From UHGV virus genome UHGV-0269045: a stretch of 7,179 bases of DNA; one strand, written 5' to 3'. The position numbers and the translations under genes were made by a program. How positions within the stretch are numbered: the first letter of the stretch is position 1; the number at the start of each line of letters is the position of its first letter. Shown here in pieces: positions 1 through 7,179 of this stretch. Under the pieces are notes generated by a model. The model had not been told where the DNA came from. It made no database searches and saw only the letters and a program-made list of their open reading frames with translations. Source of the DNA: a virus.

Positions 1-3
1 AGC

Positions 4-168
4 ATGGCAAAGCCGATCATCACGCTCAATGGCCTAAAAATCGTCATTATGTTGGGAATGCTGGTCATTATTCTCTGCGGTATCCGTTTTGCCGCCGAGA
101 TCATCGTGCCGTTTATTCTCGCATTATTTATTGCTGTTATATATAACTTATTTCATATAACACATTGA
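4..168 (+). pseudogene. tqsA: Truncated 5' fragment of host AI-2 exporter gene tqsA (ydgG); homology ends near nt 141, then 8 unrelated codons and a TGA
   Basis: ATG at 4; translation [46 protein letters not shown] matches my recollection of the TqsA N-terminus for about 46 residues, then ...YNLFHITH stop (TGA 166-168). Sequence downstream is AT-rich and non-coding. Identification is from memory, not a search. Confidence 0.55.
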
Positions 169-347
169 TTTAATTAAATAATTTTCACCACAAAAAGTAC
201 CAAAAATCGCAAAATGACTACACCAGTGACTACACCGTTCGGTGCACTGTATGAAACAATGTGGAACAAATAGACACAAGAAATATACAGGCGGATCATC
301 TTTCCAGGGGGAAGCGCACCAATTCATGAGGGGCGTTAATGTCGATA

Positions 348-359
348 TGGGGATCCCCA
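348..359. repeat. Perfect 12-bp palindrome TGGGGATCCCCA, sharing the motif GATATGGGGATC with the hairpin at 635-662
   Basis: Read directly: tcgatatggggatccccacc; the 12-mer is its own reverse complement. Confidence 0.7.
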
Positions 360-515
360 CCTACCGGAATTTTTTTCCGGTTAAACGTTAATCAGGCTGG
401 TGGGCTTTACCTGTTCGGTAGGTGTTATGATTATCGTAATACCCGTTAAAGGGGCCGAATACATCACCGGATTTAGGGGATGTTCCCTGCCTCCTCAAAT
501 TGAGGATTGTGGAAG

Positions 516-583
516 AATCAATGGGTTAGTCTTACTTTCCCGACATACCCCAATGGGGGTTTTCGAAATAATCAATGGGTTAG
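516..583. repeat. Two identical 14-bp direct repeats AATCAATGGGTTAG (516-529 and 570-583) with a third CAATGGG core between them (552-558)
   Basis: Read directly; 54-bp periodicity; candidate arm-type recombinase binding sites. Confidence 0.6.
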
Positions 584-634
584 GCCATAGTGCAATTTTG
601 CACTCTGGAACAATTCCAACCAGTTACCGCCGTA

Positions 635-662
635 TCCCGATATGGGGATCACCATATCGGGA
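635..662. repeat. 11-bp inverted repeat TCCCGATATGG / CCATATCGGGA with a 6-nt spacer (GGATCA), 16 nt past the capsid-gene stop
   Basis: Read directly; no U-tract follows on either strand, so it is more likely a protein-binding palindrome than an intrinsic terminator. Confidence 0.6.
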
Positions 663-677
663 TTGATGCCGGAAAAA

Positions 678-1601
678 TCAGCTTTTCGCCAGAACGGTGA
701 CGGCCTTATCGAGTTTTTGCCATCCGCAATAGGTGATTGCCCTGAACGCTGTAGCGTCATTCTGGAAAAGGCTAACCGCCCCTGATTCGGTTTTTATTAC
801 CGCCTCATCAGTTGGGGTTATAACCGTGGCTTCAACGTTAATAATCAGCTTTTGAGCGTCTATCAGCATCATGCGATCAGCCTGTTCGCTCACAATTACC
901 GGTATTCTCAAAAGCTCTATCTGCCAGAACTCAGCATCAGTAAGCTGTAAGGCGTTTTCTACGGGCAAGATTAGCGACGACGTTGCAAGCGTGTTACCGT
1001 TCGCTATGTGCTTTTTGAAAAGCTCTATGAAGTTTTCGGCCTCATCAGCACCATTAAGCACGCCCTCAGGGGATACGCCAGCCACCTCCTGATCACTGGA
1101 AAGAAATTTTTCATCTATTTCTTTCACCGATTCCGATGTGATCAAGTCTCTGATCGCTGAATTGGTGCCGGGGGTGCTAAATTTGATTAGCTCGTTATTC
1201 AGCATCACAATAGCGCCAAGTTTGCACAGTTTTAGCGCGCTTTCGTTTACTTCTCCCTCTTTGACAGGGATTTCTTCGGCTTCTTTAAGCCATTTACTAC
1301 CCTTGCCTGATATTGACTGCAATTTTGCTCCAAACGGAAGATTTAGCGCGCTGCTGATTAGCTTGCCAGGTACAGACTGCGAAAAAATATACTCGCCAAG
1401 CTCTCTTACTATCGGCTCTGCCACCAGCGACGGCATGTTATCCGTGTTCATTCCTGCTACTACGGATTTTTCAAGAAATAACGATACTGCCGGATCATTT
1501 CTTTTCGTCATCTCTATAGCGTCAGCATGGCTAAATTTACACGATGCCAGCACGCTGGCGGCGCGAACTGCTGACACGCCTTTCATGTTTTTACAGATCA
1601 T
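678..1601 (-). CDS. HK97-fold major capsid protein homolog (Phage_capsid-like), short form (307 aa) without an obvious N-terminal scaffold/delta domain
   Basis: ATG at 1601 preceded by AGGAGGAGG about 8 nt upstream. The C-terminal region (ILPVENALQLTDAEFWQIELLRIPVIVSEQADRMMLIDAQKLIINVEATVITPTDEAVIKTESGAVSLFQNDATAFRAITYCGW) resembles the conserved HK97-family pattern (PADW..IELL ... GLPVVVT ... LVGDF ... RTIRAEER). Family call is by eye. Confidence 0.55.
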   Translation of the reverse strand: MICKNMKGVSAVRAASVLASCKFSHADAIEMTKRNDPAVSLFLEKSVVAGMNTDNMPSLVAEPIVRELGEYIFSQSVPGKLISSALNLPFGAKLQSISGKGSKWLKEAEEIPVKEGEVNESALKLCKLGAIVMLNNELIKFSTPGTNSAIRDLITSESVKEIDEKFLSSDQEVAGVSPEGVLNGADEAENFIELFKKHIANGNTLATSSLILPVENALQLTDAEFWQIELLRIPVIVSEQADRMMLIDAQKLIINVEATVITPTDEAVIKTESGAVSLFQNDATAFRAITYCGWQKLDKAVTVLAKS

Positions 1602-1752
1602 CTTCTTCCTCCTCCTGGAAGCACGGGTTTAGTGTTTCGTGAAAATATGGCATCAGAACAGCGGCGGCCTGTAACCGTATTTCGGTCGACTGCTGCTTGT
1701 CGTTCATGATTTCCGTGAGTACATCAATAGGGTCTGTGATGTATTCGCTCAT
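1591..1752 (-). CDS. Small hypothetical protein (53 aa, acidic C-terminus EEEEDDL), translationally coupled between terS and the capsid gene
   Basis: ATG at 1752 lies 11 nt after the terS stop with GAGGT upstream; its 3' end overlaps the capsid-gene start by 11 nt. Below the ORF-track length cutoff; found by manual translation. Confidence 0.45.
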   Translation of the reverse strand: MSEYITDPIDVLTEIMNDKQQSTEIRLQAAAVLMPYFHETLNPCFQEEEEDDL

Positions 1753-1763
1753 AGTTCGCTACC

Positions 1764-2252
1764 TCAGTGTTTTAAGTCTGTTGGTGGCTTAGGGATGGGG
1801 AACCGATTTGAGTAGACACTAGCGGCATTGAGTTTTTTAACCTCTTTTTTCCCAATGCTGCCGATCTTGCGGTGGGTGAACTGGGCCAGCTTAAACGCGG
1901 CATCTAAAGCCAGTTTTGGATCTGTGTCCATGTTGTCAATCAGTATCCTGCCCATTGCTTTGATGGGGTCGGGTAGGCCGTTATCCATCATCTCAATGGT
2001 GTTAATTGATGCCCGTTCCGGTGTAACTTTTTCGGTAACTTTCTTTGTAACTTTTTTCGGTTTTGTAACCTGAAAAGTTACATCAGAAGTTACAGCCTTA
2101 AGATACTTTTTCACCTCAGGATCATTGGATAGCTGCCAGCCTTTAACCCTTGCGGTCTTTTCGCTGTATCCCGCATGTATAGCGGCTTCCGTGGGATTTG
2201 CGCCCCTTGATAACGCATCAGCAAACCGCTTTTTTTTGGTCGTTAATGCCAT
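1764..2252 (-). CDS. terS: Terminase small subunit (Terminase_2 / PICI-type TerS), 162 aa, with internal KKVT repeats
   Basis: Start chosen at the internal ATG (2252) with GAGG 8 nt upstream. N-terminus MALTTKKKRFADALSRGANPTEAAIHAGYSEKTARVKGWQLSNDPEVKKYL matches the canonical Terminase_2 N-terminal HTH signature (..KQ.RF...Y...N.T.AA..AGYSEKTA...G..LL..P.V). The track ORF extends to 2387 but that extension has non-protein-like composition. Confidence 0.8.
   Translation of the reverse strand: MALTTKKKRFADALSRGANPTEAAIHAGYSEKTARVKGWQLSNDPEVKKYLKAVTSDVTFQVTKPKKVTKKVTEKVTPERASINTIEMMDNGLPDPIKAMGRILIDNMDTDPKLALDAAFKLAQFTHRKIGSIGKKEVKKLNAASVYSNRFPIPKPPTDLKH
2023..2093. repeat. Cluster of six GTAAC/GTTAC pentamers inside terS (four direct, two inverted), with two more GTAAC-TTTT copies just upstream of terS at 2276-2292
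   Basis: GTAAC at 2023, 2035, 2047, 2065; GTTAC at 2077, 2089; GTAAC at 2276, 2288. Eight copies in about 270 bp against an expectation of well under one. Confidence 0.6.
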
Positions 2253-2370
2253 GCAAAAACCTCGTTTTGAGGGGGTGTAACTTTTCGTGTAACTTTTTTG
2301 AAAAGCAAAATTTTCTACGAATGAGACGGGGGGCGGTGTCCAGGGCGATCGACTTTCCGGCCGGAACACT

Positions 2371-2380
2371 CCCCCCCCCC
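2371..2380. repeat. C10/G10 homopolymer tract between the 53-aa gene and terS
   Basis: Read directly (ten consecutive C on the plus strand); lies 4 nt after the stop of the upstream minus-strand gene and about 120 nt before the terS ATG. Confidence 0.9.
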
Positions 2381-2383
2381 ATG

Positions 2384-2545
2384 TCATTGCTCACCGAGTA
2401 ACGAGATCAGGCCTTCAAGTTCATCACTCAGCTTGTTTATTCGTGTCTCAAGCTCTGCGATCTTTTCCATCAATGGCGCTATGGTGTCTCTTGTTTCCTC
2501 GCCAATGGCCTTAATGATGCTTGCCTCGCGTTCTGTGATAGCCAT
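2384..2545 (-). CDS. Small hypothetical protein (53 aa), predicted helical / coiled-coil
   Basis: ATG at 2545 follows the upstream gene's TAA by 3 nt (GAGGCGTAAACAATG); translation MAITEREASIIKAIGEETRDTIAPLMEKIAELETRINKLSDELEGLISLLGEQ. Below the ORF-track cutoff; found manually. Confidence 0.5.
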   Translation of the reverse strand: MAITEREASIIKAIGEETRDTIAPLMEKIAELETRINKLSDELEGLISLLGEQ

Positions 2546-2548
2546 TGT

Positions 2549-2743
2549 TTACGCCTCACTTGTTGCAATGCCCAGGCGTTCGCGTAACAGTACGCGCGCA
2601 AGATGCCCTATTGTTGGTGTTGCCGCCCTGCCGTAGATACCTGATTCATTCATCCGGCGCACAATATCGAACTGCAACCTTTTAAGCTCGTTAAGGATTT
2701 CATGATCAATCATCACGGTAGCACTTTGCTTTATCTCTTCCAC
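2549..2743 (-). CDS. Small hypothetical protein (64 aa), first gene of the terS/capsid operon; possible small regulator
   Basis: GTG start at 2743 with a strong AGGAGG 7 nt upstream; protein-like composition; function not recognisable. Confidence 0.55.
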   Translation of the reverse strand: MEEIKQSATVMIDHEILNELKRLQFDIVRRMNESGIYGRAATPTIGHLARVLLRERLGIATSEA

Positions 2744-2831
2744 TTTGTTTCCTCCTGATACTTATCATCGCATAATCAGTATTTTCGATAGATTATCATT
2801 AATTAACCATTTTTGAAGATATGAGAGTTTG

Positions 2832-2855
2832 AAAAAAAGCCGGATTGCTCCGGCT
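2832..2855 (-). terminator. Rho-independent terminator on the minus strand
   Basis: Minus-strand RNA reads AGCCGGA-GCAA-UCCGGCU followed by U7 (plus strand shows A7 then gccgga ttgc tccggc); located 20 nt downstream of the 90-aa ORF stop. Confidence 0.7.
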
Positions 2856-2873
2856 ATGTGCTCACTCCTTCGG

Positions 2874-3146
2874 TTATTCTCCATTGCTTTTAACGTTGAT
2901 GGTTGTTACCTGTTCCGCTTCTGCAATCTCCCGCTCTGTCAGCGTGGCAAAGTTTGCCGCCGCCGTGGTCATGAATGCGCTTATTAGTTCGGGATGTGCT
3001 TTCGAGTATCCTTCTCCCGCTGTGATGTCTATCACCTTTATAGCCACCTTTAAGGCGTGCTCTGTCATCTCCAGCGCTTTATATCTTGGTGCTGTTCTGT
3101 CTTTGCGTTTTTTGAGTGATTTGTTAAATCTTCCTGATGTGTGCAT
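2874..3146 (-). CDS. Hypothetical protein (90 aa) with a basic N-terminus (KSLKKRKDRTAPRYK); apparently monocistronic between the ori repeats and a terminator
   Basis: ORF with protein-like composition, GAGGG about 11 nt upstream of the ATG, terminator immediately downstream; no recognisable family. Confidence 0.45.
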   Translation of the reverse strand: MHTSGRFNKSLKKRKDRTAPRYKALEMTEHALKVAIKVIDITAGEGYSKAHPELISAFMTTAAANFATLTEREIAEAEQVTTINVKSNGE

Positions 3147-3191
3147 TTTTATTTTTACCCTCGTGTTTAAAAAGTTTTAGGTTGTGGTGCA

Positions 3192-3420
3192 CCTCCTCTA
3201 CCTCTCTACCTAATCATCTTTCATGTCAGTAATGGCGCGGCTTTCAGATGGGTAGAGGGCTTTCGTGGCCCTCTACCCATCCTCTACCCGCCCCTCACAA
3301 ACGATCTTAATCATGGTAGAAGAGGTAGAGAGGTTTTATTAGCCTTCTACCTAGCCCTCTACCCACTTATCATGTTGAATAATATGCGTTTATTTCATCC
3401 AGGTAGATGGGGTAGAGGGC
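3192..3420. repeat. Iteron array (about 11 copies of CTCTACC / GGTAGAG in both orientations), putative replication origin bound by the adjacent primase/helicase
   Basis: Heptamer copies at about 3196, 3204, 3251, 3271, 3283, 3315, 3324, 3345, 3357, 3402, 3411; includes a perfect 11-bp inverted repeat GGGTAGAGGGC (3250-3260) / GCCCTCTACCC (3268-3278); begins 12 nt after the primase stop; no ORF. Confidence 0.7.
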
Positions 3421-3432
3421 TTTTACAAAAAA

Positions 3433-5181
3433 TTATAAAAACGCGTCACAATCATCAGTTGTAATTGCGTTGGTCTGCGTTACTCCCTTAACTCTCCGCG
3501 TAATATATTCATGCCCGTAAACTTTCGCCGCTGGCTTCATGGCCTTGCTGAACTCAGCCACGTTTAGCGGTTTGCTCCTGCCTGCGTATGCCATAAACGC
3601 CAGATAGACGCGGTAAAGGCTGTTCCTGGTCGTATACTTCACTGAATCACCACCGCCCCCCATCATCAGGCCGCGCGCTTCCTCCAGAAAATTCAGGAAC
3701 TGGCAAAACTCAATAACCGGATCCGTCTGTTGCTTTATCGCCAGTGCTTCATCACCGTCGCGCTGTTCCAGTAATAAAGCCCGTGCCTTTTCAGGGTCGG
3801 CAAAATTAGCCAGCAAGCGACGGATAATTACGGGGATTTCAGCCGCGACCTTCTCCGGCAAATCCTTGTCTTTTTCGTCCTCCCTTACAATGTTGTCGAA
3901 CCGGAAAATCACCCGACGGCGTGACACACCTCCGGCCCGCTCGGTGAATATCATCGGGTTATTGTTGGTAGCCAGCACCACCGCCCTGATTACCGCCGTA
4001 AAACGCTTCTCATATTTCGGGTTTATTTCCACGGGGTCGCCGCCCGTGATTTTCTTGATGCCCGTTCCTTCGCCTGTATATTTCGGCTGGTCAGCCAGGA
4101 CGATAAGACGACTCCCGACAACCTGCGCACGTCCACCAGCATCATCAAGTGAGGTCATTTCAGCGCTTACCGTGTTCTGTTTCCCTGCCAGAAGGCTGGC
4201 TATGTGCGTGAATGTACTTTTACCGCTACCGCCCTCTCCGGTGGCCTCAATAAACATCTGCCAGTCGTACCGGTTCGCCATAATCATGTACAGCGCGGCA
4301 CATATACGCATCATCTTTCGCGGGTCTTTTCCGGCTGCGTGCTCAAGCCATTTATGAAAGTTTGGCGCGTTGTCGCGAATGTTCTCCCCTGGTGCTGGTG
4401 GCGTGTACTCAATGCCGTTGTGCGTGGTGATCCAGTTCTCCGGCGTGTGCGGGGAAAATTCCCCCGCTTTCAGGTCAAGCACACCATTGGCGAACGGCAG
4501 CAAATCGCCTGACGGCTCCCCCATTGGTTCGGCAATAACTTTTAACGCTTCCACGGCGTTATTGATTACGCGCTTGCTGAAAGTGGCCCTGTGCTCTGAA
4601 TAGATCACCACCATTTCGCGGCTCAGCTCCATTGTGCTGACCGGACACCATACCCCGCCGCGCCATACGTGAACTATTTCACTTTCAGGATGTACGCAAA
4701 CGCCATCAAATCGACCAGCAAGCAGCTGGGCGCGCTCACTGTCTGCCATTTGTGCCAGTTGCGTATTTTTCTGCTCCGGCATGGTAAGCCCTGCGGCAAT
4801 ATTTTCACGCTCAGCATTCAGATAGCGCCGCCAGTTTTCACACTTCTGGGCGTGCATTCCTTCGGGGTAAAAATTTGTGTCCTGAATATCTGCTGCCGCC
4901 AGCTTCTGACCAATCTTTTTGGTCTCCACCAAGTCCAGTTCTCCTGCCTGGTACAGCCTTACGCGTTTTTTTCCATCAGGAACAATTTGCAGTGCATCAA
5001 GTTCGGCAAGCTGATTTGGCCCAAGCCACACAGGAGGCACATTATCGCCGGATGCGGGGCCGTCCTGCTCCTGCCACTGTTTTGCATGTGCCCACGCATC
5101 ACTACCCGCGAAAATAATCACCTCTGTGTCTTTGTGTTTTATTCCGCGTGGCTGTTTTTTTACGTTCGGTGCCAGTTTCAT
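3433..5181 (-). CDS. Replicative primase/helicase (P4 alpha-like / PICI Pri-Rep type): N-terminal primase-like region plus SF3-type P-loop NTPase
   Basis: 582 aa; Walker A GEGGSGKST around residue 320; N-terminal VIIFAGSDAW ... RVRLYQAGE resembles a toprim-like primase region; ATG overlaps the upstream gene's stop in an ATGA arrangement; iterons directly downstream. Confidence 0.85.
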   Translation of the reverse strand: MKLAPNVKKQPRGIKHKDTEVIIFAGSDAWAHAKQWQEQDGPASGDNVPPVWLGPNQLAELDALQIVPDGKKRVRLYQAGELDLVETKKIGQKLAAADIQDTNFYPEGMHAQKCENWRRYLNAERENIAAGLTMPEQKNTQLAQMADSERAQLLAGRFDGVCVHPESEIVHVWRGGVWCPVSTMELSREMVVIYSEHRATFSKRVINNAVEALKVIAEPMGEPSGDLLPFANGVLDLKAGEFSPHTPENWITTHNGIEYTPPAPGENIRDNAPNFHKWLEHAAGKDPRKMMRICAALYMIMANRYDWQMFIEATGEGGSGKSTFTHIASLLAGKQNTVSAEMTSLDDAGGRAQVVGSRLIVLADQPKYTGEGTGIKKITGGDPVEINPKYEKRFTAVIRAVVLATNNNPMIFTERAGGVSRRRVIFRFDNIVREDEKDKDLPEKVAAEIPVIIRRLLANFADPEKARALLLEQRDGDEALAIKQQTDPVIEFCQFLNFLEEARGLMMGGGGDSVKYTTRNSLYRVYLAFMAYAGRSKPLNVAEFSKAMKPAAKVYGHEYITRRVKGVTQTNAITTDDCDAFL

Positions 5182-5477
5182 TTTTTACCCCTGAATACGT
5201 TAAGCATCTTTTTTATTTCCTGAATATTGGCGCGTGCTTTCTCCCTGCTGGTTGGTTTACTGCGGGGCGCTGCCTGTACCAGAGAAAAATCACGATCGAA
5301 CTGATAAACAGGCATAACGCAGTCATATTCGTAGCCTTCACGGCGGTAAGTGATGCGCCGTTCCTCCACGCCTTTAATCGTTACCGTGCCGCCGTACTGG
5401 TCGCGGTAAATATCCCCGCGCATGAATTTAGTGCGAGTTTTGCCGCTGGCAGTTAAGCCAGGATATTTAAGTTTCAT
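5178..5477 (-). CDS. Hypothetical protein (99 aa), translationally coupled to the primase gene
   Basis: ATG at 5477 with GGAGA 9 nt upstream; stop overlaps the primase ATG (ATGA); protein-like composition. Confidence 0.6.
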   Translation of the reverse strand: MKLKYPGLTASGKTRTKFMRGDIYRDQYGGTVTIKGVEERRITYRREGYEYDCVMPVYQFDRDFSLVQAAPRSKPTSREKARANIQEIKKMLNVFRGKK

Positions 5478-5482
5478 TATTT

Positions 5483-5725
5483 TTATTCTCCGATAGCGTG
5501 ACCTGATAAGCCGTTAATCTTCTCTGATATGCTCTCTATTTTGCTGGTTGAACTATCCAGTAATTCAGAAACGGCTAATATTAATCTTGCAGTTGATTCA
5601 TCGCGTTCATTATTCACCAGCGACTGAAGCCACATATTCATTACTTCGTTTGCTGCGTTGTTTAAAGATATTGCGCTGTTGGCAAGGCTTCTTAATTCAC
5701 TGGTCGCCAGTTTATTATTTTTCAT
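5483..5725 (-). CDS. Hypothetical protein (about 80 aa; start ambiguous between 5725 and 5743)
   Basis: Track ORF 5483..5746; the ATG at 5725 (MKNNKLATSELRSL...) overlaps the upstream gene's end by 11 nt; stop lies 5 nt before the next gene's ATG. Confidence 0.5.
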   Translation of the reverse strand: MKNNKLATSELRSLANSAISLNNAANEVMNMWLQSLVNNERDESTARLILAVSELLDSSTSKIESISEKINGLSGHAIGE

Positions 5726-5906
5726 AGCATTCGGCTCTCTCATCAATTAACCACAGCGCAACACTTTCTGACAGTTTTGCCAGAAGGCCAGCTAATGCGG
5801 ATATATCACCATCATTTAATTTATTAGGGTATACCTCAAGAAGGCGGCAAATAATTTCTGTCTGGTGCGCACGTTCAGCGGCTTCGTGTAATGTAATTTC
5901 CTTCAT
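5715..5906 (-). CDS. Hypothetical protein (63 aa)
   Basis: ATG at 5906 overlaps the stop of the upstream ORF (TAATG); protein-like composition (MKEITLHEAAERAHQTEIICRLLEVYPNKL...). Confidence 0.55.
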   Translation of the reverse strand: MKEITLHEAAERAHQTEIICRLLEVYPNKLNDGDISALAGLLAKLSESVALWLIDERAECYEK

Positions 5907-6091
5907 TAATGCACCTCTTTTAATTCATACACTGCTGAAATAATGACTTGTGATAAGCCATATTCTGATGATTCGCTTCTCACCGCAGCAATAGCCGTCT
6001 GAACATTAACAGCCTTCACATTCTGAGCGATACCAATTGTGTGGCCTAGTGGGTTAACAGCGCTGGCAAATACACGGAAGGTTTTAAGCAC
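5906..6091 (-). CDS. Hypothetical protein (about 61 aa from a GTG start), first gene of the primase operon
   Basis: The 95-aa track ORF has an implausible N-terminal 34 residues; the GTG at 6091 is preceded by GGGGG 6 nt upstream and gives VLKTFRVFASAVNPLGHTIG...ELKEVH. Start-site assignment is inferential. Confidence 0.4.
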   Translation of the reverse strand: MLKTFRVFASAVNPLGHTIGIAQNVKAVNVQTAIAAVRSESSEYGLSQVIISAVYELKEVH

Positions 6092-6097
6092 GGCACA

Positions 6098-6746
6098 CCC
6101 CCTGACGAATACGGGCGACAAAAATAAGATGTGCGTGCGGCAGCTGTGCGCGTGCTTCGCACTCAGTGGCAGCGGTAACGGTGAATATTGCAATGCTGTC
6201 TGTCAGGCACTGCATAAAGCGCCAGACAAAGTAAGGGCGTGCGGATACAGCCATGTGAAAGGCTCCCAGATGAATTTTAAGGAGTCTCGCTACTACGCTG
6301 TCAAACATGGTGGCGAGACGTAACAGGGTTGACAGACTGGTCATCTGGAAACCAGCGAGCACAAAGGCTCCCCCGTTACGCCCCGCCATAATGCGGGTAT
6401 GGGTAGGTTTACGGACACAAAAAAACCGCTTATCGGATGTGGGCGGCTGTCCGCCAGATGTATTCAGGCTGTCAAACCCGGTCGCCATGTGGGCGACGGG
6501 GGAAGCATACAGCCCCGTGATAATTTTTTGCAAGCGGTTTTTACGCATGATGTGACCCCTGACGAATACGAGCGGCAAATACAGCAACACAACCTGACGG
6601 GCAACGGCTACGCGCTTCGCGTTCCGTCCAGGCGGTTACGTGGATGATTTGAGATTCTCCGGCACTCAGTGCCAGAAAACGCCACACAAAGGCCGTTTGT
6701 GTGTACAAGGTGTGGTATATGATTTACGGCAACCATAACGGCTCCT
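6098..6746. repeat. Repeat-rich noncoding leader / regulatory region containing two diverged paralogous segments (about 6098-6266 and 6555-6745) that begin with an identical 15-mer
   Basis: CCCCTGACGAATACG at 6099-6113 and 6556-6570; further shared motifs GCACTCAGTG(G/C)CAG (6159-6172, 6662-6675), CTTCGC, CGGT(A/T)ACG, ACAAAGG and a terminal GGCTCC (6261, 6366, 6740). ORFs on both strands here have non-protein-like composition. Confidence 0.6.
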
Positions 6747-6766
6747 AGTTTACGTTGTTGGTTAGA

Positions 6767-6809
6767 AGCCCTGCGAGTGGTAATGACACTTGCGGGGCTT
6801 TGCTTTTTT
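6767..6809 (+). terminator. Rho-independent terminator on the plus strand
   Basis: AGCCCUGCGAGUG (6767-6779), loop GUAAUGA, CACUUGCGGGGCU (6787-6799): a 13-bp stem including two G-U pairs, followed by UUGCUUUUUU; no U-tract on the minus strand. Confidence 0.7.
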
Positions 6810-6825
6810 AAGTGCTCTTGTGTTA

Positions 6826-6870
6826 AGGTGACCACCTAACAATGGAAAGGCTAATTCAATAGGTGGCCAC
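6826..6870. promoter_or_regulatory. Putative operator: two palindromic GGTG(A/G)CCAC sites about 34 bp apart, overlapping the RBS/start of the Arc-like gene
   Basis: GGTGACCACC at 6827-6836 and GGTGGCCAC at 6862-6870 (GTGGCCAC is a perfect palindrome); the second overlaps the AGGTGG Shine-Dalgarno and abuts the TTG start. Confidence 0.5.
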
Positions 6871-7062
6871 TTGTCAACAATCAAACGCGATAAAAGCCCT
6901 AAAGGGGACGGGCAATCCCCACAATTCAGAATGCGAATTTCTCCAGAGCTAAAAGAGCAATTCGACAAAGAAGCACAGAGCGACGGCATAAGCCTAGCCA
7001 ACTGGCTTAAAGAGTTGGGGCGCACTGAACTAAAGCGGCGCGGCATAGAACCCAAAGGATAA
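6871..7062 (+). CDS. Arc/Mnt-family ribbon-helix-helix transcriptional repressor (63 aa), candidate master repressor of the element
   Basis: PQFRMRISPELKEQFDKEAQSDGISLANWLKELGRTELKRRG aligns by eye with P22 Arc (PQFNLRWPREVLDLVRKVAEENGRSVNSEIYQRVMESFKKEG). TTG start with AGGTGG 4 nt upstream; divergent from the minus-strand operons. Confidence 0.6.
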   Translation: MSTIKRDKSPKGDGQSPQFRMRISPELKEQFDKEAQSDGISLANWLKELGRTELKRRGIEPKG

Positions 7063-7119
7063 AAACTATCAGCGCCGTGGTGTGAGGTATTACGGCGCAT
7101 TGCTATGCAGGACAACACA

Positions 7120-7179
7120 ATGACCGATAAAGAATTGACCAAAACATTATCACCGGCACGGAAAAGACGGCGCAGAAAG
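7120..7179 (+). CDS. 5' end of an ORF running off the window (MTDKELTKTLSPARKRRRRK...); function unknown
   Basis: ATG at 7120 (an in-frame ATG also at 7105); open to the window end; only 20 codons visible. Confidence 0.3.
   Translation, partial: MTDKELTKTLSPARKRRRRK

What the first reader, a model, noticed from the sequence alone, without database searches (positions are those of the whole stretch)
1..677. Element inserted within the 5' coding region of a host membrane-transporter gene, with a structured 530-bp arm
The first 141 nt appear to encode the N-terminus of TqsA, after which the reading frame decays. The next 530 bp are noncoding and carry a perfect 12-bp palindrome (348-359), a related 11-bp-stem inverted repeat (635-662) sharing GATATGGGGATC, and two identical 14-bp direct repeats (516-529, 570-583). 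Integration into the 5' part of a protein-coding gene would inactivate it unless the other end supplies a replacement, which is unusual compared with tRNA-targeting satellites. The repeats look like recombinase and accessory-factor binding sites of an att arm.
Basis: partly seen in the sequence, partly recalled or inferred. Interest (0 to 1): 0.5.

Follow-up and report, generated by a model that had tools for sequence, protein, structure and literature searches.

The report
Satellite arm copying helper-phage regulator sites
Bases 1-677 are the junction between the E. coli tqsA gene and an integrated 9.4-kb phage satellite (PICI), which is ordinary and already known, but the satellite's non-coding arm holds a tandem set of short sites copied from inside the rha/roi regulator genes of lambdoid phages, apparently an undescribed way for a satellite to dock its helpers' regulators.

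Summary
Bases 1-140 are 100% K-12 tqsA, and the break follows an 8-bp core, GCTGTTAT. A near-identical contig (L133) shows the whole 9.4-kb element, with int and alpA at the far end, the same 8-bp repeat, and no replacement tqsA N-terminus. It is an E. coli PICI-type satellite, and tqsA is already published as an integration target.

The likely integrase arm sites are a doubled TGACTACACC (215-236), co-oriented in both arms, plus an IHF consensus at 158-170.

The flagged 14-bp repeats are IHF-consensus sites (WATCAANNNNTTR) inside modules. Each module is a small palindrome, a 10-nt spacer and an IHF site. Each copies nt ~123-173 of a different Rha-domain phage gene:
- module 1 matches JLK-2012 roi at 42/43;
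- module 2 matches VT2-Sakai roi at 38/45;
- module 3 is a variant of the phi80 rha palindrome.

All 11 E. coli PICI arms examined carry such modules, including EcCICFT073, across at least five insertion sites. They are not att-specific.

My best reading, inferred and untested, is that the modules are operator mimics that dock helper Rha/Roi proteins together with host IHF, as a decoy or a sensor. I found no published description.

The parts
1..140 (+). 5' end of host tqsA (ATG at 4). It is truncated after codon 46. The reading frame continues into the element to a stop at 166-168, giving a 54-aa ORF.
   Evidence: 140/140 identity to K-12 b1601. Translation. The same partial gene is annotated in EC100 and PCN033.
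133..140 (+). Core or crossover identity GCTGTTAT (attL copy).
   Evidence: The same 8 bp precedes the tqsA remainder at the int end of L133, L001 and L002 and is present once in K-12 attB.
141..330 (.). Int-distal arm of attP, homologous among PICIs with related integrases. It contains an IHF consensus on the - strand at 158-170 (AATCAATGTGTTA), the doubled arm-type motif TGACTACACC at 215-224 and 227-236, the doubled GRAACAA at 253-259 and 263-269, and a weak promoter-like site at 271-299.
   Evidence: The doubled motifs recur co-oriented in the int-side arm, centred at -144 and +89 from the core centre. The geometry resembles the published HE-PICI doubled motif (PMC10111431). Window 1-443 is 98.6-98.9% identical to other tqsA-inserted elements and the arm is homologous in EcCICFT073. 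Promoter scan.
343..410 (.). Repeat unit of unknown role: CGATATGGGGATC plus the perfect palindrome TGGGGATCCCCA (348-359), followed by CCGGAATTTTTTTCCGG (364-380). It pairs as a 28-nt inverted repeat (332-359) with 643-670.
   Evidence: The unit occurs once or several times in other PICI arms (L004 twice, L104 three times). Fold z is only -1.8 and -2.1.
483..536 (+). Module 1. It has the palindrome TCCTCAAATTGAGGA (492-506), a spacer and the IHF consensus AATCAATGGGTTA (516-528). It copies roi of phage JLK-2012/phi330.
   Evidence: 42/43 identity to JLK-2012 roi nt 129-171 and 46/49 to phi330. The palindrome occurs only once in the 57-kb JLK-2012 genome, inside roi.
537..589 (+). Module 2. 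It has the palindrome CCCCAATGGGG (548-558), a spacer and the IHF consensus AATCAATGGGTTA (570-582). It copies the roi allele of VT2-Sakai type.
   Evidence: 38/45 identity to VT2-Sakai roi nt 123-167. The satellite palindrome is perfect where the coding copy (CCCCCAATGGTGG) is not.
590..626 (+). Module 3, degenerate. It has the palindrome GTGCAATTTTGCAC (590-603), a 10-nt spacer and TTCCAACCAGTTA (614-626, 2 mismatches to the IHF consensus). The palindrome is a symmetric variant of the phi80 rha palindrome GCGCAATTTTGCGC.
   Evidence: L104 carries the same module with a perfect IHF consensus. No cognate phage allele with exactly this palindrome was found.
634..663 (.). A 30-bp near-perfect palindrome or hairpin immediately 3' of the capsid-like gene's stop codon (678-680). 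There is no U-tract on either strand.
   Evidence: I2. Fold -24.2 and -26.2 kcal/mol, z -3.2 and -4.2. No terminator-like hit. Duplicated in L004.
678..1601 (-). Last gene of the satellite, a 307-aa capsid-like protein. Listed only as the boundary of the arm.
   Evidence: PF05065 at 29 bits. PHROG major head protein.

Best explanation
Window 1-677 is the attL junction of a 9.4-kb PICI-type phage satellite. The element carries int, alpA, a C4/icd-like module, DUF4222, primase, an origin, terS and a capsid-like gene. A P4-type tyrosine integrase inserted it at an 8-bp core (GCTGTTAT) in codons 44-46 of tqsA, splitting the gene without repairing it. The 530-bp arm has three layers.

(1) Bases 141 to about 330 form the int-distal attP arm. 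It holds an IHF site, a doubled integrase arm-type motif and a doubled GRAACAA motif that may bind AlpA.

(2) Bases 483-626 form a tandem array of three modules. Each is a small palindrome, a 10-nt spacer and an IHF consensus. Each is a copy of the palindrome-plus-IHF element that lies inside Rha-domain regulator genes of lambdoid phages, just after the helix-turn-helix coding part (roi of Stx and HK022-type phages, rha of phi80).

(3) Strong palindromes at 343-359 and 634-663 bracket the array.

Proposed mechanism (inferred): when a lambdoid helper develops, its Rha/Roi protein binds the matching module together with host IHF, as Roi does at the site inside its own gene. Because different modules carry the palindromes of different alleles, one satellite can dock regulators from several helper lineages. 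The consequence is either titration of the helper regulator away from its single autoregulatory site (interference) or helper-dependent remodelling of the satellite end (sensing).

Shown: sequence identities, geometry and distribution. Inferred: protein binding and its consequence.
For: Junction and element:
- Identity to tqsA and the core repeat.
- The full element in L133 is 99.986% identical to the window.
- Pfam hits: Arm-DNA-bind_3 plus Phage_integrase, AlpA, D5_N primase and DUF4222; Terminase_2 and Phage_capsid.

Arm sites:
- The doubled motifs are co-oriented in both arms at -144 and +89. The published analogue is in PMC10111431.

The array is not att-specific:
- Window 1-443 is shared with tqsA-inserted cf-PICI-like elements.
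- Window 370-6684 is shared with elements at the clpS/cspD site.
- Module-bearing arms occur in PICIs inserted next to phoQ (EcCICFT073), at yejO/tRNA-Pro, at clpS/cspD, in tqsA and in a prophage portal gene, plus one further PICI (L103) whose insertion site I did not determine.

Copying from phage genes:
- Five module types each align to nt 123-173 of a different Rha-domain gene allele. The scores are 42/43, 38/45, 36/40, 32/37 and 35/43.
- A sixth type shares 16/16 nt (CCAGCGCAATTTTGCG) with phi80 rha at the equivalent position after the HTH.

Site-like behaviour:
- The spacing from the 6-bp-stem palindrome to the IHF site is constant at 10 nt (9-12 nt by the script's stem calls) across the 22 modules it detected.
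- Satellite palindromes are often more perfect than the coding copies.
- One palindrome type is combined with different spacers.
- The palindrome is unique in the JLK-2012 genome.

Link between Rha and IHF:
- The phi80 record notes rha as 'DNA synthesis inhibition in IHF- hosts'.
- From my own knowledge of the abstract of Clerget & Boccard 1996 (J Bacteriol 178:4077), HK022 Roi binds a site within its own gene next to an IHF site, and IHF stabilises the binding. The paper is not held in the library.
- phi80 is an experimentally shown helper of EcCICFT073 (PMC6092414).
Against: - No binding data exist for these modules.
- That the palindrome is the Roi/Rha operator is my inference. I do not know the footprint coordinates from the 1996 paper.
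- In the genes, the 'IHF consensus' also encodes the conserved I-N-x-L-G motif. Its conservation there need not reflect IHF.
- The HTH residues do not covary cleanly with the palindrome. The JLK and Stx1_14040 alleles share VKRTIE.LAK but have different palindromes.
- One Rha allele, the L185 type, has no short palindrome.
- Lambda, which has no roi/rha to my knowledge (not checked here), still induces and mobilises EcCICFT073 (PMC6092414). The array is therefore not required for induction.
- The modules share ancestry among PICIs, so their constant orientation and position are not independent observations.
- The M1-M2 array was found in 0 species-representative genomes, so it may be confined to E. 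coli lineages.
Confidence: 0.55

Rival explanations
1. One reading: the palindromes and 14-bp repeats are the integrase and accessory-factor binding sites of the att arm.
For: The 14-mers fit the IHF consensus, and attP arms normally contain IHF sites (established lambda attP knowledge). The array always lies on the int-distal side of the element.
Against: - The array lies 350-490 bp from the core, whereas clear arm-type repeats sit at +78 to +100 and -155 to -133.
- Window 370-677 recurs at about 94% identity in elements at the clpS/cspD site, and the same module types recur in PICIs at three further identified sites.
- The PCN033 element has the same tqsA arm (1-443) but only one remnant module.
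- The modules match phage genes, not the other arm.
Confidence: 0.1
2. Antisense RNA. Satellite genes are on the - strand, so read-through of the late operon would produce RNA complementary to codons ~41-57 of helper rha/roi mRNAs. This would silence regulators of several helper alleles.
For: The window + strand equals the roi sense strand in every locus, opposite to the satellite genes. Complementarity would be 42/43 for module 1.
Against: - Satellite palindromes are 'improved' at the cost of complementarity, for example GGGGG against GGTGG.
- Some modules keep only the palindrome and the IHF consensus while the spacer differs. EC100 module 3 against HK022 is one case.
- The fixed palindrome-IHF spacing has no obvious RNA rationale.
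- A very stable hairpin sits between the gene's stop codon and the array.
- The array as RNA folds no better than shuffles, with z -0.7 and -1.1.
- There was no Rfam hit.
Confidence: 0.15
3. Non-functional debris or a small gene. The modules are decayed fragments of captured rha/roi genes, or ORF 400-666 (88 aa) encodes a repeat peptide.
For: The roi reading frame stays open across the modules in several loci. The modules clearly derive from coding sequence.
Against: - Only the same ~50-nt segment of the gene is ever present. It is repeated in tandem from different alleles, and no other part of the gene appears.
- Differences between homologous modules are mostly non-synonymous, for example T/P, I/T/R, G/S and R/Q.
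- Modules 4-5 of L004 are in another frame, separated by stops.
- The two other frames carry stops imposed by the motifs themselves, so the open frame is partly automatic.
- There is no Pfam hit, and RefSeq annotates no gene there in any locus.
Confidence: 0.1
4. Packaging signal. The array is the cos or pac recognition site for the satellite's own TerS, with IHF playing the role it has in lambda cosB.
For: Lambda cosB combines winged-helix TerS sites with an IHF site (PMC9026076). The element encodes its own TerS, and the array lies next to the packaging genes.
Against: - There is no cosN-like 12-mer in 1-677.
- In EcCICFT073 the lambda-like cosN copies lie in intergenic regions at L102 11541 and 12281, outside the array at 11000-11200. 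Functional cos sites were mapped by deletion (PMC6092414); which copies those are I infer.
- The same modules occur in satellites with entirely different packaging modules: rpp/cos, a full cf-PICI head module, and terS plus capsid-like.
Confidence: 0.03

Closest known systems
E. coli PICIs, prototype EcCICFT073 (Fillol-Salom et al. 2018, PMC6092414)
   Same: The layout is the same: int-alpA-...-DUF4222-primase-ori-packaging genes, size about 9-12 kb. The int-distal arm is homologous, with an IHF site, a doubled xxACTACACC motif, GRAACAA repeats and the GATATGGGGATCCCCA palindrome. It carries Rha-type modules too.
   Different: The insertion site differs (tqsA, against next to phoQ). The packaging module differs: here an own terS plus a 307-aa capsid-like gene, there rpp and lambda-type cos with capsid and decoration homologues. 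The published descriptions I could read do not mention the modules.
tqsA-targeting integrative elements, 'regulated gene integrity' candidates (Mageeney et al. 2020, PMC7192596)
   Same: Integration inside tqsA inactivates the gene. An 8-bp core is shared with attB, so precise excision would restore it.
   Different: The paper lists tqsA among 19 new cases. I could not see its per-element details. Nothing is said there about the arm's content.
attP doubled arm motif of helper-embedded PICIs (Mageeney et al. 2023, PMC10111431)
   Same: A tandemly doubled ~10-bp motif is present once in each arm and co-oriented, at about 81 and 132 bp from the attP centre there and at 89 and 144 bp here.
   Different: The motif sequence differs (TGTATTGC there, TGACTACACC here). 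Here an IHF consensus lies between the core and the motif.
HK022 Roi / phi80 Rha autoregulatory site with IHF (Clerget & Boccard 1996, from my own knowledge; phi80 record note)
   Same: The same palindromes at the same spacing to an IHF consensus: HK022 CTGCATTGCAG + AATCAATGATTTA, and phi80 GCGCAATTTTGCGC.
   Different: In the phages the site is single and lies inside the regulator's own coding sequence. In the satellite there is no rha/roi gene, the sites are non-coding, there are several in tandem, and they have different allele specificities.
Helper-to-satellite cross-talk through DNA sites, such as P2 Cox acting on the P4 late promoter, and titration loci such as E. coli datA with its IHF site or P1 incA (from my own knowledge; works-like only)
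   Same: A cluster of binding sites for a trans-acting regulator, in some cases assisted by IHF, that senses or soaks up that regulator.
   Different: There is no sequence relationship. Here the sites are copies of the helper's own operator from several alleles. No adjacent promoter was detected.

Membership tests
Gram-negative PICI (criteria of PMC6092414) | An integrase at one end and a specific chromosomal attachment site flanked by a direct repeat. | tested here: met
   L133 has a 409-aa Int with Arm-DNA-bind_3 plus Phage_integrase. The 8-bp GCTGTTAT is at both junctions.
Gram-negative PICI (criteria of PMC6092414) | An AlpA-type regulator next to int, a primase/replication gene followed by an origin, unidirectional gene order, and no lysis or tail genes. 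| tested here: met
   AlpA PF05930 at 61.8 bits. D5_N/DUF5906 primase. CCTCTACC iterons at 3195-3418. All genes are on one strand. The only structural genes are terS and a capsid-like gene.
Gram-negative PICI (criteria of PMC6092414) | Induction, replication and high-frequency transfer dependent on a helper phage. | not testable with these tools
Gram-negative PICI (criteria of PMC6092414) | The attachment site is never used by prophages. | not tested
   Only satellite-type elements were seen in tqsA in the loci I opened. I made no census.
Tyrosine-recombinase attP arm (lambda-type intasome) | Short core identity with attB, arm-type repeats in both arms, and an IHF site between core and arm sites. 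| tested here: met
   8-bp core. TGACTACACC x2 at -155..-133 and +78..+100. IHF consensus at +21. Binding itself was not tested.
Tyrosine-recombinase attP arm (lambda-type intasome) | The flagged repeats (348-359, 516-529, 570-583, 635-662) belong to the arm, meaning they are specific to this integrase/att family. | tested here: not met
   The same repeats occur in PICIs at four other identified insertion sites with other integrases. They are reduced to one remnant in an element with the same tqsA arm.
Rha/Roi operator plus IHF site | A dyad-symmetric sequence identical or near-identical to the one at profile positions ~31-37 of a Rha-domain (PF09669) gene, with WATCAANNNNTTR at fixed spacing. 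| tested here: met
   Modules 1 and 2 match at 42/43 and 38/45. Other loci give 36/40, 32/37, 35/43 and 16/16. Spacing is 10 nt from the 6-bp stem.
Rha/Roi operator plus IHF site | Bound by the cognate Rha/Roi protein and by IHF. | not testable with these tools
   Needs EMSA, footprinting or ChIP. The 1996 paper could not be read.
Rha/Roi operator plus IHF site | Located inside the regulator's own coding sequence (autoregulatory). | tested here: not met
   No Rha-domain gene was seen in the element: the ORFs I scanned had no PF09669 hit and L133's precomputed Pfam list shows none. The modules are intergenic. They are therefore mimics, not members.
lambda-type cos site | A cosN 12-mer (GGGCGGCGACCT) flanked by cosQ and cosB. 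| tested here: not met
   No match with up to 3 mismatches in 1-677.
Known RNA families (Rfam 15) | A covariance-model hit in 1-677. | tested here: not met
   The only hits are C4, c4-a1b1 and isrK-like at 6306-6510 and a chance miRNA hit at 3354.

The most novel reading that the evidence does not exclude
E. coli phage satellites carry a non-coding, multi-allele array of operator mimics. Each module reproduces the palindrome-plus-IHF site that a different lambdoid Rha/Roi regulator uses inside its own gene. The amplified satellite would therefore capture the regulators of whichever helper lineage is developing. It would use this either to derail the helper's timing (a protein-free interference or immunity device) or to sense the helper. 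This would be a new class of satellite-helper interaction, built from DNA sites rather than proteins.
Probability: 0.35. Interest if true: 0.8.

Novelty: new variant of a known kind. Interest (0 to 1): 0.6.

Why it matters
The junction itself adds nothing new. PICIs, their non-tRNA insertion sites and tqsA disruption are all published.

What matters is the array. All known satellite strategies against helpers use proteins (Stl, Ppi, Rpp, Sid/Cpm, own capsids) or copies of packaging sites. A tandem set of helper-operator copies of several allele types would be a DNA-only interface with helper regulators.

It also gives a handle on two open points. The first is what Rha/Roi proteins and their IHF dependence are for in lambdoid phages. 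The second is how one PICI copes with many helper lineages.

The idea is directly testable in the best-studied system, because EcCICFT073 has the modules and phi80, a proven helper, has the matching rha. It also warns annotators that 'att arm repeats' at PICI ends are largely not integrase sites.

Tried and rejected
- cos site: no cosN-like sequence in the arm. In CFT073 the cosN copies lie outside the array.
- Known RNA: no Rfam hit in 1-677.
- Intrinsic terminators: none found, and one weak promoter-like site only.
- MITE or invertible segment: I considered this because a 28-nt inverted repeat (332-359 / 643-670) brackets the array. I rejected it because the hairpin units are duplicated in variable numbers and orders in other PICIs rather than forming a fixed cassette.
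- Protein coding: no Pfam hits, substitutions are non-synonymous, and the frame is not conserved between module groups.
- A satellite protein as the binder: the conserved 93-aa last gene next to the array in most PICIs has no Pfam hit and only an unknown-function PHROG, and it is absent from this element.
- Species-representative genomes: the capsid-like protein and the M1-M2 array pattern both gave nothing.
- IMG/VR with the capsid-like protein: most loci are cut at the gene end, so they were of little use.
- A cognate phage allele for GTGCAATTTTGCAC: 28 IMG/VR hits, the number expected by chance, and none in a rha gene.
- The Roi paper could not be retrieved. No paper in the library links Roi/Rha with PICIs.
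- I did not test whether module types match the rha/roi alleles of prophages resident in the same genome. The search tool cannot be restricted to one genome.
Full report
OBSERVATION

The window's first 140 bases are identical to E. coli K-12 tqsA, from 3 nt before the ATG to nt 137 of the gene. After GCTGTTAT (133-140) the similarity ends. The frame runs 8 more codons to a stop, giving a 54-aa ORF.

The 12-bp palindrome (348-359), the 30-bp palindrome (634-663) sharing CGATATGGGGATC, and the two AATCAATGGGTTAG copies (516-529, 570-583) are all present. An exact 14-nt repeat never arose in 1000 shuffles of 148-677. A 12-bp perfect palindrome arose in 136 of 1000, so it is not significant on its own. 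The 634-663 hairpin is significantly stable, with z = -3.2 and -4.2.

WHAT THE ELEMENT IS

A public contig, L133, is 99.986% identical to the whole window and shows the complete insertion. Its gene order is:
- pntB, then the tqsA remainder;
- int (Arm-DNA-bind_3 plus Phage_integrase) and alpA (PF05930);
- small ORFs, DUF4222 and a D5-type primase;
- terS and a capsid-like gene;
- the arm, then the tqsA 5' end and mdtJI.

The element is about 9.39 kb and is bounded by the 8-bp direct repeat GCTGTTAT, which occurs once in the K-12 attB. The int-side junction reads ...AAATGATAAAAT|GCTGTTAT|TCTTAACCCG, with TGA and TAA in the tqsA frame just before the core. No substitute N-terminus is supplied. 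Gene callers start the remainder at Met54.

In gene content and order it is an E. coli PICI (PMC6092414). tqsA is already listed among genes inactivated by integrative elements (PMC7192596). Many E. coli genomes carry satellites at this very site with the same first 443 bases. The junction is therefore real, ordinary and known.

THE TRUE ATT ARM

I reconstructed attP from L133. It shows:
- a tandemly doubled TGACTACACC in each arm, co-oriented, centred 144 bp on the int side and 89 bp on the window side (215-236) from the core centre;
- a doubled GRAACAA just outside each copy (window 253-269);
- an IHF consensus on the - strand 21 bp from the core (158-170).

This is the geometry published for helper-embedded PICIs, with a different motif sequence (PMC10111431, section 'Attachment sites'). 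The same arm is homologous in EcCICFT073, which has a related integrase but a different core.

THE ARM IS A MOSAIC

Window 1-443 travels with the tqsA integrase: it is shared with cf-PICI-like elements in tqsA. Window 370-6684 is 94% identical to satellites inserted between clpS and cspD, and 633-7179 to one at yejO/tRNA-Pro.

THE ARRAY

A BLAST of 300-700 against 50,697 phage records hit only one kind of target, a ~45-nt stretch inside roi/antirepressor genes of lambdoid (mostly Stx) phages. The two 47-nt repeats match two different alleles of the same stretch:
- Module 1 (483-536) is 42/43 identical to JLK-2012 roi and 46/49 to phi330.
- Module 2 (537-589) is 38/45 identical to VT2-Sakai roi.

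Each module consists of a small palindrome (TCCTCAAATTGAGGA; CCCCAATGGGG), a roughly 10-nt spacer and AATCAATGGGTTA. The last fits the IHF consensus WATCAANNNNTTR exactly.

A third, degenerate module follows. It has GTGCAATTTTGCAC (590-603), a 10-nt spacer and TTCCAACCAGTTA.

Other PICIs carry further module types, and each aligns to nt 123-173 of another Rha-domain (PF09669) gene allele:

| Satellite palindrome | Matching phage allele | Identity |
|---|---|---|
| CCTGCATTGCAGG | IMG/VR allele L137 (palindrome also in HK022 roi) | 36/40 |
| TTTCCGCAGTCTGTGGAAA | 'DNA-binding protein' of Stx1_14040 | 32/37 |
| TTCGCCGCTGGCGAA | corresponding gene of Stx2_EH2201 | 35/43 |

phi80 rha is a strong PF09669 member at 107 bits. 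Its record notes 'DNA synthesis inhibition in IHF- hosts'. It has the perfect palindrome GCGCAATTTTGCGC at the same distance after its helix-turn-helix. PICI arms carry CCAGCGCAATTTTGCG (16/16). The window's GTGCAATTTTGCAC is the symmetric variant.

WHY I READ THE MODULES AS PROTEIN-BINDING SITES

- Only this ~50-nt piece of the gene is ever present. It is repeated in tandem from different alleles.
- The palindrome-to-IHF spacing is constant at 10 nt from the 6-bp stem across the 22 modules the census script detected in 11 arms.
- Satellite palindromes are frequently more perfect than the coding copies. Examples are CCCCCAATGGGGG against CCCCCAATGGTGG, and TTCGCCgctGGCGAA against tGCGCCaatGGCGAa. 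The palindrome and the IHF consensus persist while spacers change.
- In the 57-kb JLK-2012 genome the palindrome occurs once, inside roi.
- From my own knowledge of the abstract of Clerget & Boccard 1996, HK022 Roi binds a site within its own gene next to an IHF site, and IHF stabilises the binding. The paper could not be read here. Equating that site with this palindrome is my inference.

RIVALS

- Antisense RNA. The array is always antisense to the satellite operon. However, the 'improved' palindromes reduce complementarity, some modules keep only the palindrome and the IHF site, and the array RNA is not unusually structured. I cannot exclude this rival.
- Coding. ORF 400-666 stays in the roi frame. 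However, inter-locus changes are non-synonymous, other module groups are in another frame, and nothing is annotated there. The motifs themselves put stops in the other two frames.
- cos or pac site. There is no cosN in the arm, and the CFT073 cosN copies lie outside the array.
- att accessory sites. These are rejected for the array on distribution and distance, as set out above.

DISTRIBUTION

All 11 PICI int-distal arms I opened have at least one module. Between them they cover:
- five insertion sites: tqsA, next to phoQ, clpS/cspD, yejO/tRNA-Pro, and a prophage portal gene; for one further PICI (L103) I did not determine the site;
- several kinds of packaging module.

The prototype EcCICFT073 is among them. 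In total, 665 of 5,426 complete E. coli genomes have a BLAST match to 476-640, though some of these are roi genes. Eighteen IMG/VR contigs carry the M1-M2 pair. No species-representative genome does.

MECHANISM

Shown: the sequence copies, their geometry, their multiplicity of allele types, and their location in non-coding DNA at the int-distal end of satellites.

Inferred: helper Rha/Roi dimers bind the matching module together with IHF.

The consequence is unknown, and I see two forms:
- Titration. The satellite replicates to high copy, while the phage has a single gene-internal site. Rha/Roi activity is harmful to the phage when IHF control fails.
- Helper sensing at the satellite end, next to attP and upstream of int in the circular form.

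Lambda lacks roi/rha to my knowledge (not checked here) yet induces and mobilises EcCICFT073. The array is therefore not the induction switch.

COMPARISON AND NOVELTY

The element is a member of a known family and the insertion site is known. The array works like a regulator-titration or trans-sensing locus (P2 Cox acting on P4; datA with IHF). Unlike those, it is made of copies of the helpers' own operators.

I found no description of it in the PICI papers I could read or in full-text searches for Roi/Rha/IHF with PICI. I rate it a new variant of a known kind. Interest is 0.6, resting entirely on the array.

Noticed in passing
window 6306-6510 (- strand): C4 antisense RNA (RF01695, 72.6 bits, above gathering) and its a1/b1 target element (RF03163, 46.8 bits), plus an isrK-like match below threshold. 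They lie next to Icd-like ORFs. This is a P1/P7-type C4/icd immunity module inside the satellite.
   Followed up: no
window 2371-2380: A homopolymer C10 (G10 on the coding strand) lies between the 53-aa ORF and terS. It is G10 in the window and L133 but G8 in the otherwise near-identical L134 and L135. With G10 the terS frame opens from ATG 2387 (207 aa) instead of the 162-aa form. This may be a phase-variable tract.
   Followed up: partly
window 4034-4045 (- strand); L102 16456: A lambda cosN-like 12-mer, GGGCGGCGACCC (1 mismatch), lies inside the primase gene. The same 11-mer is inside the EcCICFT073 primase gene. It may be a coding coincidence or a cryptic cos.
   Followed up: no
window 3195-3418: CCTCTACC / GGTAGAGG iterons lie just downstream of the primase gene. 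This is probably the satellite replication origin, as described for PICIs.
   Followed up: no
L216 (E. coli EC28) 6546-7351: A PICI carrying the same three-module array is inserted inside a prophage portal gene, which is the helper-embedded PICI configuration.
   Followed up: no
L103 (E. coli JNEC-KY208) 8401-9116: In another PICI type the array lies directly upstream of a Q-family antiterminator gene, rather than at the extreme end of the element.
   Followed up: no
PICI arms L001, L103, L104, L222: Further recurrent small palindromes with no identified phage counterpart: CCTCAGATGTGAGG, ACTACGAAAATTTCGTAGT and GACGGTTAAACCGTC. They may be mimics of other phage DNA-binding proteins' sites.
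   Followed up: no
Rha-domain genes L006, L007, L019, L100, L101, L137, L221: The palindrome lies in the codons just after the HTH, which I guess encode the wing of the Rha domain (no structure examined). If so, the DNA site and the residues that may contact DNA are the same nucleotides. This region is also the hypervariable part of the gene.
   Followed up: partly

Follow-up and report, generated by a model that had tools for sequence, protein, structure and literature searches.

The analysed stretch of the virus genome UHGV-0269045, hereafter the window, spans 7,179 nucleotides and carries five open reading frames between positions 678 and 2743, all on the minus strand and at the positions given in a first-pass annotation of the same DNA. 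Read in the direction of transcription, they encode a 64-aa protein (2549-2743), a 53-aa coiled-coil protein (2384-2545), a small terminase subunit (TerS; 162 aa, 1764-2252), a second 53-aa protein that resembles part of a TerS (1591-1752), and a 307-aa homologue of HK97-fold capsid proteins (678-1601). The 64-aa frame starts with GTG and is the first gene past a terminator-like hairpin on the same strand (2838-2855; a 7-bp stem with five GC pairs, then a T-run), which would separate the replication zone from the late, or packaging, genes. Transcription of 678-2743 as one operon, as originally suggested, is plausible, a view tempered by this upstream hairpin and by a promoter scan of positions 300-3500 that detected no sigma-70-like promoter.

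The 64-aa product matches no family in Pfam, PHROG or NCBIfam, has no homologue in the Serratia loci and is not conserved outside E. coli; its dN/dS is 0.12-0.30. The coiled-coil protein, to which no role is assigned, is conserved in the satellite family with 32-38% identity to ORFs of Serratia satellites, and its matches in Pfam and PHROG are weak and concern the coiled coil only. Its origin as a detached scaffold or delta segment of a phage capsid fusion was considered and ruled out, as there is no similarity.

The island around the packaging genes

Beyond the hairpin, the window contains a primase/helicase gene that belongs to the replication zone of a phage-inducible chromosomal island, or PICI (3433-5181, minus strand; D5_N, DUF5906 and Pox_D5, with phrog_864 at 1.5e-168), and a C4 antisense RNA with its a1b1 target (6306-6510, minus strand; Rfam RF01695 with 72.6 bits and RF03163 with 46.8 bits), which form an RNA immunity zone. 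The window stops before the integrase, which is found in complete sister islands of ~9 kb. Their order is integrase, AlpA, icd-like gene, primase, terS, 53-aa gene and capsid gene, with which the island ends; all five PICI core components are present, and their packaging module is 97-98.6% identical to that of the window. The tyrosine integrase (PF00589/PF13356) lies at 15722-16945 in sister island L001 and at 16487-17728 in L011. An AlpA regulator, past the window's right end, is encoded in L001 (14636-14860; PF05930, E 3.4e-16), and the match in L011 is weaker (15784-15990; 17.6 bits against a cut-off of 21). Left of the capsid gene there is only a repeat-rich tail of ~300 bp (330-677) with a palindrome at 634-663 and units of ~54 bp at 483-583, whose number differs among sister islands, followed by the interrupted host gene tqsA.

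The island is a PICI-type satellite, found in Shiga-toxin-producing E. coli, and the region 678-2743 is probably the late (packaging) zone of a ~9-kb Gram-negative PICI inserted in tqsA, an assessment made jointly with that of the whole hijack mechanism described below. Besides integrase, AlpA and primase, the five core PICI components comprise 'capsid morphogenesis' and terS (de Sousa et al. 2023, PMC10085698; SatelliteFinder). The early observation that portal, protease and large terminase are missing holds in the window and also in the complete sister islands, and tail and lysis genes are absent from both as well. The same applies to the genes that define capsid-forming PICIs, or cf-PICIs (terL, portal, prohead protease and head-tail connectors). 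EcCIEDL933 was weighed as a possible match for the O157 island and rejected because it is a cf-PICI. Scans with Pfam, PHROG and NCBIfam revealed no families of the psu-delta-sid capsid-hijack operon in any ORF of the window, and the likeness of the island to P4 is limited to the C4/CI-type RNA, the icd-like genes and the alpha-like primase.

Islands of this kind have in the past been recorded as defective prophages, and mitomycin C failed to excise the SpLE elements of O157 Sakai. Publications on defective prophages of O157 do not refer to the present island by name. That the region is a decayed prophage remnant and not a mobile satellite is nevertheless extremely improbable: the ordered zones of a PICI (integrase/AlpA, RNA immunity, primase and late) are present, the same module occupies at least three chromosomal sites together with different integrases, its genes are intact and under purifying selection, and there are no fragments of tail or lysis genes. 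The module is present in 220 of 5426 complete E. coli genomes.

Small terminase, cos-like core and TerS-motif protein

The terS frame is open from 1764 to 2387 on the minus strand. Translation almost certainly begins at the ATG at 2252, which yields the 162-aa protein of the RefSeq annotation and leaves 2253-2383 as non-coding DNA with a conserved element that resembles a packaging site. Its naming as a Terminase_2-type TerS is supported, with this shorter start and with the refinement that the Pfam profile (PF03592; 41.6 bits against a cut-off of 26.1) covers the N-terminal HTH only, at profile positions 1-54 of 141, while phrog_641, 'terminase small subunit', matches over the full length (3.6e-43) and accounts for the rest. 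From N to C terminus the protein comprises the HTH, a KVT-repeat linker that varies, and a core that closely resembles helper-type TerS. It is 44% identical to the TerS of phage 2851 over the full length and 46% identical to the TerS of Stx1a/Stx2c/PPompW phages; the C-terminal core of roughly 45 aa reaches ~70% identity to the phage 2851 protein in an alignment judged by eye. Matches in the PDB were weak and confined to the DNA-binding domain of SF6 G1P. The recognition helices of satellite and phage TerS differ in two residues, so that a separate DNA specificity is not assured.

Upstream of terS lies a non-coding cos-like core (2299-2381, minus strand), in which a G10 run is followed by ~35 nt and then by GGACACCGCCCCCCGTCTCA, an arrangement common to the HNH-terS intergenic region of the candidate helpers. 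At ~80% identity it matches 78 phage records; apart from a single Salmonella phage, these are E. coli phages of the Stx1a/Stx2c/Stx2/PPompW type. It also occurs in prophages of E. coli genomes without the island. The same sharing between satellite and phage recurs in Serratia (family D9), and a six-way alignment of the element reveals an invariant core. Since it recurs in Serratia satellite/prophage pairs, we regard this ~80-nt element as a likely cos core. The record of phage Lys8385Vzw is broken inside the element, possibly through arbitrary linearisation. At least one further cos-like site, phage-type or other, was found in each of the 28 sampled island carriers (28/28), and the co-occurrence of island and candidate helpers is confounded by STEC phylogeny.

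The cos-like core is flanked by an array of seven AAGTTAC motifs in a 12-bp phase (2023-2295), with three direct copies at 2023-2053, two inverted copies at 2075-2093 and two direct copies at 2277-2295. The array, which corresponds to the repeat families D1, I1, I3 and I4 and lies partly inside the terS coding sequence, comprises every copy of the motif in the window, where 0.72 are expected and none of 200 shuffles reached seven. The HNH-terS spacer of phage 2851 contains six TGTTAAC motifs instead. The array is a candidate set of satellite-specific TerS binding sites.

The 53-aa ORF that follows terS (1591-1752, minus strand) overlaps the capsid gene by 11 nt and encodes, as a protein of its own, the core helical motif of TerS, DPxxVLxxIMN...R..AAA.L.PY.H. 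It matches phrog_641 at positions 89-125 (E 3.5e-7), 20 of its 21 tblastn matches in phages fall within genes annotated as small terminase, and BLASTP relates it to a Serratia prophage TerS with E 5e-8. BLASTP produced no alignment with the island's own TerS or with that of phage 2851; the kinship emerges solely in comparisons with the PHROG profile and with further TerS proteins. The ORF is conserved in an alignment with Serratia satellites, and its DNA is identical in three islands. The product is a candidate TerS/terminase interference or adaptor protein, and a free-standing TerS core could represent a new type of terminase-interference peptide.

The 307-aa capsid homologue

The last gene of the island (678-1601, minus strand) had been described as encoding an HK97-like capsid protein, and profile searches and structure prediction both agree with this. 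Pfam Phage_capsid (PF05065) matches with 29 bits against a cut-off of 24.2, alongside phrog_617 and phrog_10, and the NCBIfam HK97 capsid match is sub-threshold. The AlphaFold2 model based on a 76-sequence alignment (pLDDT 92.5, pTM 0.89) supersedes an unusable earlier one built on seven sequences (pLDDT 49). With this model, Foldseek returned 260 PDB matches at E<=0.001, the best of which are all HK97-fold capsid or encapsulin structures, namely Bxb1, Muddy, 80alpha/SaPI1, the SaPIbov5 procapsid and HK97. A sequence search of the PDB yielded nothing; fold comparison alone worked.

The 307-aa protein is 24% identical to residues 291-625 of a 645-aa protease-capsid fusion of phage 2851, in which residues 1-203 are an S78 protease and residues 204-290 a coiled-coil segment. 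The island protein corresponds to the capsid part of such a protease-scaffold-capsid fusion and has neither of the other two parts. Some 45-55 helical N-terminal residues precede the Pfam capsid core, compared with an 87-aa delta domain in the SaPIbov5 protein Ccm, and this stub aligns just past the scaffold-like segment of the phage protein. The description of a capsid protein devoid of a delta domain is too strict as to the helical residues that are kept. A minimal capsid-forming PICI that builds its own shell from this protein and borrows portal, protease and tails could draw on the completeness of the predicted HK97 fold, in which the N-arm region, the E-loop, the spine helix and the A-domain are all present, and on encapsulin-like HK97 proteins of similar length that self-assemble. 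We consider it very improbable, given the absence of terL, portal, protease and connector genes noted above, the apparent lack of a delta domain, the lack of a scaffold gene, and the dissimilarity of the upstream coiled-coil ORF to the phage scaffold segment.

Orthologues occur in Serratia, Arsenophonus and a second E. coli lineage (44-52% identity) and in Klebsiella aerogenes and Serratia marcescens (38-40%). The family is rare, with a single locus (Serratia aquatilis) in a scan of genome contigs and 7, then 16, clusters in word-indexed protein searches, so statistics on its context rest on few lineages. Across these genera the gene is an intact ORF of 307-322 aa and always the last one, after the terS gene and the 53-aa gene. 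Its dN/dS against sister islands is 0.12-0.24, and one pair with few changes (5 synonymous, 13 non-synonymous) gives 0.75.

This record bears on a rather unlikely reading in which the capsid homologue, once captured from the late genes of a helper, is now dispensable cargo, and TerS and the cos-like site suffice for transfer. The single pair at 0.75 and the greater variability of the capsid gene than of terS among sister islands would fit it, as would the cycles of late-gene capture and loss that Tommasini et al. propose for PICI late zones. In EcCICFT073, which is packaged in full-size heads, deletion of c1499 had no effect on transfer or interference, and no other capsid gene of a Gram-negative PICI has been deleted to date (PMC6092414). 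Against the cargo reading stand the intact, terminal ORFs present in E. coli, Serratia, Arsenophonus and Klebsiella, where translation of the gene is coupled to that of the 53-aa gene, and the high confidence of the predicted fold. Moreover, the homologue is only 24-26% identical to phage proteins (26% to the capsid protein of a co-resident prophage in Serratia), compared with 76% among the phage proteins across the same genera, which points to long independent maintenance and not to recent capture.

Precedents, proposed mechanism and candidate helpers

The first-pass annotation took the pairing of TerS with a lone capsid protein to be uncharacterised, which is wrong: the pairing is a recognised hallmark of PICIs. 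It forms part of the PICI core set, and among 29 reference PICIs of the Gram-negative type, 21 have a major-capsid gene (Tommasini et al. 2023, PMC10111431). PmCI172 of Pasteurella multocida, among the PICIs introduced as terS-containing, has a major-capsid homologue and small capsids (Fillol-Salom et al. 2018, PMC6092414), and for SaPIbov5 Ccm it is proven that a capsid homologue redirects capsid size (PMC5052747, PMC8569155). The finding is real and largely ordinary, a textbook PICI architecture that leaves our understanding of satellites unchanged.

Gram-negative PICIs, including PmCI172, share with the island the unidirectional order of int, alpA, pri/rep and late genes and a late zone of terS plus a lone major-capsid homologue, without tail, lysis, portal or terL genes. 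PmCI172 differs in its host and in its contractile-tailed helper, whereas the candidate helpers here are HNH/cos lambdoid Stx phages; at ~9 kb the present island, described from sequence, is also the smaller of the two, its terS lies next to a helper-like cos core, and it encodes the additional TerS-motif mini-protein. EcCICFT073, the model E. coli PICI, has the same zone order, a lone homologue from its helper's capsid family, and a cosN common to satellite and helper with different flanking recognition. Unlike our island it lacks terS, retargeting the helper TerS through Rpp, and uses full-size heads. Its c1499 was tried as a member of the 307-aa family and rejected, as it belongs to Phage_cap_E (lambda gpE family) and gives a BLASTP E of 0.023. 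In pac-type SaPIs (SaPI1/SaPIbov1) a satellite TerS redirects the helper large terminase to satellite DNA, as proposed here, and Ppi binds and blocks the helper TerS, a role proposed for the 53-aa TerS mimic. These SaPIs differ in that they package by headful, resize capsids with CpmA/CpmB and no capsid homologue, and have a Ppi that is not a TerS fragment.

A further parallel is SaPIbov5, whose Ccm likewise shares the HK97 fold and ~24% identity with the capsid protein of its helper, and which likewise exploits an HNH/cos helper without a separate scaffold gene and carries a helper cos site. In contrast to our island, SaPIbov5 has no terS of its own. Ccm occupies pentamers and yields T=4 isometric heads, as proven by cryo-EM, whereas the 307-aa protein is described from sequence and model, and the two have no detectable sequence relationship beyond the fold. 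The analogy is imperfect because Ccm, at 355 aa, keeps an 87-aa delta domain, which is cleaved off, and the 307-aa protein has the short stub only. By this analogy we infer that the 307-aa protein may resize capsids. The island offers a Gram-negative setting in which to ask whether size redirection by a capsid homologue, proven so far only for Ccm, works without an apparent delta domain.

The suggestion of a helper-hijacking module fits the PICI class, the capsid protein without protease and scaffold, and the position of terS beside a helper-like packaging site. On these grounds we think that the module probably hijacks a helper phage, with TerS redirecting packaging and the capsid homologue co-assembling with the helper capsid. 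Upon induction of the helper, the island would excise and replicate. Its TerS might then bind the private AAGTTAC sites, and the helper-like C-terminal core might bring in the large terminase and HNH nuclease of the helper for cleavage at the cos core common to island and helper, after which island DNA would be packaged into helper-made heads. The 53-aa mimic may act on the helper TerS, either disturbing or adapting it, as Ppi or Rpp do. The scaffold-less capsid homologue, presumably unable to assemble alone, would co-assemble with the helper capsid protein and so alter head size or cut helper yield, as with SaPIbov5 Ccm.

The capsid homologue could also be a pure interference factor, poisoning helper procapsid assembly or titrating protease or portal without producing usable small capsids. 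Ordered assembly requires protease and scaffold parts that the homologue lacks, interference with the helper is common among PICIs, and a ~9-kb island could travel as multimers in full-size heads like EcCICFT073. Yet without fine dosing a poison would lower transfer of the satellite itself as well, and the known precedent, Ccm, builds working small capsids, which makes this reading unlikely.

Regarding the helper in the preferred hijack mechanism, the nearest phage relatives of TerS (44%) and of the capsid homologue (24%) are one group, the HNH/cos-type, Pankowvirus-like Stx1a/Stx2c-converting phages and PPompW prophages of EHEC. It is conceivable, as a tentative proposal only, that the island represents an uncharacterised PICI lineage specialised in parasitising HNH/cos-type Stx1a/Stx2c Pankowvirus-like phages by three means: its own TerS with private AAGTTAC sites beside a helper-derived cos core, a TerS-motif blocker or adaptor, and a scaffold-less capsid homologue that forces small heads. 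If true, this three-part hijack would lower the yield of Stx phages and influence the spread of toxin genes. The island points to a testable satellite-helper pair in EHEC, in which the candidate helpers carry Shiga-toxin genes, and a satellite interfering with Stx phages could affect the production and transfer of toxin phages.

Helper-embedded PICIs (HE-PICIs) reside inside a helper late gene, and those published by Tommasini, Mageeney & Williams 2023 mapped to cognates of lambda late genes, most commonly at the Phage_cap_E capsid-gene site; the window island is not placed in this way and interrupts the chromosomal tqsA. The Serratia relatives L003 and L004 split the terL and protease-capsid fusion genes of a prophage with the same head type, and thereby match the published configuration of a 'helper with two HE-PICIs'.

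Gene content and identity of the island

The minus strand of the window carries, at 678-2743, five closely packed ORFs. They encode a 64-aa protein (2549-2743), a 53-aa coiled-coil protein (2384-2545), a small terminase (TerS; longest ORF 1764-2387, RefSeq-style start at 2252), a second 53-aa protein with a TerS motif (1591-1752), and a 307-aa capsid homologue (678-1601) whose gene overlaps the preceding one by 11 nt. TerS matches Pfam Terminase_2 in its N-terminal HTH only (41.6 bits, cut-off 26.1) and phrog_641 over its full length (3.6e-43). ORFs, Pfam, PHROG and the predicted capsid fold described below confirm the module of a TerS and a lone HK97-like capsid protein seen in the first-pass annotation.

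Upstream genes in the same orientation comprise those for a phrog_1231 protein, a D5_N/DUF5906 primase (3433-5181) and a DUF4222 protein as well as several small ORFs. Directly downstream of the primase gene lies an inverted repeat of 27 nt with 7-nt spacing (3234-3294); the position just downstream of this gene is also that of mapped PICI (phage-inducible chromosomal island) replication origins. Rfam identifies a C4 antisense RNA (6306-6393, minus strand, 72.6 bits) and its a1b1 target (6461-6510, minus strand, 46.8 bits), a stretch that is a P1/P4-type RNA immunity zone within the island. Tommasini et al. 2023 described RNA immunity in the adjacent PICI zone (PMC10111431). The icd-like ORF tails around the C4/a1b1 stretch are duplicated (6082-6122 and 6539-6579).

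At the left edge, about 46 codons from the start of the AI-2 transporter gene tqsA (4-168, plus strand) continue into island DNA before diverging, hence the island interrupts tqsA. Island-end-like sequence adjoins tqsA in other E. coli genomes too. Islands of O157:H7 match the window at ~94% identity over 81% of its length, and of 5426 complete E. coli genomes, 220, mostly STEC serotypes, carry the packaging module at 95-99% identity. Complete islands of ~9 kb occupy the clpS/cspD interval in O157:H7 and a tRNA-Pro in one O39:NM strain, both in the order integrase, (hypothetical), AlpA-type regulator, icd-like, primase, terS, 53-aa gene, capsid gene, end; their AlpA and integrase were confirmed by Pfam. 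These complete islands contain no portal, protease, large terminase (TerL), tail or lysis genes, so that the absence of portal, protease and TerL noted in the first pass holds for the whole element. For the same reason, identity as a capsid-forming PICI was rejected. Judged by its sequence, the element is a Gram-negative PICI according to the published gene set and order.

Fold, lineage and possible role of the capsid homologue

Profile search and structure prediction agree on the HK97 fold of the 307-aa protein. It matches Pfam Phage_capsid at 29 bits (cut-off 24.2), and an AlphaFold model based on a 76-sequence alignment reached a pLDDT of 92.5 and a pTM of 0.89, superseding an earlier poor model built from 7 sequences (pLDDT 49). 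Foldseek returned 260 PDB matches (E<=0.001), and every top-ranked structure is an encapsulin or an HK97-fold capsid protein, among them HK97 itself, 80alpha/SaPI1 and the SaPIbov5 procapsid. The protein aligns to residues 291-625 of a 645-aa protease/capsid fusion of the phage 2851 type, in which residues 1-203 form an S78 protease and 204-290 a coiled-coil, scaffold-like segment. Because the aligned part follows both of these, a delta domain is nearly absent. The earlier description of a protein lacking this domain is thus essentially right, except that ~45-55 helical N-terminal residues still precede the Pfam capsid core.

The protein has orthologues, 307-322 aa long, in Serratia fonticola, S. 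aquatilis, S. marcescens, Arsenophonus nasoniae, Klebsiella aerogenes and another E. coli lineage; most of them are 44-52% identical to the window protein (38-40% for K. aerogenes and S. marcescens). At every locus with available context, the capsid gene is the island's last gene and follows the TerS gene and a 53-aa gene. Between E. coli and Serratia, the capsid proteins of the phages have 76% identity; the satellite proteins share ~47% among themselves and only 24-26% with the phage proteins. This identity pattern marks the satellite gene as an old, separately kept lineage and rules against a recent capture. Comparison of three E. coli islands gives this gene a dN/dS of 0.12-0.24, except for a value of 0.75 in a pair that has few changes. 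The family is rare, with 16 clusters in 5.8 billion proteins; an exhaustive search yielded ~10 close 50%-identity clusters (E <1e-20), with ordinary capsid proteins and fusions of protease and capsid making up a long remainder of weaker matches. The 90%-identity cluster holding the exact protein also lists many 412-aa integrases, its representative included, which looks like a clustering artefact.

The pairing of TerS with a lone capsid protein, taken in the first pass as uncharacterised, turned out to be a recognised PICI hallmark with a proven general precedent. De Sousa et al. 2023 count capsid morphogenesis and terS as two of five core PICI components (PMC10085698). Of the 29 reference Gram-negative PICIs in Tommasini et al. 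2023, 21 have a major-capsid gene (PMC10111431), and PmCI172, among the PICIs introduced as terS-containing by Fillol-Salom et al. 2018, has a capsid homologue and small capsids (PMC6092414). The mechanistic precedent is Ccm of SaPIbov5, a capsid homologue of 355 aa with an 87-aa delta domain and 24% identity to the helper capsid protein, which takes the pentamer positions and imposes T=4 geometry on the heads (PMC5052747, PMC8569155). By inference, the 307-aa protein might likewise redirect capsid size or interfere with helper capsids. The main alternative is that its gene is dispensable, as the capsid gene c1499 of the E. coli PICI EcCICFT073 appears to be, whose deletion had no phenotype (Fillol-Salom et al. 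2018, PMC6092414); c1499, however, belongs to another capsid family, Phage_cap_E. Hijacking of a helper remains a reasonable interpretation and is now better specified.

Candidate helpers and a shared cos-like element

A tblastn search with TerS and the capsid homologue against 50,697 phage records located the closest phage relatives of both (44-46% identity over the full length for TerS, 22-24% for the capsid homologue) in one group. It comprises Stx1a-, Stx2c- and some Stx2a-converting phages and the PPompW/PPyecE prophages of EHEC, with phage 2851 (genus Pankowvirus), YYZ-2008 and Lys8385Vzw as examples. Their head module runs HNH endonuclease, TerS, TerL, 645-aa protease/capsid fusion, portal. 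Satellite and phage TerS share a C-terminal core of ~45 aa that is ~70% identical as counted by eye from the alignment; the linkers that join the HTH to this core are unrelated. In the literature, we found no paper that links PICIs to Stx phages as helpers. The closest TerS homologues (46.9% identity) stem from ON470625.1, ON470597.1 and ON470626.1, records of 18-24 kb named 'Escherichia phage vB_EcoS', which may be satellites or partial genomes instead of complete phages.

A Serratia fonticola-like contig, linked to the genus by a capsid homologue that clusters with an S. fonticola protein, contains two related satellites within one prophage of the same head type. The first splits the prophage terL at codon ~92-101 (L003, a satellite/prophage locus, 1422-1697 and 11250-12611), leaving a 91-aa fragment that matches residues 5-92 and a 453-aa fragment that matches 102-553. 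The second splits the protease/capsid fusion gene at codon ~204-216 (L003 12670-13344; L004, a further such locus, 11241-12536). This is the helper-embedded PICI configuration of Tommasini et al. 2023, including their 'helper with two HE-PICIs' (PMC10111431), and a physical link between the satellite family and this type of phage.

A non-coding stretch of 131 bp separates the coiled-coil ORF from the ATG of terS, and ~80 nt of it (2299-2381) match the phage HNH-terS intergenic region at ~80% identity. This cos-like element consists of a G10 run, ~35 nt and then GGACACCGCCCCCCGTCTCA. As island and phage DNA show no similarity elsewhere, its conservation is selective. Matches come from 78 phage records, with a single exception all from the E. 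coli phage group, and from prophages of 256 island-free E. coli genomes. At least one further cos-like site was present in 28 of 28 evenly sampled island-bearing E. coli genomes, a count confounded by STEC phylogeny; these sites, if phage-type, are compatible with co-resident helpers. In the Serratia contig, the prophage HNH-terS spacer and the region upstream of the satellite terS have 69 nt in common at 80% identity, at sequence level an independent recurrence of the sharing. A six-way alignment of two phages and four satellite copies from E. coli and Serratia retains an invariant G-run and the core GA.ACC.C.CCCC.TCTCA....AGAAAA. We read the shared element as a candidate cos core, where the terminase and HNH nuclease of the helper would cut. 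The deposited Lys8385Vzw genome breaks exactly within this core, which is suggestive, though not proof, of a cohesive end. Under the cos reading, the virion DNA ends of phage 2851/Stx1a phages would be expected inside GGACACCGCCCCCCGT|CTCA. The G-run varies from G10 in the island (2371-2380) to G12 in phage 2851 (L002, 1156-1167) and G7 in Lys8385Vzw (L010, 605-611), a difference that may be real or stem from sequencing errors in homopolymers.

Next to this core, AAGTTAC occurs seven times in the window, always within 2023-2295 and in 12-bp phase (expected count 0.72; seven reached in 0 of 200 shuffles). Three direct and two inverted copies lie inside terS, where they encode the linker KVTKKVTEKVT; the two other copies, both direct, separate the start of terS from the cos-like core. 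The HNH-terS spacer of phage 2851 has six TGTTAAC motifs in their place. This looks like a common cleavage core with differing candidate TerS-binding flanks, a logic similar to that of EcCICFT073, which has cosN in common with its helper and a different cosB (PMC6092414). As proposed here and as known for pac-SaPIs, the satellite's own TerS would redirect packaging, in this case via the AAGTTAC flanks. A caveat to such separate binding is that the recognition helices of satellite and phage TerS are the same except for two residues.

The TerS-motif protein and variable parts of the island

The 53-aa ORF at 1591-1752 matches positions 89-125 of the TerS PHROG (3.5e-7) and the Serratia prophage TerS (E 5e-8), and 20 of its 21 phage tblastn matches lie inside genes annotated as small terminase. 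The Serratia satellites conserve it at the same position, flanked by terS and the capsid gene. These matches and the conserved position mark it as a real gene encoding a free-standing TerS core motif. By analogy with Ppi and Rpp, satellite proteins that act on helper TerS, its product may bind helper TerS or TerL. Together with the proposed group of helpers, the cos-like core and its AAGTTAC arrays, and the near-absent delta domain, this mini-protein appears to be undescribed in the sub-lineage; the interest lies mainly in the possible link to Shiga-toxin phages and in the testable idea of a TerS mimic.

Compared with the complete sister islands L001 and L011, which differ in integrase and site, the DNA of terS and the TerS-motif gene (1591-2252) shows 0-1 nt differences in 651. 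In the same three islands the capsid gene has 17-27 nt differences and the 64-aa gene a dS of up to 0.5, which indicates that the terS segment swept recently or that mosaic exchange took place. The island tail after the capsid stop codon (330-677) is repeat-rich, with a palindrome of 15+15 nt (634-663), a 17-nt direct repeat (343-359 and 638-654) and ~54-bp units (483-529 and 537-583), whose number varies among sister islands with different integrases.

Follow-up and report, generated by a model that had tools for sequence, protein, structure and literature searches.

[quoted passage not shown] The closest described systems for the locus studied here are lambda cosB, in which gpNu1 binds the R3, R2 and R1 sites, and the Rpp-type PICIs of E. 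coli, e.g. EcCICFT073 (PMC6739421, PMC6092414). In Rpp PICIs, cosN is shared with the helper phage and cosB is private to the satellite, as has been shown experimentally (PMC6739421). Phages of the HK97 type use cos packaging and require an HNH protein (PMC11331095; bioRxiv 10.1101/2022.09.08.507074), and the HK97 TerS site lies at +15 to +29 after the cut, beside an A-tract, a position that fits the first bases of the HK97 record (PMC11331095). As for Gram-negative PICIs, a 2018 survey only notes a terS homologue in some of them (PMC6092414).

The window, that is, the whole stretch of 7,179 nucleotides of UHGV virus genome UHGV-0269045 analyzed here, carries on its - strand a satellite-like gene set that includes a primase, several small ORFs, terS, a 53-aa ORF and a capsid-family gene:

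3433-5181, - strand: D5_N/DUF5906 primase (Pfam)
1764-2252, - strand: terS, small terminase of 162 aa (Pfam PF03592, phrog_641)
1591-1752, - strand: 53-aa ORF directly after terS (phrog_641 positions 89-125, E=3.5e-7)
678-1601, - strand: capsid-family protein of 307 aa, without a protease domain (Pfam PF05065; phrog_617 and phrog_10, C-terminal parts only)

As marks of the PICI type we took small size, genes for an integrase, a regulator and a primase or replicase, an origin after the latter, and a short packaging module, with tail and lysis genes lacking. Judged by its genes, the window belongs to a satellite of this type from E. coli. In strain F8704-2 (L001), a 9-kb island at tRNA-Pro has a packaging module 99.2% identical over 1500-2700, and also carries an integrase, an HTH regulator, Icd-like genes and a primase. 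The element is present in 220 of 5426 complete E. coli genomes, and 30 sampled from these 220 include strains of O157:H7, O111, O103:H2 and O121. The closest phage TerS proteins, at 46% identity, are those of Stx1a-, Stx2c- and some Stx2a-converting phages (e.g. BP-4795 and 2851).

Other features of the element deserve brief mention. The near-identical packaging module of F8704-2 ends its island, with the tRNA-Pro beside yejO/yejM; the left flank of the window (1-680) differs from that island and has a short ORF at 4-168. Related islands may sit at different chromosomal sites. No tRNA genes were found in the window. The non-coding DNA that adjoins the 3′ end of the primase gene contains short tandem repeats with units of 8 and 12 bp (3191-3211, 3315-3334, 3340-3363), at a place where an iteron-bearing replication origin would be expected in a PICI. 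Rfam detects a C4 antisense RNA (72.6 bits) and its a1/b1 target sites (46.8 bits) at 6306-6393 and 6461-6510, both on the - strand. C4 antisense RNA and a1/b1 sites constitute the RNA-based immunity of P1/P7/P4-type elements. The F8704-2 island has its Icd-like genes between primase and integrase, on the same side of the primase as C4 in the window.

Two of the listed genes flank the question of packaging. The 53-aa ORF at 1591-1752 resembles only the oligomerization core of the TerS family, and BLASTP of this ORF against the window TerS gave no match, the relationship being by profile match alone. ORFs of 50-51 aa occupy the equivalent position in the satellite-like loci L087 and L088, and not in phages. 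The ORF may belong to the packaging module, and its product may act as a decoy or interference protein against the helper TerS, a Ppi-like role. The phage homologue of the capsid-family protein is a 645-aa Peptidase_S78-capsid fusion (BP-4795, L084), of which only the C-terminal capsid part is matched; the satellite protein is probably Ccm-like and may redirect capsid size.

The initial annotation, made by reading the letters of the window, had named the gene at 1764-2252 terS. Its product indeed matches Terminase_2 (PF03592) over residues 3-57 (42.4 bits with a cut-off of 26.1, E=1.4e-10), and phrog_641 over the full length (E=1.5e-43). An N-terminal HTH domain for DNA binding occupies aa 3-57, the linker at aa 57-84 is disordered, and aa 96-146 form the helical core. 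An AlphaFold2 model has helices at 5-56 and 96-146. Because residues 57-84 are modeled with pLDDT<50 and without secondary structure, the stretch that the repeats encode is placed in a flexible linker, and the low-complexity linker proposed for it earlier is predicted to be disordered. Sequence matches of TerS to the SF6 TerS DNA-binding domain (4zc3, 2cmp) are weak. A sequence search of the PDB with TerS found no close solved TerS and no Rpp match, by which the possibility that the window TerS is an Rpp was ruled out. Identity to BP-4795 TerS is at a similar level in the DNA-binding domain and in the core, which gives no ground for seeing the C-terminal part as the better conserved one.

Eight copies of GTAAC or its complement GTTAC had been reported within about 270 bp, and they are found at 2023-2293, within 275 bp. 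GTAAC occurs on the + strand at 2023, 2035, 2047, 2065, 2277 and 2289 and on the - strand at 2077 and 2089, with a spacing of mostly 12 bp and one 18-bp gap. Reading the flanks of the pentamers gives a full motif of ~10 bp, AAAAGTTACA, present six times on the terS strand and twice inverted. The copies form two groups:

2022-2094, - strand: distal cluster of six copies within the gene (pentamer and motif counts, Tandem Repeats Finder)
2275-2297, - strand: proximal non-coding pair, AAAAAGTTACAC and GAAAAGTTACAC, 12 bp apart (motif search, Tandem Repeats Finder)

The distal cluster, whose six copies lie within the terS coding sequence as had been stated, consists of four AAAGTTACA on the terS strand (GTAAC at 2023, 2035, 2047 and 2065) and two inverted copies (2077, 2089). 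The peptide first given for it, VTKPKKVTKKVTEKVT, is right for the last four copies; all six encode AVTSDVTFQVTKPKKVTKKVTEKVT. The proximal pair corresponds to two further direct repeats already remarked upon upstream of terS, and both are non-coding; they lie 29-41 bp before the terS ATG and ~28-52 bp past the conserved core described below.

The repeat cluster is real and far above chance. The whole window holds 20 copies of the pentamer versus 10.5 expected (2 of 200 shuffles reach 20), and 8 of the 20 are concentrated in the 275 bp of the cluster (3.8% of the window), where the background set by the remaining 12 would give ~0.5 copies (Poisson P ~4e-8). With at most one mismatch, GTAACTTTT has 8 matches in the window versus 2.2 expected, a number reached in none of 200 shuffles, and 7 of the 8 fall in 2023-2297. 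All six exact AGTTACA/TGTAACT 7-mers of the window are inside the cluster, where Tandem Repeats Finder recognizes two stretches, 2023-2061 and 2275-2297, as built of 12-bp units. Copy number also differs among relatives, which have 1, 2 or 3 KVT units in 12-bp steps, with TerS lengths of 154 aa (P0003), 158 aa (P0004) and 162 aa (window). This variation is consistent with slippage of 12-bp units, a behavior already suggested for the repeats.

Repeats within a coding sequence can be read as DNA or as peptide, and five lineages with TerS identities of 54-65% were compared in this respect: the window, an E. coli satellite (L082), a Hafnia phage (L084), a Salmonella locus (L086) and an assembly from a public sequencing run (L088). 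Every Val-Thr pair in their linkers is encoded by GTWAC (21 of 21). The N-terminal linker pairs are GTA ACT after T, i.e. the inverted motif, in 8 of 8 cases, and the C-terminal pairs are GTT ACA/ACC, plus one GTA ACA; Val-Thr codon choice tracks the orientation of the motif. In columns where the five lineages agree in the amino acid, 4-fold sites have a codon identity of ~0.84 in the motif versus ~0.38 elsewhere. Non-coding AAAAGTTACAC precedes terS in the five lineages, by 32-36 bp in four and by 29 and 41 bp in the window, and in alignments the first upstream copy has a conserved offset in L082, L084, L086 and L088. Orientation-dependent codons, 4-fold-site conservation and conserved non-coding copies argue for selection at the DNA level. 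By these comparisons, the motif is an element conserved as DNA and not a by-product of the peptide repeat.

Upstream of terS, the order in all the loci compared is a G7-10 run, ~40 bp, a core and an A-tract. In the window, these are:

2371-2380, - strand: G10 run, read as C on the + strand; the predicted cut follows after 42 nt
2322-2341, - strand: conserved core GGACACCGCCCCCCGTCTCA, candidate cos cleavage region, common to phages and satellites of all TerS classes
2307-2318, - strand: A-rich tract from core to first repeat, GTAGAAAATTTT here and CAGAGAAAAAAT in relatives (alignments)

The consensus of the core across loci is GGACACCGC(C/G)CCCC(C/G)TCTCA. In HK97, whose record starts and ends at the mapped cohesive ends, a G9 run lies 42 nt before the right cohesive end, with GACCGCCGCC at the end, ...GACCGCCGCCAAA. 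Counting 42 nt from the G-run of the window leads inside GACACCGCCCCC/CGTCTCA (slash at the counted position), and on this analogy with HK97, as opposed to a mapped end, the cut is predicted near 2328. The likeness to the HK97 cos region comprises the G-run, its distance to the end and a short GC-rich stretch, with weak alignment beyond. An alignment of HK97 GTTGACA with the first repeat was considered and set aside, the mapped HK97 TerS site being elsewhere. In five E. coli copies that differ by <=5% over 1.2 kb, the repeats and the 20-bp core are identical, and the stretch from the G-run to the repeats shows two single-base differences, just upstream of and just after the core. The G-run itself is of variable length, 6 to 10 G, in E. 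coli copies that are nearly the same in other respects (window, L001, L094, L095, L096).

The phage records that match the core are all prophage-derived (94 of 94), with the core internal. Two IMG/VR records, one starting at the G-run (L101) and one ending at the core (L181), were considered as physical ends and are put down to the assembly having broken at a homopolymer or at the edge of a repeat. Pairing of the G-run with the C-run in a hairpin is no more stable than in shuffles (z=-0.68), and Rfam gives no match in 2000-2400.

Gene context points in the direction of HK97 as well. The phage relatives (Hafnia phage L084, BP-4795 type) have the order HNH, intergenic region, TerS, TerL, protease-capsid fusion and portal. 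An HNH gene stands beside terS in L084, L085, BP-4795 and the satellite L082; it is absent from the window, which has a 53-aa ORF upstream instead. Among solved structures, BP-4795 TerL matches only HK97 TerL 6Z6D (E=1.1e-9), and the TerL of L084 belongs to PF03354/PF20441. The window has no TerL.

Scanning IMG/VR with the core recovered at least 120 loci. Among the listed loci with at least 450 bp of downstream sequence, terS of the window's family follows the core in all but two (L224, L247), which have a divergent terS. In the loci listed, each class of TerS recognition helix has its own repeat motif, starting 28-30 bp past the core:

AKTARVKGSQL (BP-4795 type), at least 47 unique loci: five GTTAAC and no GTTACA after the core; in the gene, GTAAAC (phase 1, end of the DNA-binding domain) and GTTTAC (Val-Tyr)
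EKSARSKGSQL, at least 22 unique loci: GTAAAC in most, plus GTTAAC, after the core; GTTTAC/GTAAAC as linker codons (Val-Tyr, Val-Asn)
EKTARSQGSRL, at least 9 unique loci: mostly two GTTAAC after the core; one GTTAAC in the linker in most (Val-Asn)
EKTARVKGWQL (window type), at least 3 unique loci: two GTTACA after the core; five GTTACA in the linker (Val-Thr)
AGYEEKTASQQGSKL (L224, L247), at least 2 unique loci: AAAAGTTAAAG twice, 12 bp apart, after the core; copies in the gene at +158, +185 and +207

Over at least about 80 unique listed loci, the motif tracks the recognition-helix class of TerS, as a correlation, and the offset of the repeats from the core is conserved across four TerS classes among the loci listed. 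Copies in the gene follow the upstream non-coding motif regardless of reading frame, and the linker peptide shifts accordingly: of the GTTAAAG copies within the gene of L224 and L247, one is read in frame 2 (EKLKA), another in frame 0 (KVKT), and a third is inverted. As a point against the proposal made below, the terS gene of the BP-4795 class has no GTTAAC copies inside it, just the related forms GTTTAC/GTAAAC. The only gene always beside the motif is terS, the upstream gene being HNH (L082, L084) or a small coiled-coil ORF (window, L086, L088). IMG taxon 2923307698 has both a window-type satellite and a BP-4795-type prophage, in which the 20-bp core is identical and the repeats are different.

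Some loci stand apart. The layout of L224 and L247 mirrors that of the window, with a different motif and a common core. The E. coli satellite L082/L083 (TerS identity 62%) has an HNH-like gene upstream of terS, and its GTWAC copies, counted from about -200 to +230 relative to terS, number 6 upstream and 4 in the gene, with the full AGTTACA/TGTAACT 7-mer in 5 and 1 of these, respectively. It also has one helper-type GTTAAC on each side of the terS start (-128, +158), and this element could be recognized by two TerS classes. A profile scan of genome contigs with the TerS alignment gave mostly distant relatives with little similarity beyond the HTH, the useful ones being L002, L004 and L005.

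We propose, with a probability of roughly 0.6, that the AAAAGTTACA repeats are cosB-like sites for the satellite's own TerS, beside a cut site that is shared with the helper. The repeats would be recognition sites for the satellite TerS, equivalent to the R sites of lambda cosB, and would form two clusters with ~200 bp between them, both on the side of the cut that is packaged: the pair ~30-55 bp and the six copies ~235-305 bp past it. The helper-type phages would be BP-4795-like Stx1a/Stx2c-converting prophages, with which the cut core and G-run are shared and whose repeats are GTTAAC. On satellite concatemers, the private repeats would be occupied by an oligomer of the satellite TerS, which would recruit the HK97-like TerL and the HNH nuclease; both would have to come from the helper, as the window has a gene for neither. 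Cutting would then take place at the shared core, giving satellite DNA precedence over phage DNA in packaging. Repetition of Lys-Val-Thr in the peptide would follow from GTTACA sites placed in a linker that tolerates change, and slippage of 12-bp units would alter site number and linker length together. We infer TerS binding, cut position, helper identity and preferential packaging from the comparisons above.

There are other possible explanations for the repeats. Repeats near terS need not be TerS sites, since the isolated DNA-binding domain of SF6, the reference for Terminase_2, binds pac weakly and has no preference for direct repeats (PMC4737164). One hypothesis is regulatory: the packaging operon would be controlled through the repeats as operator or activator sites, either by TerS itself (autoregulation) or by another protein. 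HTH proteins often bind such repeats, and the upstream pair is directly before the terS ribosome-binding site. However, a promoter scan of 1700-2800 found no sigma-70-like site (terminator-like matches were at chance level), and the motif follows the TerS class whichever gene is upstream. Its offset is fixed to the core (28-30 bp) while its distance to terS varies by ~190 bp between classes in the loci listed, and a second conserved cluster 200 bp into the gene would be untypical of an operator. We regard this explanation as unlikely, although TerS autoregulation could exist alongside packaging recognition.

The initial annotation had favored a pac site. In such a model, headful packaging would begin from a single imprecise cut made by the helper TerL close to repeats that the satellite TerS binds, on the pattern of pac-type SaPIs and SPP1. 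In its favor, the window TerS shares the family Terminase_2 with SPP1/SF6 G1P and SaPI TerS; the pac of SPP1 spans the promoter and start of terS and has direct repeats (PMC4737164), and SaPI TerS recognizes the SaPI pac site (bioRxiv 10.1101/2022.09.08.507074). Against this, phages with a like TerS and motif have HNH directly upstream and an HK97-like TerL, and the HNH arrangement is tied to HNH-requiring cos packaging (PMC11331095; bioRxiv 10.1101/2022.09.08.507074). The 20-bp core and G-run are moreover constant across TerS classes with differing repeats, like the HK97 cos end, and a pac model does not call for such a shared core. The pac label is not supported by the HNH-TerS-TerL order of the relatives, their HK97-like TerL and a core that resembles the HK97 cos end, and we consider a headful pac quite unlikely. 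From gene context and sequence likeness, packaging most likely occurs at a cos site shared with the Shiga-toxin helper phages, and cos packaging was among the outcomes that the initial annotation had set down as contrary to its proposal. As in cosB, the short repeats lie on the packaged side of the predicted cut and beside terS, two past the core and six in terS, and they are better called cosB-like sites because of the gene context of relatives and the resemblance of the core to the HK97 cos end.

That a Lys-Val-Thr linker is selected and the pentamers are its codon-level consequence, with the upstream pair arising by chance or local duplication, is barely tenable even with KVT units kept in the protein alignment within a low-complexity linker, given non-coding copies preserved in five lineages, synonymous codons that depend on motif orientation, synonymous sites better conserved in the motif than outside, an identical DNA motif in other frames and other peptides (L224/L247; L102), and VT becoming VN, VY or VK in other classes as the upstream motif predicts; the initial annotation had named this very outcome as one that would undo its proposal, and it is rejected on the codon, 4-fold-site and non-coding-copy evidence.

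Returning to the cosB-like reading, the range of loci suggests a wider scheme that we put forward tentatively, and with less confidence. Enterobacterial HNH-type cos phages and their satellites might form a modular specificity system, in which one universal core is combined with at least four interchangeable pairs of TerS DNA-binding domain and motif (GTTACA, GTTAAC, GTTTAC/GTAAAC, GTTAAAG), some of each recognition site is carried in the linker codons of terS, and STEC satellites hijack the TerL and HNH of Stx phages by means of a private pair. If so, TerS and its target would be inherited as one unit via the linker codons, and the packaging hijack would be a strategy so far undescribed for Gram-negative PICIs. 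Packaging specificity would then follow a rule at the sequence level, in which the cut site is common while each motif is private and paired with the TerS domain that fits it. Such a rule would cover many prophages of enterobacteria, among them those of EHEC that are Stx1a- or Stx2c-converting, along with their parasitic satellites. The model would predict satellite-phage mobilization pairings, and would explain how a satellite with terS only could outcompete its helper for the packaging motor. The DNA site would be embedded in, and would shape, the coding sequence of its presumed binding protein. In the literature searched, there appears to be no description of the family-wide architecture of core, repeats and TerS, of sites embedded in terS linker codons, or of a Gram-negative PICI-type satellite that has its own TerS together with a helper-type HNH/cos core.

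Compared with the known systems, the locus combines features of several. Like Rpp PICIs, the satellite shares the putative cut-site sequence of the helper and differs in the presumed recognition repeats, by which packaging would be redirected; unlike them, it encodes a complete TerS, whereas Rpp rebuilds the DNA-binding dimer of the helper TerS. Unlike lambda, TerS is of Terminase_2 and not Nu1, the system is probably of HK97/HNH type, and half of the sites lie inside terS. HK97 resembles the family in the order HNH, putative cos, terS and terL of the phage relatives, in the G-run 42 nt before the actual or predicted end, and in a GC-rich candidate cut region with an A-tract on the packaged side and presumed TerS recognition a few tens of bp past the cut. 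It differs in that its TerS is of another family and a single 15-bp site is enough for binding (PMC11331095), whereas multiple class-specific repeats in two clusters are present here, and the cos sequences are only weakly alike past the G-run. With the pac of SPP1/SF6 (pacL, pacC, pacR, box repeats), the locus shares the Pfam family of TerS and direct repeats both upstream and in the 5′ part of terS, and, as in SaPIs, a satellite-encoded TerS would give packaging specificity; unlike what is proposed for the window, the TerS/pac systems of SPP1/SF6 and SaPIs are headful and without HNH. Cos SaPIs (SaPIbov5) and cf-PICIs likewise exploit cos phages of the HNH type (PMC5052747; bioRxiv 10.1101/2022.09.08.507074). 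SaPIbov5 carries a capsid-protein homologue (Ccm) and uses the cos site of its helper, with no complete TerS and only a 3′ terS remnant (PMC5052747). The cf-PICIs carry hnh-terS-terL within a whole head and packaging set, and the window element, with its TerS, mini TerS-core ORF and capsid homologue, is intermediate.

Follow-up and report, generated by a model that had tools for sequence, protein, structure and literature searches.

What is an uninterrupted run of ten guanines doing in the short gap upstream of a small terminase gene? The window (the whole stretch of DNA analysed here, 7,179 nucleotides of the virus genome UHGV-0269045) has its longest homopolymer in exactly this gap: C10 at positions 2371–2380 of the plus strand, which reads as G10 on the minus strand. 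As all credible genes of the window lie on the minus strand, it is the coding strand that carries the G's. Independent-base and first-order Markov estimates agree on about 0.007 expected C/G runs of at least ten bases per window. The run starts 3 nt past the TGA stop (2384–2386) of an open reading frame of 53 aa and ends 118 nt before the ATG of terS (2250–2252), and the gap between the two genes measures 131 bp. A first-pass annotation of the sequence had pointed out ten coding-strand G's between the 53-aa gene and terS, and this is exactly where they are found.

The window is a PICI-like phage satellite. Elements of this type carry an integrase, a primase and some packaging genes within about 10–15 kb and are devoid of tail, lysis and terL genes, and this is the composition observed: the window encodes a primase, a small terminase subunit and a capsid-like protein (Table 1), in addition to a DUF4222 protein and members of small PHROG families of unknown function, and bears no terL, HNH, tail or lysis genes. 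The integrase is seen in a related island of E. coli O157:H7 NE 1092-2 (locus L001), which holds the same genes from the integrase to the capsid-like gene on about 8 kb plus ends; terL, HNH, tail and lysis genes are likewise absent from the gene content of this island. The terS product is identified as a small terminase subunit by PF03592 (Terminase_2; 1.4e-10) and phrog_641 (1.5e-43). Its exact sequence occurs in 7264 blocks of the assembly collection, and 222 of 5426 complete E. coli genomes contain the 401-bp region corresponding to window positions 2200–2600, chromosomal every time. No complete E. coli genome is identical to the window over these 401 bp—the best match reaches 98.5%—and the window represents a recombinant or minor allele combination of a very common island.

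Read along the coding strand, the gap upstream of terS consists of the G-run, a spacer of 35 nt, the decamer CGCCCCCCGT (2326–2335) and CTCAT. On this side of the site, CTCAYNCNNAGAAAA is conserved across the cos-site family described below. The decamer is identical to the cohesive end of the Stx phages 1717, 2851, phi330 and Stx1a_PV728, and matches that of phage Lys8385Vzw in 9 of 10 bases. For the cos phage Lys8385Vzw, PhageTerm gave 3′ cohesive ends with the cos sequence CGCCCCCCCT (PMC7946995). Its record starts with CTCACGCAGAG and ends with GGACAC-CGCCCCCCCT, at a position homologous to the cut predicted for the window. In HK97 and HK022, G9, 32 nt and CGCCGCCAAA stand at the very end of the record; both phages have 10-nt 3′ overhangs (PMC9410871), and both records end at the published cohesive end. 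The window site thereby combines three features of an HK97-type cos: it is homologous to experimentally determined 10-nt 3′ cohesive ends, it lies immediately upstream of terS—in phages this is the HNH–terS junction, and here the 53-aa ORF replaces HNH—and it bears, on the same strand, a run of at least about 7 G ending 32–35 nt before the cohesive end (here G10 and 35 nt), a feature that was defined in this analysis and is not literature-derived.

Table 1. Features of the satellite packaging region and of the genes referred to in the text, in window coordinates
Feature	Position	Strand	Remarks
D5_N/DUF5906 primase	3433–5181		
53-aa ORF, no assigned function	2384–2545	minus	occupies the place of the HNH gene in phages
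ATG opening a 45-codon terS extension	2385–2387	minus	in some alleles only; judged non-coding
G10 run	2371–2380	minus	−45 to −36, counted from the first base of the predicted cohesive end
Conserved G7 core	2371–2377	minus	−42 to −36; 2378–2380 are the variable distal extension
35-nt spacer AGTGTTCCGGCCGGAAAGTCGATCGCCCTGGACAC	2336–2370	minus	3′ end is the conserved CGATCGCC-CYGGACAC block preceding the cut site
Predicted 10-nt cohesive end CGCCCCCCGT (cosN equivalent)	2326–2335	minus	3′ overhang by homology
Left-end side of the predicted cos	2253–2325	minus	CTCATTCGTAGAAAATTTT, two AAAGTTAC repeats, terS ribosome-binding site
terS, 162 aa, the satellite's own small terminase subunit	1764–2252	minus	
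Four more AAAGTTAC copies inside terS	2023–2081	three minus, one plus	encode KKVT repeats
Capsid-like protein, 307 aa	678–1601	minus	PF05065, 9e-07

On the other side of the predicted cut, the two AAAGTTAC repeats upstream of terS are located at 2277–2284 and 2289–2296. The window holds six copies of this octamer as compared with 0.23 expected, and none of 200 shuffles reached six. The stretch from 2253 to 2325 is, by analogy, a candidate for the TerS-binding, cosB-like part of the site, and the AAAGTTAC repeats are candidate satellite-specific TerS binding sites. Two other assignments were considered for the region. A lambda-type cosN was suggested by GGGGGGCGGTGTCC on the plus strand, which resembles GGGCGGCGACCT of lambda (9/12), and was dropped since the homology to the HK97/Stx type implies the opposite overhang type and orientation. 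A pac site with headful packaging was suggested by the Terminase_2 family; the HNH–terS–terL context of the relatives and the published cohesive ends favour cos. Rfam gave no match at the tract, and its only matches in the window are C4, a1b1 and isrK at 6306–6510.

How widely is this arrangement shared? Distant TerS relatives were reached via protein homologues and their contigs, while the TerS protein query against species-representative genome contigs returned no related loci. A prophage of Hafnia alvei, whose TerS is 57% identical to that of the window (P0009), has the gene order HNH, terS, terL, protease-capsid, which is a hallmark of HK97-like, HNH-dependent cos phages. Its HNH–terS spacer carries G7, 35 nt ending in CTGGACAC, and then CTCGCCTTCT-CTCAC. 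A Salmonella satellite shows G9, 35 nt and CGCCCCCCCT-CTCAC, and a second E. coli satellite family G9, 35 nt and CGCGCCCCCT, located downstream of an HNH-like gene of its own.

The closest DNA matches are found in phages. Over the stretch that begins with the G-run and extends about 30 nt beyond CGCCCCCCGT, the window is about 80% identical to 77 phage records in a DNA search, nearly all of them Stx1a, Stx2c or Stx2 phages and 1717, 2851, BP-4795 and Lys8385Vzw among them. In every case examined, the match lies between the HNH gene and terS, in the order HNH, cos, terS, terL. As in the satellite, the run length of these phages is variable: G7 in Lys8385Vzw, G8 in Stx1a_PV728, G9 in BP-4795, G10 in phi330, G11 in 1717 and G12 in 2851. 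Beyond this shared core both sites differ, as GTTAAC palindromes and a stretch of about 270 nt precede terS in the Stx phages, whereas the satellite has AAAGTTAC repeats in the place of these palindromes and its run lies 118 nt before the terS ATG, and its TerS is only 46% identical to that of the Stx phages.

The conservation of the run itself can be judged only from sites that were collected independently of it. A first scan pattern demanded a G-run and hence cannot test run conservation, and many of its matches are probably due to chance. A scan by the cohesive-end motif alone, with no G-run required, yielded 117 loci, and in 113 of these (97%) a run of G6 or longer ends 32–35 nt upstream, mostly at 34 or 35 nt. 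The spacer measures 35 nt in the satellites and the Hafnia phage, 33–34 nt in the aligned Stx phages, with 33–35 nt over the scanned set, and 32 nt in HK97 and HK022. Among unique sequences, run lengths distribute as 5 (2 sequences), 6 (4), 7 (40), 8 (29), 9 (10), 10 (3), 11 (2) and 13 (1), and more than one run length occurs within 10 of 16 groups of identical flanks. In 18 representatives that are less than 85% identical to each other, positions −42 to −36 are G in 89–100%, as compared with a conservation of 33–39% at the flanking positions. Among the scanned loci, anything between 39 and about 268 nt separates the cohesive end from terS; hence, the G-run is tied to the cut site and not to terS. 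Since many of these loci belong to related prophages of enterobacteria, common descent could partly explain the conservation of the run; HK97, the Hafnia phage and the 18 divergent representatives speak against it as the whole explanation. A literature search for a G-run or a cosQ in HK97-type cos sites found nothing, the original HK97 cos paper lying outside its scope, so that a prior mention is possible. In the searchable HK97 papers, TerS binds downstream of the cut, and the G-run goes unmentioned. The HK97 cos was reportedly defined by Juhala et al. in 2000.

Within the satellite, the run is polymorphic. Ten aligned E. coli loci bear G6, G7, G8, G9 and G10 alleles in an otherwise near-identical stretch, and in some of them the T preceding the run is missing. 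With a 90-nt query, 171 of 220 complete genomes fall into the band of identity that the CA+G7 allele represents (net −4 nt), and the other 49 carry longer alleles, at net 0 (n = 10), −1 (n = 13), −2 (n = 25) and +1 (n = 1); apart from the loci actually aligned, these lengths were inferred from alignment length. Strains Z1766, Z1768 and Z1769 are one G apart from the near-clonal Z1767, as are FRIK2533 and FRIK2069 from FRIK2455. In 16 further assemblies encoding the same TerS, the run is G6, G7, G8, G10 or G11, while the spacer keeps its length, with single-base substitutions only, and neither the sequence of the cohesive end nor the distance of 118 nt to terS changes. The satellite range is thus G6–G11, and the G10 of the window is a long allele. 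Differences of ±1 between clones may partly reflect homopolymer assembly errors, which cannot account for the overall length range. Slippage at the G-run is hence supported. The first-pass annotation had considered the tract slippage-prone and had proposed to compare its length across isolates: alleles from G6 to G11 and one-G differences between near-clonal strains agree with the former, and the invariance that would have spoken against it is not seen. Such length differences from assembly to assembly should not be read as regulatory variation.

A hypermutable run of G or C whose length differs between close relatives is also what characterizes the poly-G contingency loci of Neisseria, Haemophilus and Campylobacter. 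By analogy, slippage in the window could change promoter spacing or the frame of an upstream ATG and thereby turn the level of TerS, or an extended isoform of it, on or off—a reading that the clear length polymorphism invites and that the first-pass annotation had raised. In part, the sequence agrees with it: the terS frame is open back to an ATG that overlaps the upstream stop as ATGA, as had been noted, which gives an ORF of 207 aa (1764–2387), and it is open through the run in all aligned E. coli alleles. An in-frame upstream ATG exists, though, only with CAT+G10 (the ATG at 2387) and CAT+G9 (AT plus the first G), and neither in CAT+G8 nor in the commonest allele, CA+G7. In relatives the extension does not persist, staying open for just 9 nt in the Salmonella satellite, for 57 nt in a Shigella variant and for 63 nt in the Stx phages, and all 13 TerS homologues found measure 137–163 aa, with an extension in none. 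The terS start at 2252 has a ribosome-binding site of its own, the PF03592 and phrog_641 alignments both begin at TerS residues 1–3, and the RefSeq annotation uses the same start for the 162-aa product; TerS should hence be made whatever the run length. A scan for sigma-70-like promoters found none between 1700 and 3500. Unlike in contingency loci, the run is neither inside an ORF nor between promoter hexamers—it follows the upstream stop and precedes terS by more than a hundred nucleotides—so that no expression switch is apparent. The same run is found where no ORF is affected, including the ends of the linear HK97 and HK022 records, and it is anchored to the cohesive end instead of terS. With the upstream ATG restricted to some alleles, the extension closed in relatives and no promoter-like site found between 1700 and 3500, phase-variable terS expression is not supported, and neither the promoter-spacing role nor the frame switching nor the phase variation of the packaging module that had been envisaged is borne out. 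A phase switch on terS would be a new way of regulating packaging, but we regard it as very unlikely. The first-pass annotation had also drawn attention to an A8 at 2230–2237 (T8 on the plus strand): the run is there, but it covers terS codons 6–8 (AAA AAA AAG) and not 5–7, and it is A8 in 11 of 11 loci (the window and L001–L010).

A hairpin in RNA or DNA fares no better. The minimum-free-energy fold of 2250–2400 (minus strand) pairs eight of the G's with CCGCCCCCC, and the pairing of the run with the C-run of CGCCCCCCGT might form a long stem that serves as a terminator, an attenuator or an mRNA-stability element between the 53-aa gene and terS. This fold is no better than that of shuffled sequences (z = −1.37, with 21 of 200 shuffles equal or better), no U-tract follows the stem, and a terminator scan made no call there. 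Moreover, the Hafnia phage with CTCGCCTTCT and HK97 and HK022 with CGCCGCCAAA keep the G-run without a complementary C-run. Pairing is hence not what is conserved, and we consider the hairpin highly improbable as an explanation. The run might finally be a homopolymer without function, a mutational accident or an assembly artefact hitch-hiking beside a genuine cos core: homopolymers are error-prone in assemblies, the length of the run is unconstrained upward, and no bound protein is known. Against this stand the low chance expectation given above and the presence of the run in 97% of independently found cos sites, with a lower bound near 6–7 and completely different flanks, as well as its retention in three satellite lineages, HK97 and HK022, whereas an unselected G-run is expected to decay by substitution. 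An idle run is therefore improbable, too.

The reading that we prefer, at a probability of about 0.7, is that the gap upstream of the satellite's terS is an HK97-type cos site copied from, or co-evolved with, those of HNH-dependent cos phages—the long-tailed Stx1a/Stx2c phages being closest—and that the G-run is a subsite of it. It builds on the observed homology, position, conservation and polymorphism of the run; from these we infer that cleavage takes place at 2326–2335, that a protein reads the run and that run length is probably without effect, although some influence on packaging efficiency may exist. The subsite would consist of a minimum of about 7 G on the strand bearing the 3′ overhang. 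The run is a strand-specific element on the last-packaged side of the genome: its proximal edge keeps a fixed distance of 32–35 bp to the cohesive end, and only its distal edge is free, with no conserved sequence beyond; slippage hence alters the length of the run but not the functional spacing. Run lengths range from G7 to G13 in phages and from 5 to 13 over all cos sites, and the mode at G7 together with the sharp lower bound suggests a minimum-length requirement. The satellite would have kept the run, the CGATCGCC-CYGGACAC block, the cohesive end and CTCAYNCNNAGAAAA, and would have swapped the GTTAAC palindromes for its own AAAGTTAC. Since the shared part of the cos is kept and the TerS-binding repeats are replaced, the run is most likely read by the TerL, the HNH protein or the portal of the helper.

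A possible place for such a contact can be drawn from HK97, where TerS (gp1) binds at +15 to +29 downstream of the cut (PMC11331095). There, TerS acts as a roadblock and TerL cuts with the help of the HNH protein gp74, and the termination complex has about 25 bp of DNA inside TerL, as far as the entrance of the portal (PMC11331095, PMC9410871, PMC10359639). At 36–42 bp upstream, the run would be situated inside or just beyond the portal once the cut site reaches the nuclease. It may help to position the terminal cos cleavage or to set it off, much as cosQ would in lambda; alternatively, within the same role, it might hold the DNA end. Like cosQ, the run is short and precedes the cut by a few helical turns, on the side that is packaged last. 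Unlike cosQ, which lies at −24 to −30, it sits at −36 to −42, and the two are without sequence similarity. CosQ is needed for termination (PMC6092414), and by this analogy of place the G-run may be its functional counterpart. What the comparison adds to the picture of HK97-type cos sites is a sharply conserved G-run whose distance to the downstream cut is fixed. A wider interpretation would take the G-run as a general cosQ-like signal of HNH-dependent packaging, read by TerL, the HNH protein or the portal, with slippage tuning the efficiency of cos; the competition between satellites and their Stx-phage helpers would then be played out at a hypermutable packaging signal, a phase-variable cos site in place of a phase-variable gene. 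We hold this to be rather unlikely.

How does the site compare with known packaging systems? With the cos of HK97 and HK022 it shares the location just upstream of terS, a 10-nt cohesive end starting with CGCC, an A/T-rich stretch after the cut and a G-run about 32–35 nt before the cohesive end (PMC11331095, PMC9410871). Unlike these phages, the window encodes neither HNH nor TerL and has to borrow both, its cohesive end and flanks match the Stx-phage branch, and its repeats are AAAGTTAC. Satellites carrying the cos of their helper are already known from P4, SaPIbov5 and EcCICFT073, and capsid homologues occur in such satellites as well. Cos SaPIs such as SaPIbov5 resemble the window satellite in having the cos of HNH-dependent helpers and an HK97-fold capsid homologue (Ccm) (PMC5052747; cf-PICI preprint). 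Unlike SaPIbov5, the window satellite is Gram-negative, and its cos core is paired with its own TerS and its own repeats. Such a combination beside the cos core could make packaging of the satellite preferential rather than shared. EcCICFT073 with its cos1 is, like the window satellite, an E. coli PICI with helper-like cosQ and cosN and a cosB of its own (PMC6739421), but it is of the lambda type—with a 5′ overhang and no HNH—and uses the Rpp adaptor, whereas the window has a full TerS homologue and an HK97-type cos. We file the satellite as one of this known kind, satellites with a helper cos, here with an HK97-type cos plus its own TerS.

Three independent links, the cos DNA, TerS and the capsid-like protein, lead to the same group of phages as potential helpers. 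The capsid-like protein is a distant homologue of the capsid of these candidate helpers: across 93% of its length, it shares 24% identity with the capsid portion of a protease-capsid fusion in Stx1a/Stx2c/PPompW phages. Long-tailed Stx1a/Stx2c phages occur in the same E. coli lineages as the satellite, and strain RM8385 carries the satellite (H99) and yields Lys8385Vzw upon induction. On this circumstantial basis, the long-tailed Stx1a/Stx2c phages are the likely helpers, a link that bears on the spread of Shiga-toxin phages or the interference with these phages. A predicted cos site with its cut position is placed on a widespread satellite of enterohaemorrhagic E. coli.

Several further observations concern the surroundings of these sites. 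In the spacer of the Stx phages (L021–L026 and many viral loci), a second homopolymer of A6–A8 is also variable in length; as this variation moves the run-to-cut distance between 33 and 35 nt, the spacing tolerates ±1. In the second satellite family (E. coli loci L011–L013), an HNH-like ORF (about 2348–3000 in L011) reads through its own G9 run and the cos core, and an A7/A8 difference just past the cos switches the called ORF from 162 to 211 aa. Further upstream in the window, a terminator-like hairpin at 2838–2855 (minus strand) follows a 90-aa gene, and an AT-rich stretch precedes a 64-aa gene. The operon containing terS probably starts within 2744–2860, at least about 360 nt upstream of the run, where no sigma-70 consensus was found.

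An ORF of 53 aa that separates terS from the capsid-like gene (1591–1752, minus strand) matches positions 89–125 of phrog_641 (3.5e-07). It may represent a fragment of the TerS core and possibly serves as a decoy for the TerS of the helper. Elsewhere in the window, Rfam assigns a C4 antisense RNA to 6306–6393 (minus strand, 72.6 bits), the a1/b1 target of C4 to 6461–6510 (minus strand) and a sub-threshold isrK-like match to 6419–6497 (minus strand). This cluster lies upstream of an ORF at 5715–5906, the positional counterpart of the icd-like gene of L001; together with this ORF, it forms a P1/P7-type RNA immunity cassette in the satellite.

Follow-up and report, generated by a model that had tools for sequence, protein, structure and literature searches.

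Positions 3191–3420 of the window, which is the whole 7,179-nucleotide stretch of viral DNA that was analysed (UHGV virus genome UHGV-0269045), very probably constitute the replication origin of a Gram-negative phage-inducible chromosomal island (PICI), an allelic variant of the EcCICFT073 ori. Elements of this type have been described and tested before, as has a close homologue of the window array. The interpretation as a PICI or satellite ori, advanced in an earlier note on this DNA, is supported by homology to the genetically tested EcCICFT073 ori, by the domain homologies of the initiator protein (Rep) and by covariation between the repeats (iterons) and Rep. The genes of the window all lie on the minus strand and comprise an Icd-like gene, a DUF4222 gene, Rep, then the proposed ori, TerS (small terminase) and a capsid-like gene; int and alpA fall outside the window. 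A near-identical replication module occurs in L001 (99.7% identity for the array with its flanks), an island that also encodes an integrase and a helix-turn-helix regulator, and EcCICFT073 carries int and alpA. The features of the array and its neighbourhood are collected in Table 1.

Table 1 Features of the proposed origin and its neighbourhood, in window coordinates and in the order of the Rep gene.
Feature	Position	Strand	Remarks
Rep initiator gene ("Pri-Rep", 582 aa)	3433–5181	-	stop codon TAA at 3433–3435
Coding region of the C-terminal winged helix (residues 486–574), proposed iteron reader	3460–3726	-	1KA8 match
Whole iteron array, proposed ori	3191–3420		order in primase sense: >> AT-rich << >> << > block <<
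Iteron pair 1, nearest the Rep stop	3402–3416	-	cores 3402–3407 and 3411–3416; unchanged across 10 E. coli elements, at 21 and 30 nt past the stop
One-mismatch heptamer copy, ATCTACC	3402–3408	-	
AT-rich spacer between convergent pairs, candidate unwinding site	3364–3401		29% GC; 38 bp
Iteron pair 2	3346–3363	+	cores 3346–3351 and 3358–3363
One-mismatch heptamer copy, TTCTACC	3345–3351	+	
Iteron pair 3	3315–3329	-	cores 3315–3320 and 3324–3329
One-mismatch heptamer copy, TTCTACC	3315–3321	-	
Iteron pair 4	3272–3288	+	cores 3272–3277 and 3283–3288
Perfect 11-nt inverted repeat, 7-nt spacer	3250–3278		single iteron 3251–3256 (-) and iteron 3272–3277 (+)
Conserved non-iteron block CAGTAATGGCGCGGCTTTCAG (primase sense CTGAAAGCCGCGCCATTACTG)	3226–3248		near-invariant in 10 E. 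coli elements
Iteron pair 5, distal array end	3197–3210	+	cores 3197–3202 and 3205–3210
Conserved GTTTAAAAAGTTTT block, between array and next ORF	3165–3178		invariant in E. coli variants
Conserved 90-aa ORF directly after the proposed ori	2874–3146	-	final gene of the replication module that the islands share
Terminator-like hairpin after the 90-aa ORF	2855–2838	-	terminator scan

All eleven TCTACC/GGTAGA hexamers of the 7179-bp window lie inside 3197–3416 (220 bp), six on the plus and five on the minus strand, against 1.9 (1.89) expected and a maximum of 7 in shuffled sequence. The exact heptamer CTCTACC occurs eight times in the window, always between 3196 and 3417 (expected 0.36), and none of 200 shuffles reached this count. 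A scan allowing one mismatch added three heptamers within the array, which differ only at the first base, so that the previously reported number of about eleven copies in both orientations holds. The heptamer itself does not hold as the conserved unit; the invariant unit is the hexamer TCTACC, which in the window allele carries the flanks (C)(C)TCTACC(Y). The array was also correctly described as a 230-bp region without an ORF that starts 12 nt past the stop of the primase/helicase gene: counting its flank, the outermost repeat reaches position 3420, and no ORF of at least 40 aa overlaps 3181–3432. Likewise, the perfect palindrome reported within the array is present, with arms GGGTAGAGGGC (3250–3260) and GCCCTCTACCC (3268–3278) separated by seven nucleotides.

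The iterons form tandem pairs spaced 8–12 bp, with alternating orientation. Opposed pairs of cores, two on the minus strand at 3402–3416 and two on the plus strand at 3346–3363, flank a spacer with a GC content of 29% vs 48% for the window. The spacer is off-centre, with two iterons on one side and nine on the other. Nowhere else in the window are k-mers locally clustered so densely, and the same holds for the array in two complete related elements. Internal higher-order duplication of the array was weak only (38–39% identity at offsets of 75–87 and ~ 150). A scan of the window with Rfam left the array empty and returned only a C4 antisense RNA elsewhere.

The genome of CFT073 is one of the blastn matches of the array, and the matching locus is EcCICFT073. 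The Rep of the window and the EcCICFT073 Pri-Rep are 89% identical overall, 96% in the C-terminal domain and 69% in residues 1–150. The intergenic region measures 286 bp in the window and 288 bp in EcCICFT073, and the latter contains 11 TCTACC cores, 10 of which have the same offset and orientation as in the window array. The remaining difference concerns the fourth iteron from the stop, which is flipped and moved (offset 86 on the plus strand in the window, 98 on the minus strand in EcCICFT073). The two regions also have in common the position 3′ of pri-rep, the AT-rich spacer and the CAGTAATGGCGCGGCTTTCAG block, and each is followed by a conserved small ORF; the 90-aa ORF of the window is 68% identical to the EcCICFT073 ORF and matched no family in Pfam or NCBIfam. 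On this evidence the array is homologous to the intergenic region of EcCICFT073 and matches it in position. The two elements also differ: the cores are flanked as CC-TCTACC in the window and as T(G/A)-TCTACC in EcCICFT073, a concerted difference; helix 3 of the C-terminal domain starts with AEFS in the former and NDFG in the latter; and the later module consists of TerS and capsid-like genes in the window island, whereas EcCICFT073 has SSB, PerC, capsid and decoration genes. Homology between the TerS-type and the SSB/PerC-type islands stops near position 2890.

The functional data come from EcCICFT073. In Gram-negative PICIs the origin has been assigned to the DNA directly 3′ of the gene for the initiator (Fillol-Salom et al. 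2018, ISME J, PMC6092414). A plasmid carrying EcCICFT073 pri-ori, with pri-rep in cis, replicated, and the Δori and Δpri versions were defective; the effect reported for the ori deletion is a reduced number of colonies, abolition not being among the reported effects (PMC6092414). In a second study, CFT073 primase supplied in trans together with the "primase ori" made a conditional replicon (bioRxiv 10.1101/2022.09.30.509847).

Ten E. coli elements, namely the window and nine loci whose array identity ranges from 99.7% down to <75%, were compared. Each of the ten contains 9–11 TCTACC cores, nearly always in like orientation, at distances from the stop of 21, 30, 74–76, 86 or 98, 108–109, 117–118, 148–150, 159–161, 181–183, 226–229 and 234–238 nt. 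Invariant alignment columns make up 70% of core positions vs 25% of non-core positions. The counterpart of the 3364–3401 spacer is AT-rich in all E. coli variants although its sequence diverges. The palindrome arms are not conserved in the relatives outside the cores; since only the cores and an adjoining GG(G) are kept, the palindrome represents two convergent iterons rather than a conserved hairpin.

The 582-aa Rep comprises an N-terminal α/β domain (residues 1–135), a D5_N domain, an SF3 helicase and a C-terminal winged helix. It matches the Pfam families D5_N, DUF5906 (SF3 helicase) and Pox_D5 as well as TIGR01613, and its Walker A motif is GEGGSGKST. Residues 188–437 match PDB entry 7OLA (E 1.7e-14), and residues 486–574 match PDB entry 1KA8 (phmmer, E 5.4e-6). 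The former is SaPI5 PriRep, which uses its C-terminal winged helix to bind iterons that surround an AT-rich centre directly behind rep (PMC9371898), and the latter is described in PMC2777425, citing Yeo et al. 2002, as the winged-helix origin-binding domain of the phage P4 α protein. By its match, the C-terminal domain of Rep is homologous to the P4 α origin-binding winged helix. SaPI5 PriRep was also the top PDB fold match of the AlphaFold (AF2) model of Rep (pLDDT 87), in which helix 3 spans residues ~ 541–554 and the wing hairpin residues ~ 561–570.

The N-terminal part of Rep is less informative. Residues 1–150 gave no match in Pfam or NCBIfam, and the model of residues 1–135 (pLDDT 92) had a best PDB match of E 0.07, which is not significant. 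The ~ 800-aa relatives, like P4 α, align to Rep only from residue 125–140 onward. DnaG and Twinkle gave weak matches short of significance, which were set aside as evidence. No primase catalytic domain was recognisable in the 582-aa protein by Pfam, NCBIfam or fold search, hence "primase" is to be read as a family label for Rep. As residues 1–135 have neither a family nor a fold match, priming is unaccounted for in the ori model.

A PICI ori has been defined by 6–12 penta- or hexanucleotide iterons right after rep and an AT-rich region with at least two opposed iterons on each side, and SaPI Reps bind iterons in EMSA (PMC9371898). The window array lies 3′ of the initiator gene and offers 11 hexamers and an AT-rich region with opposed pairs; its Rep is a predicted self-loading helicase with a C-terminal winged helix, and its iterons covary with Rep, a relation confounded by linkage and ancestry. 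The likeness to the ori of SaPIs and Gram-positive PICIs thus extends to the iterons after rep, the AT-rich region and the self-loading SF3 helicase with winged helix. In contrast, the SaPI arrays have no sequence similarity to that of the window, the AT-rich spacer is not central in the window array, and PriRep5 has a fused primase domain that the window Rep lacks.

Combining these features, we infer that the window allele of Rep binds the iterons and that 3364–3401 is the melting site. Upon induction the 582-aa Rep, a D5-like, self-loading SF3 helicase, would be made. Its winged helix (residues ~ 486–574) would recognise the 11 TCTACC iterons, here extended to CC-TCTACC-Y, and cooperative binding on convergent pairs would lead to the assembly of Rep hexamers. 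The hexamers would then melt the 38-bp spacer and begin to translocate as helicases, and the island would be amplified.

A scan of one genome per species yielded 80 loci from other genera, for 78 of which the downstream region (400 bp after the stop) could be analysed. Arrays were found in 38 of the 78 regions, with a median of 11 repeats, a start 22 nt after the stop and a span of 231 bp; the core types seen were TCTACC, GTGAACA, ATGAACA, CCCTAC, GGTATAC and CTGAACA. The commonest orientation order, >><>>><<<><<, occurs in 10 of the 38 arrays and is spread over three core classes. The median minimum GC over 35 nt in the arrays of other genera is 0.155, and in some relatives (L024, L026 and L033) the spacer is not AT-rich.

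The type of core follows the C-terminal domain of the initiator. C-terminal-domain identity is 58% in pairs of the same core class vs 41% in pairs of different classes, a result reached by 0 of 5000 label permutations, and the corresponding values for the helicase core are 68% vs 66%; in these comparisons the core type goes with the C-terminal domain and not with the helicase core. On a finer scale, 9 of 587 residues separate the Rep of locus L013 from that of L014; five of the substitutions, two of which sit in the wing, fall within the final 86 residues, and T559N and V562M are among the changes. The iterons of the two loci at matching positions read GGTGTTCAT in L013 vs GGTATACAC in L014. 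Among the E. coli alleles, position -2 is occupied by C in 8–10 of 9–11 copies where helix 3 opens with AEFS, and by T in 10–11 of 10–11 copies where it opens with N(D/E)FG. Covariation of iteron and primase C-terminal sequence, a check proposed in the earlier note, is therefore found at three scales (genera, the L013/L014 pair and E. coli alleles), at all of which linkage (the C-terminal codons lie <300 bp away from the array) and common descent are confounders. That all copies should change in concert is nevertheless hard to explain without selection for recognition, which argues for function but is not proof of it. L030 and L085 have TCTACC-type iterons though their C-terminal domains are only 27–30% identical to that of the window; similarity of the domain as a whole is therefore no guide to the core, which must be set by a few residues.

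One alternative is modelled on phage P4 and would make the array a crr-like cis enhancer that is bound by Rep, with synthesis starting at a separate origin elsewhere in the island. The P4 α protein binds its type 1 repeats. According to the annotation of NC_001609 the type 1 repeat is TGTTCACC, and ten copies directly after the α stop form crr (4291–4590), 4.5 kb away from the annotated ori. The crr repeats are found in both orientations from 45 nt past the α stop, and pairs of them flank an AT-rich stretch (NC_001609). The PICI array is in the position of crr and has a similar paired inverted layout. The P4 repeat TGTTCACC is used by L010, L068, L073 and other related islands. L010, an induced element of the Klebsiella type, has a Rep 41% identical to that of the window, a C-terminal domain that matches 1KA8 (E 2e-25) and, after Rep, ~ 12 copies of the repeat in a paired, alternating layout closely resembling the window array. 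The window shares with P4 the C-terminal winged helix homologous to 1KA8 but differs from it in the core, TCTACC rather than TGTTCACC, and in having one array rather than an ori and crr pair; the N-terminal primase domain of P4 α has no detectable counterpart in the 582-aa Rep. Against a separate origin, the complete elements L001 and L002 contain one array each, and neither a second TCTACC cluster nor another dense k-mer cluster was found in them. Moreover, the EcCICFT073 pri-ori fragment alone drives plasmid replication (PMC6092414), and with primase in trans the EcCICFT073 ori alone suffices (bioRxiv 10.1101/2022.09.30.509847). An enhancer acting on a distant origin is accordingly improbable, and the origin reading is retained.

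It is similarly doubtful that the repeats serve mainly as operators for the 90-aa ORF and the packaging genes, through autoregulation by Rep or through another regulator. Plasmid iterons often double as operators, and a regulatory side role would be compatible with ori function. The array takes up all of the interval between Rep and the 90-aa ORF, no terminator lies within it, and the first terminator-like hairpin in the scanned region (2800–3700) comes after the ORF; array and ORF also travel together across islands with differing later modules. However, the same scan revealed no σ70-like promoter in or beside the array, and a like layout follows Reps with unrelated downstream genes, as in L010, where a capsid gene lies ~ 340 bp past the array end. 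In addition, ori function has been demonstrated for the homologous region of EcCICFT073.

That a cruciform or single-strand hairpins, rather than sequence-specific iterons, provide the priming or loading signal is highly improbable. The array contains the perfect 11-nt palindrome at 3250–3278, and as single strand it folds better than shuffled sequences (z = -7.7 for the window and -6.0 for EcCICFT073, with similar nested pairing), but inverted copies of a single motif will fold strongly in any case. Conservation points instead to the iterons: the palindrome arms vary outside the cores, whereas hexamer, orientation and spacing are kept and the hexamer covaries with the DNA-binding domain. An origin of the classical iteron plasmid type was also considered and rejected. 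Such origins (pSC101, R6K, P1 and F type) have 17–22-bp direct repeats, RepA-type initiators and DnaA/IHF sites. They resemble the window in placing repeated initiator-binding sites beside an AT-rich region, but in the window the cores are 6 bp long and face both ways, the initiator is an SF3 helicase, and neither a DnaA box (one mismatch allowed) nor an IHF consensus was matched in 3147–3432.

That the repeats cluster by chance, or are of a generic interspersed kind with no part in replication, is hardly credible, given that 0 of 200 shuffles reach the observed counts and that the BLAST matches, 579 places in 544 E. coli genomes, are all chromosomal, with 169 of 169 full-length array matches overlapping the end of a primase-family gene. 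The possibility raised in the earlier note, that the repeats might prove to be interspersed and unlinked to primase genes, thereby falls away. At the megablast level, 163 E. coli chromosomes match the array and its flanks; at the blastn level, 544 of 5426 E. coli genomes do, with no plasmid among the matches. The four partial array matches that were inspected all adjoin a primase-family gene, and elsewhere in the 5–18 kb loci there are only 0–2 isolated TCTACC cores per locus.

For the window island, the origin reading mainly confirms an annotation, and the homologous origin already serves as a conditional replicon, dependent on the primase, in non-replicating cosmids for gene delivery. Iterons and helix 3 start differ together from the EcCICFT073 pair, the iterons in all copies alike, and relatives in other genera have at least five other cores in almost the same layout, which would make these islands a ready source of orthogonal Rep/ori pairs; the differences would also be relevant to incompatibility between islands in one genome.

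The near-invariant block at 3226–3248 has no place in the ori/iteron model and was counted against it. A motif comparable to this block, C[TA][GC]AAA[GA][CT]C, is found 193–212 nt past the stop in other genera, in the TCTACC and CCCTAC classes, and 16 of the 37 arrays in classes A, B and C contain AAACTTT, comparable to the block at 3165–3178. We tentatively consider a compact code, in which a few residues at ~ 542–545 and 559–570 (helix 3 start and wing) might set the iteron sequence and the class-independent block CTGAAAGCC (3226–3248) might be where loading or priming actually takes place, recognised by a conserved part of the machinery. If such a recognition code were true, it would provide mutually orthogonal, programmable conditional replicons and explain how several PICIs share a genome without cross-activation. 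Across core types the layout of the arrays is near-fixed, with ~ 11 sites over ~ 230 bp, and L013/L014 and the AEFS vs NDFG alleles represent natural near-isogenic switches.

Homology between islands carrying TerS (the window and the related locus L003) and those of the SSB/PerC type (L001 and L002, complete related E. coli elements) stops at ~ 2890, at the 3' end of the 90-aa ORF, which points to a shared replication module. The module common to both island types thus comprises DUF4222, the 582-aa protein named as a primase (Rep), the proposed origin (ori) directly 3' of its gene and the 90-aa ORF. The latter has no family match, and its counterpart in the E. coli CFT073 island EcCICFT073 is 68% identical. 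The features are listed in the table below.

Features of the island, in window coordinates
Feature	Coordinates	Strand	Remarks
Rep residues 1–135	4777–5181	-	Predicted α/β domain, confident fold
Non-iteron block CAGTAATGGCGCGGCTTTCAG	3226–3248		Near-invariant across 10 E. coli islands
90-aa ORF	2874–3146	-	Always next after the origin
C4 antisense RNA	6306–6393	-	Rfam RF01695, 72.6 bits
a1/b1 target of C4 antisense RNA	6461–6510	-	Rfam RF03163, 46.8 bits (gathering score 46.7)
GTTACA/GTAAC repeat cluster	2022–2094 and 2276–2293		12-nt period; within small-terminase gene
Exact IHF-consensus sites (3)	158–170, 516–528, 570–582		Near left end, past capsid-like gene

Despite the name of the protein, no primase catalytic domain is recognisable in Rep. 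Its N-terminal 135 residues are kept throughout the family of 580–630-aa proteins and match nothing in Pfam, NCBIfam or the PDB folds; among the E. coli alleles they form the most variable part of Rep (44–98% identity).

The proposed origin contains a conserved block that is not an iteron. Its core, C[TA][GC]AAA[GA][CT]C, is found again 193–212 nt past the Rep stop codon in Rosenbergiella, Xenorhabdus, Symbiopectobacterium, Raoultella, Atlantibacter and Kluyvera. When arrays are grouped by iteron core, this sequence is present in the TCTACC and CCCTAC classes alike and absent from GTGAACA and ATGAACA arrays.

Iteron and Rep variation can be compared closely in L013 (Escherichia sp. ESNIH1) and L014 (Pseudocitrobacter faecalis), whose Reps differ at 9 of 587 residues; five of these substitutions, L502M, V514I, T559N, V562M and T579A, fall within the C-terminal domain. 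At equivalent positions of the array regions (L013:4265–4600 and L014:4265–4600) the iterons read GGTGTTCAT in L013 and GGTATACAC in L014, and L013 retains a few copies of the intermediate forms GGTATACAT and GGTATTCAT. GTCTACC-type iterons occur within 400 bp 3' of the Rep genes of L030 and L085 (E. ruysiae and Kluyvera georgiana), whose C-terminal domains share only 27–30% identity with that of the window, carry the insertion KGPDKGR in the wing and otherwise resemble the P4-like TGTTCACC group. These two loci may have reached a TCTACC-type core by an independent route.

Many ~ 800-aa relatives that resemble the phage P4 alpha protein (L037–L064 and other Xenorhabdus and Photorhabdus loci) lack a dense array in the 400 bp past the stop codon and have only 3–4 copies of GATGTATA/ATGTATAG there. 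By analogy with P4, most repeats of these loci may be clustered at another site.

Some E. coli genomes, including NZ_CP075852.1 (strain S19-651), contain up to 3–4 arrays of the TCTACC type. Their sequences indicate several PICIs with a common TCTACC core in one cell, where co-resident islands might activate one another or be incompatible.

An Rfam scan placed both C4 RNA and its a1/b1 target in the early region of the window island, where related islands have Icd-like genes. The pair is a predicted antisense immunity module of the P1/P7/P4 type within a PICI.

The GTTACA/GTAAC repeats encode KKVT-like peptide repeats and are marginally enriched (8 observed, 3.2 expected); the cluster is possibly pac-site-like. 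The three IHF sites compare with 0.4 expected and may belong to the attachment-site arm of the island; two of them are identical, AATCAATGGGTTA, and lie 54 bp apart.

Follow-up and report, generated by a model that had tools for sequence, protein, structure and literature searches.

The window, by which we mean the whole 7,179-nt stretch of DNA analysed, carries two small genes akin to the cell-division inhibitor Icd, a long ORF, a C4-type immunity RNA with its targets, a putative antisense RNA and a divergent RHH gene (Table 1). The initial annotation had found about 650 bp with no credible ORF in this region, but two Icd-like domains (51.8 and 65.2 bits) and a 168-codon ORF running from 6590 to 6084 were revealed there.

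Table 1. Genes, RNAs and predicted signals of the immunity and early-control region.
Feature	Position	Strand	Details
First small gene past the immunity region	5906-6091	-	61 aa, GTG start
icd-down (downstream icd-like gene)	6084-6254	-	56 aa; NF033153 51.8 bits; analogue of P4 kil and P1 icd
Long eta-like ORF	6084-6590	-	168 codons from GTG 6590; 154 from ATG 6548
15-mer copy 1	6099-6113	.	R-I-R-Q-G codons, 3' end of icd-down; SD for GTG 6091
a2 and b2 targets	6261-6304	-	a2 UUGACAG 6304-6298; b2 UCAUCUGGGAGCC 6273-6261
C4/CI-type immunity RNA	6306-6393	-	RF01695, 72.6 bits, E 3.6e-13
Weak terminator-like hairpin (CCGC/GCGG) and U7	6419-6446	-	between b1 and C4; kept in P1 and P4
a1/b1 target region	6454-6510	-	a1 UUGACAG 6475-6469; b1 CAUCUGG 6460-6454
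Candidate C4 internal promoter	6504-6533	-	-35 TTGCAA 6533-6528; -10 TATGCT 6509-6504
icd-up (upstream icd-like gene)	6541-6736	-	SD AGGAG, ATG 6736; NF033153 65.2 bits
15-mer copy 2	6556-6570	.	R-I-R-Q-G codons, 3' end of icd-up; SD for overlapping ATG 6548 (ATGCGTAA)
Putative antisense -10 TATGAT	6718-6723	+	7 nt upstream of stem-loop 1 base
Putative ~80-nt cis-antisense RNA (as-icd)	6728-6810	+	R1 covariance model, 90 bits
as-icd stem-loop 1	6731-6763	+	anti-SD CUCCU in loop
as-icd stem-loop 2, intrinsic terminator	6765-6801	+	15-pair stem, then GCTTTTTT U tract to 6809
O1 operator-like palindrome AGGTGACCACCT	6826-6837	.	one of two copies flanking the -10
Predicted -10 TAGCCT, main leftward promoter	6848-6853	-	18-nt spacer; positional conservation
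O2 operator-like palindrome AGGTGGCCACTT	6861-6872	.	between -35 and -10; also SD of RHH gene
Divergent RHH gene (Arc/HicB-like)	6871-7062	+	candidate repressor at O1/O2
Predicted -35 TTGACA, main leftward (operon) promoter	6872-6877	-	complement of RHH gene start region (TTG TCA A)

Both Icd-like genes scored above the cut-off of 25 bits for the NCBIfam profile NF033153, for which P1 Icd (52.6 bits) and the P4 kil/eta ORF (73.9 bits) served as references, and their proteins are 49% identical (E 4e-11). The reading frame of icd-down is intact, beginning at ATG 6254 with SD GGGAG, and its product aligned with P1 Icd and with the C-terminal part (Kil region) of the P4 "cI" ORF. In icd-up two base pairs are missing from a (GT)n run near 6698-6704; the resulting frameshift puts the Icd domain in the frame 6708-6541 and leaves the SD-linked ATG out of frame with it. 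This deletion was found only in the window; the equivalent gene of the relatives is intact and encodes 65 aa.

The 15-mer CCCCTGACGAATACG is repeated at 6099 and 6556 as described in the initial annotation, each copy forming part of a direct repeat of 41 nt (76% identity); chance alone would give about 2e-4 exact repeats of 15 nt in a sequence of 715 bp. The two segments are indeed paralogous, though not as elements of a non-coding leader: both are Icd-like coding sequences of the minus strand, and the codons of the C-terminal ARIRQG come from the common 15-mer. The reverse complement of copy 1 does lie, as had been noted, on the SD and GTG of the next gene, leading into GGGGG-N6-GTG with the start at 6091. 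The icd-down stop codon overlaps this GTG (GTGCTTAA), and the 61-aa gene is predicted to be translationally coupled to icd-down; relatives have ATG at the same start position. Beyond it the operon continues with DUF4222 and then a D5_N/DUF5906 primase; iterons of PICI style, terS and a capsid gene are also found in the element. We consider it likely that the host element is a PICI-type phage satellite and that the former "leader" is its immunity and early-control region.

The long eta-like ORF passes through a1/b1, C4 and a2/b2 and ends as icd-down. In one relative (L001) PGAP annotates a 155-aa equivalent across C4, and no stop codon interrupts the icd frame across C4 in any locus with C4 upstream. 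The two-icd architecture was found in 32 E. coli genomes with 85-98% identity. The O157:H7-type relatives correspond to the window minus 6114-6570, which indicates recombination between the 15-mers.

The Rfam C4 model (RF01695) matched the minus strand over its full length (model positions 1-87 of 87), far above the gathering score of 45, and the same model gave 74.9 bits in P4 itself, of which CI belongs to this family. The predicted fold has an MFE of -47.0 kcal/mol (z -6.5), with b' (GGUUUCCAGAUGA, 6353-6341) as a hairpin loop and a' (CUGUCAA, 6335-6329) single-stranded. RNAs of the C4 family are excised from a precursor by RNase P, and repress downstream genes through translation block and Rho-dependent termination. 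The a1/b1 sites are complementary to a'/b' and colinear with a1/b1 of P1 at the same 8-nt spacing; the Rfam model c4-a1b1 (RF03163) matched at 6461-6510 with 46.8 bits, barely above its gathering score of 46.7. At the second target, b' can form 13 bp with b2, which includes the SD GGGAG of icd-down, and a' can form 7 bp with a2; the order and spacing are those of P1 a2/b2. The a and b sites were defined by exact complementarity together with homology with P1, because RNAduplex was generally uninformative on targets of 40-60 nt. P1 DNA is 78% identical with window positions 6296-6485, comprising C4 and a1/b1. The isrK model (RF01394) reached 35.2 bits in the window, under its gathering score of 50, and the overlapping c4-a1b1 model fits better; in P4 (60.8 bits) and the relative L010 (66 bits) isrK was above the gathering score.

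By sequence homology, C4, its targets and the two icd genes are thus identified, and the region is an immunity module of the P1 immI / P4 CI-kil-eta type. The view that these sequences are unrelated to P4 has to be abandoned in face of the C4-family match, a family which includes P4 CI, and of the identity with P1 DNA. The proposal of an RNA-based, P4-like control of the operon was right in itself, but the immunity RNA is the minus-strand C4 and not the plus-strand RNA, and the repeated targets are a1/b1 and a2/b2 instead of the 15-mers. Pairing of C4 and of the plus-strand RNA with the 15-mer regions was near that of shuffled sequence (z values -0.5 to -2.0).

The strict sigma-70 consensus scan of 5800-7179 returned no promoter, so every promoter call made here rests on homology and conservation. 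The candidate C4 promoter, below the threshold of that scan, aligns with the annotated -35/-10 of P1 and is the positional homologue of P1 P1c4 (P51b) and P4 PLE. The weak terminator-like hairpin sits between this candidate promoter and C4, and was counted against the model.

For the main leftward promoter, transcription is predicted to start near 6841. The position of TTGAC(A/G) is constant in all relatives, with a spacer of about 15-18 nt to a -10-like hexamer (TATACC, TAATGT, TATAGT, TATTAT, TAATAT or TATAAT). The operator sequences are wholly different among relatives (GGTAATTACC, GGTGTACACC and others) and change together with the adjacent RHH gene, and the divergent RHH protein is probably the repressor of this promoter. 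In Pfam this protein matched HicB (E 4.9e-4; 20.4 bits, just below the gathering cut-off of 21 bits) and Arc (E 0.14), and PGAP names its relatives HicB-family or YlcI/YnfO. The search for a promoter of the RHH gene in 6810-6871 gave none that was convincing.

The putative plus-strand RNA, as-icd, is the exact complement of the SD and AUG region of icd-up, the first early ORF. Its terminator, placed at 6767-6809 in the initial annotation, was confirmed, and comparative structure supports the plus-strand RNA of about 80 nt ending at 6809 that had been proposed. The as-icd sequence of the window folds with an MFE of -35.5 kcal/mol (z -4.84), against -22.1 kcal/mol (z -2.33) for the opposite strand. 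Of 32 variants, 29 had the more stable terminator hairpin on the plus strand (-26.8 vs -20.5 kcal/mol); the plus strand was also favoured by stem-loop 1 in all 14 variants (-10.3 vs -5.3) and by the whole RNA in 15 out of 15 Enterobacterales species (-36.2 vs -22.6). Folding and covariance across homologues, suggested earlier as a check, agreed with this: 97.2% of the cells were paired and seven pairs were changed on both sides, values reached by 0 of 500 shuffles, and slid controls gave 38-46%. For stem-loop 1 covariation is argued from per-sequence folds and not from a formal count, because the CM-fitted alignment of the 15 species leaves its inner stem unaligned. In these folds the anti-SD is always in the open loop and the AUG of the opposite gene is spanned, whichever gene it is. 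At the level of comparative sequence analysis, the structure is conserved and biased to the plus strand.

Pairing of as-icd with its cis target was far stronger than with shuffled sequence (z -15.7, 300 shuffles). The pairing with the repeats that had been expected was not borne out, the duplex energies against 300 shuffles being z -0.5 for copy 1 and a weak -2.0 for copy 2. The U tract of the hairpin is interrupted in many variants (e.g. UUGCUCUUUGU), and in many E. coli genomes the BLAST homology stops precisely where the U tract ends. The hairpin was also considered as a bidirectional or minus-strand terminator, which was ruled out by the lack of a minus-strand U run and by the strand asymmetry.

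A -10-like element is present upstream of as-icd as had been supposed (about 50 bp upstream of the terminator), but the hexamer that is conserved, TATGAT, lies 2 nt further right than the TATATG first chosen. In every true relative (28 + 12 unique variants) a TANNNT hexamer stands at a constant distance from stem-loop 1, and it overlaps coding sequence; two variants have TATAAT and several have TGnTAnnnT. The hexamer persists while the overlapping N-terminal peptides vary (QHT, KST, NST, DCN, DIT, NHI), the middle codon always ending in T; given the overlap with coding sequence, a protein constraint on the hexamer is possible. The 2-bp deletion of the window leaves a shortened spacer of 15 nt between the putative -35 and -10 of the antisense promoter.

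The relatives were collected by an icd motif and the genome scan also used part of the hairpin sequence, which biases the sample; within it the R1 model matched 91 of 91 evaluable loci with icd directly after the promoter and 31 of 31 evaluable loci with C4, so that as-icd is present at 122 of 122 evaluable relatives, and it was also present in the 15 Enterobacterales species. The homologous E. coli loci amounted to 887 of 5,426 complete genomes, about one in six. The R1 model matched none of 31 chance pattern matches in unrelated genomes, and had no match in P1 or P4. Searching Rfam with 6680-6880 (E<=10) gave far sub-threshold matches only (rnk_pseudo 21.7 bits, ctRNA_pGA1 15.1 bits), the best plus-strand match having 21.7 bits vs a gathering score of 55. 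The segment 6690-6830 had no match in the phage collection and three in the plasmid collection, all of E. coli.

We considered whether the plus-strand element is real and serves something other than icd, being either an attenuated leader of the RHH mRNA or an insulator shielding the RHH gene from antisense transcription. The RHH gene begins 60 nt downstream on the same strand, with no sigma-70 match between 6810 and its start, and in the 15-species set the first ORFs opposite the RNA are in several species not Icd-like and belong to unrelated families. L005 has a second cassette whose icd is truncated to about 16 codons although the antisense module, the operators and an RHH gene have been retained, which could mean that the RNA serves the RHH gene instead of icd. 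Against this, a strong terminator between promoter and gene would be odd for expression of a repressor, and the anti-SD kept in an open loop with the opposite AUG spanned is the signature of an antisense RNA that regulates translation. We judge this explanation rather unlikely, and such a role could coexist with regulation of icd. From the non-Icd-like first ORFs opposite the RNA in several species we conclude, on comparative grounds, that it follows the first translation start of the operon and not a toxin family.

It is highly unlikely that there is no plus-strand RNA and that the hairpin and an AACCA/UGGUU stem work in the minus-strand mRNA as a 5' stabiliser and for start-codon sequestration. 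The operon mRNA from the TTGACA promoter would include both elements, and its leader can pair UAACCA with UGGUUG so that the SD is enclosed. However, many plus-strand G-U pairs become C-A mismatches on the minus strand, all three comparisons above favoured the plus strand, it is only in a plus-strand RNA that the conserved minus-strand A-rich tract 5' of the hairpin gives a U tract, and the fixed -10-like hexamer would be left unexplained.

To the idea that the region is a decaying remnant, a frameshifted icd with recombination duplicates and no present regulatory function, we give very little weight. The frameshift is indeed seen only in the window, and the O157:H7-type relatives display recombination at the 15-mers; yet C4 with its targets a1/b1 and a2/b2 is intact, as are icd-down, the long ORF and the antisense RNA, and all of them score like their counterparts in functional relatives, and the two-icd architecture is shared by the 32 E. 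coli genomes. The original suggestion of a P4-CI-like plus-strand RNA pairing in trans with two 15-mers of a non-coding leader deserves next to no credence, for although repeats and terminator both exist, each repeat forms the 3' end of an Icd-like coding sequence, their duplexes with the RNA are near shuffled, the true CI/C4 homologue with its a/b targets is on the opposite strand, and relatives with one 15-mer and without C4 still have the plus-strand RNA.

Considering all these results, the reading we favour is of an operator switch worked by a protein, with two RNA locks after it, and we think it probable as a whole; within it we infer all promoters, the RNA 5' ends, the involvement of Rho, RHH binding and the direction of regulation. 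The leftward sigma-70 promoter (TTGACA 6877-6872), with its two flanking operators, would be repressed by the divergent RHH protein. Its transcript would begin with icd-up, and the convergent antisense RNA would cover the icd-up SD and AUG; this pairing would block translation of the first ORF and leave the transcript open to decay or to Rho. The internal promoter at 6533-6504 would give a precursor with a1/b1, C4 and a2/b2, and a'/b' of processed C4 would pair with a2/b2 and hide the SD of icd-down, leading to premature termination ahead of the replication and packaging genes, like in P1 and P4. When the outer promoter is derepressed, icd-up would be translated and ribosomes may cross the start/stop overlap ATGCGTAA into the eta-like ORF, go on through C4 into icd-down, and then enter the operon via GTGCTTAA; translation through C4 would make expression insensitive to immunity, as translation of P4 eta does. 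This bypass is probably broken in the window because the 2-bp deletion frameshifts icd-up, and the window copy, with its shortened antisense spacer as well, may be partly defective.

The operon thus appears to have two RNA locks, C4 and the conserved antisense RNA of about 80 nt, and judging from sequence comparison the whole is a known RNA-immunity system joined to what is probably a new cis-antisense RNA. C4 in Gram-negative PICIs was already known bioinformatically, and the antisense RNA, without an Rfam family, is probably the new part. AlpA proved to have an activating role in Gram-negative PICIs, for which a master repressor is not known; whether one exists was called "unclear" by Fillol-Salom et al. 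2018 (PMC6092414). The region offers a concrete control circuit for PICI silence, made of an RHH repressor with co-changing operators, the antisense RNA and, in some elements, C4. We hold it an evenly balanced question whether enterobacterial PICI-type satellites carry an undescribed conserved cis-antisense RNA of about 80 nt, transcribed head-on against the RHH-controlled early promoter and blocking translation of the first ORF, which together with the RHH repressor, with or without C4, is the sought Gram-negative PICI repression system. If the antisense RNA is real, it would be a new RNA family of about one sixth of complete E. coli genomes and at least 15 other Enterobacterales species. Variable C4 b-site specificities would define immunity groups among co-resident satellites. 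Automatic annotation placed ORFs across C4 and, at the RHH gene, on the wrong strand, and it missed both RNAs.

Compared with immI of P1/P7, the window has the promoter, a1, b1, weak hairpin with U run, C4, a2, b2/SD and icd in the same order. The a sequence UUGACAG is identical, b2 lies on the icd ribosome-binding site as in P1, and icd-down is the window copy most similar to P1 Icd. The b' and b1/b2 sequences are CCAGAUGA and UCAUCUGG in the window and CACUAAC and GUUAGUG in P1, which implies a different immunity specificity. Downstream there is a satellite replication and packaging operon in place of ant of P1, whereas upstream the window has an extra icd, the antisense RNA and an RHH-controlled promoter where P1 has the C1 operator Op51.

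With P4 the window shares the Rfam family of CI, an Icd-like Kil (73.9 bits), a long ORF through the immunity RNA that ends as a Kil/Icd protein, a primase operon downstream and, with the window promoters predicted from positional homology and conservation, a constitutive promoter within a regulated outer unit. A translation-dependent bypass of immunity in P4 was reportedly found by Forti and colleagues in 1999. Such a bypass is described for P4 eta/kil in PMC10111431. Unlike P4, the outer unit opens with a second, complete icd that is coupled to the long ORF, instead of with vis/alpA, its promoter has RHH-type operators and is not the delta-activated one of P4, and the primase is of D5_N/DUF5906 type in an element with iterons, terS and capsid gene of PICI style.

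Mageeney et al. 2023 (PMC10111431), on the "Bro zones" of Gram-negative PICIs, report that Rfam C4 and isrK match several Gram-negative PICIs and helper-embedded PICIs, and propose P4-like immunity; the window is one more element of this kind. The word "antisense" occurs 0 times in that paper, and the passages of it consulted contain neither a tandem icd nor a co-varying RHH/operator cassette. The EcCIMP1 paper (PMC11773190) has no mention of Icd, sRNA, small RNA or terminator, and literature searches on Icd-like genes in PICIs, on antisense RNA in EcCICFT073 and on Icd as a cell division inhibitor returned nothing relevant. IsrK of Salmonella (RF01394) resembles the window in a1/b1 with hairpin and U run, as a sub-threshold match.

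P1 Icd is a growth-inhibitory product, and type I toxin-antitoxin systems such as SymR/SymE have 5'-overlapping antisense RNAs. By analogy, as-icd would be a short structured antisense RNA over the SD and AUG of a putative growth-inhibitory gene, with the difference that in several species it faces first ORFs that are not Icd-like. In immI of P22, sar is a cis-antisense RNA of about 70-80 nt, convergent with an RHH-repressed (Arc/Mnt) promoter; it is complementary to the ribosome-binding site of the gene it regulates, and an intrinsic terminator ends it. No sequence or Rfam relation of as-icd to sar was detected, and the likeness may be regarded as functional only. The putative as-icd would share with sar its size, convergence, complementarity to a ribosome-binding site and terminator, but its target would be the first ORF of the operon, whereas that of sar is ant, which follows arc.

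To the left of the control region lies an operon encoding small proteins, a DUF4222 protein and a D5_N/DUF5906 primase, followed by an iteron field of CCTCTACC repeats, a Terminase_2 small subunit and a capsid-family protein. In E. coli relatives the same genes have an AlpA-type regulator and an integrase as neighbours, once beside a tRNA-Pro gene. The window is a PICI-type phage satellite, and the region studied is its early control region (coordinates in the table below). The iteron field is probably the replication origin of the satellite. A run of ten C residues (2370-2381; G10 on the coding strand) was located just upstream of the terS-like gene, and could be prone to slippage.

Features of the satellite control region and iteron field, in window numbering
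Feature	Position	Strand	Description
Iteron field	3190-3425	both	at least 10 copies of CCTCTACC(C)/GGGTAGAGG; adjoins D5_N/DUF5906 primase gene
icd-down, downstream Icd-like gene	6084-6254	minus	
C4 antisense RNA, full length	6306-6393	minus (operon strand)	Rfam 72.6 bits, gathering score 45
a1/b1 target motif	6461-6510	minus	Rfam 46.8 bits, gathering score 46.7
icd-up, upstream Icd-like gene	6541-6736	minus	
2-bp deletion in (GT)n run	6698-6704		frameshift of icd-up
-10-like hexamer TATGAT	6718-6723	plus	7 nt before stem-loop 1 base
Putative plus-strand RNA	6728-6810	plus	over SD and AUG of icd-up
Stem-loop 1	6731-6763	plus	AACCA paired with UGGUU; anti-SD CUCCU in open loop
Putative outer promoter	-35 TTGACA 6877-6872, -10 TAGCCT 6853-6848	minus	overlapped by palindromes
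Ribbon-helix-helix (RHH) gene	6871-7062	plus	divergent

The 15-mer CCCCTGACGAATACG described in the initial annotation was found at 6099 and 6556, within a 41-nt repeat of 76% identity, and the reverse complement of the first copy indeed leads into the GTG at 6091. The surrounding 650 bp had been considered to hold no credible ORF; this was not the case, as each of the two paralogous segments encodes an Icd-like domain on the minus strand (NF033153, 51.8 and 65.2 bits, cut-off 25). The two proteins are 49% identical to each other (E 4e-11), and the homologous E. coli site is labelled by PGAP as "host cell division inhibitor Icd-like protein (x2)". R-I-R-Q-G, the conserved C-terminal end, is encoded by the 15-mer, whose GGGG is also the SD of the overlapping next start: GTGCTTAA follows icd-down, and ATGCGTAA follows icd-up. 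O157:H7-type relatives correspond to the window minus 6114-6570; therefore, the two 15-mers are also recombination joints. The 2-bp deletion in icd-up, which also shortens the spacer of the putative antisense promoter from 17 to 15 nt, was present in the window and absent from all ~135 relatives, indicating either slippage in the recent past or an error of sequencing. The window copy may be locked or defective through this deletion, unless the 2 bp were lost in sequencing.

Relatives were drawn from three sets: E. coli genomes, 120 IMG/VR contigs with the icd motif, and one genome per species of bacteria and archaea. Two contexts were revealed upstream of icd: one with C4 and a2/b2 immediately before icd, and the other with a TTGAC(A/G) promoter and two operators of variable sequence, after which come an A-rich tract, a GC-rich hairpin, CUAACCA, SD and ATG. 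The window contains both in tandem.

The plus-strand terminator noticed earlier was confirmed as a 15-pair stem (6765-6801) with a U tract to 6809, closing a putative cis-antisense RNA of ~80 nt. Its hairpin occurred in 32 sequence variants with compensatory changes among them. In 29 of these the plus strand gave the more stable hairpin (mean -26.8 vs -20.5 kcal/mol), since many of its pairs are G-U and would turn into C-A in the complement. Stem-loop 1 favoured the plus strand in all 14 variants (-10.3 vs -5.3). In an alignment of 25 sequences, 97.2% of cells paired, against 38-46% in slid controls, and seven pairs were changed on both sides; none of 500 shuffles reached these values. For the window RNA the folding energy is -35.5 kcal/mol (z -4.84), and for its complement -22.1 (z -2.33). 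The folding and covariance check across homologous elements, proposed at the outset, came out in favour of a plus-strand structure, and a hairpin acting purely in the minus strand is made unlikely by this strand asymmetry.

R1, a covariance model of the plus-strand RNA, scored 90 bits at the window site. With an nhmmer profile made from the R1 alignment, the RNA was detected at 91/91 evaluable loci with icd directly after the promoter, 86-99 nt from the icd motif, and at 31/31 evaluable C4-bearing loci, 431-507 nt upstream of it. In the genome scan R1 matched all 15 Enterobacterales finds (Citrobacter, Kluyvera, Erwinia, Proteus, Samsonia and others), every one of which folds more stably as the plus strand (-36.2 vs -22.6). 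It matched none of 31 chance hits to the search pattern in unrelated genomes, and P1 and P4 gave no R1 match. In every true relative, a TANNNT hexamer precedes the base of stem-loop 1 by 7 nt; it reads TATAAT in two variants and TGnTAnnnT in several. The opposite-strand peptides over this hexamer vary (QHT, KST, NST, DCN, DIT, NHI), while the third position of the middle codon is T throughout, giving the critical -11 A of the putative antisense -10. The end of the U tract is the exact end of BLAST homology in many genomes. No description of this RNA was found in Rfam, phage records or the papers retrieved, and on comparative sequence grounds it has good support as a candidate new family of cis-antisense RNAs.

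The sequence of the operator-like palindromes (6826-6837 and 6861-6872), paired around the operon promoter, varies together with the divergent RHH gene; the start codon of this gene is complementary to the -35 hexamer. The operator repeats are wholly different between relatives (loci L004, L005, L009, L011, L020 and L021) and the promoter geometry is retained. We infer that the outer promoter is repressed by the RHH protein, and the operator diversity suggests many repressor/operator specificities. PGAP calls "hypothetical proteins" of 222 and 247 aa in two relatives (L001, 7688-8356, and L006, 3258-4001, both minus strand), antisense to the conserved RHH gene and crossing the terminator hairpin; they had no family match and appear spurious.

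The plus-strand RNA could also serve the RHH gene, as an attenuated leader. A promoter for this gene was looked for and none was found, and locus L005 contains at 3800-4190 a second tandem control cassette, in which an antisense RNA (R1 68.9 bits), GGTAATTACC operators and a second RHH gene lie beside an icd truncated to a ~16-codon remnant. The first ORF opposite the RNA is not Icd-like in several species; therefore, "first-ORF lock" is a better label than "Icd antitoxin". Pairing of the RNA in trans with the 15-mers, as initially proposed, fails, since the predicted pairing was close to that of shuffled sequence and the repeats are Icd-like coding sequence, with C4 and the a/b targets on the other strand.

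We propose that the RHH protein would shut the outer promoter, and that leaky outer transcripts would run into the antisense RNA at their first SD and AUG and, untranslated, undergo decay or termination. Transcripts from a putative inner promoter (6533-6504) would be the source of C4, which would shut the second translation start, at icd-down; by analogy with P1 and P4, the replication genes would then not be transcribed. During derepression, coupled translation from icd-up through the long ORF and icd-down into the operon would override C4. More speculatively, and judging by sequence, a 9-bp pairing may form between the SD region of icd-down (6269-6261) and the loop sequence GGCUCCUAG of stem-loop 1.

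The region noticed in the initial annotation is indeed RNA-based, but its anatomy had been misread and the C4 RNA on the minus strand missed. P4 CI scores 74.9 bits with the same Rfam C4 model, and P1 DNA is 78% identical to window 6296-6485. A sub-threshold isrK match overlaps the a1/b1 motif. The C4 loop b' (6353-6341) is complementary over 13 bp to 6273-6261, which includes the SD GGGAG of icd-down (ATG 6254), and it also matches b1 (6460-6454) over 7 bp of complementarity; the single-stranded a' (6335-6329) is complementary to a1 (6475-6469) and a2 (6304-6298). Among IMG/VR loci in which C4 precedes icd (e.g. L010, L023, L049, L059, L107), b'/b2 showed at least five different sequences (CUUCAGUGU, UUCGUUAAC, CUUUGACG, CUUGGACG, CUUGAUUG), a variation that suggests several RNA immunity specificities.

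A weak hairpin with U7 (6419-6446, minus) between b1 and C4 is kept in P1 and P4 and is the counterpart of the IsrK terminator. The annotated P1 immI matches the window in the whole order of -35, -10, a1, b1, weak hairpin with U run, C4, a2, b2 and icd, and from one element to the other the b sites change together. The Kil/Eta ORF of P4 is also Icd-like (73.9 bits); in the window too, a long ORF (6590-6084) crosses C4 and ends as the Icd protein, and this frame is open through C4 in every locus with C4 upstream. PMC10111431 already reports C4 and isrK matches in Gram-negative PICIs, together with the eta/kil logic of P4. The core of the control region is a known P1/P4-type immunity module, to which the window adds one member.

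Follow-up and report, generated by a model that had tools for sequence, protein, structure and literature searches.

The closest described counterparts of the regulatory module studied here come from bacteriophage P22, whose immI region is laid out as Pant, arc, ant, Pmnt and the sar RNA. Arc is a ribbon-helix-helix (RHH) repressor encoded by the first gene of the operon that it represses (Pant-arc-ant), and it acts as a dimer of dimers on one 21-bp operator in the spacer of the controlled promoter. The second P22 RHH repressor, Mnt, is encoded divergently and keeps the immI-type operon silent in lysogeny; the divergent promoters overlap, and Mnt also controls its own. The sar RNA is a small antisense RNA. 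A different, RNA-based form of immunity is found in the immI of P1 and P7 (c4 RNA, icd, ant) and in P4, which relies on the CI RNA. Among phage satellites, the SaPIs and other Gram-positive PICIs encode the repressor Stl/Rpr between the integrase side and the replication and packaging operon, and Stl is relieved by binding helper proteins (PMC6092414). In Gram-negative PICIs, the demonstrated trigger is expression of AlpA: alpA is switched on by helper phages, and its product in turn activates the island (PMC6092414). No global repressor of Gram-negative PICIs has been identified so far, and the apparent use of an activator by these elements and of a repressor by Gram-positive PICIs has been described as a "mystery" (PMC6092414). 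Our literature search found no report of an RHH, Arc-like or master repressor for Gram-negative PICIs.

We analysed a stretch of 7,179 nucleotides (7.2 kb; hereafter the window) from the virus genome UHGV-0269045, which covers the left-hand portion of a phage satellite of Escherichia coli. Its minus strand encodes a capsid-family protein, a small terminase, a D5/DUF5906 primase, a DUF4222 protein and small ORFs, and its right end encodes on the plus strand a 63-aa Arc-like RHH protein, whose gene we refer to as rhh. Region 6600-7179 is 98.6-99.3% identical to 'prophage Sp7' of E. coli O157:H7 Sakai, to EDL933 and to others, and at least 80% of it is present in 112 of 5426 complete genomes. The EDL933 element is EcCIEDL933, the prototype capsid-forming PICI (10.1101/2022.09.08.507074), which carries the same rhh regulatory module at 98.6% identity. 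To the right of the window, relatives encode an AlpA-like protein, a small ORF and an integrase, all on the minus strand. The gene order int, alpA, variable genes, and rhh opposite the icd-like gene and primase is kept across loci, and in all loci for which gene calls were retrieved rhh and the icd-like gene face each other across an intergenic gap of ~135 bp. The preliminary description of this DNA had placed rhh divergent from the replication and packaging operon, and that position is conserved in the loci examined. Thus rhh occupies the slot of Stl/Rpr, although Stl is unrelated to its product in fold and size. Our analysis makes it likely that the rhh protein is an Arc-like repressor of a Gram-negative satellite, acting through two palindromic operators to repress both the leftward operon and itself.

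An Arc-type protein and its reading frame

The rhh gene spans 6871-7062 on the plus strand and begins with a TTG start codon. Its product matches the PHROG_228 family 'Arc-like repressor' (E 5.1e-7) and has 54 homologs with E-values down to 8e-31. Almost all of these are 63-64 aa long, and they share the N-terminus MST.KRDKSPKG; the genera that encode them include Providencia, Erwinia, Xenorhabdus, Proteus, Morganella, Dickeya, Edwardsiella and Serratia. Searches of phage and plasmid collections found almost no homologs. When the family profile was compared with the PDB, the best match was P22 Arc (E 0.0026), with the PQF of the satellite protein aligned to P8-Q9-F10 of Arc at a sequence identity of ~27%. 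An AF2 monomer model has a pLDDT of 81 overall and ~90 over the core, with residues 17-24 (PQFRMRIS) extended and helices at 25-37 and 42-56. The predicted β-strand lies at about residues 17-24, and the monomer model shows no strand there, as expected without a partner chain. All of the top six Foldseek matches to this model are Arc structures (1myl with a TM of 0.89, and the co-crystals 1par and 1bdv among them), followed by other RHH proteins, and almost all of the matches listed are RHH. The very small size of the protein makes both the PDB match and the Foldseek E-values weak; the PHROG_228 and PDB profile matches to Arc, both weak, are mutually consistent. The Arc-like RHH fold proposed in the preliminary description is borne out by the PHROG, PDB and Foldseek matches together, and on sequence and model the protein is an Arc-type member of the RHH (Arc/MetJ/CopG) superfamily. 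It shares with Arc both the fold and the P-Q-F start of the β-strand, and differs in having a longer conserved basic N-terminal arm. It also lacks an extension like the C-terminal tetramerisation helix of Mnt, which is an 82-aa protein with a single operator.

Database names point to a different function. NCBI names homologs of the rhh protein 'HicB family antitoxin', and Pfam HicB (PF05534) matches it at 20.4 bits, which would make it the antitoxin of a type II toxin-antitoxin pair. We regard this as highly improbable. The Pfam score is under the cut-off of 21 and covers the RHH part only, and the protein, at 63 aa, is too short to carry the HicB N-terminal domain. In addition, no HicA and no other conserved partner was found among the loci examined, where the neighbours vary and where rhh is the sole plus-strand gene in L003-L007 and in Dickeya, E. 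coli and Proteus loci. The operator geometry described below is moreover tied to a promoter on the opposite strand. With a sub-cut-off score and no adjacent HicA, we rejected the HicB identity. The only NCBIfam match to rhh was a sub-threshold one to TraJ, at 16.6 bits against a cut-off of 134.

RefSeq annotates no plus-strand gene here, and places instead a minus-strand 'hypothetical protein' of 221 aa (248 aa in Sakai) over rhh. This ORF is called both by PGAP and in the Sakai annotation and is open in many relatives, so that rhh could in principle be its shadow. However, substitution patterns among 37 distinct 63-codon rhh sequences argue for the plus strand: third codon positions account for 54% of the pairwise differences, synonymous changes for 51% of the codons that differ, and none of the 37 coding sequences contains a stop, which indicates that the ORF is under purifying selection in its plus-strand frame. 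The codon-position bias and the synonymous excess are confined to that frame. Over the 189 nt in common with rhh, the minus frame has stops in 11 of 37 sequences and a synonymous share of 0.38 as opposed to 0.51, and the 221-aa ORF has no family match. In six of seven divergent loci no minus-strand gene is called over rhh, the gene called in the seventh (L007) overlaps the rhh start, and the minus-strand ORF in the window is only 126 aa long with a TTG start. Given the stops, the fewer synonymous differences and the missing family match, we rejected the 221-aa ORF as a gene; there is next to no chance that it is real, and on the sequence evidence rhh is the genuine gene and the RefSeq ORF its shadow. 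RefSeq E. coli genomes, including that of Sakai, therefore carry an antisense ORF where rhh belongs. Even if rhh were a minor autoregulator only, this would correct the annotation and add one more member to the Arc family.

A second plus-strand gene follows rhh. The preliminary description held rhh to be the only clear gene on this strand, but the 5' part of another, starting at 7106 (or 7121) and running off the window at 7179, matches phrog_21027 (E 1.6e-15). Its product is 62 aa in relatives, and in one of them (L002) the full ORF lies at 9508-9696. This gene is probably co-transcribed with rhh, and in L002 a strong plus-strand terminator (9786-9818) ends the unit of rhh and the 62-aa gene just before alpA.

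Paired operators and their covariation with the protein

The window contains the palindrome GGTG(A/G)CCAC exactly twice, at 6827-6835 and 6862-6870. The spacing of about 34 bp given for these palindromes in the preliminary description is confirmed, at 35 bp from start to start. Extended to the 12-bp form AGGT-nnnn-ACCT, they constitute operator site 1 (AGGTGACCACCT, 6826-6837) and operator site 2 (AGGTGGCCACTT, 6861-6872; AGGTGACCACTT in Sakai and MS 21-1). The exact 10-mer AGGTGRCCAC has two matches in the window where 0.03 are expected, and none of 200 shuffles reaches two. With one mismatch allowed, the five matches found against 2.1 expected are not significant, as 18 of 200 shuffles also reach five, so the in-window significance rests on the exact 10-mer only. 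Two separate 12-bp palindromes 35 bp apart differ from the single 21-bp operator of Arc. A related element of 18.6 kb likewise contains only two operator copies, and thus offers no indication that alpA or int is under such control.

Comparison across species provides the main evidence that these palindromes are operators of the rhh protein. We assembled loci by exact protein look-up (7) and from a scan of GTDB species genomes (80). The position of both sites is retained in ~90 related satellite loci of Enterobacterales, with site 2 at -10 to +2 of the rhh start codon and site 1 34-35 bp upstream; as these loci are phylogenetically related, counting them gives too high a figure for independent events. 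The outer AGGT...ACCT hardly varies, and the central 4 bp vary in classes, at both sites together. Compared with the reverse complement of site 2, site 1 agrees at 9 or more of 10 positions in 61 of 90 loci, and a match of this quality occurs in control flanks in 0 of 90 loci (260 control offsets). Site 2 is absent in three loci (L032, L034 and L035), and the sites are divergent in the PAFQMR class.

The core classes follow the classes of the β-strand motif P-x-F-x-x-R, of which there are about nine. With cores written as read at site 2, β-strands of type Q..R/K accompany G(A/G)CC, P..H accompanies GT(A/G)C, T..Q accompanies ACGT, A..Q accompanies ACAC, M..N accompanies CTAT and M..P accompanies ATAT. 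The same pairing of residues and core repeats on two helix-2 backbones and two N-terminal variants, and is therefore not the product of one inherited split. The co-varying residues align with Gln9 and Asn11 of Arc, and the Arg that never varies corresponds to Arc Arg13; these three Arc residues contact bases in the Arc-operator crystal structure 1PAR. Covariation of the core with the β-strand at both sites in ~90 loci thus upholds the earlier proposal that the palindromes are the operators of rhh, and constitutes strong comparative evidence that the protein binds both of them. The protein would be a dimer, with each 12-bp palindrome most likely bound by one dimer through its two-stranded β-sheet, and the central 4 bp would be recognised by the residues that follow Pro and Phe in P-x-F-x-x-R. 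These matched variants of strand and operator form a natural data set for the RHH DNA-recognition code, and suggest heteroimmune groups among the satellites.

Putative interdigitated promoters at the operators

In the preliminary description, the second palindrome was said to cover the SD and start codon of rhh. Site 2 does hold the SD-like AGGTGG (6861-6866) together with the first two bases of the TTG at 6871. This overlap with the ribosome-binding site is real, but our analysis gives greater weight to the position of the sites on a putative minus-strand promoter. When 82 distinct upstream regions were aligned on the rhh start codon, the sole information peaks outside the operators were those that fit such a promoter. 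Positions +2 to +7 of rhh read TGTCAA, that is, TTGACA on the minus strand, and positions -18, -19 and -23 from the rhh start read TAnnnT on that strand. In the window these correspond to a -35 TTGACA at 6872-6877, overlapping rhh codons 1-3, and to a -10 TAGCCT at 6848-6853 with an 18-nt spacer, where the peaks are confined to T1, A2 and T6. TTGACA is present in 77 of the 82 distinct regions; in 60 of these 77, TAnnnT follows at 16-18 nt, compared with 6% at control anchors, and 58 of 82 loci have an 18-nt spacer. The second codon of rhh is the Ser codon TCA in 85 of 85 sequences, whereas TCA makes up 27% of the other Ser codons, which indicates a constraint at the nucleotide level. A consensus promoter scan returned promoters at the same place in relatives (TTGACA-17-TATTAT in L004 and TTGACA-18-TATGCT in L057), and in the window the leftward promoter fell below its threshold because TAGCCT matches the consensus at only three of six positions. 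The case for the leftward promoter of the window thus rests on conservation across relatives, and transcription from it would start at ~6841.

The likely promoter of rhh itself is an extended -10 element, TGtTAAGGT (6821-6829, plus strand), whose final 4 nt coincide with the first 4 of site 1. Anchored on site 1, its positions are conserved in 66 distinct sequences (T 97%, G 89%, T 88% and A 92%), and the full TGnTAnnnT occurs in about 55 of them. Rightward transcription from this element would start at ~6836. Because this conserved extended -10 abuts site 1, autoregulation, as the preliminary description had proposed, is likely.

This arrangement provides a rationale for how the protein may act, in which we infer the promoter positions, the sign of regulation and the stoichiometry, with the sign and the transcription starts taken from position only. 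Site 2 would occupy the -35-proximal part of the spacer of the near-consensus promoter TTGACA-18-TAGCCT, and site 1 would lie at about +4 to +15 of the leftward transcript, so that occupancy of the two sites should shut off the leftward operon. The operon silenced in this way would comprise the icd-like gene, the C4 immunity RNA, the primase and the packaging genes. As the two promoters appear to interdigitate, starting at ~6836 rightward and ~6841 leftward, and as site 1 lies on the extended -10 and the start of the rhh promoter, the protein should also repress itself, which would produce a homeostatic maintenance switch. An operator in the spacer of the controlled promoter is a feature of Arc as well, and autoregulation is likely common to both proteins; the difference is that Arc is encoded within the operon that it represses, whereas rhh is divergent from its target operon in all loci examined. 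In its divergent transcription and overlapping divergent promoters, the rhh protein resembles Mnt.

The same geometry bears on another role for the protein. It could mainly regulate the plus-strand unit, meaning itself and its cargo, or its effect on the leftward promoter could be activating or dual rather than repressive. The plus-strand cargo varies between none, the 62-aa gene and a 451-aa gene in Edwardsiella, and the 18-nt spacer seen in 58 of 82 loci is suboptimal. However, a site that abuts and overlaps the -35 and another just past the putative start occupy classic repressor positions, and a TTGACA -35 does not look activator-dependent. We therefore consider a role of this kind improbable, and favor repression of the leftward operon and of rhh itself.

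Induction and immunity RNAs

According to the preliminary description, the rhh protein senses the helper phage and is thereby the likely induction switch. In support of a Stl-like master repressor that senses a helper protein directly, rhh lies divergently between the integrase and replication sides as Stl does in SaPIs, its operators lie on the main promoter, where the protein would bind the promoter region of the operon as Stl-type repressors do, and a global repressor of Gram-negative PICIs has so far been missing (PMC6092414). Published genetics of these elements nevertheless make direct sensing unlikely. The alpA gene is induced by helper phages (PMC6092414), an alpA mutant of EcCIEDL933 shows no induction (10.1101/2022.09.08.507074), and alpA overexpression alone drives reproduction of EcCICFT073 and EcCIEDL933 (PMC6092414; 10.1101/2025.02.11.637232). 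Helper-induced AlpA is thus necessary and sufficient in this element family, which leaves the proposed sensor role unsupported; a minimal 63-aa RHH protein also has no extra ligand-binding domain. That AlpA overexpression alone induces EcCIEDL933 further indicates that repression by rhh is bypassed or not dominant. Release of the rhh repressor at induction would then probably occur via AlpA rather than by direct sensing of a helper protein. Transcription of alpA heads for the 3' end of the rhh unit, and we speculate that read-through or interference may provide a link.

A similar arrangement is present in EcCICFT073, where a small YlcI/YnfO-family protein is encoded in the same slot, with an upstream hairpin and a downstream 62-aa gene as for rhh. 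This protein has a predicted β-α-α layout, and the intergenic region of EcCICFT073 contains two copies of AGGTGTGGCCCAC; the two copies are arranged as direct repeats, at a greater distance from the gene than the rhh operators. An hhalign comparison of the YlcI/YnfO-type protein with the rhh family gave E 0.0056 at a probability of only 6.6%, and we therefore claim equivalent position and not homology. It is tempting to propose, tentatively and with the odds somewhat against it, that rhh, along with allelic analogues like the EcCICFT073 gene of YlcI/YnfO type, provides the master repressor so far missing from Gram-negative PICIs and cf-PICIs, that interchangeable pairs of β-strand and operator define immunity groups, that AlpA-driven transcription converging on rhh flips the switch, and that a sar-like antisense RNA and the C4 RNA add further layers. 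If this were true, satellites would possess a composite P22-immI/P1-immI control region, with a sar-like RNA that was previously undescribed. As a conserved gene whose operators lie at the main promoter of the prototypical cf-PICI, rhh is a directly testable candidate repressor.

The RNA immunity system just downstream of the leftward promoter was overlooked in the preliminary description. It includes the icd-like first gene of the leftward operon (6541-6738, minus strand; NCBIfam phage_ICD_like, E 4e-18), and Rfam identifies on the same strand the a1b1 targets (6461-6510) and a C4 antisense RNA (6306-6393, 72.6 bits), as well as a sub-threshold isrK-like match. In the window the icd-like gene is frameshifted, since the TG run at 6698-6703 is 2 bp shorter than in the aligned MS 21-1 and Sakai sequences. 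C4/isrK-type immunity RNAs in Gram-negative PICIs have been published previously (PMC10111431). The satellite operon thus resembles the P1/P7 immI and P4 systems in its icd-like gene, a1b1 and C4-family RNA, and differs from these RNA-based systems in the addition of a putative protein repressor at the promoter. Our literature search found no description of an icd/C4-type unit whose promoter carries operators for a protein repressor.

On the plus strand, we predict a further antisense RNA of ~80 nt (6730-6810) that covers the translation start of the icd-like gene. It consists of two hairpins and overlies the icd-like ribosome-binding site, and in lying over the ribosome-binding site of the next gene it resembles P22 sar. 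A -10 TATGAT is located at 6718-6723. Hairpin 1 (6731-6763) has in its loop the anti-SD of the icd-like gene, and hairpin 2 (6765-6801), which is followed by a T-run and is terminator-like, lies just left of the rhh promoter. The candidate RNA folds at -35.5 kcal/mol with a z of -5.3, and Rfam contains no match for it. The T-tail of hairpin 2 is weak or absent in Pectobacterium-type loci, which indicates that termination is not universal.

Several observations argue that these hairpins act as plus-strand RNA. Hairpin 2 is more stable on the plus strand in all 67 distinct homologs (mean -20.3 versus -15.1 kcal/mol), with 124 G.U pairs on the plus strand versus 23 on the minus strand, and 13 of its 14 pairs show compensatory changes. 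Hairpin 1 is likewise more stable on the plus strand in 50 of 50 distinct homologs, with G.U pairs at 127 versus 9. RNAalifold recovered hairpin 2 and not hairpin 1, because MAFFT misaligned the variable loop, and the evidence for hairpin 1 thus rests on per-sequence folds. Of 55 distinct icd-like N-termini, 54 retain the plus-strand TAnnnT of the candidate promoter, and 10 different NNT codons are used in doing so, although T-ending and C-ending codons are equally common elsewhere. Alternatively, the ~80-nt RNA could be a long leader of rhh.

Start codons and alleles at the proposed repressor slot

The Arc-like ribbon-helix-helix gene (rhh; 6871-7062, plus strand) begins in the window with TTG, and the choice of start codon follows the class of its palindromic operator sites. 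Among all loci, every one of the 15 TTG starts belongs to the operator class associated with the PQF(R/K)MR beta-strand, as does the sole CTG; apart from a single GTG, genes of the remaining operator classes start with ATG. Operator site 2 (6861-6872) overlaps the rhh start codon, its final two bases being the codon's first two.

The equivalent slot of EcCICFT073, the prototype PICI (L091 7474-7790, minus strand of the locus), is occupied by a 59-aa YlcI/YnfO-family protein that has an RHH-like layout, with two direct repeats of AGGTGTGGCCCAC upstream of its gene. This case suggests that repressor alleles are interchangeable at the rhh slot.

The module is also present twice or three times within single genomes. 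The two copies in Erwinia psidii differ in operator class (L021 versus L029), and Brenneria izbisi carries copies L049 and L052. In Pectobacterium fontis, all three copies (L051, L066 and L079) share one operator class, such that cross-regulation would be possible.

Genes opposite and downstream of rhh

Existing annotation places a long minus-strand "hypothetical protein" opposite rhh (window 6762-7142; 9165-9830 in the related locus L002 and 9165-9908 in L001), listed as WP_001329530.1 by RefSeq/PGAP and as ECs_1576 in Sakai. This ORF is antisense to both rhh and the next plus-strand gene, and the records that carry it leave rhh without annotation. We conclude that it behaves as a shadow ORF.

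The plus-strand gene after rhh encodes a basic, functionally uncharacterised protein of 62 aa (phrog_21027; window 7106-7179, L002 9508-9696), which is also found in EcCICFT073. The rhh unit ends at a strong plus-strand terminator (L002 9786-9818) directly ahead of the 3′ end of the minus-strand gene alpA, and the position of this terminator indicates that the rhh and alpA units converge. The interval between rhh and alpA is a variable cargo slot (L008/L009 5218-6573, L003 5232-6062, L006 5637-6323 and L007 5446-6039). In Edwardsiella, the slot encodes a 451-aa protein on the rhh strand, for which Pfam returned no hits; its occupants in Dickeya and Proteus are antirepressor-like genes of the AntA, pRha or Bro-N kind, which lie on the same strand as alpA.

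The leftward operon and the probable island end

A candidate structured antisense RNA of ~80 nt (6718-6810, plus strand) lies over the translation start of the icd-like first gene of the leftward operon (6541-6738, minus strand). Its conserved -10 element, TATGAT, falls within icd-like codons 5-7, and its two hairpins, the first with an anti-SD sequence in its loop and the second terminator-like, are plus-strand specific in all homologs. The candidate has no match in Rfam and is alike in logic to P22 sar.

In the window, the TG run at 6698-6703 is 2 bp shorter than in MS 21-1 and Sakai, and the icd-like ORF starting at 6738 is therefore frameshifted. This gene may be a pseudogene here or may start at TTG 6708. 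Two icd-like coding segments, 6541-6738 and the C-terminal part of ORF 6084-6590, flank a P1/P4-type RNA immunity module (6306-6510, minus strand). This module combines a C4 RNA scoring 72.6 bits with a1b1 targets scoring 46.8 bits, and it includes an isrK-like terminator segment.

At the other end of the window, a short plus-strand ORF (4-168), whose N-terminus presumably resembles that of the E. coli membrane protein TqsA, ends abruptly, and for this reason the junction between island and chromosome is probably here.
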